From assembly GCF_032118995.1 (NCBI RefSeq), contig NC_092652.1:15752336-15816335 (forward strand): a DNA stretch of 64,000 nt, read 5' to 3'. How positions within the stretch are numbered: the stretch's first letter is position 1; every line of letters starts with the position of its first letter. This document shows, piece by piece, positions 1-64,000 of the stretch. Below the pieces are notes generated by a model. That model was given only the letters and a program-made list of their open reading frames with translations, was not told the origin of the DNA and made no database searches. This DNA is from Asterias amurensis. Its lineage: Eukaryota. Made by a program: the position numbers and the translations under genes.

Positions 1-293
1 CATTGTGATAAACGGCTCCCTCTGAAGTAACGTAGTTTTCGAGAAAGAAGTAGTTTTTCACGAATTTGATTTCGAGACCTCAAGTTTAGAACTTGAGGTC
101 CCGAAATTAAGCATCTGAAAGCCATAATTTCGTGGGACAAGGGTGTTTTTTCTTTCATTAGTTATCTCGCAACTCCGACGACCAATTGAGCTCATCTTTT
201 CACAGGTTTGTTATTTTATGCATATGTTGAGATACACAAGTTGTGAGAAGACTGTCTTCTACAATTATCAATAGTGTCCAGTGTCTTTAAAGG
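1..293 (-). mobile_element. MITE family A copy (truncated by window start)
   Basis: matches ~385-bp consensus with ~55-bp TIR aaaggcagtggacactattggtaattactcaaaataattattagcataaaacc and internal gatttcgagacctca...tgaggtctcgaaatc hairpin. Confidence 0.8.
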
Positions 294-487
294 CACTGTA
301 CACTACTGGTTTTATTGTCGAAGACTAGTATTCTCACTTGGTGTATCCCAACAAAACAGTGAAAATTTTAGCTCATTTCGGCCATCGAGATTGCAAGAGA
401 ATGACAAAAGAATAACTTACCTTATTACTTTGTTTGTTTTTAGCTGCACCGTAAAATGCTCCAGCTGAAGTCTTTTATTTTATGAAT

Positions 488-654
488 GAGAGATTACCTC
501 TTTCTCAAAAACTACGTTACTTTTTATAGAGGGAGCCGTTTCACACAATGTTTTATAACTATCATCATCTCTCCATTGCTCTTTACCAAGTAAGTTTTTT
601 TTATGCTAACAATTATTTTGAGTTATATTACCAACTGTGTCAAATGCCTTTAAA
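488..654 (+). mobile_element. MITE family A, 3-prime half copy
   Basis: cagagggagccgtttcacacaatg...ccaagtaag...atgctaacaattattttgag...gcctttaaa. Confidence 0.7.
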
Positions 655-1400
655 CGCAAAGCCAGGGGAAGTACAATTAACTATTTAAATGGCATCGCTC
701 AATTACTTCCCGAACAAGGAAGTACAAGTTCATTTTTTGATAGGTCACCTGTCTTGCACGGAAGCGTTAAAGGGACACTGTGAGAAGAAGGGAAGAGATA
801 GTAAAATAAATAGCAAAACACATGATGATTTCTCATAATTATGACTTTGTAAAAATCATAATTATGACTCAAGCAAATACGTCATAGTTTAATAGGTCAA
901 ATACAACAAATTTTTTGATTATTCATGTTTATCATAATTATATTTTGTCTTATTATTAAGTCGAAATTATGAGATGTAGGTTAGTTATTATGTATCAAAA
1001 CAAATTAAGTCCTCTTATTTTAAAATCCAAAAATCCTGGACAACGTGGAGGATAACGGGCATTTTATTTTGCACTGTTGTGTTACGTATGTGTTTGTGAC
1101 GTTTGGAACTGCATTATTCCACATAAATTTCGAATTTGTGAGGAATATAATATGACGACCAAAACCCACCACAGAAATTTGTTTGCTGCCATGGAACGTT
1201 TATCTGTTGAAATTGGTGGCTTCTTGCAGGTCCAGTCTAAGTATATATTAACAGCCTGAACATCTGACGTCACACTTCCGGGCTCGTGAATAACGCCACA
1301 GAGTGGCCCCATAGCCTAGGTCGATCCCCGTCCATGATCACCTTTCACCTACATTCATGGCACACGAAAATACGCAGTCAAATCCTACTTACAAATATTT

Positions 1401-1647
1401 GGTGCGTTCGATAAGCTTCTCTGGGTCGACCCGCAGAGCTCACTCGGGGGAGCCCCTGATGACAAGAGCTATCGAACGATCACACTCGCCCTCTCGCTGT
1501 GACGCCATGCACATCGGGTGGTCCACCCCACAAGCAGTGCACTGCTGGGGGATGGGGCTGACTCGGGTGAGCCCCTGGAAGTCAAAGCTATTCGAACGTA
1601 CCGGTGTGGCGGTTTCAGTCTTCCGCCGTAAGCCAAACGAACGCACC
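1401..1647. mobile_element. MITE with ggtgcgttcg / cgaacgcacc termini
   Basis: inverted termini; internal accggtgtggcggtttcagtcttccgccgt shared with 35071-35522. Confidence 0.5.
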
Positions 1648-1667
1648 TATTACATGCAAGTAGGCCT

Positions 1668-1730
1668 ACATGTACTGTACGTAGTACATGTACTGTAAGT
1701 AGTACATGTACTGTATGTAGTACATGTACG
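1668..1730. repeat. 20-bp tandem repeat x4 (gtagtacatgtactgtaNgt)
   Basis: direct reading. Confidence 0.8.
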
Positions 1731-1974
1731 CGACGAAATACACATGTGGACGCCATCATGCCCACGACCAAAAGTAAGCTTTCCATATCCGTGTTTTGAT
1801 TGGTCCGAGTTTATGTTTGTCAGCTGCAACCACATCACTAAATTGACCGATCTTCGTAAGATTAGATTAGATTCGATTTTTTTATTCCTAATGCTACTCT
1901 CACACTTGGGCGAGTATCTTGCGAATAAATTATGAATTTTTTAAATTCGCGATCAATTCGCCCAAAAGTTGCGA

Positions 1975-3030
1975 TTTGATAGTGAATATGTTCTCGGCCA
2001 TCCTTTAACCTCTCCTTACCAATATCTTACGAAAAATACGTACGCTTTACTAACAGTACCAATGGCTTACCAATGGCTTACCAAATGCTTACGCAAATCG
2101 ATGGCGAAGTACCGTCTTCACAACGTTCGCTGAATGTACGGAAGCGCTTCGTATTGCCGCTCTCACCGAATGGCGAATGTTCTTGCGAACATGAATATTT
2201 GAACATGAATATTTGAATTTGTCCAACATGGCGGTTGGATAGTGAATATTTTCAGCTCGGTCTCACCCCTCGATCGACCTCGGTCTGCCCACTCCTTACC
2301 AATATCTTACGAGTACATTACGAATGCTTACCAACGCTTGCCAATGCCTTTACGAACGTTGCAAACGCTTACGCACGCTTTACCAACGTTACCAATGCTT
2401 ACGAAAATCACGCCGAGTGACCGTCTTCGCAACATTCGCTGAAATTAACAAACCGGTTTGTAAATTGAGCGATCGACGTAAGGAGGTGGGGAATAATTTG
2501 TGAACGTTCCGAATTTGTTACCAACGCTTACGGAGACCCGGCGAATGCTGCGAAGTTTGAGCGATTGTCAAATATTTCCTTCCGATAGCACATTCGCTAG
2601 CATATTCGCCGTGTGAGAGCAGCATAAAGTGACCGATCTTCGTAAGGAGGTGGAGAATGACTTGTGAACGTAGTGACTTTGTGGCGAATGTTGATAAGTT
2701 TGAGCGAATGTTAAATATTTCCGTTCGTAAGCACATTCACTAGCATATTCTCCATAGTGTAAGAGTAGCATCATGCCGAGCAAGAAAATCACTTTCTCGA
2801 TTTGCACATTAAAATACAGTATTAAAAATAGCACAAAACATACATGAACCGTATACATTAAAACAGCAACAATAAATAATAAAAAAAGGAGGTGAAGAAT
2901 GACTTGTTAACGTAGTAGTGAATTTGTGGCGAATGTTACGAAGTTTGAGCGATTGTTAAATATTTCCGTTCGTCAGCACATTCGCTAGCATATTCTCCCT
3001 ATTGTGAGAGTAGCATTAATGAATGCCAAG
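1975..3030. repeat. Cluster of tandem repeats (2 x ~270 bp then 3 x ~165-180 bp) upstream of PARP4 promoter
   Basis: repeated tccttaccaatatcttacga...gaccgtcttc.caac.ttcgctgaa units and cgtaaggaggtgg.gaat.a.ttgtgaacgt...tcgctagcatattc units. Confidence 0.75.
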
Positions 3031-3583
3031 TGCAAGACTGCGAAACGCTTTTAGAACTTATTGGGATAGAGAAAGACATTATTTATACCTCTCGTAATAA
3101 TGAATAAATATAAATAATTCAAGGTATAATAAAATTACTTGTATTTGACGTATCAAAGTATAACTGATTTGGCAAGGGTAATAAACGTTAAGTGGGTCAA
3201 ATCCTGAATTATCTGCACAAAATTATACGGGTATTCGTGCACGACCTCGATATGAAAAGACCGATTTGTTTTCGTACAAAACGACGGATATGCTCTTCGT
3301 TTCAATTTACTGGTGCACTATTGTTTTTTTTTACTTTTCAAAAAGGCCGAAAAAGACTGAATTCCAGAAGCCCTTTTGACAAATTAAATATTCATAACGA
3401 GGTCACGCACGAATCCCCATGATTATTTTGCAGATAAAAAGGAACGGATGATGTGTGTGCTGCAGAATAGCCTGCATAATGACTGATACTTGTTCATATG
3501 ACTCTCTCTTCTCTCAATATCCCTTTAACGCTTCCGTGTACAAGACACGTGACCTATCGAAAGGTGTACTTTCGCTTTACGGG

Positions 3584-3591
3584 TATATAAA
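3584..3591 (+). promoter_or_regulatory. Candidate TATA box (TATATAAA) of PARP4-like gene
   Basis: gggTATATAAAgcag seen about 90 bp upstream of first in-frame ATG (3678) and first GTAAGT donor (3698). Confidence 0.4.
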
Positions 3592-3677
3592 GCAGAATGT
3601 CACCAGTTGCGCACTCAGCCGGCTGTTCAACATCAGACCAGTACACCTGTCCTTCAAGTGTACAATGAGCATTGAAA

Positions 3678-3697
3678 ATGAGTGATGCTGCAAACAG
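3678..3697 (+). CDS. PARP4: PARP4-like exon 1 (coding part, start codon)
   Basis: ATG in gaaaATGa context, donor cag|GTAAGT at 3698; 20 nt + exon2 79 nt keep frame: MSDAANSVWKWGDPAAPGFPEHLYDIAKSAAFQ; tiny overlapping uORF ATG at 3665. Confidence 0.4.
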
Positions 3698-3710
3698 GTA
3701 AGTAATGTAC

Positions 3711-4096
3711 TTAAAGGCATGGACACTATTGGTAATTGTCAGAGACCAGTCTTCTCACCCGGTGTATCTCAACAAATGCATAAAATAACAAACCTGTGAA
3801 AATTTGAGCTCGATTGGTCATCGGAGTTGGGAGAAAATTATGAAAGAAAAAAACACCCTTGTCACACGAAGTTGTGTGCTCTCAGATACTTGATTTCGAG
3901 ACCTCAAGTTCTAAATCTGAGGTCTCGAAATCAAATTTGTGGAAAATTACTTCTTTCTCGAAAACCACGTCACTTCAGAGGGAGCTGTTTCTCACAATGT
4001 TTTGTACTATCAACCTCTCCCCATTACTCTTAAACAATAAAGGTTTTATGCTAATAATTATTTTGAGTAACTACCAATAGTGTCCACTGCCTTAAT
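3711..4096 (+). mobile_element. MITE family A, full copy (in PARP4 intron 1)
   Basis: both TIRs present, flanked by TTAA contexts. Confidence 0.85.
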
Positions 4097-4099
4097 AAA

Positions 4100-4472
4100 G
4101 CCATTGGACACTTTCGGAACATAATTTTGTTTTAAAGTTCACAGATTTACAAATACTTTACAGGGTTTACAGAAGGTAATAGTGAAAGACTTCTCTTGAA
4201 ATATTATTCCATGAAATACTTTACTTTTTGAGAAAACGTTTAAACAATATCAATTCTCGATATCGAGAATTACGGATTTATTTTAAATACATGTCATGAG
4301 ACGGCGAAACGTGCGGAAACAAGGGTGGGTTTTCCCGTTATTTTTCCCGACTCCGATGACCAATTGAGCCTAAAATGTTCACAGGTTTGTTGTTTTATAT
4401 AAGTTGTGATATACGAAGTGTGGACTTTGGACAATACTATTTACCAAAAGTGTCCAATGGCTTCAAGGTATA
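4100..4472 (+). mobile_element. MITE family B copy
   Basis: TIR ccattggacactttcgg...ccaaaagtgtccaatgg; 3-prime portion related to family A (cgactccgatgaccaattgagc...cacaggtttgtt). Confidence 0.7.
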
Positions 4473-4658
4473 ATGCATATATTTTTTATATAAATATATA
4501 GCATGGACGAATGAAACAGTACACCAAGCATCTGTAAACTTTATAATTGTAAATATTATATTTACTGTTAAAACCAAACAGTTATATGCTGGTTTGTTTG
4601 TTTTTCAATAGACAGTCATAATATTAGAGGTGATTTCTTTTTGTGATTTTTTTTTCAG

Positions 4659-4737
4659 TGTGTGGAAATGGGGTGACCCTGCCGCGCCTGGCTTTCCAGA
4701 GCACCTCTATGACATAGCAAAAAGTGCCGCATTTCAG
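4659..4737 (+). CDS. PARP4: PARP4-like exon 2
   Basis: acceptor tttttttttcag|, donor cag|gtatag; in frame with exon 1 and exon 3. Confidence 0.45.
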
Positions 4738-5604
4738 GTATAGTCTTAGGCTAATACTAGTAGCATTCACTAATTTGGTAGATTTGTTCTTGAAAACTGA
4801 GTATTTTGGCTGATCGGCAGTGTGATAATAATAGGGTGAAGAGCATTACAGGGTGAGTCACCAGAAGTTGACCGGGATTTGCAATGTTTTTCAAAATAAC
4901 AAATGACACTGAACAATTCAGTAAAGCCTTAAAATATTTCCCCCATTGATTAAAACAGTTTCAATGAATTGAAATTGGAGATACCTTAAATTATAATATC
5001 ACCGTCCCACTTGTTCGTGCTTGCAACATACAATGTCAGTTTGGATCAATAGTGTGTTACCAAAGCGAATTTTTGTAACTGGAAAATGTTTTTGTAAAGT
5101 CAAAGATAACACGATTTCGGCCTCATTTGTTTCAAGTCATGTTATAATTCAGTTCGAAAAGACTACAATTTAATGTCGATTCACAAAACAATCTATACTT
5201 TCAACAACAGAGTGACGTCACAGAAATACTTTAATAAATGGGTTTACACAAAAATAATAACTAGCTCAGCGTATGTTTCCAAAGCCCATTCACCGCAGCT
5301 GGGTATCAGTTTCATGGCCCAAGGCTTGTTGTTAAAAACACAAAACCAATCTTTTCAACGTGTGCATGGTTTCCATGCATATGAAAACACAACTACAAAA
5401 CGACCATTCAATACTGCTTTAAGTTGGCATATGCGTGGGAAAATGTTCCATGAAAAGTAAATGCATGTGAGTGCACTGGTGCGAATAATTATTTGAAAGA
5501 GTTGAGTGATGGTATCTTTTTTTCATCGAGGCAATGGAACATTCCATCTTTCAATGAATGAAAGTTTTCTGACTTTTGCACGAACGAAATACATTCATTA
5601 TTGT

Positions 5605-5790
5605 TTTCGTCCTTCGGGTGGGACGTAAAGCCGCTGGTCCCATGTGTCGTGTTACGCATGTAAAATAACCCAGTGCACTTATCGAAAAGAGAAGGGGTTC
5701 GCCCCGGTGTTCCTGGCTGTGGCTGCTGAATGCGCAGTAGCACATTGTAACCCTTATAAGGTGCTAAATAATTGGGTCTCAGAATTCATC
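5605..5790 (+). mobile_element. tRNA-derived SINE (same family), body+tail fragment
   Basis: tcgtccttcgggtgggacgtaaagccgctggtcccatgtg...ggtgctaaataattgggtctcagaattcatc. Confidence 0.6.
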
Positions 5791-6893
5791 CCCTACCTTT
5801 CTGAAAGTTTGATATACTCAGCACGTTGAGTACCTACTGCTTTGTAGATACATGAGCTAGATAAGACTTTCATATGATATTATTATATTACACCTATTTT
5901 TTGGTTCAGCTTGTTTGAGGTAACAGTGACTTGTTGTGCAGTGCTAATTTTTTAGACGAGCTGGCGGCATAATTTAGTATGTTCCTTGTTCGAACTGTGC
6001 TGCAATATCGAATACACGCATCGTGAAATAGAACAAATCGGACGGAACTCAAAATGCACATACGTTATCGTAGTGTGCAGTTGTGCGTTTATCTGCTATT
6101 CTCCAAGCACGTGGCAAGGATCTGCTGGAGCGTCATATTATTATTGACAGTTTACACACCTGTTCCGACACACCTGTAAACGACACACCTGTTACAACAC
6201 CCAACTGTGTTTGACTATTCCCCACCCAAACAACAAACCGAACCGGTTCCCCTAACCCTAATCCAACCCTTGCATGCAAATCACGAGGGGTGTCGGAATA
6301 AAGGAATGTCGGAATAAAGGAGTGACACTTCTTAGAAGAAGAACAAAAACGCAACAAAAGTTGTATGTATTTTTTCAAACAATTAGATAATACAAACTTT
6401 CATGGTAAAGACATTATTAAGGAACTTTTTGGTAGGCCTTAGTATAGAACCAAGAAAATATTTTAATGTATAGTCTGTCTATTTCATGTGTTCATTTCAC
6501 AAAGTCAACTCGTCGATAACTTGGAAAGTAGACCTACTTCCTGTCGATAGGTATTAGTACAAGAAATACGGACATTTCTATTGTTGTTCCTTAGACACAA
6601 CGTTGAACGTTAACATCATTTTTGTTTTCCGGTGTTAAAGTTTGGTGTTGTTTGGATTTTGTTTTAATGGATGCCCTTTATGTGAGACTTTTGAACGCTA
6701 GGTGGCAGCAGACTCCGTGTTAACTTCCATTGCATGCGTCAAAAGGTCCCCATTGAAGCCAGTTTGTTCCATTTATGCTTTTTCAGTACCATTTTAAACA
6801 TTGGGTGGCAAAGCGTGAATTTGAATGTGATGTAAAATGTAATTCATTGTTGCTGGAATTGACCGAGAAAACTGATACATTTTCATTTTTAAG

Positions 6894-7055
6894 GATCCAG
6901 CACAACCTGAGCCGGACGAGGACGTTCAATTTAGGTTACTGGAGCTCCATGTCGTCCAGCCCGAGAAGACTCTGGGAGACGACGAGGGAAATGATGAGTG
7001 GTCCAAATATCCGTGTAGGGTCTTCACCCATACAGGGATGCTATCGGAAATGAAG
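6894..7055 (+). CDS. PARP4: PARP4-like exon 3 (DPAQPEPDEDVQFRLLELHVVQPEK...GMLSEMK)
   Basis: acceptor tttttaag|, donor aag|gtattg, 162 nt phase 0-0 open frame. Confidence 0.45.
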
Positions 7056-7234
7056 GTATTGGGTTGACGCAGCTCTAAAAGTGCATTTCTTATAGACCTT
7101 ATGCATTGACGTAATCCAGCGGCCATCTTAGTGGAAAAACGGTGACGAAACAATCGAAACGCACAGATTTGTACGCGCGACGCGCAGGATTGGCCAATGA
7201 ACAACCTCCTTTTGACCTGTAGGTGAGGGCGCCC

Positions 7235-7700
7235 TACTGAAATGACATCATGTGCATAAGGTCTATTCAGAACATAAAATTAATATCATCATCATTCCAC
7301 CTCGACCTTCCCTGTGCTTGACGCATCCATGTGACGGTTCCGAATTCTGTGATGTCGTCCATCCAACGTCTGCTTGGTCTGCCTCTACGTCTCGTACGTG
7401 AATTCTTTGGGTCCTTTCCGTAATTCAGTGTGTCCATCTTTTGTCATGGCGTCTTGCAAGGTGGCCTGCCCACCTCAATCTTTGTTTTTAATTCCTGTAT
7501 TATGTCCCAAGCATTTGTTTTCTTTCGTAAGTCCTCTTTTCTGACCCTGTCCTTTATTGTAACTCCTAGACCATGATCCTCTCCATTGCTCTTTCTGTGG
7601 CTCTCAGTTTCTTTTCCATTTTTTTAGCACTGGAATGATGCATTGATTGAAGATAAGACTTTTAAGTGAAAGTGGGACGCGCACAGCATCCCCTTATAAG
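7235..7700 (-). mobile_element. Decayed 3-prime fragment of an RTE-like non-LTR retrotransposon
   Basis: reverse-strand translation gives RPSRRWMDDITEFGTVTWMRQAQGRSRW, the conserved C-terminal RTE-type motif; 3-prime end with (ATC)n tail near 7270-7290. Confidence 0.45.
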
Positions 7701-8655
7701 GAGTTGTTTACCCGAGGGCCTTACCATTTCATAGCTGGAGGGGTGTTGTGTTGAAAGGAATCATTGAACAATTGCATTTATTTTACTTTTTTGACCAAAA
7801 AGTGTTGATTTTTCTGATTGAAAAGGTATTTATGAATGGGAATCGTAGTGTGTTTAATCGGTTTTCAACTAGTGGTTTAACCCGCCGAAGCCTGGCTCTT
7901 GATAATTTACCTCGACTTCGTCTCGGTAAAGTTACCAAGAACCAGGCCTCGCTGGGCTTAAACCACTAGTTGAAAACCTCTTCACCACACATTGATTCCC
8001 TTAGTAATTCACGTTCAGCCAAAAGATGGTAGCCTCGGTAAATAATAAATACAACGCAAACAAAGTGATTCAAAGATTTAGGAATGGGGGTACAGTCAAT
8101 TAAGCTCAGCTTTCGTTAGGGAGTGCCATACAACAAAAATCACAAAAATCATTCAGGACATAACCGACAAAGACCTTGGACAACAAAACAAACTTTCAAG
8201 GACTTCCGTGAATGAATAAAACTGCTAACGGTTGGTTTCATTTTCCTTTCGTTATTAATGAACTAGACCTAGAAAGCGTGGGCGGCACTGTACTCCTTTG
8301 GAACATTTAGTGACGTCATTTTTAATAGTACAGCGTCCCAGTTACTGGCTCTTCCCTGAATCCCTTCCCCCTCTCTTTTTCTATATTAATGGATATGTGT
8401 TTGTTTGTACTTGTTTTATACCTCTGAAGAAGTTCCGGTTCTGATTGGAAGTTAAGGCCATCTACCCTCTCTCATCGTATACAAAACAAGTGTCGGTGAT
8501 TTTCATTTCTGATCTAACTACTACACTGGCATCTCAAATGCATCCAACTATCCATGCTATAAAGTCAGTTCCTCGTATGAAACACTGATATTCCATTTCT
8601 TCTTGTTCTTTATATTATTATGTATAATAATAAACTTTTTTTTTGTCATTGCCAG

Positions 8656-8805
8656 GATGAGAATTGCGGCACCAAAAAGTGCCACTATGCGGAGTCCATC
8701 GATGAAGCTCTCGCAATTTACGCCAAGATTTACTCTACCTTCTCCAAGTTTCACAAAACAAAGAAATTCCTGTCTCGATGTGTTGGATCGCAAGTCTATC
8801 GCAAT
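8656..8805 (+). CDS. PARP4: Possible PARP4-like exon 4 (DENCGTKKCHYAESIDEALAIYAKIY...VYRN)
   Basis: acceptor ttgtcattgccag|, possible donor aat|gtaaac; 150 nt phase 0-0; no recognisable domain so weak. Confidence 0.3.
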
Positions 8806-9166
8806 GTAAACAAATTTTGTCTTTCTGATGAATATTGGGAAATGTGTCTTTCCCCACACTGCAAAACACTGGGGTATTAAATTGATTGTACTTTTGTTAT
8901 GTGACAATACTGACGTGGTGTTTAGTTGGTGAAATTAACACCGTGTGGTTGATGTCATATGGATACCAAGAGAAGCAATTTAACGCTTGAGTGTTTTCTG
9001 TCAACAAGAAGAAACAATATAGTGCTAACAAGTGTCTCTGCCCAAACTACAAGTTGCATAACAAAATCGCCGATGAAGAAAACTTTAACAATAGATGGCT
9101 GTTTGTTGTTTTCCCCTTTAACTTTCTAATTTTTCAATAATGAAAAGAAACTTCCATTGAAATATG

Positions 9167-9409
9167 GCAGCACTATATTGGTAATCACTCAAAATAATTA
9201 TTAGCATATAACCTTACTTGGGACGAGTAATGGGGAGAGGTTGATAATATATAACATAGTTAGAAACGGCTCCCTCTGAAGTGACATTTTCCACGTATTT
9301 GATTTCGAGACCTCAGATTTAGAATTTGAGGACTCGAAATCAACGATCTAAAAGAACACGACTTCGTGTGACAAGGGTGTATTTTCTTTCATTATTATCT
9401 CGCAACTTC
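9167..9409 (-). mobile_element. MITE family A, truncated copy
   Basis: TIR + internal hairpin, loses last third. Confidence 0.75.
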
Positions 9410-10015
9410 AATACAATACATACAATACAATAATACACTAATCTTTATTAGATCCCAAAAAAGGGTAATTCAAATGCTCGCATACAGTAAAACATTGACA
9501 CATTAAAAACATTTAAAAAACAGACAATGGCTATATACAATTACAAGAAAAAACACTAAAAAGCGATAAGAAAAATACCCGAGACTGGGCGATAAATTTA
9601 TAACCGAGCTGTGAGCTCGGTTACCGTTTCGGTTATGACGTCAGAAACAGTTTTTGGTTGGGGTCGCCAAAACGCACTCCTAGTTCAGTGGAATACTTTC
9701 TGTTTCACCGGATTGTTGGTTTTGCCTTGTGTGTCGGTTCTTGTTTTTTGGCGGCACTTGTGCCCTTGAGCAAAAACAAAAGAGTACGTTAACTGCGCAG
9801 TTATTTTGTCCTGGTGGGAGTTGGTCCAATATTGTGTAATTTACTGAACAAACACAAATCTACATCAAAGAAAAACCTATTTGTTGTCTAGGTGTTTTTG
9901 ATAACTGCGATTGTGCAAACGCATGTGTAAAAAAACAAAATGTCTTTTGCAAAATAATAAGAACCCATTGAGTTTTGTATAATATTTAGTTTCGATTTGT
10001 TATTTCTCAATTTTT

Positions 10016-10292
10016 AAAGGCAGTGGACACTATTGGTAGTTACTCAAAATAATTGTTAGCATAAAACCTTACTTGGTGAAGAGTAATGGGGAGAGGTTGA
10101 TGGTACAACACATTGTGAGAAACGGCTCCCTCTGAAGTGACATAGTTTTTGAGAAAGAAGTAATTTTCCACAAATTTGATTTCGAGACCTCAGATTTAGA
10201 ACTTGATGTCTCGAAATCAAACATCTAAACACACACAACTTCGTGTGACAAGAGTTTTTTCTTCTTTGACTATAGTGTCCAGTGTCTTTAAG
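10016..10292 (-). mobile_element. MITE family A copy with internal deletion
   Basis: both termini present. Confidence 0.8.
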
Positions 10293-10423
10293 TCGGGACA
10301 TATTATTGTGTCAGCAAAGGCAGGGTTGACAAGAAAACAAGGTCAAGCTTGTCCACACAAGGCCTCGGAAAAACACCCAATAGTTGCTCATGTGTAATCT
10401 TGTTCAAACATTTTACGATTTAG

Positions 10424-10564
10424 CAAGCTTTGGAGTCGGGTCTTCGAGATGGCCCTGCAATCTCACCTGAAGTTGCTCGCCTCGTGGAATACGTCTGGCG
10501 GGAGACCATTGGTGAGCTGCAGGAGGTGCTTGATGTTCCATACAGGGACATTGGACTCGGAAAA
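10424..10564 (+). CDS. PARP4: PARP4-like exon (PARP regulatory helical domain, ends DIGLGK)
   Basis: acceptor tttacgatttag|, donor aaa|gtgagt; QALESGLRDGPAISPEVARLVEYVWRETIGELQEVLDVPYRDIGLGK resembles end of PARP alpha-helical domain (PLGKLS motif). Confidence 0.6.
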
Positions 10565-11074
10565 GTGAGTTTCGACTTCAACGTAGCCTTGATCAAGGAT
10601 TTGGAGGATTTTGTCTAAAAACAAAATGTATAGATTGTTTTCATGTTTATTTTGTTTGCGCCGCGCTTTTCGTCCCAGCTACCTTCCAGCCCGAGCTGTG
10701 TACTTAGCAGTTCCATTGGCGCGTGCTCAGGTGAGCTGTATGCTTGTGTATAGACCTTCTCCTGTCGGCCTCCGCATGTGGAGAGTGGTTCCGCAGGATC
10801 GTTCCGAAAGACTTCCCATAGTCGATCTTTCGACTTCCAGCATGTGTTTTAGCATATCTGGGAACATTATGACTTATTCAACAGTTTTATTTATGTTCAA
10901 ATGTTGTTTAAAAACAACATGCACTTTAAAAAAATAAAGTGCATTTCATAATGTCGTCGGGCGGCATCAGTGTTTTTTAAAATGCAGTTAAATGTGAACC
11001 TGTTGAAAAACTATATCAAACGCCATTGTAGGCTTCTAACCAAAGTTTTTTATTGTCATTTATCTCATACGTAG

Positions 11075-11263
11075 GTTGAACAAGCAGAAGGTGTACTTTT
11101 GCAGATCAGAAAGTATCTGGATAATAAAGAGGATGGGGTGTCTTATGCAGGAGTACTGGAAAATCTAAACAGGGAGTTCTTTGAATTAATACCTCATAGA
11201 CCACAACATAAAGATTTCATTGATCACAAACGGACAATCGCCACCAAACGTGATCTGTGCCAG
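11075..11263 (+). CDS. PARP4: PARP4-like exon (PARP regulatory domain continuation)
   Basis: acgtag| acceptor, cag|gtaagt donor; VEQAEGVLLQIRKYLDNKEDGVSYAGVLENLNREFFELIPHR... Confidence 0.6.
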
Positions 11264-12021
11264 GTAAGTTTTGAACTCGTGTCATGGTGAAATGTCAAAA
11301 ACTCCCTTTAAATATGCATAAATTTGTAAGGTCAAATTCATTTTTTAATCCACCTTTTCGCCAGTTTGAACAGATATTGTAGTTCATTTCTGAATTTGAA
11401 CCAATCAATGTTATTTAACTTGACTATTTGGAAGGGGGCAAATTTCTTTTTTAATAGACTAATTTTGATGGCTGATGACGTCATTGTTTAAAATTGTCCC
11501 CTCTGAAGTTTACACCTTTTTAATGTGAGGTTAAAGACTTTACTTTTTTTATGAGGGGGGGGGGTGGCTCTATGTTTTGGAAAATGGGTTTATCACAAAA
11601 TTTACTTCAACAGGAGCCCCTTTTTTAATTGACATCCCTTGGATCAAACAATTTCTAAAATAATGATTGTAAAATATCGCTAAGTGGCTTCTAGTCACGA
11701 ACATTGACGTTAAATGTTTGTGAATGTTGAAATTATGAGACTTTATATCTTTTTAGGATATTTTTGAGGAAATCTGTAAAATTTGTTTACTGATGAGTTG
11801 TGGTTGAACACAAAAGAATAACACTAAATGTATTGGAAGCACTGACCTCCGAATCAATGTGCCGGCGCTCTCCCAACTATAGCTTTCAAGCCATTATGTT
11901 AGCGGTCTCCTGATTTTGGGGTGCCAATCAGAATCCATCTAGCCGTTTAGTGCTTAGTAGCCAGGGATCCCAAGTTTACGATACATGTGAATTAAGCATC
12001 AGTGAGCCAGGGGATCACCTT

Positions 12022-12380
12022 AAAGCCATTTTACACTTTCGGTACAGAAAAAAAAATCACAGATTTACAAATAATTTATAGGGTTTACAGAAGGTAATGG
12101 TGAAAGACTTCTCTTGAAATATTGTTCCATGAAATGCTTTACTTTTTGAGAAAACATTAAAACAATATCAATTCTCGATAGCGAGAATTACGGATTTATT
12201 TTAAACACATATGTCATGACACGGCGAAACGTGCGGAAACAAGGGTGGGTTTCCCGTTATTTCTCCCGACTCCGATGACCAATTGAGCCTAAATTTTCAC
12301 AGGTTTTTTTTTGTATAGTTCTGATACACGAAGTGTGGGCCTTAGACAATAGTGTTACCGAAAGTGTCCAATCGCTTTAA
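12022..12380 (+). mobile_element. MITE family B copy
   Basis: near-identical to 4100-4472. Confidence 0.7.
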
Positions 12381-12532
12381 GGGGATGCGACTTATTATTT
12401 CAGAAAAAAAACCTTGTGATTTTTGTATTTTACATGAAATACTCAATGCACTCAAAAGGTTTCACAGTATTTGCTTTCACTTTCAGTGCGATACTTCGGC
12501 AGACATCAAAATATATGTGTTTTGTATTACAG

Positions 12533-12687
12533 TTAATCAAAGATATAGTGAATGTAAGTGAGTCAACCGACTGGTCCCAACGCAGTAGTAGTCAAGCAAG
12601 GTATCACGCAATACAGTGTTTCCTTAGCTACCTACCTCCAAATCATCCAGAATTCACAAAGATCCGAGATTTCTTTATTGAGACAAG
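12533..12687 (+). CDS. PARP4: PARP4-like exon (LIKDIVNVSESTDW...FFIET)
   Basis: ttgtattacag| acceptor, ag|gtatgc donor, ends phase 2 matching next exon. Confidence 0.55.
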
Positions 12688-13155
12688 GTATGCATTTTTC
12701 CTTATGTTTGGGAATGCTATTTGTGTGTGTGGCCATATAACAAGCTTCCGTTACACGGACTCTTTGAATGCGAATCTTACGTTAGATTTTCACCTTTATT
12801 TACATTTTGTAGCGATAATTTGAATACATGATCTTTTCGTCAATTACTCGTTAATAATAATATATAAAAAAAGATTTAAATTTGGTTTGGTAAGTTACTT
12901 TTAGATGGCTGGAAGTAAAAATAGCCCGGAAGGTCATGTGATTGTTTGTACCACTTTTTGGTTAGAACAATCACGCGACCTTCGTTTTGTTTTAAAATGC
13001 TCAAAAACTACCAAATTTTATGACTTTTTTAGAGACTGTTCTTCTTCATTTCTAGAAGACCGTTGAGTTCATTTCTTAGTCTATTGTGTAGCCCAAATAG
13101 CCCAATTCGGCCGGTGTGTCCCTTTAAAGCCTTCATTCACCATTTTGGCTTGCAG

Positions 13156-13293
13156 TACGGGACCTCTCGAAATCAAGAGAATATTTGCCGCCACTCGTGG
13201 GATTGAAGAGGCTTCATTTGACGGGACCATCGGCAACAACCAACTCCTTTTCCATGGATCAGGACCAGCCACCCTCCTCGGAATTCTCTCAAG
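13156..13293 (+). CDS. PARP4: PARP4-like exon, PARP catalytic domain (H-G-S motif: LLFHGSGPATLLGILSRG)
   Basis: tttggcttgcag| acceptor, aag|gtgtgt donor; classic PARP catalytic NAD-binding H-G-S signature. Confidence 0.8.
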
Positions 13294-13826
13294 GTGTGTA
13301 AATTGAAAGCTTTCAACAAAGTGGGCGGACTTGTGGTGGGATGGGCGGAGGTTATGGATCGGATTTTTACCACTGACTTGATCCCTAAGATTGTCAAGGG
13401 CGAGCAGCTGGGGTTGGGTGGGGCCTGTGATGGAAAGGTGCTCCCCCAGCCCAGACATCCACAAACCACTGTGTTGCAGCATGTTGCAGTAACTGTGTGG
13501 ACATTCCTTTGTTACTAATACTTCACGAAAGTCATGTTCTTCGATTTGGTACAAAAACACTGTGAGGGCGTGTGATTTAGTACACATAGTGTTTCAAGTT
13601 CATCACACAGTAGCCTATTGATGTGGTGCTCGTGCACTGTATAGACTCACCGTGGTCGAATATAGGCGCAGTATTGTCAAGATACCCCACGAAAAATACA
13701 CTCGTAGAGCCCTCGAAAGGAAACCAAATCATGACCTTGCGCTCCTCTCGTGGAAAACAATACATACTAACCCTAACCCCAACTTGAATAATTGATTGCT
13801 ATGTGGACAATAATCTTTAATTTCAG

Positions 13827-13925
13827 GGGTTTGTTGTTACCGAAGATTGTTGTTGAAGAGTATGGCGGTTCTCGGTGTGATGTCGGGTTCCTTGGTTCAG
13901 GCATTTATTTTGCCGGTAGAGCATG
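13827..13925 (+). CDS. PARP4: PARP4-like exon, PARP catalytic (GSGIYFA motif)
   Basis: aatttcag| acceptor; GLLLPKIVVEEYGGSRCDVGFLGSGIYFAGRA; donor tg|gtagg. Confidence 0.8.
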
Positions 13926-14230
13926 GTAGGTTCCTCATATTATGTTCAAAGTTATATTAAATTCTTAAATATTTGAATTTTCAAACGTTTTTTGCTGTTT
14001 GTTGACACGATTGTTAATTTCTCGTGTAAACAAAATATACATTTCGTAGTTTTGCATATTTAAAACGAAAAGCCAAGAAAAAGTTTAACTGATTTTGACA
14101 CTCAATTATGCACAAACCAAAGTACTGTTTTAGTACCCCCAAAAAGGTGCAATAAACTACGCTTACAATTTTACTTTACATTATGTTTCTTATGTATTTA
14201 TTCCAAACATGACCATCTACCATTTTGCAG

Positions 14231-14414
14231 TAAGGCTCAGCAATACTCACCACCTAGTCAGCAAGCCGGTACCAGACTGATGTTTATCCACACGGTTGCC
14301 TTGGGTAACGTCAAGAAGCTATACAACCATGATTATACTCTCAGTGAGGCACCGAAGGGCCACCACAGCACACACGGCGTCAGCAGTTGTTCTGCACACC
14401 CAAGCGCATTTGAG
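14231..14414 (+). CDS. PARP4: PARP4-like exon, PARP catalytic continuation
   Basis: cattttgcag| acceptor, gag|gtagag donor; ...RLMFIHTVALGNVKKLYNHDYTLSEAPKGHHSTHGV... Confidence 0.7.
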
Positions 14415-14582
14415 GTAGAGTTAGCCTTTTTATGAATTATCTTTTTACGCATGCGTACAGACCCTTTTGGTTTACAAACGGTATGTAACTGTGATAAAAT
14501 GTAATGAGGTCAGTTGAACAACATTTCATGATAAATTCTACCCCAACAAGCCACATTTTCTAGGAATACAGCAGTTGCTAAA

Positions 14583-14792
14583 TTATAATTCCTTTAAAGG
14601 AACACGTTGCCTTGGATCGGTCGAGTTGGTCTTTGAAAAGCGTTTGTAACCATTTGTTATAAAATGCATATGGAAAGATGTTGTAAAAGTAGAATACAAT
14701 GATCCACACAAACATGCCTCGAAATTGCACGGTTTTCCTTTTACTTTGTCGACAAACACGGTCGGCCATTTATGGGGACTCCCATAAATGGA
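14583..14792. mobile_element. Foldback element, half copy
   Basis: ttaaaggaacacgttgccttggatcggtcgagttggtc...ggccatttatgggg.cccataaatgg central palindrome. Confidence 0.65.
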
Positions 14793-15103
14793 AAATAACA
14801 AACCTATGAAAATGAGCTCGATTGGTCGTCGAAGTTGTGAGATAATAATGAAAGAAAAACACCCTTGCCACACGAAGTTGTGTGCTCTCTTTCAGATGCT
14901 TGATTTTTTTCGTGAACTCAAAATCTAGTTCTGAAATCAAATTCGTGGAAAAGTACACCTTTCTCGAAAACCCGTTACTTCAGAGGGAGCCGTTTGCTCA
15001 CAGTGGTTTATACTATCAACCTCTCTCCATTGCTCGTTATCAAGTAAGTTGTTATGCTAACAATTTTTTTTGAGTAATTACCAACAGTGTCCATTGCCTT
15101 TAG
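14793..15103 (+). mobile_element. MITE family A, 5-prime-truncated copy abutting a foldback element; 3-prime end forms acceptor of PARP4 exon at 15104
   Basis: ...ccaacagtgtccattgcctttag|GATGACGAG. Confidence 0.8.
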
Positions 15104-15290
15104 GATGACGAGTTTGTTGTATACGAGACGAATCAGCAATGTATCCGCTACCTTGTTGAATTCACCCTGCCAGGAGAAACTGAGGTGGAGATACCTCTCT
15201 GTGAAACTCCTCAGATTGCAGAAGGACCGGAGGAGATGATTCTCTGTAAACAACTCGAGGAGGTTCAAAGTAGTGCTCCAACAGCAATTG
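15104..15290 (+). CDS. PARP4: PARP4-like exon, PARP catalytic C-terminus (DDEFVVYETNQ..YLVEF)
   Basis: acceptor cctttag| formed at 3-prime terminus of MITE-A copy; donor g|gtaatg; DEFVVY..KYLL is PARP catalytic end signature. Confidence 0.75.
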
Positions 15291-15730
15291 GTAATGTGTA
15301 AGACATCAGACAAAAATGTCATAGACTATTCATCAACGTAAACCAGGATTGATTGATCTCGCTGTGCTGTTCTTTCCATGCATTCACAGCACAAATTCAT
15401 TTTGTTTAGATGTTTTTTTTTGTTTTTTTTATGAGAAATGGAAGGCCATTTAAGGCCACTTCTAGGTACAGGTACTGGGTTAAGTCACTATGGTAGCCGC
15501 AGCTACCAACAAATAGTTTTTAATATGCAGCCCCTGGGAACAAAAACCAATGGACCTGCAATGTCAGTTTATCCTGCAATGGGGCATCTGTCAACACCTC
15601 AAGGTTGAATTGGAGACTTTGGCGACCAATTTAGCCTGGGGGTCAGGGAAACTCAGCTGGTTAGTCCGTCAGCGCTTGTATTGGGTGTTGCTGTTGCTAT
15701 GTAACAGAATGCACTTACATGGAAACGTTC

Positions 15731-16015
15731 GTTAAAGACACTCGACACTATTGGTAATTGTCAAAGAACAGTCTTTTCACTTGGTGTATCTCAACATACC
15801 TGTGAAAATTTGAGCTCAATTGGTCGTCGAAGTTGCAAGACAACAATAGAAATTTAAAAAACACCATCGGCCCACGATGGGTGCTTTAAGATGCTTGATT
15901 TCGAGACCACAAAATCTAATTCCGAGGTCTCGAAAACAAATTCGTGGAAAATTACTTCTTTCTCAAAAACGACATCACTCCAGAGGGAGCCGTTTCTCAC
16001 AATATATTATACTAT
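15731..16015 (+). mobile_element. MITE family A copy, 5-prime part (split by LTR retrotransposon insertion)
   Basis: continues at 23094 after the 7078-bp insertion; junction tatactat|LTR. Confidence 0.85.
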
Positions 16016-16962
16016 TGTAACGAAATGGTACCGCGCGGTGGCGCTCCAGGCTTAGCGCGAGAGTAGGCGCCCTTAGCGCGCGAAAAGGCGGTTTGGCGCG
16101 GCGCTGGCTGCCGCGGGGCATTTTGGGAAGCACGCTGCTGCCTCGTGCGTGGGGAGTGCGTAGCGGGCAGTTGCAGACTGGACAGCGGATGGTACAGACG
16201 TGTTTTCAATAGTGGTGTTTAACAATTGGCGGGGAGGATTAAGGCGGCGACGTGACTAGCGTGTTCACGTGTCGGGAGTAGTAGCAGGGCTAGCGTGGGG
16301 AGTTTTGGGAGTTGCGGTGCGTGCTGCTGACAGTTGTGTAACCGAGGGGTAGGTTTCATTGGATTATTTTCTGTGTTATTTATGGCAAGTTGGACGTAGA
16401 GACGTGCGATAATCCACTCCCGTAAGGAGGTCACATTGCATTGTATTGTTTGCTCTGGAGTCCGAGATTCTATCAGGCCCTTAAGGCATATTCTATTGTG
16501 TATTGTATTGGTTGCTCGGAGTTCGGGATTTTATCAGGCCCTAAAGGCAGCTTTGGTTTTACTGTAAATGCAGTTCAGTTACTTTAAGTTAGTTCCAGTT
16601 ACCTTAAGGGATTTTCCAGTTGCTTAAGGGATTACCAGTTACTTAAGGGATTTCGGTGACCTTAAGTTTAGTCAGTTGCCTTAAGGGACCATTTCTGGCC
16701 TTAAGTAAAGGAAGATTGCGTAGTTGGAATCAGGAATTACTGTGCTTTCGTAGGGATAATAAATAAAACGGATCAATAGTCAATCAGTAACTTGTCTCAG
16801 CCCTCACTCCTTGGAAGTCAACAGTTTCTTACAGTTTCTAGACCCCTTCCCCCACGTTTTTATTACATGCGGCGATATACGGTTGCCTAACGACCTCACC
16901 CCAAGTGCCAGCAGGACTACCGCTCGTCCTGTGCTGGTGACCACCAGACGGGAATCGCTACA
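16016..16962 (+). repeat. 5-prime LTR (947 bp)
   Basis: identical to 22147-23093 except about 3 substitutions (near 16062, 16364, 16573); contains tandem 20-bp CCTTAAGGGAT-type subrepeats. Confidence 0.9.
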
Positions 16963-16980
16963 TTGGTGTCAGAAGTGGGA
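16963..16980 (+). other. Putative primer binding site (TTGGTGTCAGAAGTGGGA)
   Basis: begins TGG immediately 3-prime of the 5-prime LTR. Confidence 0.4.
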
Positions 16981-17035
16981 TTTGCTGTAATTTTTGTGGG
17001 AGACAGGGTTATTCTAGAGCTGTATAACGGACTGC

Positions 17036-18292
17036 ATGATGGACCGGATGGATTCAAGGGCAATGGAGGAGGAGTTGGAGGTGCTTCGGATGGAGGTTCA
17101 TACAGCCGAAAATATAGTCGAGGATGCTGTCGAGGCCAGGCGGGTAATGGAGGAGGAGTTGCGCAGGATGCGTATGCAACACGCAGAGATGGAAGAGAGA
17201 CATAAGTCGGGCAGGGTCCTTGGAGCCCCTACGCCAGACATGTTTTTCAGCACTCCGAGTCCTGTGGTTTCCGGTACACTTAGGGACACCTCAGGAGCAG
17301 GATTCACACCTGCAAACACAGTTGCAGACACAGAATTCACAAGAGAACAGGAGGTGGGACGTAAGGAGGATGCGACTACTACCAGCCCCAAGGTGGACAG
17401 ACCTCGAAAACCGAACATTTGCCCGGATCGTTTCAATGGGAAGGTTCCTTGGAATGACTACAAGGCTCATTTCCGAGCTTGCTGCGTGGCGAATGCCTGG
17501 AGTGACGAGCAGGCGGTCGTGTTTCTCGCTGCCAGCCTCCAAGGGCAAGCGTTAAAGGTGCTGAGATGCCAGCCGGAGGGGAAGAAGTCGTCGCTTAAGG
17601 ACTTGATGCTCCGTCTGGACCAGAGATTTGGCCCGGGCCAACAAGCAGATTTCCATATGATGGAGGTGAGGCACCGTCGGCAGGGCGAAGTGGAAACACT
17701 GCAGGAGCTAGGGACGAGCATAAGGGAGCTATCTGCATTGGCCTACCCGGAATTCTCCGACGATAGCCGGGAACGGTTGGCTAAGGGACATTTCATGGAT
17801 GCGGTCAAGGACCGGGAGATTAGGGAAGGGATATTCCGGGTAAGCCCAACCTCTTTAGATGACGCCATTAGGGCCGCTCTGCAGACAGAAAGTTTCCTTC
17901 GGACAGAGGAACATAGGACCAATGGGAGGGGGAGAAAGTTTGCAAGGGTTGTTGCAGGAGGAGAGGACGAGGTCTCTCTGCAGGGTCTACAAGGAGAGTT
18001 AAGGGCCACTCAGGATCGCATGTCTAAGGCTTTGGGTGGAATACATGCCATGTTGGAGGACCTGTCACGTTCTAAGGGGGATTACCAGTCGGCAGTTCCA
18101 CGGGGAAGGTCAAGTGCAGACTATGCCTGTTACAACTGTGGCAAAAAGGGTCACTTCGCGAGGGAATGTTCTGAGCCGAGAAGGGAAAGGAGCTGGCAGT
18201 CGGGAAACGCTACCCAGCCAACCGTGGGGCCCAATGGAAGGCTGGAAATGGAGGAAGGACACAAAGAAACTTCCAAGGAGGGCCAGTGCTAG
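17036..18292 (+). CDS. gag: Gag polyprotein (418 aa) with capsid-like region and CCHC zinc knuckle
   Basis: ORF track; CYNCGKKGHFARECSE zinc knuckle; retrotransposon-gag-like FNGKVPWNDYKAHFRACCVANAWSDEQ; N-terminal Glu/Arg-rich coiled-coil-like stretch. Confidence 0.85.
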   Translation: MMDRMDSRAMEEELEVLRMEVHTAENIVEDAVEARRVMEEELRRMRMQHAEMEERHKSGRVLGAPTPDMFFSTPSPVVSGTLRDTSGAGFTPANTVADTEFTREQEVGRKEDATTTSPKVDRPRKPNICPDRFNGKVPWNDYKAHFRACCVANAWSDEQAVVFLAASLQGQALKVLRCQPEGKKSSLKDLMLRLDQRFGPGQQADFHMMEVRHRRQGEVETLQELGTSIRELSALAYPEFSDDSRERLAKGHFMDAVKDREIREGIFRVSPTSLDDAIRAALQTESFLRTEEHRTNGRGRKFARVVAGGEDEVSLQGLQGELRATQDRMSKALGGIHAMLEDLSRSKGDYQSAVPRGRSSADYACYNCGKKGHFARECSEPRRERSWQSGNATQPTVGPNGRLEMEEGHKETSKEGQC

Positions 18293-20484
18293 GAATGTAT
18301 AACCAAGGGATAACGCTCTCAGGGAAGAGTTCGAATATGGCAGGGCTATATGTGACCGCTCAGGTACGAGGAGTAAAAACACAGATGTTAATCGACACAG
18401 GTGCGTCAAACACGGTGCTGTCAGCAGCAGTTTACTATCAAATGGCTCCGGAGGGGAGACCTTCACTGAATACGAGGGGAGCGAAGTTGTACGGGGCGGA
18501 TGGTAGCTCCATAGAGACTATTGGCGGAGCATTGATGGAGATCCAGGTTGGCAAGACAACCCTCCCGGTACATGTGATATTTGCAAAATTGGATTTGGAG
18601 GGGATATTAGGAATGGACTTTCTCCTGCCTACAAATGGACGACTGGACTTCAAGGACATGGTGTTGACCCTGAATGGAGAACGAATAAGGTGCCAGAACG
18701 GTCAGGGTGCGAACGTTTGTGCACAGTGTGGAATGGAAGGACCGGACCTGGGTGGCCAGTTGCGCAAGTCAGGAGGAAGTGAAGGGATAGTGCCTGTACC
18801 GGATAGCGATGAAGGAGATAGTGGCCCTGCAGGAAAGGCTGAGGAAGCCAAAGCTGATTTGCGCGCCGTGGGTGTACTACCCCAAATAACCAAGGCCGAC
18901 TGGAGGGAGGCACAGCTTAGGGAAAGCTCTATGGAGTGGGTCATCAAGGCTAAGGAGGCCGAGGTACCCAGGCCAGACTGGGAGACAGTGTCAGTAACAT
19001 CCAGTGCAAGCAAGAACTATTGGCTACGATGGGAGCAGCTACTTGTTCGCGACGGCGTACTACAGCGTCGGTGGGAGTCTCACAATGGAAAGCAAACGCA
19101 GTGGCAAACCTTGGTACCTCAGGAGCTCCGAGGAGAGATATTGCATGAGCTCCACGCAGGAAGGCTGAGTGGACACTTAGGAACCAAGCGAACAATGGCG
19201 AAGGTGCACGGCAAGTTCTATTGGCAAGGGATGGCTGCAGACATAAGGTCCTTCATCCGAGAGTGTGATGTGTGTGCTAGGAGGAAGTCCCCCAACAAAA
19301 AGAGAAGGGCCCCTTTACAGCAACACCTAGTGGGAATTCCGATGGAGCGAGTAGCGATGGACATTACAGGACCCTTCCCAGTGACGAAGAATGGCAATCG
19401 TTACATACTTGTGATTGGGGACTACTTCAGTAAGTGGTTCGAAGCCTACCCCATTCCAGATGAGAAGGCAGAGACTGTTGCGGACAAGTTCGTCAAGGAG
19501 TTCGTGTGCAGGTTCGGCGTGCCTAAAACACTGCATACCGACCAAGGGAGAAATTTCGAGTCGAGGCTCATGGCCGAGGTGTGCAGAACGCTTGGGATTG
19601 AAAAGACCAGGACCACCCCCTACAACCCCAAGTCTGACGGAATGGTTGAGAGGTTTAACCGCACCCTGGTTAATATCGTAGCCATGCTGATGAAAGAACA
19701 AGCAAACAATAAGGACTGGGACGAGGAGTTGCCTTATGCGACGGCTGCTTACCGCAGCACACCACAAGAGTCCACTGGGGAAACCCCAAACATGCTGATG
19801 CTCGGTAGGGAAGTCTCTCTGCCCCTTGATTTGACAGTGGAGGAGCCCCCTGCAGGCGACGCAGATGGGAAGGAGGAGCGGGACTATGCCCAAGTGGTGC
19901 GTGAGAGAATGCAGGGCGCACATGAAAGGGCTAGAGCACGCTCGAAGAAAAGTGCAAGACGTCAGAAACAAAACTATGACAAGGGGACCAGCGAGGGCAA
20001 CTTTGCTGAAGGCACGTTCGCCTGGTTGTTCAACCCAGCGAAGAAGAAGGGGGTGTCACCCAAGTTGATGTGTAGGTGGGAAGGACCCTACCTTGTAGTA
20101 AACAGGCTGTCGGACGTAACCTTAAGGATACAAAGGAAGCCTGGAGGGAAAACGAAGGTTGTTCACTGTGACCGCCTTAAGCCGTATCAAGGTGCACCCT
20201 TACAGCCTTGGATGTCAGATGCAGACGAAGGGACGCAGGCCCTGCAGGGGCAACCCGCAGGAGATATCCCGGTGGATGATGCATCCCAGGTGGAAGTGAT
20301 TAATAGCCCGATGCCAGCGGGCCAGGTAGAACCAGAGACACCTGAAGGTGACCGGGAATCCTCTGAAGATATGGGCCATGCGGATCCTGCTCAGGTATCT
20401 AGACCCTTAGACATGACACCGTTGCCTGCACAGGCGAGACGGAATCCGTTGCGCCAGCGGAGGCCGCCACAGCGGTATCTGTAA
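18286..20484 (+). CDS. pol: Pol (732 aa) = aspartic protease + integrase only; no reverse transcriptase/RNase H
   Basis: -1 frame relative to gag with 7-nt overlap; LIDTGASNTV and GILGMDFL protease motifs; H-x3-H...C-x2-C zinc finger (HELHAGRLSGH...CDVCARRK); integrase D (VAMDITGPFP), D (LHTDQGRNFES), E (MVERFNRTL); GPY/F tail (WEGPYLVVNRL); no YxDD motif anywhere. Confidence 0.85.
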   Translation: MLGMYNQGITLSGKSSNMAGLYVTAQVRGVKTQMLIDTGASNTVLSAAVYYQMAPEGRPSLNTRGAKLYGADGSSIETIGGALMEIQVGKTTLPVHVIFAKLDLEGILGMDFLLPTNGRLDFKDMVLTLNGERIRCQNGQGANVCAQCGMEGPDLGGQLRKSGGSEGIVPVPDSDEGDSGPAGKAEEAKADLRAVGVLPQITKADWREAQLRESSMEWVIKAKEAEVPRPDWETVSVTSSASKNYWLRWEQLLVRDGVLQRRWESHNGKQTQWQTLVPQELRGEILHELHAGRLSGHLGTKRTMAKVHGKFYWQGMAADIRSFIRECDVCARRKSPNKKRRAPLQQHLVGIPMERVAMDITGPFPVTKNGNRYILVIGDYFSKWFEAYPIPDEKAETVADKFVKEFVCRFGVPKTLHTDQGRNFESRLMAEVCRTLGIEKTRTTPYNPKSDGMVERFNRTLVNIVAMLMKEQANNKDWDEELPYATAAYRSTPQESTGETPNMLMLGREVSLPLDLTVEEPPAGDADGKEERDYAQVVRERMQGAHERARARSKKSARRQKQNYDKGTSEGNFAEGTFAWLFNPAKKKGVSPKLMCRWEGPYLVVNRLSDVTLRIQRKPGGKTKVVHCDRLKPYQGAPLQPWMSDADEGTQALQGQPAGDIPVDDASQVEVINSPMPAGQVEPETPEGDRESSEDMGHADPAQVSRPLDMTPLPAQARRNPLRQRRPPQRYL

Positions 20485-20631
20485 TTAATTAGCTCTGGAG
20501 TATTGGGGGGATCGATTGTATGGTACTAGGACAACAAAGGCGTAACGTAGGAGTAGCAAACCAGTATGGGGGTAACTGCAGTGAAGTAACTGTTGCTTTG
20601 TTTGTTCTTTTTCTTTACAGTATAAAGGAGG

Positions 20632-21651
20632 ATGGAGGACCAAGAGCCAGGATGGAAGAGACCGAAGGACTGGGATAAGATGAAGCTATACGCATGTTCG
20701 GAGTGTGACGACACCTTCGTGAGCAAGAAGAGTCTTGAGACCCATCTGGGGACTCACACCACCAAGAAGAAGATCCTGTACTTCTGCAAGAGGTGTGACA
20801 GGAGATATACAAGGAAAGACAACCTGAAGGTTCACTATACCAACCACCACCCTGCAGGGATGCAGGACCTGGATACGCTGTACCCAGAAACGGAGGAAGA
20901 ACGGAGAGCTGCTAGTTCCCCAGGAGACGATGTGGATGTTCCGGGTGATTCCCCTGCCCCCTCGGGACGCAAGAGGAAGGAAACGGAGGTGACCAATCCC
21001 AGACCCAGAAAGGAGTCCAGGAAGAGGAGAGAGTGCACCGAGAAAACCAGGGAGCCACAGAAGGAAGAGGAATCGGCTGAGGAGACGCAGCTCCCCTCAA
21101 CTCCTGGGAGGAACCGGGTGATACAGGAAACGGCGGAACTGTCCTTGTCGCCAGCGTCAGTTTCCTTACTGGAAGAGGCGGGTCCTCGGCGCCGGGTAGT
21201 CCATGGAGGGAAACCTCGGGGTATGATTTCGATGATGAAGGATGCCCAGGAAGAGGGTACTGACGAGGAAGGAGTGGAGGACAACAACGACGCTCCTTTG
21301 TCCATTAATCTGGGGCGAGCACTAAAGGGAAGCACCCTACGATACAACGAAGGAGACCTGCAACAACACGTCTTTCAACCAGCTCAGGGTGTTCGACACG
21401 GGCTGGGACAAGCCGCACCGGTAGAGGAACCACCACAGGCGAGAGTGTGCCGGATCAATCGAGGCAACCCGGGGTGGCGAAAAGCAGTGCCACTTGATAC
21501 TGCTGACCTGGAGGTGATGATGGCTGGAAACGTCCGTAAGGTGAGAGAAGTCAACACAAGAAGCCAGTTTCAGAATGGCCTCAAGATCTCCGAAGAGGTC
21601 GTCGAGCGGACATACGACGTGCAGTTCACGGCAGGGTTTATCCTCAAGTAG
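20632..21651 (+). CDS. ORF3 (339 aa) C2H2 zinc-finger protein in env position of the LTR element
   Basis: two C2H2 fingers (YACSECDDTFVSKKSLETHLGTH; YFCKRCDRRYTRKDNLKVHYTNHH), then acidic/Ser-Pro-rich low complexity and a C-terminal ~100 aa unique region; intact ORF. Confidence 0.7.
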   Translation: MEDQEPGWKRPKDWDKMKLYACSECDDTFVSKKSLETHLGTHTTKKKILYFCKRCDRRYTRKDNLKVHYTNHHPAGMQDLDTLYPETEEERRAASSPGDDVDVPGDSPAPSGRKRKETEVTNPRPRKESRKRRECTEKTREPQKEEESAEETQLPSTPGRNRVIQETAELSLSPASVSLLEEAGPRRRVVHGGKPRGMISMMKDAQEEGTDEEGVEDNNDAPLSINLGRALKGSTLRYNEGDLQQHVFQPAQGVRHGLGQAAPVEEPPQARVCRINRGNPGWRKAVPLDTADLEVMMAGNVRKVREVNTRSQFQNGLKISEEVVERTYDVQFTAGFILK

Positions 21652-22134
21652 TTGTAGTCCACTTTAGGCTCGTTTTTACTAAAGCGTTACTTGTTTATAA
21701 CCTTGTTTTCTTTCAGTATAAAAGTTGTCTAAGAGAGTATATTTTGATAACAGATCTTGCCTTTGTAATCTTGTGTAATTCCCTTAAGGATTAGGTTACG
21801 AATTTGGATTGTATAACGTGATTGTGTTATGATTGGATTTGATTTGTATAAACTCCCTTAAGGAGACATTGTGATTTTTGAAATGTGTTTTACTTAAAGT
21901 TCCCTTTAGGAGCATTAGCAGACTCTTGCCTTAAAGTGTGTAAACCTCCCTTAAGGAGGCATTGTGATAACTTATTGTTTAAGCTCCCTTAAGGGGCCCC
22001 TTTGTTACTTAAAGGTGTCCGGCAGGTGCATTGTGGTGTATAAAATAACTATTTCTCTGTATAAATTTGTAAGCACCTTGAGGTACATTTCGTTTTTAGG
22101 GTATCAGTTTTACGGACCGGGTGGTCCTAACTTA

Positions 22135-22146
22135 AGTGGGGGGCTG
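22135..22146 (+). other. Putative polypurine tract (AAGTGGGGGGCT)
   Basis: purine-rich run directly upstream of 3-prime LTR. Confidence 0.45.
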
Positions 22147-23093
22147 TGTAACGAAATGGTACCGCGCGGTGGCGCTCCAGGCTTAGCGCGAGGGTAGGCG
22201 CCCTTAGCGCGCGAAAAGGCGGTTTGGCGCGGCGCTGGCTGCCGCGGGGCATTTTGGGAAGCACGCTGCTGCCTCGTGCGTGGGGAGTGCGTAGCGGGCA
22301 GTTGCAGACTGGACAGCGGATGGTACAGACGTGTTTTCAATAGTGGTGTTTAACAATTGGCGGGGAGGATTAAGGCGGCGACGTGACTAGCGTGTTCACG
22401 TGTCGGGAGTAGTAGCAGGGCTAGCGTGGGGAGTTTTGGGAGTTGCGGTGCGTGCTGCTGACAGTTGTGTAACCGAGGGGTAGGTTTTATTGGATTATTT
22501 TCTGTGTTATTTATGGCAAGTTGGACGTAGAGACGTGCGATAATCCACTCCCGTAAGGAGGTCACATTGCATTGTATTGTTTGCTCTGGAGTCCGAGATT
22601 CTATCAGGCCCTTAAGGCATATTCTATTGTGTATTGTATTGGTTGCTCGGAGTTCGGGATTTTATCAGGCCCTAAAGGCAGCTTTGGTTTTACTGTAAAT
22701 GCGGTTCAGTTACTTTAAGTTAGTTCCAGTTACCTTAAGGGATTTTCCAGTTGCTTAAGGGATTACCAGTTACTTAAGGGATTTCGGTGACCTTAAGTTT
22801 AGTCAGTTGCCTTAAGGGACCATTTCTGGCCTTAAGTAAAGGAAGATTGCGTAGTTGGAATCAGGAATTACTGTGCTTTCGTAGGGATAATAAATAAAAC
22901 GGATCAATAGTCAATCAGTAACTTGTCTCAGCCCTCACTCCTTGGAAGTCAACAGTTTCTTACAGTTTCTAGACCCCTTCCCCCACGTTTTTATTACATG
23001 CGGCGATATACGGTTGCCTAACGACCTCACCCCAAGTGCCAGCAGGACTACCGCTCGTCCTGTGCTGGTGACCACCAGACGGGAATCGCTACA
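22147..23093 (+). repeat. 3-prime LTR (947 bp)
   Basis: direct repeat of 16016-16962, starts TGTAACG ends GCTACA. Confidence 0.9.
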
Positions 23094-23193
23094 CTATTAA
23101 CAGTTCCCCGTTACTCATTACCAAGCAAGGTTTTATGCTAACACTTATTTTGAGTAGTTAATACTGATAATTTCACTGTCCACTGCCTTTAAA
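23094..23193 (+). mobile_element. MITE family A copy, 3-prime part (after LTR element)
   Basis: ctattaacagttccccgttactcattaccaagcaaggttttatgctaacacttattttgagtag...cactgcctttaaa. Confidence 0.85.
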
Positions 23194-23199
23194 CACCAG

Positions 23200-23336
23200 A
23201 TCTCAGTGATGTAGAATATGCAAAAGATCCCGTAGTAGACGTTGAAATCGGCCTCGTCAGTCAAAATGAAATATCAGACTCAATCACCCTACAAGCTGTA
23301 CACGTCAGAGCAAAACTACTGGATCTAGTGGCTGAG
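23200..23336 (+). CDS. PARP4: PARP4-like exon (start of VIT domain region)
   Basis: acceptor aaacaccag| 6 bp after MITE-A end; phase 1 matches exon ending 15290; donor gag|gtaagg. Confidence 0.6.
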
Positions 23337-23716
23337 GTAAGGTAGCATTCATAAAGGTATCAACTAATAGTTATCAACTAAGAGGTGTCTATCTATAAAC
23401 TAACATTAACAAGCTGAGGCATAACCATCAACTAAATCAACGGTGTCAGTGAAAGACCATAAGATATTGGCCAATCAGTATCAACTAAATATTACTGTTA
23501 CTGTTTCGTTTATTAACACACAATACAATAAACGACATAATTTGATGGGCTCTGTGAAATTGAGTCACATAGGGCGTATACGTTCGGTTTTTAACACATG
23601 CCTTAATATACCAAACTCATTTGAATCATACTTTAATCACATTTTCCATAATGTTTTTTTTTTTTAATGATCATAACATACTGTTTTGATGTGACTGTCA
23701 TTGTTCAATCAACCAG

Positions 23717-23935
23717 GTAGTGGTCTTGCAGTCGTATCGTAACAATAGTGACGAAACCATGGAAGCCAAGTACGTATTTCCACTAGACCAATCAGCGGCA
23801 GTTTGTGGATTTGAGGCTTTCATCAATGATAAACATGTAGTTGGTGTCGTGATGGAAAATGAAATAGCTCATAGGGAGTATCGCCAAGCAGTGGAGGCTG
23901 GGCACGGAGCTTATCTTATGGACGAAGAATTTCCT
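23717..23935 (+). CDS. PARP4: PARP4-like exon, VIT domain (YVFPLDQSAAVCGFEAFINDK...GAYLMDEEFP)
   Basis: aaccag| acceptor, cct|gtaagt donor; strong VIT-domain motifs (FPLD..AV.GFEAFI..K..VG.V.E...A...Y..A...G.GAYL). Confidence 0.8.
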
Positions 23936-24479
23936 GTAAGTTACTTGTTTATCATACTATGACAATAACTGGTTTGCTCCGTATCCGTTACATTATAACT
24001 GTTTTCATTTTTACTTTCACTAATTATTTTCTTGATCTATCCTTGACCGTCTTTGAATTAAAGAAATTGTACTTCATGTGTTTATTATTCTCCTTTTTTG
24101 ACCAAGAAGAAAAGAAATGTTCAAATATTAATAATAACAATAATAACAATGATATAAATATGGGGGCTTATAATCCTTTGCAGCTAAAATTCAGTTATGC
24201 TACAACATTATCAGGCTGCACTGGAAAGTGCCTATATGGCAGTCTTACACCATAAGCACAGACAGAGGTTTGAGTTTTTCTTGAAAAACACTCATGGCAT
24301 AGGAGAGAACCATTGCATAAATATACATTGATACCTCACCATGCAATGCCTCAACAAGCAAACATTGGCTAAGCGACGAGTAAAAACCTTGTTTTTGACA
24401 GTGTCTTTTTGTTTGTCATGATGTGTAGAACAAAATGGTAACAAAGTTAACACTGTTTTCATGTTCTGTAATGTTTAAG

Positions 24480-24688
24480 CATGTGTTCTCGGTCAGCGTC
24501 GGCAATCTTCCCCCACAAGCTGATGTTCTCATCAAAGTGACGTATGTGACAGAACTTGCCGTGGAGGGCGACAGACTTGCTTTTAATCTTCTCGGTACGG
24601 TTGCACCATGGAAACGCCAAGAGGTTCTTGCTAAAGGAACACCCTCAGAGCGAGATGTTGTCGATGTTGAACTGGAAACAGTTTACAA
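24480..24688 (+). CDS. PARP4: PARP4-like exon, VIT domain (VGNLPPQADVLIKVTYVTEL)
   Basis: atgtttaag| acceptor, aa|gtaagt donor; VIT core motif NVGNL.P......Y. Confidence 0.8.
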
Positions 24689-24835
24689 GTAAGTTTTAGT
24701 TTGTCCGTTATGCTAGCGAAATTAAATATCATTATGATAAATTTACACTTTTTTGTCCATTTCTCCTTAACATAACCAAACAATATAGTGCCGTTCTTAT
24801 AACACGAGTTGTATTTGATGTGTTTGTTATCACAG

Positions 24836-24917
24836 GGAGCAGTCGATTCAAGTTGCAGTTTCTATGGCGTCTAAGATCACAAGTATCGAGTCAACTACAC
24901 ATTCTATTCTTGTTAAA
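24836..24917 (+). CDS. PARP4: PARP4-like exon, VIT C-terminal part
   Basis: ttatcacag| acceptor, aaa|gtaagc donor, phase 2-0 consistent. Confidence 0.65.
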
Positions 24918-24924
24918 GTAAGCC

Positions 24925-25330
24925 ATGGATTCTTACCCACACAAAATTCGAAAAGGCGGTAACAAAAAGGATACAGGATTCCCGGTGGGATTCTGGCACG
25001 ATTCCGCCAGGAATCCCGCCGTTTTGCGGGATTCTGGCATGATAACTTGCGAGAGAATTGGATGAATTTTTCGGGAGTCGGGATTTTGGTAGGGTTCCAG
25101 CTTGATTTTTGCGGGATCCTGAAGAGATTTTCATGGAATCCCGGTTAATCCAACTGGAACCCTGGTTAATCCAATCGAAATTCCGGTTGGTTCCGGCAAA
25201 ATCTCGGTTATTCCGACTGGAATCCCGGTAAAGCCCAGTTATCTAATCAACCGGAATCCCGGTTGATCCAACTGGAATCCCAGTTTATCCTATCAAAATC
25301 CCGGACAGTATCGTCGGAATCTTGTTTAAT
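24925..25330. repeat. Satellite-like degenerate tandem repeat (AATCCCGGTTRATCCAACTGG family)
   Basis: many ggaatcccggttaatccaactgg variants; same family as 33250-34110. Confidence 0.7.
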
Positions 25331-25682
25331 CCGTGTGTTTGTGTTTTAATCCCAAATAAAGGTAGACATCTACAACAAACTACCTTTCCTACACTTGAGA
25401 GGTAATTCTATCTGAGCGTTGAAAATTTGACACACTAAAAGCACACCCGGTGTTTGACCATTACGTTAGACTACAGGACACCTATTTTGGTTCCTGTTGT
25501 TCCTGTATTGAAGCAATCCCTATTGGAATGGTTTTGTACACAAATGACTAGTGAGGACCCATGAAAACAATGAACCGACTAGTGAGGACCTATTGTCCCT
25601 ATTGAAAAGTGTCCTCAGAGGGTAGGCCATACAAACACATTTCTTAAAGGTGATGTTTTTGATGTTTGGATTTCTTTCTCAG

Positions 25683-25820
25683 CAATCGGATAATAAGGCA
25701 TCCATCAAGCTCGGCAAAGACTCCAAACTCGATGAAGGGTTTCAGCTGTTGATTGGTATAGAGGAGATTCACAAGCCAAGAGTATGGATAGAGGATCCCA
25801 AAACAGGATCTGAAGACCAA
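25683..25820 (+). CDS. PARP4: PARP4-like exon (VIT-VWA linker)
   Basis: tttctttctcag| acceptor, caa|gtaaca donor; QSDNKASIKLGKDSKLDEGFQLLIGIEEIH. Confidence 0.55.
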
Positions 25821-26600
25821 GTAACACAGAATTTGACTGCTTGTTTTGTTTGTATCGTTTTGCTTTGTAGTTTGTTGTGTATTTTGTGAAGTTGTTTGCT
25901 TTGTGTTTTACTAACTGTATGTGAGTTTGTTTTTTATTAAACTTCATCGAAGTACTTCAACCAAAGACATATTTTGAACCAAATGTCCATGGATTGTAAT
26001 AATGTTTTTTAAACTTTTTTACATATCTATAGTATACAATTTAAACACGTTTTCCTTACAACAAAATTTTATGTTGTATTTTCTTTTGGTTTTCAGATAC
26101 ATTTTTCTTTGAATTTCAGAGGGATGTATGTAACAGGAAAAATAGTTCTAGATGAACCGGTCAATTAAAACTAGTTTCTGTGTGTATCTTTTTTTTTTAA
26201 ACGGGCACTTTTTAAGGGGCTTGTACTAGGAGGTATGATCAAATTGTCTGTGTGTTTACATAGAAAAGAAAAAACATTAATATATGACATTTTATTCTGT
26301 TATTTCTTTTTAAATAGAGTTTAGAATCTAGAGATCTCCGGAATTCAGATTGGGTTTCACCTGGGAGCTTAAGTATATTGGAGGGTTTCCTTTTAAAATG
26401 AATTTTGTTTACACAGCAGCTGCGATAAGAGAATATCGGGACATGAACATGTTTTGTGATTTGTTGCGACTGGGGTCACAAAGTTGAAAGGTTCTTAATT
26501 TGTTTTTGGTTAAATTTATGCGGTACAGTTTTATTTCAATAAACGAGATTTTCTTTTAATTTGTTTTCTTTGCAACAAATAGGCCGTCTATCTACGACAG

Positions 26601-26787
26601 GCCGCCATGCTGGTATTTTATCCTGAACTGGATGTGAGTAACTTAGCTAATCCAGAGATGGTCCTTGTGATGGATTCATCAAACTCCATGAAGGGAAGCA
26701 GTCTTGAAGAGGCCAAGAAGTTACTGCTTCTTATTGTGCAGAATCTTCCTTCAAGTTGTACCTTCAATGTGGTAGTCTTCGGTACAG
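26601..26787 (+). CDS. PARP4: PARP4-like exon, VWA domain start (MIDAS motif VLVMDSSNSM)
   Basis: tctacgacag| acceptor, cag|gtagct donor; AAMLVFYPEL...VMDSSNSMKGSSLEEAKK...FNVVVFGT. Confidence 0.8.
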
Positions 26788-27388
26788 GTAGCTAGGCCTT
26801 TATGCATCTATGGTTGCAGCTTTCACACACGGAAACCATGGGATTTTAAATCTCTAGCTAATGCTTCAAAGCTATTTTTGAAGATTCACTGTTTTTAGCA
26901 TACTTCATATTGATTTAAAATCAACAGGGGTACTTCAGAAGAAAAGGTTTCGCAGAATGCTTACTATCAATATCATCTTTAGCCCACCGATTGTTTATCG
27001 AAATTTAATAGAAAGTTGTATGGAATTACTGTTTTTCTGTCAAGAGGTATTTTTTTTATAAAATGTCAATATCATGGACTATTGAGATATTTTCTATAGA
27101 ACAAAACAAATTCTCAGAAAATTTAAGAGATTTACGTCGAAACTTTTGTAAAAAGGTCTACGGACTTCTTAAAAAAAATTCTACTAACTATAGAATGTAA
27201 ATGTTATGGAAGTTTTGAACAGTGATATACTCTAAAATATTCTATATACATTACAAAATATAGGCCTATAGAAACACACATTATTTTCTTTTAGTGGCCC
27301 CTCTTTTCTGTTGAATTTCTTAACAATTTATATTTCTAAATAATTGATCCACTACAAGTTATTTTAAGTCATAATTTTATTAGTCATT

Positions 27389-27540
27389 GGGTGCGTTCGT
27401 TAACCTTCCCTGGGTCGACCCCGGTGTGTGACCTGTTTTTTTTCCCAGGACGAACGTGTGCAGACAATTACCCACGTTCGTCCTGGAAAAAAACCCGCCA
27501 CACACAGTGGATGACCCAGGGAAGCTAAACGAACGCACCC
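27389..27540. mobile_element. Small foldback MITE (TIR gggtgcgttcg...cgaacgcaccc)
   Basis: 150-bp near-perfect hairpin; termini shared with element at 1401-1647. Confidence 0.55.
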
Positions 27541-27548
27541 ACTATTAA

Positions 27549-28148
27549 GCCGGTTCATACTTCCTGCGAATGCGAATGCGAAGCGAATTTGACGTGAATT
27601 TGACGTCACACCCTCCTATGGCAAGCCATATGCCCAATAATTCGAAAAACAGTGTTTATCACCGATAACTCTGTTTATCGAAAAACTAGGTTTATCAAAA
27701 AACCTTGTTTATCAAGTGATAAACTGTGTTTATCGAAAAACTCTGTTTATCACTTCGAAAAACTCTGTTTATCGCTTGATAAACAAAGTTTTTCGATAAA
27801 CAGTGTTTATCAGTTGATAAACACTGTTTATCTCGATAAACTCTGTTAATCGGCGAAAAACAGTGTTTATCGAGATAAACTAAGTTTATCAAATGATAAA
27901 CAGAGTTTTTCTCGAAAAACAATGTTTATCGGTCGATAAACAGTGTTTATCGGCGATAAACTTAGTTTATCGGCTATAAACACTGTTTATCAAATTTTTG
28001 GGCATATGGCTTGCCGTACCCTCCTTTCGCAGCGATTATCGCAAGGGAGTAAAGCAGAGTTCAACTGCTGCGAATTGTTCGTTGCGAATTTGTGACGTCA
28101 AGATTCGCTTCGCATTCGCATTCGCAGGAAGTATGAACCGGGCTTTAC
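27549..28148. mobile_element. Composite MITE with 42-bp TIRs and internal array of ~18 palindromic 17-bp motifs (GATAAACAGTGTTTATC)
   Basis: TIR aagccggttcatacttcctgcgaatgcgaatgcgaagcgaat / attcgcttcgcattcgcattcgcaggaagtatgaaccgggctt; array 27650-27990. Confidence 0.7.
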
Positions 28149-28169
28149 TGTGGGTATTGACCCCTTGCA

Positions 28170-28272
28170 CGTATGTGCGGCACCATAATGTAGCCCGAGC
28201 CCTAAATGTAGCCCGGACCTAAATGTAGCCCCAAGGGCTCGGGCTACATTATGGTGCCGCACACACGTACGT
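28170..28272. repeat. Near-perfect ~45-bp-stem hairpin
   Basis: tgtgcggcaccataatgtagcccgagccc ... gggctcgggctacattatggtgccgcacaca. Confidence 0.75.
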
Positions 28273-28568
28273 CACACGCGGCGACTGTGCCACGGTCACC
28301 ATACTGGTGGGCAAGAGGTTTACATGTATTAAAACGCTGTGTCTCCTAAAATGTGCACTTCACTGAATAACGCACAGAGTATCATTGTCCACCAGAATGG
28401 CGGGCTGAAGATTACTATAGGTGAATTGGGTCAAAAACAGTTTCTTTTCGGATTTGACTCTCTCTCTCTTTAAGTTGTATTATGTAACTTATGATAAATA
28501 GGTCTTGCAAAGGTTTGAATGACATTCTTCTCCTTTGTTCTCCTTTGTTTGCTCATTTTCGGGGACAG

Positions 28569-28827
28569 AGTTCGATGAGCTGTTTCCCGCAAGTCAACAA
28601 AAGAGCACAAAGACTGTTAAATTAGCCAGGGAATTCATTGAGGGATACAATGTTGGAGGAGGAACTGACTTCTGGCGCCCATTGCAGTCACAGAACTTGC
28701 TGAAACAGGAGCGCGCGCATAGAAATCTGTTCCTGGTAACTGACGGCCATTTGAATAACGAAGAAGCGACTTTGAGAGCTGTTGGACGCAACAGAGCCTT
28801 CACAAGAATCTTCACATGTGGTGTGAG
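28569..28827 (+). CDS. PARP4: PARP4-like exon, VWA domain (GGGTDFWRPL...LFLVTDGHLNNEEA)
   Basis: gggacag| acceptor with phase-1 join, donor ag|gtaaat; VWA metal-site motifs GGT..., TDG. Confidence 0.8.
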
Positions 28828-29282
28828 GTAAATTACGTCTACAGCAAGTGTTAAACTAAAATTGACAATCCATAAATGATGAGGAAGTGTTAAGCTAAAA
28901 TGTTCAATCTATATTTGGCCATTAAATTTCTTACCCATACTACAGGGCAGGTTTTGGCCATTCCCCGGGGTGGCACCATTAGCCGGGATTGACCGGGGTA
29001 AAAGTAGTCCAAGTGTGGAGGCTGGCCGGCACTTAATCCCGTGGTTGACTCTGGGGAATAGAGTTGCTTGAAAAGGGCTAGTTACTTCATGAAGTGATAT
29101 TTGGCTAAATGGTCATCATAGATTTGTCCTTTGAAAACGTAAAGGTTTGCCCTATAACCAAATAACTTTATGCAAAATTCAATGCTTGAATCATCAAAGG
29201 AACAAATATTCCCCTATCTGCTTCATTAGTTATAACTAATATCTTGAGATTGTCTTAACTTTGTTTGATTTGACTCATGTAG

Positions 29283-29382
29283 TGCGACAGCAAACCGTCA
29301 TCTACTTGCGGCCGTTGCAAGACAAGGTGGAGGAGCTTTTGAGTTCTTCGACAGTGCAGCGAAATCAACCTGGGAGAAGAAA
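29283..29382 (+). CDS. PARP4: PARP4-like exon, VWA end
   Basis: tcatgtag| acceptor, aaa|gtgagt donor; ATANRHLLAAVARQGGGAFEFF. Confidence 0.7.
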
Positions 29383-29859
29383 GTGAGTGGGCCTAACATT
29401 GAGGTTGAAATTTATGCCCATTAACTACTTGCTTAGTCAAGCCAAAAAGCACACCCAAAAAACTTTAGTTACTGCCCTTAATTTGTATTTTAATAGGAAC
29501 GTCAGCAACTTTTGCCAAAATTTGATTTTGGCACTTAGAAAGAAATATGTCTGTTATATCAAAAATGTATTATTTTTTTATTAAACAAGAGATATATTTA
29601 CAGGAGCGGCATTTGAACCTGCCACTTCCGCATTTAAACGTGCCGGTGCTGGAGAGAAACCTGTTCACCGGAGATTCTGACCCCCATAGGGGAAATTAAC
29701 GTGGGCTGGAGATGATGATTGAGAAGAATTTTGTACACTCGCCACATGGGGGACAGAATCACCAAATGAACTACCTAGCCCTTATGTTAACGGTCCCCAA
29801 TGTTGTCAACGTTGTTTATGCAAAATGAATGTTGTATCAATTTGGACCAACTATTGTAG

Positions 29860-30030
29860 ATAAAGCTCCAGGTGTCCCGAGCCAGTCAGCCTGCCGTAAC
29901 GTCAGTGAGTGTCCAGTGGAATCAAGGCGGTCAAGATAACTTCTCACTACTCCAAGCTCCTGCTCAAATCACCTCCTTGTTCAGGAAGAACCGTCTCATT
30001 GTCTACGGGCTGCTGCGAAACTTTGCCAAG
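29860..30030 (+). CDS. PARP4: PARP4-like exon (post-VWA region)
   Basis: ctattgtag| acceptor, aag|gtacgg donor; ...VQWNQGGQDNFSLLQAPAQITSLFRKNRLIVYGLL. Confidence 0.65.
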
Positions 30031-30554
30031 GTACGGGATGGCATCGACTGTGAATTCATACCCTTAAGCCTGAAGAAAATGTGACGCTTAAATTTAACAG
30101 TCAAAATAGACTGTGCAAGTCTGTAGGTCTATAATGTGAATGATGGGGCCCAAGTTGTTCTGTTCTATACTTCAGGCCCTTGGTTTTCGGTATCTATTTC
30201 ATGACTGTGCCAGCATCCATGGTGTCAGTAATTTGTACACCCCAGCTTTTTTCAGTGGCACAAACAAATTCACTCAAACCCAAAAAAGTGACATTATGAT
30301 GAGTAAACTATGATTTAGCAAAATGGCTGATTCTTAACTTTATACTACAATCTACTGATCAGGTTATTTCATGGCAAAACAGCCTAACCCGAAAAATGAC
30401 ATTAAAAAAATTGTTTTGTTAAAGAACATGACGAAGGTTTACCCCGAGAATATTATGCCTTTGAATTTTTAAACAGGAAAAGTGCCCTCAATTTACTGTC
30501 TAAGGTAGAATGATTGTAGTTAATGCGGGTTTTGTGTATTGTTTTCCTCTATAG

Positions 30555-30635
30555 GCCACACTTTTTGCTGAAGTAAACGGCAAAAAGTTTGAGACAGTAC
30601 TCTCTGCAATAGACCAACCGCATACCGAAGGAAAT
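30555..30635 (+). CDS. PARP4: PARP4-like exon
   Basis: ttttcctctatag| acceptor, aat|gtaaga donor, 81 nt phase 0-0. Confidence 0.55.
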
Positions 30636-31400
30636 GTAAGAAACTTATTTAGTTGATTCCCGTCATAAGCTCTGAAGAATCATGTTCTTATCCTAGGGGG
30701 AAAATACAAAAAATCTATCTCTATATAGGCCTACATGTATTAGCATTTAGTTATTTAGGATTCAATTCGTATTGTTTAGCCTTTGGTTGACCAATGCTCT
30801 TTATTCGATACGTTATTTCAACCCTGGGACTATATATAGGACTCTCTGATGATCTCACTCAAGTCTTACGTTATTAAACGTTACCATTATCACTTATTCA
30901 TAATACCTCAGACAGTTCCGCGCGTCACGTGGGGTGTTTAAACGGTCGTTAACCCACACCTGTGACGTCATGCTATTGTTAAATCGCTCCATTATTTTGC
31001 ACGAATGGCGCAATGGGTACAACTATTCACCCGTTATGCAAACGTGAAACTGTCATCATAGAGTTAAGAAATAATAAAACATAAGGACCAGCTGGAGCTC
31101 TGTTTATAACCGGACGTTTTCGGATACTACGCGCTAGTCTGTGTGCAAGACGTTTCTCGTTACGGGCGATGCGGGCGCTGTTGGTGAGTGGGCCGCGCTG
31201 TGTGTGAAAGAAAACGAGAAACGTCTTGCACCAAGACTACTTCGCACACGAAGCATATCCGGAAGGAAACTTTCTCAGTCATACAAATGCAACACACGTA
31301 CAGAGCTCAGGGACGTCGGAAAACGGATAAGTTTTACATACTTTATTACGCCTTTTAACGAACACGGCATTTATGAATGGGATTAAAAGAGTAGTGACTC

Positions 31401-31479
31401 TTGCAGGGTCGTGGCCGTGCGATAATAAAAGGCGCTCGCCTTCGGCTCGGGCCTTTATCACACGGCCCACGACCCTGCC
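31401..31479. repeat. Near-perfect 35-bp-stem hairpin with TTCG loop
   Basis: gcagggtcgtggccgtgcgataataaaaggcgctcgcc ttcg gctcgggcctttatcacacggcccacgaccctgc. Confidence 0.75.
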
Positions 31480-31888
31480 TGATCCATAATGAATGGCCTA
31501 AAAGTCCATAGTGTAGAATAAAAACAGCGTTCCCTCTAGGAAGAATGTTTTCAAAGCGATGCTAAAAACAAGTACATCCCTAAAGAAAAGTTTACCGGGA
31601 TCCCGCGGGGAATCCTGACAGGATCCCGACGATGTCTTGTAGGATCCCAGCGAAATCCCGGCTCCATTTTCTTTGGCTATTATGATTGGGCTCAAAAACA
31701 CAATCAAATTTAACTTTCAGGGGTCATGTCAATTGCACTTCATGCCTGCGCAATATAGGAATAAATGCAGGCAAAATTGAGGGAACAAAATAATAATATC
31801 GAAGTCTTATATAGCGCACGTATCTACCGAACAAGGTACTCAAGGCGCTGAGTATATACAAACTTTCAGAAAGATAGGTAATTGCAGT

Positions 31889-32193
31889 GATGAATTTTGA
31901 GACCCAATTATTTAGCACCTTATAAGGGTTTACAAGGTGCTACGGCGCATATAGCAGCCACAGCTAGGAACACCGGGGCGAACCCCTTCTCTTTTCGAAA
32001 AGTGCACTGGGTTCTTTTACATGCGTTACACAACACATGGGACAAACGGCTTTACGTCCCATCCAAAGGACGAAGCAATGGTTAAGTGTCTTGCTTAAGG
32101 ACACAAGTGTCACGGCTGGGGATTCGAACCCACACTCTGCTGATCAGAAACACAAGAGTTTGAATTCGGTGCTCTTAACCGCTCGGCCACGAC
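31889..32193 (-). mobile_element. tRNA-derived SINE, full copy
   Basis: reverse complement has tRNA-like head (gtcgtggccgagcggttaagagcac...gggttcgaatcccc) followed by gcttcgtcctttggatgggacgtaaagcc body and ggtgctaaataattgggtctca tail. Confidence 0.65.
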
Positions 32194-32449
32194 ACTTCCA
32201 CGTCGCACGTTTAACATCGCACATTCAGTTTTGTATTTAATGTTGGCGTAATGCATACACGTTTTTACCCTCCCCCATAGTGCTCAACTCTATAATTATG
32301 ACCTTGCCTACCAATTGTGTCTGTATATTTAGCTTGCGTGAATGCAACTACCATATTTAAAGGGAAGGGTCAGTTAACATAAATTTAATTTTACTCTAGA
32401 AAAAAGATAGGTTAAACTGAATAATGGTTCAAAAACCTGCCCGACACAG

Positions 32450-32632
32450 ATAATCCACAAGTTGGCAGCACATGCCGTGATCAGTGACTGGGAAGAGGGC
32501 GTCCTTCACGCTGATCGCCTGGAACACGAGGCTCAAAAGCATGAGCTTACGTCACGAATTGTAGAGCTGAGCATTCGCCATTCGATATTGACGCCAATGA
32601 CAAGCTTCATAGCAGTTGAAGAAAGAGAAGAA
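32450..32632 (+). CDS. PARP4: PARP4-like exon (VWA5A/PARP4-type C-terminal conserved region, TSFIAVEEREE)
   Basis: cccgacacag| acceptor, gaa|gtaagg donor; AVISDWEEG...ELSIRHSILTPMTSFIAVE matches the conserved TSFVAVE region of VWA5A/PARP4 proteins. Confidence 0.7.
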
Positions 32633-33090
32633 GTAAGGAGATATAGTAGTATTAAACCCTTGCAGACAAAGTATAGGGTAGATAGATAATTTTGGGGGAA
32701 AATAACAATATGAAAGCGCACTGACTGTACAGTTAATAATATTCAGTACCAAATCTGTAAATGCTGTCTGACTTAAAGGCATAGAAGAAAACACTAGAAA
32801 TCGGTGGTTCTTATTTTGATGCTGCAAGTTGAAATAAAGCATTGAATTGTGTTTCACGAAAAAATTAACGTCGCGGTTAACACAGAGCAAAGTTCACCTC
32901 CAATTGTCGAGCGTTCTTTTTTTATAAAAAATTAATTTCGATTTGTTTGCTATTTCTTTTGACCCACCCACCAACAATCTCGAATTTTGTAAAACTTCGA
33001 CCATTCTGATGGGTTATTAAATGCTTAGTGTTGAATAGTGGAATGTTATTGGTTTATTTTAACCGTCCATCCTTATTGAAATATATCAAG

Positions 33091-33225
33091 GAAGAGCAGG
33101 TGCAGATTGCAGAAGGCAAAAAGCTAGAATTGCTTCAAACCGTGAAAGATCTTCTCTCATCAGAAGAGGTTGATCAGCTGCCAACCCTAAACTGGGAGGA
33201 GCCCAGTGTAGCCAAACACCCGGAG
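33091..33225 (+). CDS. PARP4: PARP4-like exon (5-prime boundary uncertain)
   Basis: donor gag|gtgagt at 33225 clear; acceptor chosen as first phase-0 AG (atatatcaag|); alternatives 33097/33100. Confidence 0.45.
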
Positions 33226-33249
33226 GTGAGTTTGTAGGTGGCAATGACA

Positions 33250-34110
33250 ACTGATGGCAATCCTGGTTGATCCCGGTAGAATCGCACATAATCCAACCAG
33301 ACTCCCAGTTAAAACCAGTAGTAAACAAACCAAGGGATTCAGGTTAATATCATCTGGATCCCGCAGTTTAATCCAACCGGAATCGTGGTTTATTCCAGCA
33401 AAATCCAAGTTATTCCAACCAGAATCACAGTTAAAAAACAGTAAACTAACCAAGTGGGATTCGGGATTCACCTGGATCCCCAGTTAATCCAACCGGAATC
33501 CTGGTTTATTCCAGCGGAATCCAAGTTATTCCAACCAGAATCCCAGTTAAAACCAGTAAACTAAACAAGTAGGATTCGGGATTCACCTGGATCCCCAGTT
33601 AATCCAACCGGAATCCTGGTTTATTCCAGCGGAATCCAAGTTATTCCAACCAGAATCCCAGTTAAAACTAGTAAACTAACCAAGTGGGATTCGGGATTCA
33701 TCTGGATCCCCAGTTAAGCCAGCCGGAATCTCTGTTCATCCAACCGAAAACACGGTTGATCATGGTTAATCCAAAGGGATCCCACTAGGAAATTGGACGG
33801 AATCCTAGTTTAATTCAGCCGAATTCCTTGTTTATCCCAGCGGAATCCCAGTTAATCCAACCGGAACCCCTGTTAGAATCAGTCAACTTACCAACTGGGA
33901 TTCAGGTTAAATTAATCCGGATAATCCAACTGAAAGTCTCAGTCCTCCAACCGAAATCCCGGCTGATCCAATTCCAGTTAAATCCAATGGAATCCCACCT
34001 GGAGTTTGGATGGAATGGTAGTTAATCCATCCGTAACCCCGGTTAAAACTATTAACCCAACCAACCAGGATTCCTGTTAAATTCATCTGTAACCCCAGAA
34101 AAATTCAACC
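33250..34110. repeat. Satellite array, ~120-bp unit x3 perfect plus degenerate flanks
   Basis: unit cagttaatccaaccggaatcctggtttattccagcggaatccaagttattccaaccagaatcccagttaaaaccagtaaactaa.caagt.ggattcgggattcacctggatcccc at 33380, 33500, 33620. Confidence 0.8.
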
Positions 34111-34387
34111 GAGGTTCGGTAAGTTTAACATGTTTCAGATATAATTTATTTTTTGTTCAACCCCAAATCATTTCAAAATTTACCCAGTCGCCTTCCCTTG
34201 TGGTGTACTAGTTATTTCATCAAAGGACAATATTCTGCAATGGCCCTCCTGACCAGCCATGCCTTTTTGTATCGAATTCCATGCTGAAAATCATCAAAGG
34301 CACAATCACATCACCCTTTGCCGTACTATAAAAGAATGGTTCAACGAACACAATGTTCTACAATTATTTGACCTCGTTTGATTGCAG

Positions 34388-34537
34388 ATCTCGCCTTCTA
34401 ATCTTGTGAACAAGCTCCTCCAGACGGCTATTGCAGCAGCAGACTCCTATTCCTTCAAAACTGCAGAGAAGTACTTTTCAAAGGCCTACAAAGTAGCTAA
34501 AGAAAAACTGTCGCACACTCAACCCCTTACTTTAAAG
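34388..34537 (+). CDS. PARP4: PARP4-like exon
   Basis: gattgcag| acceptor, aag|gtaaat donor, 150 nt phase 0-0. Confidence 0.55.
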
Positions 34538-34599
34538 GTAAATATTTTTCTTGCCTTTTCTAATTCCATTGCATTTAGTTTCATCTCATTAGAGAACTC

Positions 34600-34800
34600 A
34601 AGCTCCGGTGTTTCTGATCAGCAGAGTGTGGGTTCGAGTCCCGGTCCTTAAGCAAGACACTTGACCATAATATTGCTTCGTCCTTCGGATGGGATAAAAG
34701 CTGTAGGTCCCGTGTGTTATGCAATCTATCAATGCACCTAAAAGACCCCAGTACACTCTGGTCGATAAGGGAAGAAGTTCGTTCTGGTGTGATCGCACAT
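34600..34800 (+). mobile_element. tRNA-derived SINE (same family), head+body, truncated
   Basis: gtgggttcgagtcccggtccttaagcaagacacttgacc...gcttcgtccttcggatgggat. Confidence 0.6.
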
Positions 34801-34853
34801 GTCTAACTACAAGCTGATCTAAACAATAATTTTACACGTGCTTTGTTTTTTAG

Positions 34854-34989
34854 GTTGCTCATCATTTTTCAAAGTTCTGTGCTCGTGTTAAACCTGATAT
34901 GAGGCAGGCATTTGATCTTGTCAATGATGCCTCTGAGAAGGTGAAGAAACATTTATCGGCAGAGGTTCTGGAGACGACGGTATCGGAAG
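34854..34989 (+). CDS. PARP4: PARP4-like exon
   Basis: tgttttttag| acceptor, g|gtaaaa donor, ends phase 1. Confidence 0.55.
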
Positions 34990-35070
34990 GTAAAATCCAA
35001 ACAGTCCTCCACTCTACTTTAAATCCACACTCTAATAATTGAGGTGTGATCCATATCTGAATCAGGCTAG

Positions 35071-35522
35071 CCGGTGTGGCGGTTTCAACTTTCCGCCGTG
35101 TTCAGTTTTCCGAATGACAAAATACGGTAACATTACGTCATGCGATGCCTGCGCACAGAAAGCGAAAGTAGTCCATTTTTAGTGCCGTATTGAGTCATCC
35201 GTGTTACTCTCCGGTAGCTGTCATGGCAGCGTCCACGAGTACAACGAGCGGCGAACGCGTGGATCGTATGAGAGAATTTGGTGTGAAGACCAAGCAAACT
35301 AAGCAGTGTGACCTGCTTAAAGAATCGTAATAGAAACAATTTGGGGTCACTGAGAGAACTACAGTACTCGCCAGGGTACTCGCGGCGGTATTTTTGTCTG
35401 ACTACGTCACCCGGAAAACTGAACACGCCGGAAAGCTAAAACCGTTCGAACAACGTGCTGAAATGTCCGGCTACGTCACCCGGAAAACTGAACACGGCGG
35501 AAGACTGAAACCGCCACACCTG
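35071..35522. mobile_element. MITE with TIR ccggtgtggcggtttca...tgaaaccgccacacc
   Basis: terminal inverted repeats ~35 bp plus subterminal repeats gtcacccggaaaactgaacacg. Confidence 0.6.
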
Positions 35523-36007
35523 GAAACTGGTTGTAACAGGGGATATTAGCTCATTAGGGTCTGCTCAGTTTGAACCATTCGTGTGTCATTAAGGTCACAC
35601 TGACCCATAGGCCATGGAATTGAGAAGACGCATAGGCCTACCCAAGCCCGACCAACCCAACCACCTTTCTCGATCCAGTGGCCCCAAAGAAGGAAATATT
35701 ATGTGTTAAATTTAAAAGGTAAAGAGGAACTTACTATGTCTGACAAGGTTTCTCAAACATTTTCTGTCAGATATATATTTTTTTTTTACATTGGCCTCTG
35801 TCATTAAATGACCTGCAACAAACGTTCACATGGCAGTGTAAACAGCACATATGTAGCCTGAACATCATCACACTTGCTCATGAATAATAACGCCAGATAC
35901 CCGCTGACCAGATGCTGCGAGATGTCCCGTTGACTTTGCATTCATTTCACACGTGGGGATGCATGTGTATCATGCAGACGAACTGAATGTGCAAGCTGAC
36001 AAAACTA

Positions 36008-36415
36008 CACACCGCGGCACACCGGATAGCACGCACAACCCCAAAAATGTATCGCACGAAAATAGACTATCGCCGCGAGCGGCGAAGCGCCTTTACCAAC
36101 TCGTTTTGGGGCCTTATGTTTTTCTTTACATTTGCCAACGATTTTGGTGGGAGAAAATGTAATGCATAATGCATTAGCGTGGTGAGTTGCTGCCCAATAA
36201 GAAGCCACAATTACTTGCATGACGTCACAAGAACGTTCGATGCAAATTCGTTACATTTTCTCCCACCCAAATCGTTGGCAAATGTGAAGAAAAACATAAG
36301 GCCCCAAAACGAGTTGGTAAAGCGCTTCGCGGCTTCGCCGCTCGCGGTGATAGTCTTTTTTCGTGCGTTACATTTTTGGGGTTGTGCGTGCTATCCGGTG
36401 TGCCGCGTGCGCCTT
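36008..36415. repeat. Long inverted repeat (~160-bp arms, ~65-bp spacer) in PARP4 intron
   Basis: 36008-36167 is reverse complement of 36235-36415 with few mismatches. Confidence 0.8.
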
Positions 36416-36992
36416 GACTAAAGGCTAGGGACACAAGGGAAGATAAAGCTTATGGCACTACACGTTAAACCATCGAAATCATTGTGCCCAAAGTAGGGGC
36501 TATGAGAAAGTGCCAGCCTTTATCCTTTATCTTTGCGGGAGCATCCTATATGTTTATACAGCTTGAAGTGGCTGGAAGTACTGTTAAATTCCCATTATCA
36601 TGAACCATGGTTTTGATTTCAAACAGACTTCTCCAATGTGGATGAACTGGATTCCTTACAGCAAGCTGTTGAATGGGCGGAAACGTGAGTATTCGTTCCA
36701 AAGTAAAGGAGATGTTATAGATAAAGAAAGTATGGCTCAACAATTTAACTATAACAAAATGCAGGATTTGAGGTTGCTGTATGCTGGAGACACAGGCCCA
36801 CGTCTCGGTATCATATGCAAATTAAAATTTTCTGAAAATGTTGAGACTATAACAGCCGGCTAGTCTCAGAGATTTTCAAAAAGAGATGGATTATTGCATT
36901 CCTGCCATGTAAATTCTTGTTTTGTGAATGAGATTATGCAACATGCGATGATTGCGAGTTTTTCGTTCCAATAAATGAATTTGTCAGTAATG

Positions 36993-37022
36993 ATAATAAT
37001 AATAATAATAATAATAATAACC
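36993..37022. repeat. (AAT)n microsatellite
   Basis: direct. Confidence 0.9.
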
Positions 37023-37771
37023 CAGTCCTCAGCTAAGCTATTTGTAATATAGGTCAGGCTTTATAAACACACACAAACGAACAATGTCTGTGACCCCCCC
37101 CCCCCCCCCTAGAAAAAATATAATACGCTATTGCAGTATTGCACCATAGGCTCATAATTGTCGGATTTGATTGTGCGAAGATGTAAGATTGAAATTGAAA
37201 GACAAAAGGACCAACCAGTGAAGACAGCAAGACGACACCACGTTCCAACCATACCATTAGCTCTCCAAATACAACAGGAATATGATGACGGTAAATAACA
37301 ATTTTGTTCTTATTAAAAACTTGGCACACATTGCCAGATTGAAGACAAATATGGCTTGAACGGCGGTGCAACACATTTTTAATGTTTTCCCATGCTCCTT
37401 GATTTACCGAGATGATTATTTTGATAACTTGCACTTGTGATGAAGTTAGCAAAATAGGAGGGGTTGGAGGGAAGCTGTCTACTATGCTTTTTTCTCAGAC
37501 CCAAATATTTATTTTGAAGAATTCTTAAGGGGAAAGTTTAAATCATTGTATTTCCGGATATCAACTTGTTTTGGTCTGCAGTACTTTGTCTTTAACAATA
37601 AATGTGTTGCTGCTGCTGCAGTGCTGCTGTAGCTGTTGCATTACAAAAAAAAAAGATTTTTGGGGGACACTCCGACATTTGTGTATGAATTAATAAGAGA
37701 ATTATGGAGTTTAAAGTGGCAATTGCAACCGTTCATTTTGTTTTGTTAATTATATTTTCTAATGTGAACAG

Positions 37772-37872
37772 AGTTTGAGCAAATAGTTGCTTACCAGAAG
37801 GAGGTTCGCTTGCCAGAACCCATGGACCTCTTCCCTATGGGGACAGAACATCTACTTTTCATTCAAGGACAG
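37772..37872 (+). CDS. PARP4: PARP4-like exon
   Basis: gtgaacag| acceptor (phase-1 join), cag|gtacgc donor. Confidence 0.5.
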
Positions 37873-38161
37873 GTACGCTATGGAATTCTACCTGTGCACT
37901 CCTTTAATAAAACAAAATTGTGAATGCAGCTACATCATTGAGTAGTTTTAACTATATAGCTGCATTCACATTTTAAAACCTTGTAAATGGTCTTGGCCAA
38001 GTTTCATTTCTGTGGGCACACATTTTAATGGGCCGTTGGAACAGGACTCTGCGGAACTGTGAGCCATGAAACTGGCCCCTGATCTAAATGAAATCATCAC
38101 ACTATGGATGTTTTTATGCTTCAGTAAATGTGATTAAAACTCAATCATGTCACCTATACTT

Positions 38162-38512
38162 AAAGGCGGTGTGGACACTATTGGTAATTACTCAAATTAA
38201 CTATTAGCATAAAACCTTACTTGGTAACGAGTAATGGGGAGAGGTTGATTGTATAAAACATTGTGAGAAACGGCTACCTCTGAAGTAACGTAGTTTTCGA
38301 GAAAGAAGTAATTTTCACGAATTTGAGTCAGAGGCCTCAGAATTAGATTTTGAGGTCTCGAAATCAAGCATGTTTTTTCTTTCATTATTACCTCGCAACT
38401 TCGACGACCAATTGAGCTAGAAATTACACAGGGTTGTTACTTTATGCGTATGGTGAGATACACCATGTGAGAAGACTGGCCTTTGACAATCACCAATAGT
38501 GTCCACTGCTTA
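38162..38512 (-). mobile_element. MITE family A full copy
   Basis: both TIRs. Confidence 0.85.
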
Positions 38513-38570
38513 GTGTCCACTGTTTTAATGTTTGATCTGGTGTTTTTTTTTTACTCTTTGATTGTCCCAG

Positions 38571-38664
38571 GACGGTTCTTGGATATTCTCTCCTGATTTT
38601 GATACAATACTCGAAGTTCAAGACATTGACTCGCCCAGACTCATCAAAGACAAACTGGACTATG
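38571..38664 (+). CDS. PARP4: PARP4-like exon
   Basis: gattgtcccag| acceptor; donor g|gtgata is weak; frame continues into terminal exon. Confidence 0.45.
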
Positions 38665-39233
38665 GTGATAATTTTTTTAAATTGCTCTAAATCAGTGCCT
38701 TTCATCAAACAAAGTAGACTCCATTTTAAATGTGAAAATAATGACAAAATGATAAAGGTGGTCACGTTCATTTTTTCAAAGAGAGCACTGAAAAGAATAT
38801 AAGCAGGTCTTTTTATATGCAATGCTGTGCGCTTTTGGCAAAATATGTGAAAACAACCAAACCATCATCACATTTTTAAAAATAAATGTTAAAACTTTGC
38901 CAAAAATAAAAACAAACAAACAAACACCCAACAAACAAATTATGTTACCCTTTTTGCCTGCACAACAACCTTTTAACATATCAGAACAGGGTTTTAGCAG
39001 CCAAAGCACCTTATCACGTGATGCTCATTTTTTTATAAACCGAAAACTGCTAGGCCATAATTTCCTGCTGGAGGGCCTTTTTATGAAATTAGGCCATGAA
39101 TAAACGGATATGAATACAGGTATTGTACAAGACAGAAGATTTATGAATAGACAGTTTTGAATAGATAATGCTTTCACAAATCATTCTGTGCACTAAATAC
39201 TTTTTTTTTATTTTTGAAAATATGTTGTTATAG

Positions 39234-39508
39234 AGTTGGTATCGCATGGAGTTGCTTTGGACATTGAGGGCGTCCTTGATCAGATTTTCCAGCTCGTGGC
39301 GACAATCATGGCGTGTGTTCATATAGAGACCTATTTGCAAGGTGGTCAAAATATGTGGGATTCAGATCGGAAAGCGCTCTCCGAATCAGTGATGAAGGCG
39401 AAAGAGTTCATCAAAGTGTCCCAAATGGAGATACAGGCGATACTAGGATTTGAGTTGGATTGGGGGTCAATGGGGGAAAAGTTAGTACTCACTGGTAAAG
39501 TGGAATAG
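39234..39508 (+). CDS. PARP4: PARP4-like terminal exon with TAG stop at 39506-39508
   Basis: tgttgttatag| acceptor; open frame to TAG; AATAAA 57 nt downstream; an internal GT (act|ggtaaag) could alternatively be a donor. Confidence 0.55.
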
Positions 39509-39564
39509 AGGATTAGAACAGATTTATTCGGGCAGGAATCGACATTAAACTTTCTCGCTTTTGA

Positions 39565-39570
39565 AATAAA
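39565..39570 (+). promoter_or_regulatory. Candidate polyadenylation signal AATAAA for PARP4-like gene
   Basis: aataaa 57 nt after the TAG stop. Confidence 0.35.
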
Positions 39571-40014
39571 TCGCCACACCACGCCATCATCCTTCATTCA
39601 TTATATTTACGCTCCTAAATCGGAGAGTGGGAAATATCCTCCATTTTGCATTGGGGTAGCCTATCATAGAACCATATTCACAGAAGGTTCGATAATGGCA
39701 ACAAACCAGGCCCGAGGGTGAGTCGGTATGTATTGTTAACACTTTAATTGTGTTTTTAATACGAGTTATGAAAGACAATGGTTAGTGGTAAACAATGCTG
39801 GTTTTAAGACACGAACATTTGACAAACTAGTGCACTTAGTTTAGACTTTGTATTGGCCATTGGTATTAGATTTTATCCGTCATATTTATCGAAAGTGAAC
39901 CATATTCCTAGAAGGCTCGACATTGACAACAAGGCCCGAACAGTGCTTCGATATGCATTGTTAATACTTTCTTTCATGTTTGCTTTTATAGACCTCTTGC
40001 ATTGGTCGCCACTT

Positions 40015-40383
40015 AAAAGGCAATGGACACTATCAATGGTTATTGTCAAAGACCATTCTCCTCACTTGGTGTATCTCATCATATGCATAAAATAACAAAC
40101 CTGTGAAAATTTGAGCTCAATCGGTCGTTGAAGTTGCGAGATAACTATGAAAGAAAAAAAACACCCTTTTCACACGAAGTTGTGTGCTTTCATTATGCTT
40201 GATTTCGAAATCTATTTCTTAGGCTCGAAATCAAATTTGTGGAAAATTACTTCTTTCTCGAAAACTACGAGCCATTTCTCACAATGTTTTATACTAGCAA
40301 CAGCTCCCCATGACTCGTTACCAAGTAAGGTTTTATGCTAATAATTATTATGATTAATAACCAATAGTGTCCACTGCCTTTAA
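40015..40383 (+). mobile_element. MITE family A full copy
   Basis: both TIRs, some divergence. Confidence 0.8.
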
Positions 40384-40999
40384 TGAAATGTGCACGCGTT
40401 GGCTGCGAGTCGTGTGCAGCTAGCATGCACTTTTCTGTTGTCACCAATCACATGGACAAAATTGGCAATCGTCAAAGATCAATTTTCGCACTTCTTGTGA
40501 CCAATAATAATACATAATTGTAGTAACCAGCCTTTGTAAATTTAGGCTCAAGCGGTCAATGCACGAGAAATTTTGTGAACAAAACGTATTTTCAATTTTT
40601 GTCTCGCGAGATCTGAACTATTGTTTTAATCATTATACAATTAGAAAAAGTATGGCATTTAGGCAAACCATTGTCACGGGAAGTTTGCTCATGACAATTC
40701 TTGTAGCTTGTTTGATGTAAGCAGATAGAATAGGTTTTTTTTATTTCTGTGAAAACATGTTTTTCTTTCTTTCTGAAATATACGCATAGATTTATTGCAA
40801 CTCCATATCTTAGAAAAAATAGCTATTATATTCAATGAGTCTTTATTTAAGTTTAAAGTTATCGATACGCCATCATGGACTTGACTTCGGAATAGTTTCA
40901 TTTTGTTTAGTTAGAGAATACATCCGAAATAGCAAAAATAAATAAATAAACAAATACCCGTAAGTATTTGTATTTCATATCAATGTAGACAATTAATTT

Positions 41000-41560
41000 G
41001 CCCTTATGGGGCATCCTTACTGTAGATCGATGTAGACAAATTGCCAAAGTTTGGCATAATGTATATCAAAGTAGACATTGCCCTTATGGGGCATACTTTC
41101 TATCGATGTAGACAAATTGCCAAAGGTCGGCACAATGTATATCAAATGGGGCGTACTGTGTATCAATGTAGACAAACTGCCAAAGTTCGGCATGCATATG
41201 TATATCAATGTAGACAAATTGCCCTATTGGGGCGTATGCAAGTCAATGTAGACAAGTTGCCCAAGTTCGGGCATAATGTGGACAAGTTGCCCAAGTTCGG
41301 GCATAATGTGGACAAGTTGCCCAAGTTCGGGCATAATGTGGACAAGTTGCCCAAGTTCGGGCATAATGTGGACAAGTTGCCCAAGTTCGGGCATAATTGT
41401 GATATCAGTGTAGACAAGTTGCCCAAGTTGGGCCTTATACCAATGTGGACAGGTTGCCCATCCAATTTGGGCATACGATATCAATGTAGACAAATGGGTC
41501 AATACCCAAGTGGTGCATAATATTATGTATATCGATGTAAACAAATACTAATAGTGGGGA
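41000..41560. repeat. Minisatellite; core of 5 perfect 30-bp units (GTGGACAAGTTGCCCAAGTTCGGGCATAAT) flanked by 40-60-bp variants
   Basis: 41248-41397 perfect copies. Confidence 0.85.
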
Positions 41561-41839
41561 ATTATGTCATTTCGGGCAAGTTGCAGGGAAAATACCAATC
41601 TGGACAAATTGCTCAAGCAGGGTGTCAATTAATACTATCGTATCAGCAGAACAAACAACGATCACAGGCTTGAAACAAAGTCTTTAGTCTACAGGCTATT
41701 TGAATAATTCTTATATTTTAGAGGCTGAATTGTTGTGTTTTGAATATTATTGTGATGATTATATTGTGTATGGAATACATTTTTTTAGTATAAATATATG
41801 TTGTTATTCTTGACTTGAACAATCCAACGGATTAATAAT

Positions 41840-44800
41840 TAAGAGTCAGTTCAGGTAAATAATTGACATAGTTGCTCACGGTCAAAAAATGAATTTTTTT
41901 TAGACTTTGTGGGTGGAAGGGCCTTGGGGTGCAAGTAAACAAAATTGCATTTTTAATTCCATATATAGCCCGTTGCCATGGTTACAGCTCATTTTGTTTT
42001 TAGGCCATTTTAGGCCGATTTTGAGGTCTGAAAAACGGGTTTTTAGCTCATATTTACAACTCCACCCCACCAAAATGCAAAATCATTTCAAAAAACCTTT
42101 TATATCATTACAAAGTATCATCCTTGGCCTTCCTTGAGAAAAAAAATTATTGCTTTAAATATCACCCTTGTGCTATTTTTGCATCATGCATTACAGTATG
42201 GTTTTTGAACTTGCAAAATCGACATTTTTACCCTATTTTTGGACCCCAAAATGTCAACTTGCCAGGGGTCTCAGAAAACTCTCCTTTCGGCTGTGATTAG
42301 GGCAAACATTGGTCTTTCCATATCTGGTGTCAAAAACTTGGGCAATTGTATCCTGTTGTGACAGTACTGCCTCAAAACTAGACTTTTTTCCCCAAAACGT
42401 GAAAAATGCCTTTTTAAGGGTCTTTTCACATAATATCGACATACGTGTCCACGGTAAAAAAAAGGCATATTTTTCTTATACTTTGTGGATGGTAGGGACT
42501 TGGGGTCCAAATAAACAGCATTAACATTTCAAATCATAATATAACACGTTGCCATGGTAACCGTTCATTTGTGTTTAGGCCACTTTAGTCCAATTTTGGG
42601 GTCTGAAAAAACTTTTTTTTAGTTATTATTTACAACTCCACCCCACCAAAATCAAAAATATTTCATAAAACTTTTTCCATCACTACAAAGTATCATCCTT
42701 GGCTTTACTTGGGACAAAAAAAATTGCTATAAAATTCACCGTTTTGTTATTTTTGGAACATGCATTAGAATATGTTTTTAGAACTTGCAAAATCAACAAT
42801 TTTTACCATATTTTTGTGCCTCAAAATTTCATTTTTTTCAGGGGTCTCAGAATATTTTCCTTTCAGTTTTGATCAGGTCCAAAATTTGTCCTTTTTTTTC
42901 GGGTAGAAAAACTTGGGCAAGTGTATCCAGATGTTAACAGTACTGTCTCAAAAATAGACAGAAAAATGCATTTTAAATTGTTTTTTTTCTTCATCATGAA
43001 TTTTGAACATTAAAAAGTAATAATTCTATCAATCTTGCAGCTTTTCCTAAGCACTCTATAGGCTTAGTGGATTACCCAACATTGATCAGGAACGATTGAT
43101 GACCTTAATTTGAGAATTTGCCCCGGCCCAGCCCCAATCATATATCTTGACATTGCATAAAACAATGTTTTGTGAATAGCGCCTCTTTTTTGTAAAGTGT
43201 TCCCTTTCGGTTGTATTGGTATTTTCATGCCTTCTGGGTAGAAACACTGTGTTTATTGTATCCTGTTGTGACTGATCATGCCTTAAGTATAGTAAGTTTT
43301 CCCAAAACAATGCATGCTTGTTAAAAATCTGGCACTGTTTCCATGCCCTTTGAGTAATGAATACAAAGTTTGTATTTAAACATAATGGTATCCAACAAAA
43401 CCATAACCAATGCTTTGCCACTGAGAGTTCTTGATTTGGCTACTTTACCTATTGTACAGGTATGATTCCCATTGCAAGTAGAGTGCGATGAGCATTCTCT
43501 ACAAGTTGTCTTTAATACAGGGCCTACTCACCTTGGTCCCTGCCTGCTACCAATTGTAAAACTTTTCATAGAGATAGAGATCATAAACAATGTAGTTTCT
43601 GTGCTTGGGGCAGATGGTTTGGAGCATCCAATCATGTCCAACACAAATGTGGGAAATTAAAAAGCCTGCTTAAAAGTGTTGGAAAAGTTTGCCAAGATCT
43701 TATTAAAAACAATGATACTAACGATTTGCATGACGAGCGTAAGATATCATTTAAAAGGAACACGTTGCCAGGGATCGGTCAAGTTGGTCTTTGAAATGCG
43801 TTTGTAACCGCTTGTTATAAAATGCATGGTTAGAAAGATGTTTTTGAGTGATACTTGTCTGGATCATTATACTCTACTTTTAAAATATCTTTCTAATCAT
43901 ATGCATTTTGTAATAAACGTTTACAAACGCTTTTCAAAGACCAACTCGACCGACCCAAGGCAACGTGTGTTCCTTTAATGAAACAACACGGATAGAAGTT
44001 GTAAATACTTGAACCTGCTCAACATAAGTAAGTAAGATGCATTTGCAGTGACAAAAGTTTATTCGGCTAGTTTGATTATTTTTTCCATTCACTATTTTAC
44101 TAGTTCATAATTAGCATATATGTCTCTGAGAACGATCAACAAAAAACATTGTCAAACATTACCTGCTGAACTCTTTTATTGTTTGCAACAGTACAATTGA
44201 AAGGAACCCCACCATGGTTGGGGGAACTGCTTACAGAAGGCCAAAGCAGTTGAATTTGGACACAGTACTTGCTCACTTTTAGAGCCTCTTTGTTCTGATA
44301 GGGATGAAAATGTTTAGTTTGGTAGCGGGCAGGGGACCAAGAAGACTGTTAAAAGGCCATGTACAAATGTATAGACAAGAATAGTAAAGAATGCTCATCG
44401 CACTACTTCTCTTCTTGCAATGTGAATCATACCTGTACAACTAGGTAAAGTAGTCATGACAAAACAAGAACTCTCAGTGGCAAAGCTTGGTTATAATTTT
44501 TGTATATGTTACCTTAAGAATATGGAAACAGTGCCATATTTTTTTAACAAGCATGCTCGTTTTTGTTTTTTATCAATTCAAACTAAGGGATAACTTCAAA
44601 ATGCATTTTTATTGTTTTTGGAAAAATTACCATGTTTGAGGCAGAAGTGTCACAATAGGATACAATAAACCAAAGTGTTTCTCCCCAGCAGACATGCAAA
44701 CCATAATGATTGCCCAATCACAACCAAAGGGGAAATATTCTGAGGACCAATAATAAATTAAGACAGTACAAACTTTCTTGATGTGCAAGGGAAATTAAAA

Positions 44801-46190
44801 AATGTGACTTTCAAAAAAGAGGCGCTGTTCACAAAACTTTTGTATTTTTTTTATGCAATGTCAAGAAATATGATTGGGCCGGGGCCGGGGCAAATTCTAA
44901 GATTTAGGTCATTAACAAGTCCTGATCAATGTTTGGTAATGCACTAAGCCTACAGAGTGCTTATGACAAGCTGCCAGATTGATGGAATTATTACTAACTT
45001 CTTAAGGTTTTAAATTCAAAATGAAGCAAATATTTCAAAATGCATTTCTCTATGTTTTCGGGGAAAAGGGTTTATTTTTGAGACAGTTCTGTTACATCAG
45101 GATACAATTGCCCGGGTTTGTCTTAAAAGAAATAAAAAGACAAGTTTTGGCCCTGATCAAAACCGAAAGGAAAATATTCTGAGACCCCTGCAAAAATGAA
45201 ATTTTGAGGGCAAAAAATGTGGTAAAAATGTTGATTTTGCAAGTTCTAAAAACATACTCTAATGCACGATCTTAAAACACCACAAGGGTGAAATTTTTAG
45301 CAATAATTTTTTGTCTCAAGTAAAGCCAAGGATGATAATTTGTAGTGATGGAAAAGGTTTTATGAAATATGCTTGTTTGTTGGTGGGGTGGAGTTGTAAA
45401 TATTAACTAAAAAACAGTTTTTCAGACCCCCAAATTGGCCTAAAAACAAACAAACTGTTACCATGGCAACGTGTTATATTATGATTTGAAATGTAAATGC
45501 TGTTTATTTGGACCCCAAGTCCCTACCATCCACAAAGTATAAGAAAAATTTTCCTTTTTTTTTACACGTGGACACGTTTATCGATATTTTGTGAAAAGAC
45601 CCTTAAAAAGGCATTTTTCACGTTTTGGGGAAAAAAGTCTAGTTTTGAGGCAGTACTGTCACAACAGGAAACAATTGCCCAAGTTTTTGACACCAGATAT
45701 GGAAAGACCAGTGTTTGCCCTAATTACAGCCGAAAGGAGAGTTTTCTGAGACCCCTGGCAAGTTGACATTTTGGGGTCCAAAAATAGGGTAAAAATGTCG
45801 ATTTTGCAAGTTCTAAAAACATACTGTAATGCATGATGCAAAAATAGCACAAGGGTGATATTTAAAGCAATAATTTTTTTTCTCAAGGAAGGCCAAGGAT
45901 GATACTTTGTAATGATATAAAAGGTTTTTCGAAATGATTTCGCATTTTGGTGGGGTGGAGTTGTAAATATGAGCTAAAAACCCGTTTTTCAGACCCCAAA
46001 ATCGGCCTAAAATGGCCAAAAAACAAAATGAGCCGTAACCATGGCAACGGGCTATATATGGAATTGAAAATGCAATTTTGTTAACTTGCACCCCAAGGCC
46101 CTTCCACCCACAAAGTATAAAAAAAATTCATTTTTTGACCGTGAGCAACTATGTCAATTATTTACCTGAACTGACTCTTAATTTCACGAA
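41840..46190. repeat. Large imperfect palindrome: inverted arms 41840-43700 and 44230-46190, each with two ~570-bp tandem units
   Basis: right arm is reverse complement of left (e.g. 43086-43140 vs 44860-44940; 41907-42476 vs 45500-46080); foldback MITE in spacer. Confidence 0.8.
43750..43978. mobile_element. Foldback element (short form) at centre of large palindrome
   Basis: arms aaggaacacgttgcc...gaccaactcgaccgacccaaggcaacgtgtgttcctt. Confidence 0.7.
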
Positions 46191-46908
46191 ATGTGTATTA
46201 GTTACTTTATTACAGACTGTAAGTTTGAATGAACCCGGTATCCGGGAAAAACTCCTTGCTGATTTTGAGGGTTTCTTTTTCTGAAATATTGGTATACAGC
46301 TCTGAAGCAAAATTTTAATATCTGCGTGCATGCAGACAATCAGAAGAAGAAAAAAAAGATTTAAAAACCATCGTTAAAACGTTTGTCGATGGACGCTCAT
46401 GTAATTACGATAACATGATCGATCTGTTAATCTTGGGCCCTTTTCGAAACGACTGGATTTGGCTATTGATTCGGCTCAAGCTAGCTTGGCCCCGCCGGTT
46501 GGTTTGACAATTGCGCGTGCTTTTGGGTGTAAGCGCTCAGCTTCAGACGAGAGAACGGAGCCTCAAGCCGAAGCCGTGGTTTCGAAAAGGGCATATTTCT
46601 CTTTAACAGTTTAAAAGCAAAGTGTGGTTTCAGAAATTAAATTACTCTGGAGATTTTGACCAACTCGTCTTTTAGATGAATCTTAATGTATTGTGAAGTC
46701 GAGTACAGGACCCAACCTCCGTAAAATAGATTTGTCTAAAATAGTGCCTATACTGTCAAACATAGAAAATAGTATCTTATTTTGTTGAAGACCCTCCAAT
46801 AAACACATACTTTGCTTATTTTGATATAAATCGAAGTAAGCAAACACGTTTGAAAACACACTGAACCCCAATGGGCACCAAAACACAGTACGTGTTGGGG
46901 TTGCCTCC

Positions 46909-47243
46909 TTAAAGACAATGAACACTTTTGGTAACTGTCGAAGACCAGTCTTCTTACTTAGTGTATCTCAACATTATGCATAAAATTACAAACCTGTGAA
47001 AATTTGAGCTCGATTGGTCGTCGAACTTGCGATCGCGAGAGAATAATGAAAGAAAAATCTAACTCTGAGGTCTCGAAATCAAGTTCGTGGAAAATTACTT
47101 CTTTCTCGAAAACAAAGTCACTTCAGGGAGCCGTTTCTCACAATGTTTTATACTATCAACCTCTCCCCATTACTCGTTACCAAGTAAGGTTTTATGCTAA
47201 TAATTATTTTGAGTAGTTACCAATAGTGTCCACTGCCTTTAAG
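46909..47243 (+). mobile_element. MITE family A copy (internal deletion)
   Basis: both TIRs. Confidence 0.8.
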
Positions 47244-47959
47244 GACCACCAAACCTACGTACGGGGCCCAATTTCAGAGCCTGTAATCACAAACAAACTT
47301 GCTAAAGCACAAACAAGATATAGCTTAACAGAAACAATACCATGCAGCCAAAATCAAATTAATTTTACACTGTTGTTACTGGTGCCCAGTTCAAATGTTG
47401 CTAATAAAAGAAATGTCAAGCAGTATGTTCTGCTTGAACTTCATGAAGTTTGGTCTAGGTCACTTTGTATTACAAAGTTGATAATGGAATAGAAACGGCA
47501 ACACAGGGTTGCTCCACACTAAAATAGGTCAACAATTCATGCACCAAAATTAGGCCCCCAAAATCTGTTTAATAATAACGTTTCTGGGTCATGCAATTTT
47601 AATATTGTTTAATTATGACAAGTTACCATCCTGAAGGGGTTCTTTGCCTCAACTTTTTAAGAGACTTGACTAAGGCTTTAAAGTCGGCCCCATTTGGCTT
47701 GGGAGGTGGGTAAGTTCCCCACTCGGGCAGCTAATCGTTTTGGGAAAAGGCACCTTTTTTTCGTGCTTTTCTAAACGGATGGCCTGCTAACAAAATTGAA
47801 AAGAAGTCTGAAGTTTATTGTACGGAAATTGATTGGTTTCAAGAGGCAGAAGCTCCAAAAATTTGTTGGGTATTTGTTTTAACTTTTTAAAAAAAAATTT
47901 ATGCAAGTCGCCCAAAACAAGGCTAAAAGCCACTCTAGGTAAGGGCATAAAACATAGAC

Positions 47960-48360
47960 ATGCAGAAACTCAGTGGAGCTGAAGGTAGGCATTGACATTC
48001 CTCTTAAAAGATGTAAGATCATAGGGTGAAGGGAAACATGCACCAGGCAAGGAGTTCCAAAGAGATGCAGTACGAGGGAAAAAAACTACTGGAGTAGCTC
48101 TTTGTTCTACATCTCGGCACAGCCACAGTATAAGGATGGGAACAAGCAGAAAGCCTGGTCTCACGCTCAAACACCCTGACATGAGGAACAAGGTTGGATA
48201 GACTGGTGGAACATTTACTATGGAAATATCTGTAAAACAGACAGAGGCTGGCTACAGACCTTCGGTGAGAAAGGGGTTGCAGTGTAGTTCCTAACCCTTC
48301 TCCAACCAGGTTTATAATACGCTTCTGCACTCGATCCAGTAAAGATTTAAAAAAAAAAAC
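47960..48360 (-). mobile_element. Degenerate retroelement 3-prime tail (SFFPRT..WNSLP-type conserved C-terminus), frameshifted
   Basis: minus-strand ORFs ...HPYTVAVPRCRTKSYSSSFFP / FFPRTASLWNSLP...FKRNVNAYL. Confidence 0.4.
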
Positions 48361-48427
48361 CAATAAAAAAAAAAAACTATATTATTTTAGCATTTCGGTT
48401 GCTTGTCGAGTTCATTTAGTGTGGTGC

Positions 48428-48680
48428 ACCAAAGCTACGGAGAGTAGGGGCCTGGTGCCCATAATTGTCCAGTGCCAGAGGCCCCCAGTGAAAAAAATAC
48501 ATAGCTGTGCCCTTAAAAGTGATGAAACAACCGTTATCTAAAGCTACGAGGGTTGGGGCTGGGCGCCCCAACTGTCCAGTATCCCTAAGGGTAAAAGATA
48601 CACGTAGTGCCCTTAAAAGGGTGTAAACAATACCCGCCCCGAGCAATGCCCCTCTTTTTACCTCCAATAAATATATCATG
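48428..48680. repeat. Tandem duplication of ~125-bp unit
   Basis: aaagctacggagagtaggggcctggtgcccataattgtccagtg... repeated as aaagctacgagggttggggctgggcgccccaactgtccagta... Confidence 0.7.
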
Positions 48681-49790
48681 GCTATGCCATTGAAATGAAA
48701 TTACTAAACAAAATGGTATATAACCCAAGTTCTGTGTGAAACACACACAGCTTCAATATGTTTGTGTGACCTTTAAACAACAAGTCTTGTCCTTTTCATT
48801 GCATTACAGCAGTGTTTACACGAGGTTAACTTTGTTCCTCAAATTTGACCAGTTTTTTTTATCATGGACACTTTGTACCCCAAAACGCAAACTTATACAA
48901 TAGTATCAACGAGACTGCATTTGCTTGAACCCTCCTCGGGTACAAGTCGATGTTTGCAATGATAAGGACTTCACTAAATGCTAGATGACCAATCAAAAGC
49001 CATGTTACATCCTCTCTCGCTCTATTCAAACAAGGTCTGAGGTTAAGATAAATACATTAGTAACTCTTTTTTTTTTTTTTTTAAATGATTTGATATTAAT
49101 AACACAATCTGTTGATTAGTGTCTAAGTAATGATTAACAATTTTGGATGGTAATTTTGAGGTGTATTGGTTTTGGAAGCCATTCCGGGCACTGGCTGCAA
49201 GACGAGTGCAGCATACACGCCCCTCGTCACCGTTTAAACGCATTTTTCCGAAGTCTGTATTTCTGGTTTTCCTAACACTGAATAAGCTGGTCAAGCGACT
49301 AATATCAACCCAACATGCGAAGTCTACAGATTCTTGCACTGTGTTCACTCCTTGCATCAGGTAAGATTAAATTTTCGTTATTATATGAAAACAGAAACTA
49401 TAGAAACACAGACAAAACTAATCTCAAATTACTCATTATTATATGAACGGAAACGCCCACCGCAAGTTACCGATATTTTTAAAAAAAATGCAAAACAAGT
49501 TCAGAATTATTGTTTTTAAATTAAAAAGCAGGAATATTAGAATGTAAATATTTAAATTTATAATGGTGTTTAAAGCACTGCATTCTTTCTCAATTTCTGA
49601 GAAACAAAACCACAGGCAAATCACCCATTTTGGGATTGGAACCCACGATATTTGCAATGCCAGAGCAATGGGCTAGCCCGGTGATTAATCCTATGTTTTA
49701 GCAGCAGGTAAACCAACTATCTAATAGATATCATTATTATAAGATCATTCGTACAAACAACTTATTGTTTTCTTTATCCCCGATTCAAAA

Positions 49791-50163
49791 TTAAGGAACG
49801 CGTTGCCTTGGATCGGACGAGTTGGTCTATAAAAAGCATTTGTAACCCTTTTTTAAATGCATATGTTTGGAAAGATGTTTTAAAAGTAGAATACAATGAT
49901 CCACACAAGTTTGCCTCGAAATTGCGTGGTTTTCCTTTTACTTTGGGAACTAACACGGTTGGTCAAAAATTTGACTCCCATAAATGGCCGACCGTGTTAG
50001 TCGACGATGTAAAAGGAAAACCGTGCAATTTCGAGGCGTTATTGTGTGGATCATTGTACTCTACTTTTACAACATCTTTCTACTCAAACGCATTTTATAA
50101 CAAACGGTTACAAACGCTTTTCAAAGACCAACTCGACCGATCCAAGGCAAAGTGTTCCTTTAC
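49791..50163. mobile_element. Foldback element, full copy (~180-bp arms)
   Basis: near-perfect palindrome around ggccgaccgtgttag. Confidence 0.8.
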
Positions 50164-50334
50164 TATTAATTGTAAGGTAGAATGTTCCTTATGTTTAGTG
50201 TGTAATGCCTCAAAAACCCATAAATACAAAGGCATATACGAGGTGTTTTAGGGGTAAATCACAGGCAGATGAAATGGTAAAACCAAAATGATATTTTGAT
50301 ATCCATTGATAATTTAATATAAGATATATATACG

Positions 50335-50640
50335 GGAGGCGGGTCGTGGTCAAGCGGTTATAAGCGCCTGACGCAAGCTTTGATTTTTTTGATGATCAGT
50401 AGGTTCGAGTCCCGGTTGGGGTACTTGACTTATACGTACTAAAACTGAGTCGTTCTTCCTATGGGACGTTAAGTCGTAGGTTCCGTGTGTTAGGTTTGGT
50501 AGTGTACGTAAAAAAACAGAACAATATCTTGGACGAGTATAGGTGTCAACCCCAGTGTTTCTGGTTCCGTAGCATCACATACAGTTTTCCTCATAGGCTT
50601 GCGAACTACGGTGATTAAATTCACTTTATGAGACATCCTT
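50335..50640 (+). mobile_element. Related tRNA-derived SINE
   Basis: gtcaagcggttataagcgcctgac...ggttcgagtcccgg...cttcctatgggacgttaagtcgtaggttccgtgtg. Confidence 0.5.
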
Positions 50641-50744
50641 TGTTCATTGCTGGAGCTAAAAAACATTACCATTTGTTTACTATAAAATATAACCATTTTT
50701 TTTACAAATACACAAGAAGTTCAGTCTTATTTTGGGGGTTTCCT

Positions 50745-50900
50745 CGTTGATGCTTTTAAGGGACACGTTGGGGTACAAGAAACATTTGTTTTGAAATAAA
50801 TATGGTTGGAAAGATGAAAAGCAGCATGTTATGATTTACACAACCCTGAAATTTGTGTGGTTTTCCTTCGTAAACACGATCCGCCATTTTGTGGAGTCAA
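50745..50900. mobile_element. Diverged partial foldback-family copy
   Basis: aagggacacgttggggtacaag...ccgccattttgtggagtcaaag. Confidence 0.4.
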
Positions 50901-51772
50901 AGATTTCAGGAGCAAAATATTTACCCTTATATAAACATAATTGTTCAGTGAATAACAAAACGTTGTATGGAAGATGAAGTGTTATTATTTGTTTTACCTT
51001 TTTTTGGGGAAACGCTCTGTAAACGACTAGTCTTATCTCGAGTTAGGACGGGTTAGTCGCTCTAACTTAGGACTAGCCTTAAGTTTTTAATATCTCCTAG
51101 GACTAGTCCTAAGTTAGGACTAGGAAGTTAGGACTAGTCCCAACTCTTTGTAAAATCGACCCATTCGTTAATCGCTGCAATAAATAAGAAATACAAAATA
51201 CCCAGTAATTTTTCTTATAAAACTAAAACCACACTTAACGTTTTAAATTGCTCGTAAAATACTGTTGTGTTTTTAGAGCTGTTAGAGGGCGCAATGATGT
51301 TTTGCTTTTGTTTTAAACGGTAATCACCTCTTTTAAAAATGGAGTGTACCCAAAACGGGATTGCGTGATACCTCCTTCCGCCTCGATCCGCTGTTGGCAA
51401 TTAGCTGACGTTTGCCCCAATTCGGCCACCAAAAAAACATCAGTCTATATGTTACACATCTGGCAACTGCGCATTGTTGAACCAATAAGCCTTTCTGTAG
51501 TTACACTTTTTTCATACATTATGCAGTCACAACAAACAACAGACAAACACAAAAATAGAGGACACACTTGGAAACTGTCTGAATTGTCATGCCTGAATCT
51601 AAAATGAATAAAGTCCTGAGATAAATTAGAGACGGTATCATGATGTTGTCACATTGTTCGGCGGTAGTTCCTTCATTGGTACTTGCTGTCCACAGACTCG
51701 AATAAAACATTTAATAAAAAGTAGTTCAAATAGCAGCTTTTGCCAATTCGGACGTTTCTAAACTTAAAGGCA

Positions 51773-52148
51773 GTGGACACTATTGGTAATTGTCAAAGAC
51801 TAGCCTTCACAGTTGGTGTATCTCAACATATGCATAAAATAACAAACCTGTGAAGATTTGAGCTCAATCGGTCATCGAAGTTGCGAGATAATAATGAAAG
51901 ACAAAAGACCCTTGTCACACGAAGTTGTGTGCGTTTAGATGGTTGATTTCGAGACCTCAAGTTCTAAATCTGAGGTCTCGAAATCGAATTCGTGGAAAAT
52001 TACTTCTTTCTCGAAAACTATGGCACTTCAGAGGGAGCCGTTTCTCACAATGTTTTATACCATCAACCTCTCCCATTACTCGCACCAAGAAAGGTTTTAT
52101 GCCGATAATTATTTTGAGTAATTACCAATAGTGTCCACTGCCTTTAAA
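51773..52148 (+). mobile_element. MITE family A full copy
   Basis: both TIRs. Confidence 0.85.
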
Positions 52149-52529
52149 CCAAAGGACAGTTTGGATTGACCAAACATGTGTTTACCTCTTATACTTGCAA
52201 AAGCAAGTTGGTGTCATATTAATCTGGTTCTATCGTGTATGTGTAGTAATGTAAATGTAAACCTTTCGTTGCCAAAGGGTCACGGCCATGGTGTTATAAA
52301 ACTGCAAAGTGACGTCCTATTCGTGATGAAATGTCCGCTCTATACATGGCATAGAAGAGTACGCCCTCTTATGAGAACTCTTGGCATAAGTCTCATTTGG
52401 GCGAGTGAGGTGTGTTTAAAACCAGATATTATCAAAGATTCGGACACGAATGGGTCGAAGCATTCAAGGAACCTGTCTATAGGTCAAAACAACGTTTAAC
52501 AGGTCAAGTCATCAGTTTGACCTTAATGT

Positions 52530-52911
52530 TAAAGGCAGTGGTCACTATTGGTAATTACTCGAAATAATTATTAGCATAAAACCTCACTTGGTATCGAGTA
52601 ATGGGGAGAGGTTAATAGTATACAACATTCTGAGAAATGGCTCCCTCTGAAGTAACGTAGTTTTCAAGAAAGAAGTAATTTTCAACGAATTTGATTTTAA
52701 GACCTCAGAATTAGATTTTGAGGTCTCGAAATCAAGCATCTGAAAGCACACAATTTCGTGTGACAATGGTGTTTTTTCTTTCATATCTCGAAACTTCGAC
52801 GATCAATTGAGCTCAAATGATCACAGGTTTGTTATTTTATGCATATGTTGAGATACACCAAGTGAGAAGATTGGTCTTTGACACGTGCCAATAGTGTCCA
52901 GTGTCTTTAAG
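52530..52911 (-). mobile_element. MITE family A full copy
   Basis: both TIRs. Confidence 0.85.
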
Positions 52912-55562
52912 TTTTACTGAAATTCAAAATTTTTGTCATGGATTTGGATCCTGATCTTTTCAAACAATAGAACATGGTATTTCTAGAGTGTAATAGGTTT
53001 AAATACGGGACTCAAAGAAGGCCAGTTTTCAGATAGCGAAATGATGTATGTTGTAAGTCTAGTAAATGCAGACCATGGACGAATGTGCTGAATAATAATT
53101 TAATAATAATTTATTCATTTATACTGCACCCATTCCATAAAATGTACACAAGCGCAAAACAAAATAATTATAAAAATATTAAAATTTTACAACAGGAAAA
53201 TATATAGCAATCCACACAAATGAAAATACAAGGACCTTACAGAACAATCCGAAGTGTAAAAAAAAAAATACAAATAAATATGTGTGCATTCGGTACTTTT
53301 TTGAGACCATGTCCCCCGGTGTGTTCCCAGGTAGATATTAATTATAATTATGGTTCAAAGTAAATTGATTCAAAAAGGGCGCTACACAACTCGCCGTATG
53401 AGGGACAGAATATCAAGGGACAGAACCTATAGGAAAAAACCTCCTGCCATAGTTTTATAAAATTTCTTATGAAACTTGGATGATATAAATAACTGTACAT
53501 TTACTCAGTCTTATTGTGCAGTATAATGCTAATTGGATAACTGCACGCACAGTTCGCGCCTGGTAGAACCTTTACTTATCTTTCTTAGATAAGATTTCGA
53601 TTAAAACACTTTAGGATAGTTGTGATAAGAGTTGTACCAGGCTGTGTGAATTGCCAATGTTTACAATTAGGTCTACAAAGGGTCAATGGTCACAAGTACT
53701 GTCTCACAATGAAACAGGAGATATTTGTGGGCGTTGTTGGTGGAAACTATTTCAAAATAATTTCAAGGCATCCTCGCCTCTCTCTTGCACCCCTCTTAAA
53801 AAAAGAGAAAATCAAATAAATTTGGGGTGACATGGGTGGCTAAATTAGGATCTTGATCTGGATAAAATATTCTCAACGCACTAAAATTAGAGCCAAACTG
53901 AAAGAGAAGATTATAAAGAAGTGTCAGGTTTAGAGCTCACCTCTTTGCGCTGTGGCCCTGGTTCGATTCCTGACAAGGGCCATAAGTGGGTATAGTTATT
54001 TGTTATGGTTCTCTCATGAGGTACACCTGTTTCTCTCAGGATTTCAGCCTCCTAGCTCCTTAGAAATAGGACAAACACGTTTGATCTTTGGCGTGCTCTA
54101 ACGGTCCATGTGGTAAAAGGAAAAATACAGCATTTATCTAGCGCATTCTGGATCACAGATCCTCGATGCACTTTACAACTTAAAACAAGGCTTGATTTAC
54201 AAAGGTACAACATAAACAGGTCAGTTGTAAACAAAAAGATTAAAAATGGAAAACACTAAAGCTTTACTTAAAACAAAAAATGGCTGCTAGAGGGGCATGC
54301 CTGTGGCGTGACCATGTTGTAGCAGGGTAGGAAGTTATCCATGAAGATGATTGACTCGAGCCCGTGCTTTTCAGCCGGACCCACCTAGGTATGTGAGCGG
54401 GTTCTGGGTGACTGCAGAGCAATAAACCACTGGGTTGTGTAGTATATTGGATTACAGTATAATTCAAGTTCAGATCATTCTTAACGCGGCTGCTCCTCAC
54501 AACTACTGAAGAGTGAACTGCAGACATTGAACTGCGCTCCTAGTGTGAATATTTGCAGAGAGATATACCAGGGGACAGGTCCTAGCTACTACACCAAACT
54601 GGATGGATAAATTTGATTTGAATATATTCAAATTAAATAGTAACTTTCCATTGTGTTAAATCATTTTGTAATGTTGAAATGTCAGCGGCTAATTCCTAAA
54701 GGGGAGAGGTATGTTGTGAAGCCCTTTGCTGTAGCTTGGGAAACCCACTACGACCTCATTTTAGCCCCCATATAAAACACCCTGTGCCAATTGAAATGGC
54801 GCAGATGACTCCAGGACGTTGGTCGCACCACATTTTATGCATTTATTACATACAAAAATATGCTCATTGATTTACTGAGGTAAGAAACCTTTCGATTAAA
54901 TGATTTGAATCTCTGACTTAGTTTCCCAACATGGGTTTCATTTCCGTCTTCCGTTGGTCTAGTTTCCGGACAAGTGAAACATAACAGCTTCAAAATGTAC
55001 ACCTATATCAAGCCTAAAATGTACTGCGGTACCAAGCTAATCATGACTTTTTATTCGCCATAAGTTTGTAACCAAACTTTTACCGATAGGGTATCCTCTC
55101 TTACAGGGCGTTTACAAACTGGAAAAAAAAACACAAACTGAAACAAAAACCACGTGGTAGGACTTACACAAATTATTGCAGATTATTTATATAAATATAG
55201 TGCTATCGAAGAGATTTATCTTAAATAATCAAACAAATGTGCTCCCGTTCTGTAACCTCGAACGTGAATGGCACTATCGGCAATGGAGAAATCACTCGGC
55301 TAATAAGATCTTTGATCTGTGGTACAATTTTCTGACCCCGCTCAAGTGGGTCCACACAGGGCGGCGACGTTTTCCATCAACTATTGATTTAATAGTTTCA
55401 ACATTTTGAAGTGCACGCGGACCAGCCGATTTCAAGAAACGCTAGGATTAGTCCTCTCTCAAGTTAGGACGAGTAACTCGTCCTAATTAATCCTATGAGG
55501 ACGAGTAACTCGTCCTAACTTAGGATGGGTTCAATGCGTCCTAACTGTGATGGTCAAGGAAC

Positions 55563-55950
55563 TTAAAGGAACACGTTGCCTTGGATCGGACGAGTTGGTC
55601 TATAAAATGCGTTTGAAACCGTTTGTTATAAAATGCATAAATGGTTAGAAAGAGGTTTTTAAAGTAGAATATAATGATCCACACAAGTATCACTCGAAAC
55701 TGCACGGTTTTCCTTTTACGTCGCGAACTAACACGGTCGGCCATTTTTGGGAGTCAAAATGTTGACTCCCATAAATGGCCGATCGTGTAAATCGACGAGG
55801 TATAAAGAAAACCACGCAATTTCGAGGCATGTTTGTGTAAATCATTGTATTCTACTTTTACAACATCTTTCTACCCATATGCATTTTATAACAAACGGTT
55901 ACAAATGCTTTTCAAAGACCAACTCGACCGATCCAAGGCAACGTGTTTAA
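55563..55950. mobile_element. Foldback element, full copy
   Basis: same family; flanked by ttaggacgagtaactcgtcctaa-type short palindromes. Confidence 0.8.
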
Positions 55951-56614
55951 CTCGTTCTTAGTGCAATCCTAAATTAGGAAGAGTTTTGTGAAATCGGCAG
56001 CTGGTTCCGCAAAGGGGCATTTTTACCTGCTCGCGCAATGGCATTTTTAGACAAAAAATCTCAGGATAATGTCACAAATCAAAATAATGAACATACAATT
56101 AATTTAATGTGCATCTGTAAGGTTTTGACGGTTGTATAGGCCCTACTGCAAATGTTCTTGTAACTTCAGCTGATTATAGCCTAGATCATAGTCTTCCACT
56201 CAAATTCAAAGTGTACAATTGATTATTGGAATCGTTCGATTGTTCTAATCCCATATAAATGTAGATTGTTTGCAATAAAAGTGCTTTGTGAAGATTCCAT
56301 TTCAAAAGATAGACTCGTTTTGAGGTAGACCTTTTCGCAAAATACCCATTGCGCAAGCGCTATTAAACTGTTGAATGAGGTGCATGCTCATAGCCAGTAA
56401 TCAAACTGATCGCTAGCTAGACCAGCATGCACATACCACCCCCGTAGCGCGGTTAGGTACTGAGTATTTGCCATAAGGTCTATGAGTATATGAAACAAAA
56501 GCTTTTGATAGAATATTCTGCACATTAATATAGCTTCCCTCACTCATGTAAATGAATGTTTAAATAGCGAAAATACCTCTGAAACAAAATATTTGTGTAT
56601 GATTTTCACAACAG

Positions 56615-56784
56615 CTGTAGCGCAGAGTGGGAGCTTAAAATGTGGCGGGAAATGGCAGCAGTATAACGGCAAATGTTATATAGCAGTCGGATCCAAGAAA
56701 TCTTGGGGCGATGCGAGGAAGGATTGTCAGAAGAGGGGTGCCGATGGAGGAGATCTTGTCTTAATACCAGATACGGGTACCAAC
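56615..56784 (+). CDS. C-type lectin domain gene, CTLD-A exon 1
   Basis: aacag| acceptor, aac|gtaagt donor; CGGKWQQYNGKCYIAVGSKKSWGDARKDCQKRGADGGDLVLIPD (CTLD N-terminal C..W..Y...CY signature). Confidence 0.7.
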
Positions 56785-57321
56785 GTAAGTACACAGTCTT
56801 CTTATCGTGTCACATCAGGGGGCCAATTTCATAGCGCTGCTAAGCACAAACATTTGCTTAGCATGAAATTTTGGCCTCGATAAAAACAGAATTACCAACC
56901 AAAATTCCACGTGGTTTTGAGGATAAACAAACAACAGTTGAATACAAGTAACAAGCAATATGCAACAAATGGAAATATGGTTAGTAATCCTGTTTTTATC
57001 AAGGAAGAAATTTCATGCTAAGCAAATTTGTGTGCTTAGCAGCGCTATGAAATTTCATAGAGCTGCTGAGCAAGAACATATAATGTCATCTTATTGTCCT
57101 GTCATTTGTAACAAGTTTGCAGGTGGTATACTACAATAAAGCACAACTTTGATATGAATAATCCTGCGTTTGAAATTATTTACACTGCAAAAACTGGAGT
57201 GTTAAATTGATTCTCTTGGTGACAACACCGACACGGTGTTAATTAAACCAACGATTATAGTAATTTGGATAAATAACACCGTGCAGTGTATGTTTATTTA
57301 TAATGATTGATCTTTTCACAG

Positions 57322-57443
57322 ACGTTTCTGAAGAAGGTGCTCACTGGAGTTTCAGACAACACATGGATCGGTTTACACGACATTGCGAAGGAGAACACTT
57401 TCAAGTGGGTGGATGACCAAACACCTGCTGCTAAAGGTTTCAC
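57322..57443 (+). CDS. CTLD-A exon 2
   Basis: tcttttcacag| acceptor, ac|gtaagt donor; TWIGLHDIAKENTFKWVDD (WIGL.D motif). Confidence 0.75.
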
Positions 57444-57922
57444 GTAAGTGGGTGGAAATTCAAATAGCTCCAGAGTAGGCTCCAGTTTTACCGTGCATCA
57501 CCGGGCTCCATTTCCCGCCTGTATTTCACGCCTTCGTGCATCACCAAGCTAATCAGTCTCTGCTTCATCACAGTCCGGCTTTCTCCAGAAGACGATCGGA
57601 GCATACTGATCTAAACGTCGCGTTGAAACCAAACGGTTCTTTTCATAACCACCCTAACTTATTTAGAGATAGTCATTATGGTGTTACCGCAAATATTTCC
57701 ATAGTATAATCTTATTATTATTCAATTAATGGTTTTACCCATGATAAATACACATCAGTCGGATGGGACTCGAACCACCAACCTTTTTGCCATTCGAGAG
57801 CAGTGTCATACCAATTAAGCCACCACTAATTTAAGAAATAATAAACCACAGGGGAAAAGGACTGGGTACAAAATATTATGTATTATACAAAGTCACATCC
57901 CCTATGTTTTTTCATTGAACAG

Positions 57923-58056
57923 GAACTGGGCAGCTGGTGAACCTAACAATGTTGGTGAAGAGGACTGTGTCATGATTTATACGTCAGATCCAAACTTGGT
58001 TTGGAATGACGATGCCTGCTCCACCAAACTTGCTTACGTCTGTGAACGTAGCATCA
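57923..58056 (+). CDS. CTLD-A exon 3
   Basis: cattgaacag| acceptor, a|gtaagt donor; NWAAGEPNNVGEEDCVMI...WNDDACSTKLAYVCE (EPN motif, mannose-type; WND; C-terminal cysteines). Confidence 0.8.
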
Positions 58057-58569
58057 GTAAGTGAAACAAAATGTAACGAGCATTCGGTGCATGACGTTGG
58101 CCCAATTTTTTTAAATGGAGGTTTATTAAATGCACCCATGGATACTATAGGTTTTCTCAGCCAGTTTCGGAAAAAGAGCAGCCAATTCAACGGTCAAGCT
58201 ATTCTATTTCGCGCGAAAAAGGGTCATTCGATTTCGTTTTATGATTAGTCAAATGTAATGTTGCGTCATTCGATTTAACAAAATGATCATTCAATTTAAC
58301 ATTTCATCAAAGCAGCATTCACTTCACATTTGCAGTCGCTTCTTGAGCCGAGTGTGTCTCGAAAAAGAATGACGATACACTAAATTGAACATAGTGCTAA
58401 AGGAATTTGACTCGACTCAAAACGAAATTGAATGGCCGAATTCTGAATTTGAAACGCAGTAACAACTAGAGAGGCAAAACAGCTTTAATTCGAACGCATG
58501 AGAATGAAATTGGCTGAAGGCTCATTTGCCGAATTTTACCGGGAAAACCTATATAATTAGTAATTGCTC

Positions 58570-58878
58570 AAAATACATGGTAATGAGCAATGTAATTGGG
58601 AGCTGCTGGTAGTATAAAACATTGTGAGAAACGGCTCCCAACAAACACTTTTATAGTTGTTTCATATGGCCATATGAAATAACTATAATAGTGTTTGAGA
58701 AAGAAGTATAATTTCTCTCTAAAATAATTTGAATTGAAGTCGAGACCTCATTGAACTTGTGGGACAAGGGTGCTTCCTCGCAACTTCTACATCCAATCGA
58801 GTTTCAAATTTCCACAGGTTTATTTTGTTATGTAGATGTTAAGAAAACTGATACCAAAGGTGTCCAGTGCCTTTAAAG
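58570..58878 (-). mobile_element. MITE family A, diverged copy with internal insertion
   Basis: recognisable gagaaacggctccc and gtgtccagtgcctttaaagg terminus. Confidence 0.6.
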
Positions 58879-59172
58879 GCAAAAAGTACGAAGTGTCTTG
58901 TAAGAAGGTACGAAGTATCTTGTTTAGAAGGTACGACGTGTCCAAGGTATACGAACGGTGTCAAAAGTCACTCATATCTGTAATGAAAAATACTAAATAA
59001 ATTCAGAGCATTCCCAGAACCGCTCTTTTAAGATTGACATGTGATCCAGTTTGTACCATTCACACTGGCAACAATGACATTATCATTGTGCCATGTGATC
59101 CGATAATGGATCATGATGGTGTATATTGGACTGGCCGTCATCAGTGTGATCCGAATCCGAGATTAGGAACTT

Positions 59173-59560
59173 TAAAGGCAGTGGACACTATTGGCAATTA
59201 CTCAAAATAATTATTAGCATAAAACCTTTCTTGGTGACGAGTAATGGGGAGAGGTTGATGGTATAAAACATTGTGAGAAACGGCTCCCTCTGAAGTGCCA
59301 TAGTTTTCGAGAAAGAAGTAATTTTCCACGAATTTGATTTCGAGACCTCCGATTTAGAACTTGAGGTCTCGAAATCAACCATCTAAACGCACACAACTTC
59401 GTGTGACAAGGGTGTTTTTTTTCTTTCATTATTATCTCGCAAGTTCGATGACAGATTGAGCTCAAAATTTCACAGGTTTGTTATTTTATGCATATGTTGA
59501 GATACACCAACTGTGAATGCTAGTTTTTGACAAATACCAACAGTGTCCACTGCCTTTAAA
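59173..59560 (-). mobile_element. MITE family A full copy (between CTLD-A and CTLD-B exons)
   Basis: both TIRs. Confidence 0.85.
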
Positions 59561-59612
59561 TAGGGTACGACTAAATTGTTCTTATAAGCTTTAATTATCT
59601 GTTCATATACAG

Positions 59613-59833
59613 ATGCAGTTCCAAAATGTGACTCGGCAAATGGGTGGAAAAACTACAACGGTATGTGCTACAGACTCTTTACCTACAAAACAACATGGCA
59701 GACGGCTGAAAACGATTGCAAGCTGACACCAGGTGGACATCTAGCTTACGCCAAAACTGCTGACGACCAGGCGTTTTTAGACAACTTGCAATACAGTCAC
59801 GGATACGAGTACTGGCTTGGTCTATCTGATAAG
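59613..59833 (+). CDS. CTLD-B exon 1
   Basis: gttcatatacag| acceptor, aag|gtaact donor; CDSANGWKNYNGMCYRLFTYKTTWQTAENDCKL...AFLDNL..YWLGLSD. Confidence 0.75.
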
Positions 59834-60602
59834 GTAACTTCATTGACTTGTCGAGTTGCTGGCATGTACTGAGGCTCCGCCCAGTAATAAAGTGCTGAGC
59901 TACAAGCAATTTATTTTTGTACATGTTGCCTCAGTTTTTCAAGCTACATACTAAGTTATAAGTTAACATTTGAATTTAATAAGTCATTTGAAAATATAGG
60001 TTTTCTCGGTCAAATTCGGCAAATGAGCAGTCAATTTCATTTTCATGCGTTCGAATTAAAGCTGTTTTGCCTCTTCAGTTGTTAGTGCGTTTCAAATTCA
60101 GGAACCGGCCATTCAATTTCGTTTTGAATTGAGTCAAATTCCTTTAGCACTATGTTCAATTTAGCGTAGCGTCATTCTGTTTCGTGACACACACGCCTCA
60201 AGAAGCGTCTGCGAATTTGAATGCTGCTTTGATGAATTGTTAAATTGAATGATTATTTTGTCAATTCGAATGACGCAACATTACATTTGACTAATCCCAA
60301 AACGAAATCGAATGACCCTTTTGAGTAGCATTCGATTTTGCGCGAAATAGAATTGCTTGGTGGTTAAATTGGCTGCTCATTTTCCGAAATTGACCGAGAA
60401 AACCTATAATATCAGTTGTTTTGTCAGTAGTTTTGTCTTTTGAAAACAATTTAGGCCTGGTCAATATTTTGTTCTGTTATTTTTATCAACGTCGACAGAC
60501 AATTTTTCACAGGCATCGTTTTTTTTTAAAGTATTGATCATCCCAAAAGACATTTGCAGACAATTAAAAAAAAAATGTTTTAACTTACCATTTTTTTAAC
60601 AG

Positions 60603-60700
60603 AAAAGTAACAAACAGGGCGTTTATAAATGGAGTGACGATTCAGCATTTGACGCAACAAATGATTTCTCTAAATGGGACAAAAATCAACCTTCAAATCA
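60603..60700 (+). CDS. CTLD-B exon 2
   Basis: tttttttaacag| acceptor, ca|gtaagt donor; KWSDDSAFDATNDFSKWDKNQPSN. Confidence 0.65.
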
Positions 60701-61459
60701 GTAAGTATTTCGAAGATATCAAATTAATGATTAAAAGGTTCGGCTGATACTAGTTATAATTAAAGTTAATTAATATTTTGAACAATTATTTTCATAGACT
60801 CGAAAACGTTAAACGCTTTTATTTGAGGCTGGCCCACCTTATCGCACAACAAAACTCTACTTATAAACACTAAACTGGCGTAAGTGATATACTATTAGTT
60901 ATAAAATCACTAAAATTATGTAATGTCGGCAATCCTTCTTATCTCCATTCCTTAGCCGTTACAAAAAGTTGTTAAAGTTGCATACATTTTTATGCCGTGG
61001 TATTATGTAAAAGTTTATAGTTGTTTTTCAGTTTGAAAAGGCATTATCTGTTAAAACTTTTTAAGAGAACGAAAAGTTATTCAAGTTATTCAATTATACA
61101 AAACGGCCATGAATTTATGTTTGAATAATGACAGTTGATAATTATGTTTGGGTCCCTAAAAAGTTTAAAAAACGCCAAAGTCATTATCTCAAAGCGCGAA
61201 TCTTTTTGTTGAACCAAAATTGCTAATTTATTTTATTTTATTAATTTAATTATGACATTAGGCCTATACAACAGGGGAAATTCTGACCATGAAGGGTTTT
61301 TCCGCCTGATTAGAATAGTCACAGAATTCGCAAAGGGAGGGCTTACATGTTGTTTTCAAGTTTCTGTCTCTCCCTTTTCAATAATGAAACGGGTTTAACA
61401 ATTATTCTTTACCAAGTCGTAAGAAAATAACCCATGACTTTTAACTCACTACCGCATAG

Positions 61460-61563
61460 ATTCTATGGGAAGGAAGGCGACTGCGCTAGAGTCAAGACAA
61501 CCGGTTCTTGGTACACTCAAAAATGCACGGACAAGAGCAGATATGTGTGTGCTATTCCAGAAG
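61460..61563 (+). CDS. CTLD-B exon 3
   Basis: accgcatag| acceptor, g|gttagt donor; EGDCARVKTTGSWYTQKCTDKSRYVCA. Confidence 0.7.
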
Positions 61564-62056
61564 GTTAGTGGTAACTAAGTCGAGTTTAAACACCTATACA
61601 AAATAAGGTACAAATGGAGTCGTCTTTGTCTATATCTCTACAAATCAGATGAAATGCAATAAATAGGACCATAGACCCGATTTCAAAGAAGTGCTTCATT
61701 AGAAGAGGATACCATAGCTAACACAACCAAATAATGCCTATTTATAGGGACTAAGCCTAGTACACGAATGATTTCTACTGAGCCAATGTTAAATCTGAAA
61801 CTAGTATCATGTTTTATAAGTCAAGCTATAACCAACAAGGGAAACTGACTGGGTAAATTTGAAAACAAATACAATGAGTCTCAGAGAATTGAACCAACGA
61901 CACATTATGATTGCGCTCTCTACTACCAACTGTTGACCAAGTTGTTTAGTAAAATAGATTTGCCCTTCTTGTTCTTGTTTTTCAACATGATATAATCTAC
62001 CTTCAAGTTTTATTAAACGAAAACGTAGCCCAACGAATGTTTAATTTTGTTTGTAG

Positions 62057-62186
62057 GTGCATGCGCACAAGGTTGGCATTTCTTCAATGGACAATGCTAT
62101 CAAGTCAATTCCAATACACCAATGACGTGGACTGATGCCAAGGACTACTGTACACAGCAGTCTGCATATCTGACTACAATTAAAAC
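62057..62186 (+). CDS. CTLD-C exon 1 (gene continues beyond)
   Basis: ttgtttgtag| acceptor, ac|gtaagt donor; CAQGWHFFNGQCYQVNSNTPMTWTDAKDYCTQQSAYLTTIK; its entry phase matches the exit phase of CTLD-B, as for one tandem-CTLD gene. Confidence 0.7.
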
Positions 62187-62294
62187 GTAAGTAATGACGT
62201 ATCACTGACTCGGGGTTTGAGGCTATCAATCCTTCAGTGTACAGGGTTCAAGGTTCAAGGTTCATTTATCCACAGTATCAAAAACAAAAGGTAG

Positions 62295-62310
62295 GGTTAG
62301 GGTTAGGGTT
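62295..62310. repeat. Interstitial telomeric repeat (TTAGGG)~3
   Basis: ggttagggttagggtt; also ccctaaccctaa at 6251-6262. Confidence 0.7.
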
Positions 62311-63820
62311 TTATCAATAAAAAGAAATAATTATACATAAGCCCTTACGTTGCAAAAGTGACACTGCGGAGGGGTCCATTTTAGGAAAGCTTGGGCAATG
62401 GTCCCTTTTGACATGCATAATATTTTATGCATCGAAAGCTAAAAAATAATGGAAGCGAACCATGAAGGTCCGTGGTTGAGTCCAGCCACCAATCAAACAG
62501 AATTTGCAATAAATTATTTTAATTTATGGTTGACTACTAGTATTTTATCTTAAACGAACCGATCTGTTTGCAATCTGTTTACGCGATCTGTTTGCAATAA
62601 TTCCGTCACTTTTTGTGCTACAGCGTGTTCATACTTTGATCAAAATTCCCGCCATATAGGCCCAAGCGCGCAGCAGCTCGAAACGCGACGGGCTCATGAA
62701 AAAATCGGCCGTGAGAGGGCGGTATTGACCATCGCCGTATGTACTTCAGATACAATACAACAGCTATGAATTAGAGCAGCAGCTGTTGCTCAATTTTAAA
62801 CACGAAGATTGAGACTATCAAGGATGATTTTCACTATCTGCCAACATTGTCAAGTCTGTGTGGTTAATCAGTTCCAATCACTCTACAAACAAGTGGTGTA
62901 CGCTGTCAGTTCAAGCCTACAACTTTACAAGTCACGGGCGAGAATGGTGGTGGGAGCTCCCCGCAGCTGATAATGGCCAGAGCTAGTTAATGATGTGCGG
63001 CAAGAATAGAGTTCAGTGTGTGCGTGCGGCGTATGCAACCGTGGCTGGCTGGTCACCCTCTAAAAGTATTTGTACATTGGGTACGGTCAACTCGGTCCCA
63101 CGTAGAAATTGTTTGCTGGCTCAACTACATAATGAGATACAGATACAGAACTCGGTCCCAAGTCAACTCGGCCCTTCGACCAACCTTAATGTTTTTGAAA
63201 TTATTTTATTGGCTTCTCAGGCTACTGTTCTGTGTTCAGATATATTTACGTACGTGGGTTAATTGGAAAGATTTGTTTATTCTTATTATTTTTAACCAAA
63301 CATTAATTTCCTCATGTTTTAAGTTATTTATATTGTGGTGTTTTTGAGAAAATTTGTTGATAAAATAAACATCTGTTCTGTGTTCATGGAGGTAGCCTCC
63401 ATGATCTGTTACACTAGTTGCGATAATGTAACCTTTGCTAGTAACGCTGGAGTAATGGATGGAGGAAATGTACCAACATTACAACACAAGTCACCACATA
63501 ATGTGTTTTGTATCTACCTCAAAGTCGAACAAGTGTGTTCCCGTGATCGCAAAACTTCCCGCATCCTGCCACCTCGTTTTGACACATATTTATATTAATA
63601 CAAACAACAGCCTTGGCTTTGGAGTATCATATTTTTGAATTAATTAGATACTATTTTATTTCATTAATGAATAAAAAAGTGGCGGCAGGGTACGGACACT
63701 TTTCCACAACATCAAAGATTTTAAAATTGAAACTACGTAAATTGGAGAATACTAAAAGTTTGACCACCACCAAGCAAAAGGCTGTAGTTTTTAAGAAAGT
63801 GTGAATTACATGGGAGAACT

Positions 63821-63935
63821 AGCCCACCTTGTTGAGCTGCAAATGACTCTCTTTTAACATCGGCCCTATCACGACCGGGATAGGACCGATGCTAAAAGAG
63901 ATCCATTTACAGCTCACCAAGGTGGGCTAAGAAGA
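63821..63935. repeat. ~50-bp-stem hairpin
   Basis: tagcccaccttgttgagctgcaaatgactctcttttaacatcggccctatc / gataggaccgatgctaaaagagatccatttacagctcaccaaggtgggcta. Confidence 0.7.
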
Positions 63936-64000
63936 ACCATAGTCAGTTTATAAATAGAAATTTAGAGAAATATTGTAATATTGTAAGTATGAAGCCCAAA

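Follow-up and report, generated by a model that had tools for sequence, protein, structure and literature searches.

The segment at positions 41839-46181 of the window (the whole 64,000-nucleotide stretch of Asterias amurensis DNA that was analysed) is quite probably one copy of a non-autonomous, foldback-type cut-and-paste DNA transposon, whose transposase superfamily is probably Kolobok. It is an ordinary repeat and represents no new kind of structure. A large foldback transposon was among the readings offered in a preliminary description of this DNA, and it is supported by the dispersed copies, their precise common terminus, the long and internally repetitive inverted arms, the non-coding middle and the TTAA found at both ends. 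Foldback elements are recognized by terminal inverted repeats (TIRs) that account for most of their length, by tandem repeats inside these TIRs, by a non-coding middle and by dispersed copies with common termini, all four of which the present element shows.

The 4.3-kb imperfect palindrome noticed earlier spans 41839-46181, and its arms are collinear along their full length. Indeed, the self-comparison proposed with the preliminary description, run as gapped blastn of 41500-46500 against the window, gave arm-long collinearity and no scattering of short inverted matches. In particular, 41837-43198 and the reverse-complemented 44807-46183 share 89.3% identity over 1,396 columns, 53 of them gap columns (E=0), and collinear inverted matches continue inwards at 43222-43311/44611-44700 (81%), 43304-43344/44522-44563 (88%) and 43397-43569/44304-44500 (76%), the weaker mirror homology ending at 43569/44304. 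The arms (41843-43569 and 44304-46177), each of ~1.7-1.9 kb, thus account for ~83% of the 4,335-bp element. The original estimate of ~90% identity between them is accurate for the main alignment, but the identity is uneven, being highest in the outer ~600 bp (95-99%) and falling to 77-91% in the inner unit and to 60-82% further in.

Each arm contains two tandem units, as had been proposed, each of ~575 bp. Direct matches of ~78-79% are found in both arms (41839-42383/42414-42959, 78.7%, on the left; 45034-45560/45603-46136, 78.4%, on the right), and all four units can be aligned with one another. The ~700 bp of each arm that had been called unique-looking are, instead, still mirrored and hold a degenerate, partial third unit. 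The unit starts with GAGTCAGTTCAGG and ends with ...AAATGCCTTT, neither being the inverted copy of the other, and at its start the inner unit has an RR terminus of its own (TTAA followed by GGGTCTTTTCAC), a diverged copy of the outer one. The layout of the element is as follows, L001 and L002 being metagenome contigs that carry copies of the units:

41839..41842, no strand: left flanking TTAA, putative target-site duplication; the homology of five independent ends begins exactly here
41843..42413, plus strand: left arm outer tandem unit U1, start GAGTCAGTTCAGG; 97.7% identical to right U1, 95.7-97.1% to L001/L002
42414-42417: internal TTAA after left U1
42418..42972, plus strand: left arm inner tandem unit U2, start GGGTCTTTTCAC; ~78% identical to U1, 88.1% to right U2, 93.8% to L001
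42973-42976: internal TTAA after left U2
42977..43569, plus strand: left arm inner domain; 60-82% identical, apart from indels, to its mirror image in the right arm
43215-43307: left degenerate partial third unit, 69% identical to unit positions 470-558
43570..44303, no strand: asymmetric non-coding middle domain, without inverted match and without Pfam match in six frames
43751..43978, no strand: nested, internally deleted T2-type MITE, TTAA-AAGGAACACGTTGCC...GGCAACGTGTGTTCCT-TTAA, recognized by family copies, fold and TTAA on both sides
44304..45034, minus strand: right arm inner domain, mirror of 42977-43569
44594-44743: right degenerate partial third unit, 72% identical to unit positions 432-579
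45035-45038: TTGA, degenerated TTAA on the inner side of right U2'
45039..45602, minus strand: right arm inner tandem unit U2', from the unit alignment
45603-45606: internal TTAA between U2' and U1'
45607..46177, minus strand: right arm outer tandem unit U1', from the unit alignment; ends in the terminal 23-mer
46178..46181, no strand: right flanking TTAA, putative target-site duplication

Within the window, the terminal 23-mer has exactly two occurrences, one per element end (0 expected by chance), and allowing up to 3 mismatches adds no other site. The motif GGTCT[CG]A[AG] is over-represented, 8 of its 14 occurrences in the window falling inside the element; this is a trivial consequence of the repeats, and the motif was rejected as independent evidence of binding sites because its enrichment comes from the repeat structure alone.

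Mobility is indicated by copies elsewhere. The U1-U2 dimer was found on metagenome contigs at 94.6% (L001), 94.3% (L002) and 85.5% (L003/L004) identity, giving, with the element of the window, 4 independent loci in all. Across these four loci all five ends start at TTAAGAGTCAGTTCAGG, the flanking DNA being unrelated; TTAA is present at 5/5 ends, and the base before it varies (A, A, T, A, G). As judged by these sequence comparisons, 41839-46181 is a mobile element. The contig L003 carries, all in the same orientation, U1-U2, a deletion, the right end of the MITE and the equivalent of window positions 43996-44124 (88.5% identical and joined to the arm). Because the dimer is connected in L003 with the MITE end and the centre, the arm travels together with the centre and, from one copy plus L003, we infer that the complete palindrome is the transposing unit. 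L003 itself is a deletion derivative of the element.

The terminal module is more strongly conserved across the family than the inner unit: identity among close copies is 95.5-97.7% in U1 versus 88-96% in U2, there are 7 and 6 private substitutions in U1 against 24 and 29 in U2, and at five U1 sites a derived state is common to both arms. In U2, the arms of the window are 88% identical to each other versus 92-94% to L001, so that they are no closer mutually than to that external copy.

Other collections yielded no further copies. The unit motif had 0 matches in prokaryotic genome contigs, the terminal 20-mer had 0 in viral contigs, and neither the 89-aa unit ORF nor the Gag ORF of the window had an exact match in the assembly collection. 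A literature search with sequence strings (from unit, terminus, MITE and upstream array) retrieved only an unrelated pulmonary-hypertension preprint, taken as coincidental. An exon-like peptide adjoining the L003/L004 copy had no match in Pfam; our impression, and only that, is that it resembles the start of the cyclic-nucleotide-binding domain of a K+ channel.

The spacer between the arms had been put at ~500 bp, a value that stands when the MITE is left out of the count; with the MITE, the asymmetric centre measures ~735 bp. The foldback described at its middle is confirmed at 43747-43981 (235 bp), with 81-nt arms and a DNA fold of -74 kcal/mol (z = -16.8). Its family has 4 copies in the window, the others lying at 14593-14724, 49793-50162 and 55563-55947, and the copies at 14593 and 55563 have ends in which TTAA is followed by AGGAACACG. 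T2-MITEs, which are Kolobok-associated, are defined by a TTAA target and terminal AGGRR (PMC6004289); the nested MITE shows exactly this arrangement (TTAA followed by AGGAA) in a short, multicopy foldback without coding capacity. The presence of such a family is a sign of Kolobok-type activity in this genome. The right end of the MITE is also found in L003 and, therefore, the MITE was already in the source copy of the family. Against Rfam, the MITE hairpin gave only a sub-threshold match, to the MIR1435 precursor (45.5 bits versus a gathering score of 94); this identity was rejected on account of the score, and the match was taken as generic hairpin similarity.

The element terminates in GAGTC...GACTC (5'-GA...TC-3'), with TTAA, itself palindromic, at both ends; an empty site of this locus would be expected to read ...GGATTAATAA-TTAA-TTTCACGAAATG, with a single TTAA if TTAA is duplicated. 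We infer that TTAA is the duplicated target site; it could instead represent the element's own terminal bases, and TTAA is also found at internal unit junctions. The Kolobok transposase is a DDD/E enzyme with a C/DxxH signature, and the termini of piggyBac are 5'-CC...GG-3', a terminus type rejected in view of the ends found here. Kolobok elements have TTAA target-site duplications (TSDs) and, unlike piggyBac, termini 5'-RR and YY-3' (PMC9587614), a rule with which GA...TC agrees. As far as the ends tell, the superfamily is probably Kolobok, a weak assignment because 'RR' termini have a 1-in-4 prior. That the same kind of non-autonomous foldback transposon was mobilized by another TTAA- or TA-targeting transposase (piggyBac, a Sola-like superfamily with 4-bp TSDs or, with TA, Tc1/mariner) seems unlikely. 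TTAA flanks are common to piggyBac too (PMC9587614), and TTAA and TA are both palindromic, so that inverted symmetry cannot tell them apart. However, GA...TC is the published discriminator between Kolobok and piggyBac (PMC9587614), T2/Kolobok-type MITEs are present in the genome and, a TA duplication would have host DNA immediately before it, but a T stands there in 5/5 ends (chance ~0.3^5).

The modular arms raise the question of whether the palindrome is a single ancestral element at all. It could be a composite, either of foldback elements nested at TTAA like Russian dolls, with U1/U1' outside U2...U2', or of two one-armed copies that landed head-to-head. TTAA at every unit junction, the inner unit's own RR terminus as a diverged version of the outer end, the stepwise drop of arm identity at the unit boundary and, in U2, arms no more alike than unrelated copies would all fit such an origin. 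We nevertheless consider it quite unlikely: the U1-U2 order is the same in all external copies, so any nesting predates the spread of the family and the composite now moves as one, and in L003 the left arm is connected with the part of the centre that lies past the MITE. Furthermore, two independent insertions would not end the mirror homology symmetrically at 43569/44304 around a centre that is not mirrored.

The element encodes nothing and is dead-looking. Six-frame translation of 42960-45050 (inner arms and centre) gave no Pfam match, nor did any of the element's open frames of 75 residues or more; the ORFs of this inner region, concatenated for a protein search, returned no homologue, and within the window no autonomous partner or transposase was found. 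Among database proteins, the unit ORFs have a single relative, a cluster of two gene calls (P0001 and P0002, both of 268 aa), which do not translate under the standard code. The small ORFs at 42271-42510 (minus strand) and 45497-45766 (plus strand) had been thought to be mirrored and to give identical peptides; they lie in different frames and do not mirror each other (local score 36), and the true mirror pairs, similar but not identical, are 42271-42510(-)/45591-45749(+), with 50/52 residues identical, and 42254-42442(-)/45497-45766(+), with 57/62.

A role at the RNA level, compatible with the transposon reading, would be that of a long hairpin-RNA (endo-siRNA) locus exploited by the host, in which transcripts of the palindrome would form a stem of ~1.7 kb to be diced into small RNAs. 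The predicted RNA fold has -2612 kcal/mol, compared with -1050 when one half is flipped as a control, 1,561 of the 1,839 predicted pairs link the two halves, and co-transcription is possible, as a PARP4-like gene on the plus strand has its last mappable exon 9 kb upstream of the element. We regard this use as very unlikely, given that no RNA family was matched apart from the sub-threshold match of the MITE to a miRNA precursor model, that the sequence behaves as a decaying repeat and that the dispersed copies argue for a structure owed to transposition.

It is highly improbable that the palindrome results from a local inverted segmental duplication or from an assembly artefact (a chimeric fold-back read, or strand switching at the MITE hairpin). 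The inverted arrangement is visible in this assembly only, the external contigs being too short to hold both arms, and the centre does contain a hairpin-forming repeat. However, the arms differ by 11% plus 53 gap columns, whereas the two halves of an artefactual fold-back are near-identical; strand switching at the MITE would need mirrored flanks, and those of the MITE are not mirrored; the order of arm, MITE end and 43996-44124 is independently confirmed by L003; and a purely local duplication is excluded by the copies with a precise terminus at other loci. DIRS-like retroelements have an internal complementary region matching their termini, a reverse transcriptase and a tyrosine recombinase; such an element was rejected, the terminal 23-mer being found only at the two ends (with up to 3 mismatches) and no coding remnant being present. 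Helitrons and Helentrons lack TIRs, start with 5'-TC, end with CTRR-3' and a subterminal hairpin, and insert between A and T. Non-autonomous Helentrons do have satellite-like arrays in some marine invertebrates (PMC7492417), but the probability of a Helitron- or Helentron-related structure carrying tandem repeats is practically negligible, as the ends are inverted copies of each other for >1.3 kb, read GAGTC...GACTC rather than 5'-TC...CTRR-3' and are flanked by TTAA.

The preferred reading, that of a foldback transposon, would work as follows. Two TIRs of ~1.7-1.9 kb surround a non-coding middle of ~735 bp, inside which sits an older T2-type MITE. A transposase encoded elsewhere would act in trans, recognizing the conserved terminal module and inserting the element at TTAA; the TTAA flanks and the 5'-GA...TC-3' termini point to an enzyme of the Kolobok superfamily. 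By analogy with Galileo and Foldback, the modules of the arms probably supply several transposase-binding sites. A bolder proposal, to which we give only a small chance, is that this is the first described foldback-type Kolobok lineage, the arms of which grow by whole TTAA-delimited modules of ~575 bp, each with its own transposon end, possibly by self-nested insertion at TTAA rather than by slippage, while the 1.7-kb hairpin, located within the PARP4-like gene or shortly downstream of it, may supply substrate to the small-RNA pathways of the host.

In practice, annotators should mask this stretch as a non-autonomous DNA transposon and disregard the small ORFs in it. Long palindromes of this kind are hotspots for deletion and ectopic recombination, a behaviour with consequences for how stable the PARP4-like gene nearby is.

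The foldback design is thought to have several independent origins in different superfamilies, mostly in Mutator, with Galileo belonging to the P superfamily, and the target-site duplication is of 9 bp in FB and 7 bp in Galileo. A TTAA-flanked, RR-terminated echinoderm foldback would add Kolobok to the list, provided that a matching transposase turns up. Elements of this structural class have been described before as Tetris, Galileo and FB (PMC4079207, PMC3688188), with which the present element shares very long TIRs making up most of its length, tandem repeats inside them, a short non-coding middle and the existence of non-autonomous and rearranged or deleted copies. Tetris of D. virilis has TIRs of up to 1,735 bp built on ~220-bp repeats and no ORF (PMC4079207); here, TIRs of ~1.7-1.9 kb contain repeats of ~575 bp, that is, much longer and fewer modules, and the flanks are TTAA instead of the 8-10-bp duplication of Tetris (PMC4079207). 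In contrast to FB, Tetris and Galileo, there is no separate flanking domain, the module itself including the terminus, so that the inner module holds a diverged end; furthermore, the host is an echinoderm, whereas theirs are insects. The TU elements of sea urchins have short outer-domain repeats (~15 bp) and an 8-bp duplication. They are likened to the present element by description only, as foldback transposons in an echinoderm (cited in PMC4079207).

Among Kolobok-related elements, the T2-MITEs of Xenopus (e.g. Xmix) have the same TTAA target and 5'-RR...YY-3' termini (PMC6004289, PMC9587614), and in Xmix, too, internal segments are tandemly amplified; however, the large element starts with GAGTC and not AGGRR, measures 4.3 kb as opposed to a few hundred bp, and has its repeats within inverted arms. 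The KolobokP composite-like transposons of bivalves, echinoderms and others resemble it in their marine-invertebrate range, end modules of several hundred bp, multimers and RR/YY termini (PMC9587614). The KolobokP modules, ~450 or ~660 bp long, are directly repeated (LTDRs) and have their own TIRs of 11-18 bp (PMC9587614), whereas here the ends are inverted and the units, of ~575 bp, have no TIRs of their own, differences on which an identity with KolobokP was rejected.

The palindrome at 41839-46181 is a foldback in which two inverted arms enclose an asymmetric centre. In a gapped self-comparison, 41837-43198 and 44807-46183, read on opposite strands, align at 89.3% across 1,396 columns, so that the arm-long collinearity of the preliminary description holds with small corrections, and inward of this main match collinear inverted matches reach 43569/44304. 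Global alignment of the two halves gives 95-99% arm-to-arm identity for the outer ~600 bp, 77-91% for the next ~550 bp inward and 60-82%, with indels, up to 43565/44304; within the ~735-bp centre identity between the halves is at random level. Each arm contains two tandem ~575-bp units, the outer (U1) and the inner (U2) being ~78% alike, and all module boundaries carry TTAA (TTAA / U1, GAGTC...CCTTT / TTAA / U2, GGGTC...GCATT / TTAA), the innermost one of the right arm being decayed to TTGA. The mirrored reading frames earlier credited with identical peptides do not survive as such: the pair named lies in different frames, and the pairs that do mirror each other are similar without being identical. 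The computed fold of the single-stranded whole element is one long hairpin (MFE -2612 kcal/mol, against -1050 kcal/mol when one half is flipped as a control), and a host hairpin-RNA locus would, by such modelling, be physically possible.

Degenerate partial units of the palindrome and copies of the foldback MITE
43215-43307, left inner domain: degenerate partial unit, 69-72% to unit positions ~430-580
44594-44743, right inner domain: degenerate partial unit, 69-72% to unit positions ~430-580
43751-43978: MITE copy in the palindrome, internally deleted
49793-50162: MITE copy, full-length
55563-55947: MITE copy, full-length
14593-14724: MITE copy, half element

The central foldback noticed earlier is genuine, belonging to a repeat family with further copies in the window (four per 64 kb; full length, 370-385 bp) and having a near-perfect hairpin in the fold computation. 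This hairpin also yields the sole Rfam signal of the element, a sub-threshold match to the MIR1435 miRNA precursor model. The MITE ends read TTAA / AGGAACACGTTGCC, in exact agreement with the TTAA plus AGGRR that mark the Kolobok-associated T2-MITEs according to Hikosaka and colleagues (PMC6004289). Because of this exact fit the nested MITE shows, to judge from its termini, that Kolobok-type elements were once active in this genome.

The window, of eukaryotic origin, has a GC content of ~38%, save for a block of 51-53% at 16-22 kb, and neither tRNA genes nor any Rfam family at gathering score were found in it. The GC-rich block is an LTR element (16016-22930), with LTRs from 16016 and 22147; since these are 100%-identical, its insertion into an intron of a PARP4-like gene is very recent.

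Features surrounding the palindrome
10448-32659, plus strand: exons of the PARP4-like (vault PARP) gene, located with tblastn and covering residues ~277-1220 in full-length homologues
13.1-15.3 kb, plus strand: PARP catalytic, PARP4-like gene
23714-23935, plus strand: VIT, PARP4-like gene
25.7-30 kb, plus strand: vWA-like exons, PARP4-like gene
32447-32659, plus strand: last mappable exon, PARP4-like gene
17036-18292: LTR-element ORF
18286-20484: LTR-element ORF
20632-21651: LTR-element ORF
59588-59869, plus strand: C-type lectin exon, one of two ORFs matching Lectin_C

The LTR element encodes Gag (zf-CCHC), a protease-integrase and a C2H2 zinc-finger ORF, and has no reverse-transcriptase (RT) or RNase H Pfam match. 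The best named homologues of its Pol are from echinoderms, namely a 1,216-aa protein of Patiria miniata, 60% identical across 96% of the query, and one of Strongylocentrotus purpuratus at 52%; by this single mobile-element protein the host is likely to be an echinoderm. As an RT domain is likewise not listed for the Patiria miniata homologue, the element may represent an RT-less lineage mobilised in trans. A weak 'Glyco_trans_2_3' Pfam match at 12416-12823, on a PARP4-like exon, is probably spurious. Nine kb separate the palindrome from the last PARP4 exon that could be mapped; since the homologues are not conserved over their C-terminal third, it may sit either in a 3' intron or between genes. 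The lectin exon indicates a putative second host gene downstream of the palindrome. Directly upstream of the element, outside its TTAA boundary, a tandem array (40980-41600) comprises five perfect 30-bp units (41245-41397) adjoining older 60/76-bp units, each unit with the motif TGTAGACAA(A/G)TTGCC and a GCCC-N6-GGGC hairpin; no second copy of the array occurs within the window.

A scan of metagenome contigs for a motif that does not vary among the four units hit two of them, L001 and L002. Searched against proteins, the unit ORFs returned the 268-aa gene call P0001 (P0002 belongs to the same cluster), which is not reproduced from its locus by the standard code and which led to contigs L003 and L004, a single locus at 99.6% identity. 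U1 is followed by U2 in every external contig, as in the window, with L001 matching 41833-42959 at 94.6%, L002 matching 41838-42715 at 94.3% and L003 matching 41839-42929 at 85.5%. Five ends are available, two in the window (left and right) and one each in L001, L002 and L003/L004. Their flanks are mutually unrelated, homology always starts at TTAAGAGTCAGTTCAGGTAAATA, and TTAA is preceded by A, A, T, A or G; this pattern marks a transposed element with a defined terminus, present at four independent loci. Past U1-U2 (to the equivalent of 42929), L003 has the right MITE end, followed in unchanged orientation by a stretch 88.5% identical to window 43996-44124. On this structure L003 is an internal-deletion derivative and, so read, shows the arm, the MITE and the centre to have been linked in a common ancestor and to move together. 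The deletion (L003 1175-1216) joins the inner unit (window 42929) to a MITE arm (43945) at 2-3-bp microhomology (CC/CCA), in keeping with the expected tendency of long palindromes to suffer deletions. The L003/L004 flank includes an exon-like segment with AG/GT borders (L004 about 247-357), encoding 36 residues that have no Pfam match and that we take to resemble the start of the cyclic-nucleotide-binding domain of a KCNH/CNG-type channel; if the segment is real, this copy appears to be intronic.

That the palindrome is an assembly artefact is unlikely, given that the arms diverge by 11% with many indels, that the sequences flanking the MITE do not mirror each other and that the join between arm and centre is independently backed by L003. 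With copies dispersed over several loci, an inverted duplication of purely local origin is ruled out. The first reading in the preliminary description, a foldback transposon, was right: the element has long internally repetitive TIRs, a non-coding middle and dispersed copies with a precise terminus. The present copy is non-autonomous, since Pfam matches are absent from any frame of 42960-45050 and from the open frames of at least 75 residues within the element, a search of the protein collection gave no homologue for the inner ORFs, and no transposase was found across the whole window.

Across the family the terminal module is far better conserved than U2. In U1, identity among the window arms, L001 and L002 is 95.5-97.7%, whereas in U2 the window arms are 88.1% identical to each other and 92-94% to L001. 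Site by site, arm-private substitutions number 7 and 6 in U1 and 24 and 29 in U2, and the two arms have a derived state in common, as judged against L001 and L003, at five U1 sites but only one U2 site. As neutral decay after insertion would hit both modules equally, the difference must have arisen in the active lineage, through selection acting on the terminal ~575 bp, through copying between the arms in that part, or through both. [quoted passage not shown] Because TTAA bounds each module and the inner one opens with a divergent version of that terminus, the arms are compatible with an origin by tandem duplication including the flanking TTAA or by nested insertion of related foldbacks at TTAA. 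Under either origin the composite is older than the spread of the family, the U1-U2 order being common to all copies.

As to the superfamily, Kolobok elements make TTAA duplications and, unlike piggyBac, have 5'-RR and YY-3' termini (Kojima and Bao, PMC9587614), in agreement with the TTAA at both ends and the GA...TC termini found here. Assignment to Kolobok is at most moderately supported by these features, the TTAA being a putative duplication and RR having a prior of one in four. A TA (Tc1/mariner) duplication is unlikely, since it would make the base in front of TA part of the host DNA, yet that base is T in five of five ends; KolobokP differs in that its terminal repeats are direct, of ~450 or ~660 bp, each with short TIRs of its own, and the Helitron and DIRS-like readings fail on terminal structure. 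The element is best described as a family not recorded before, though of a structural kind already known, sharing with FB, Galileo and Tetris the long internally repetitive TIRs, the short non-coding middle and the rearranged derivatives. Tetris has TIRs of up to 1,735 bp with ~220-bp repeats and without ORF (PMC4079207), but its reported duplications are of 8-10 bp, whereas the present element adjoins TTAA at both ends, starts with GA and finishes with TC; Kolobok, if true, would be an unusual superfamily for a foldback architecture.
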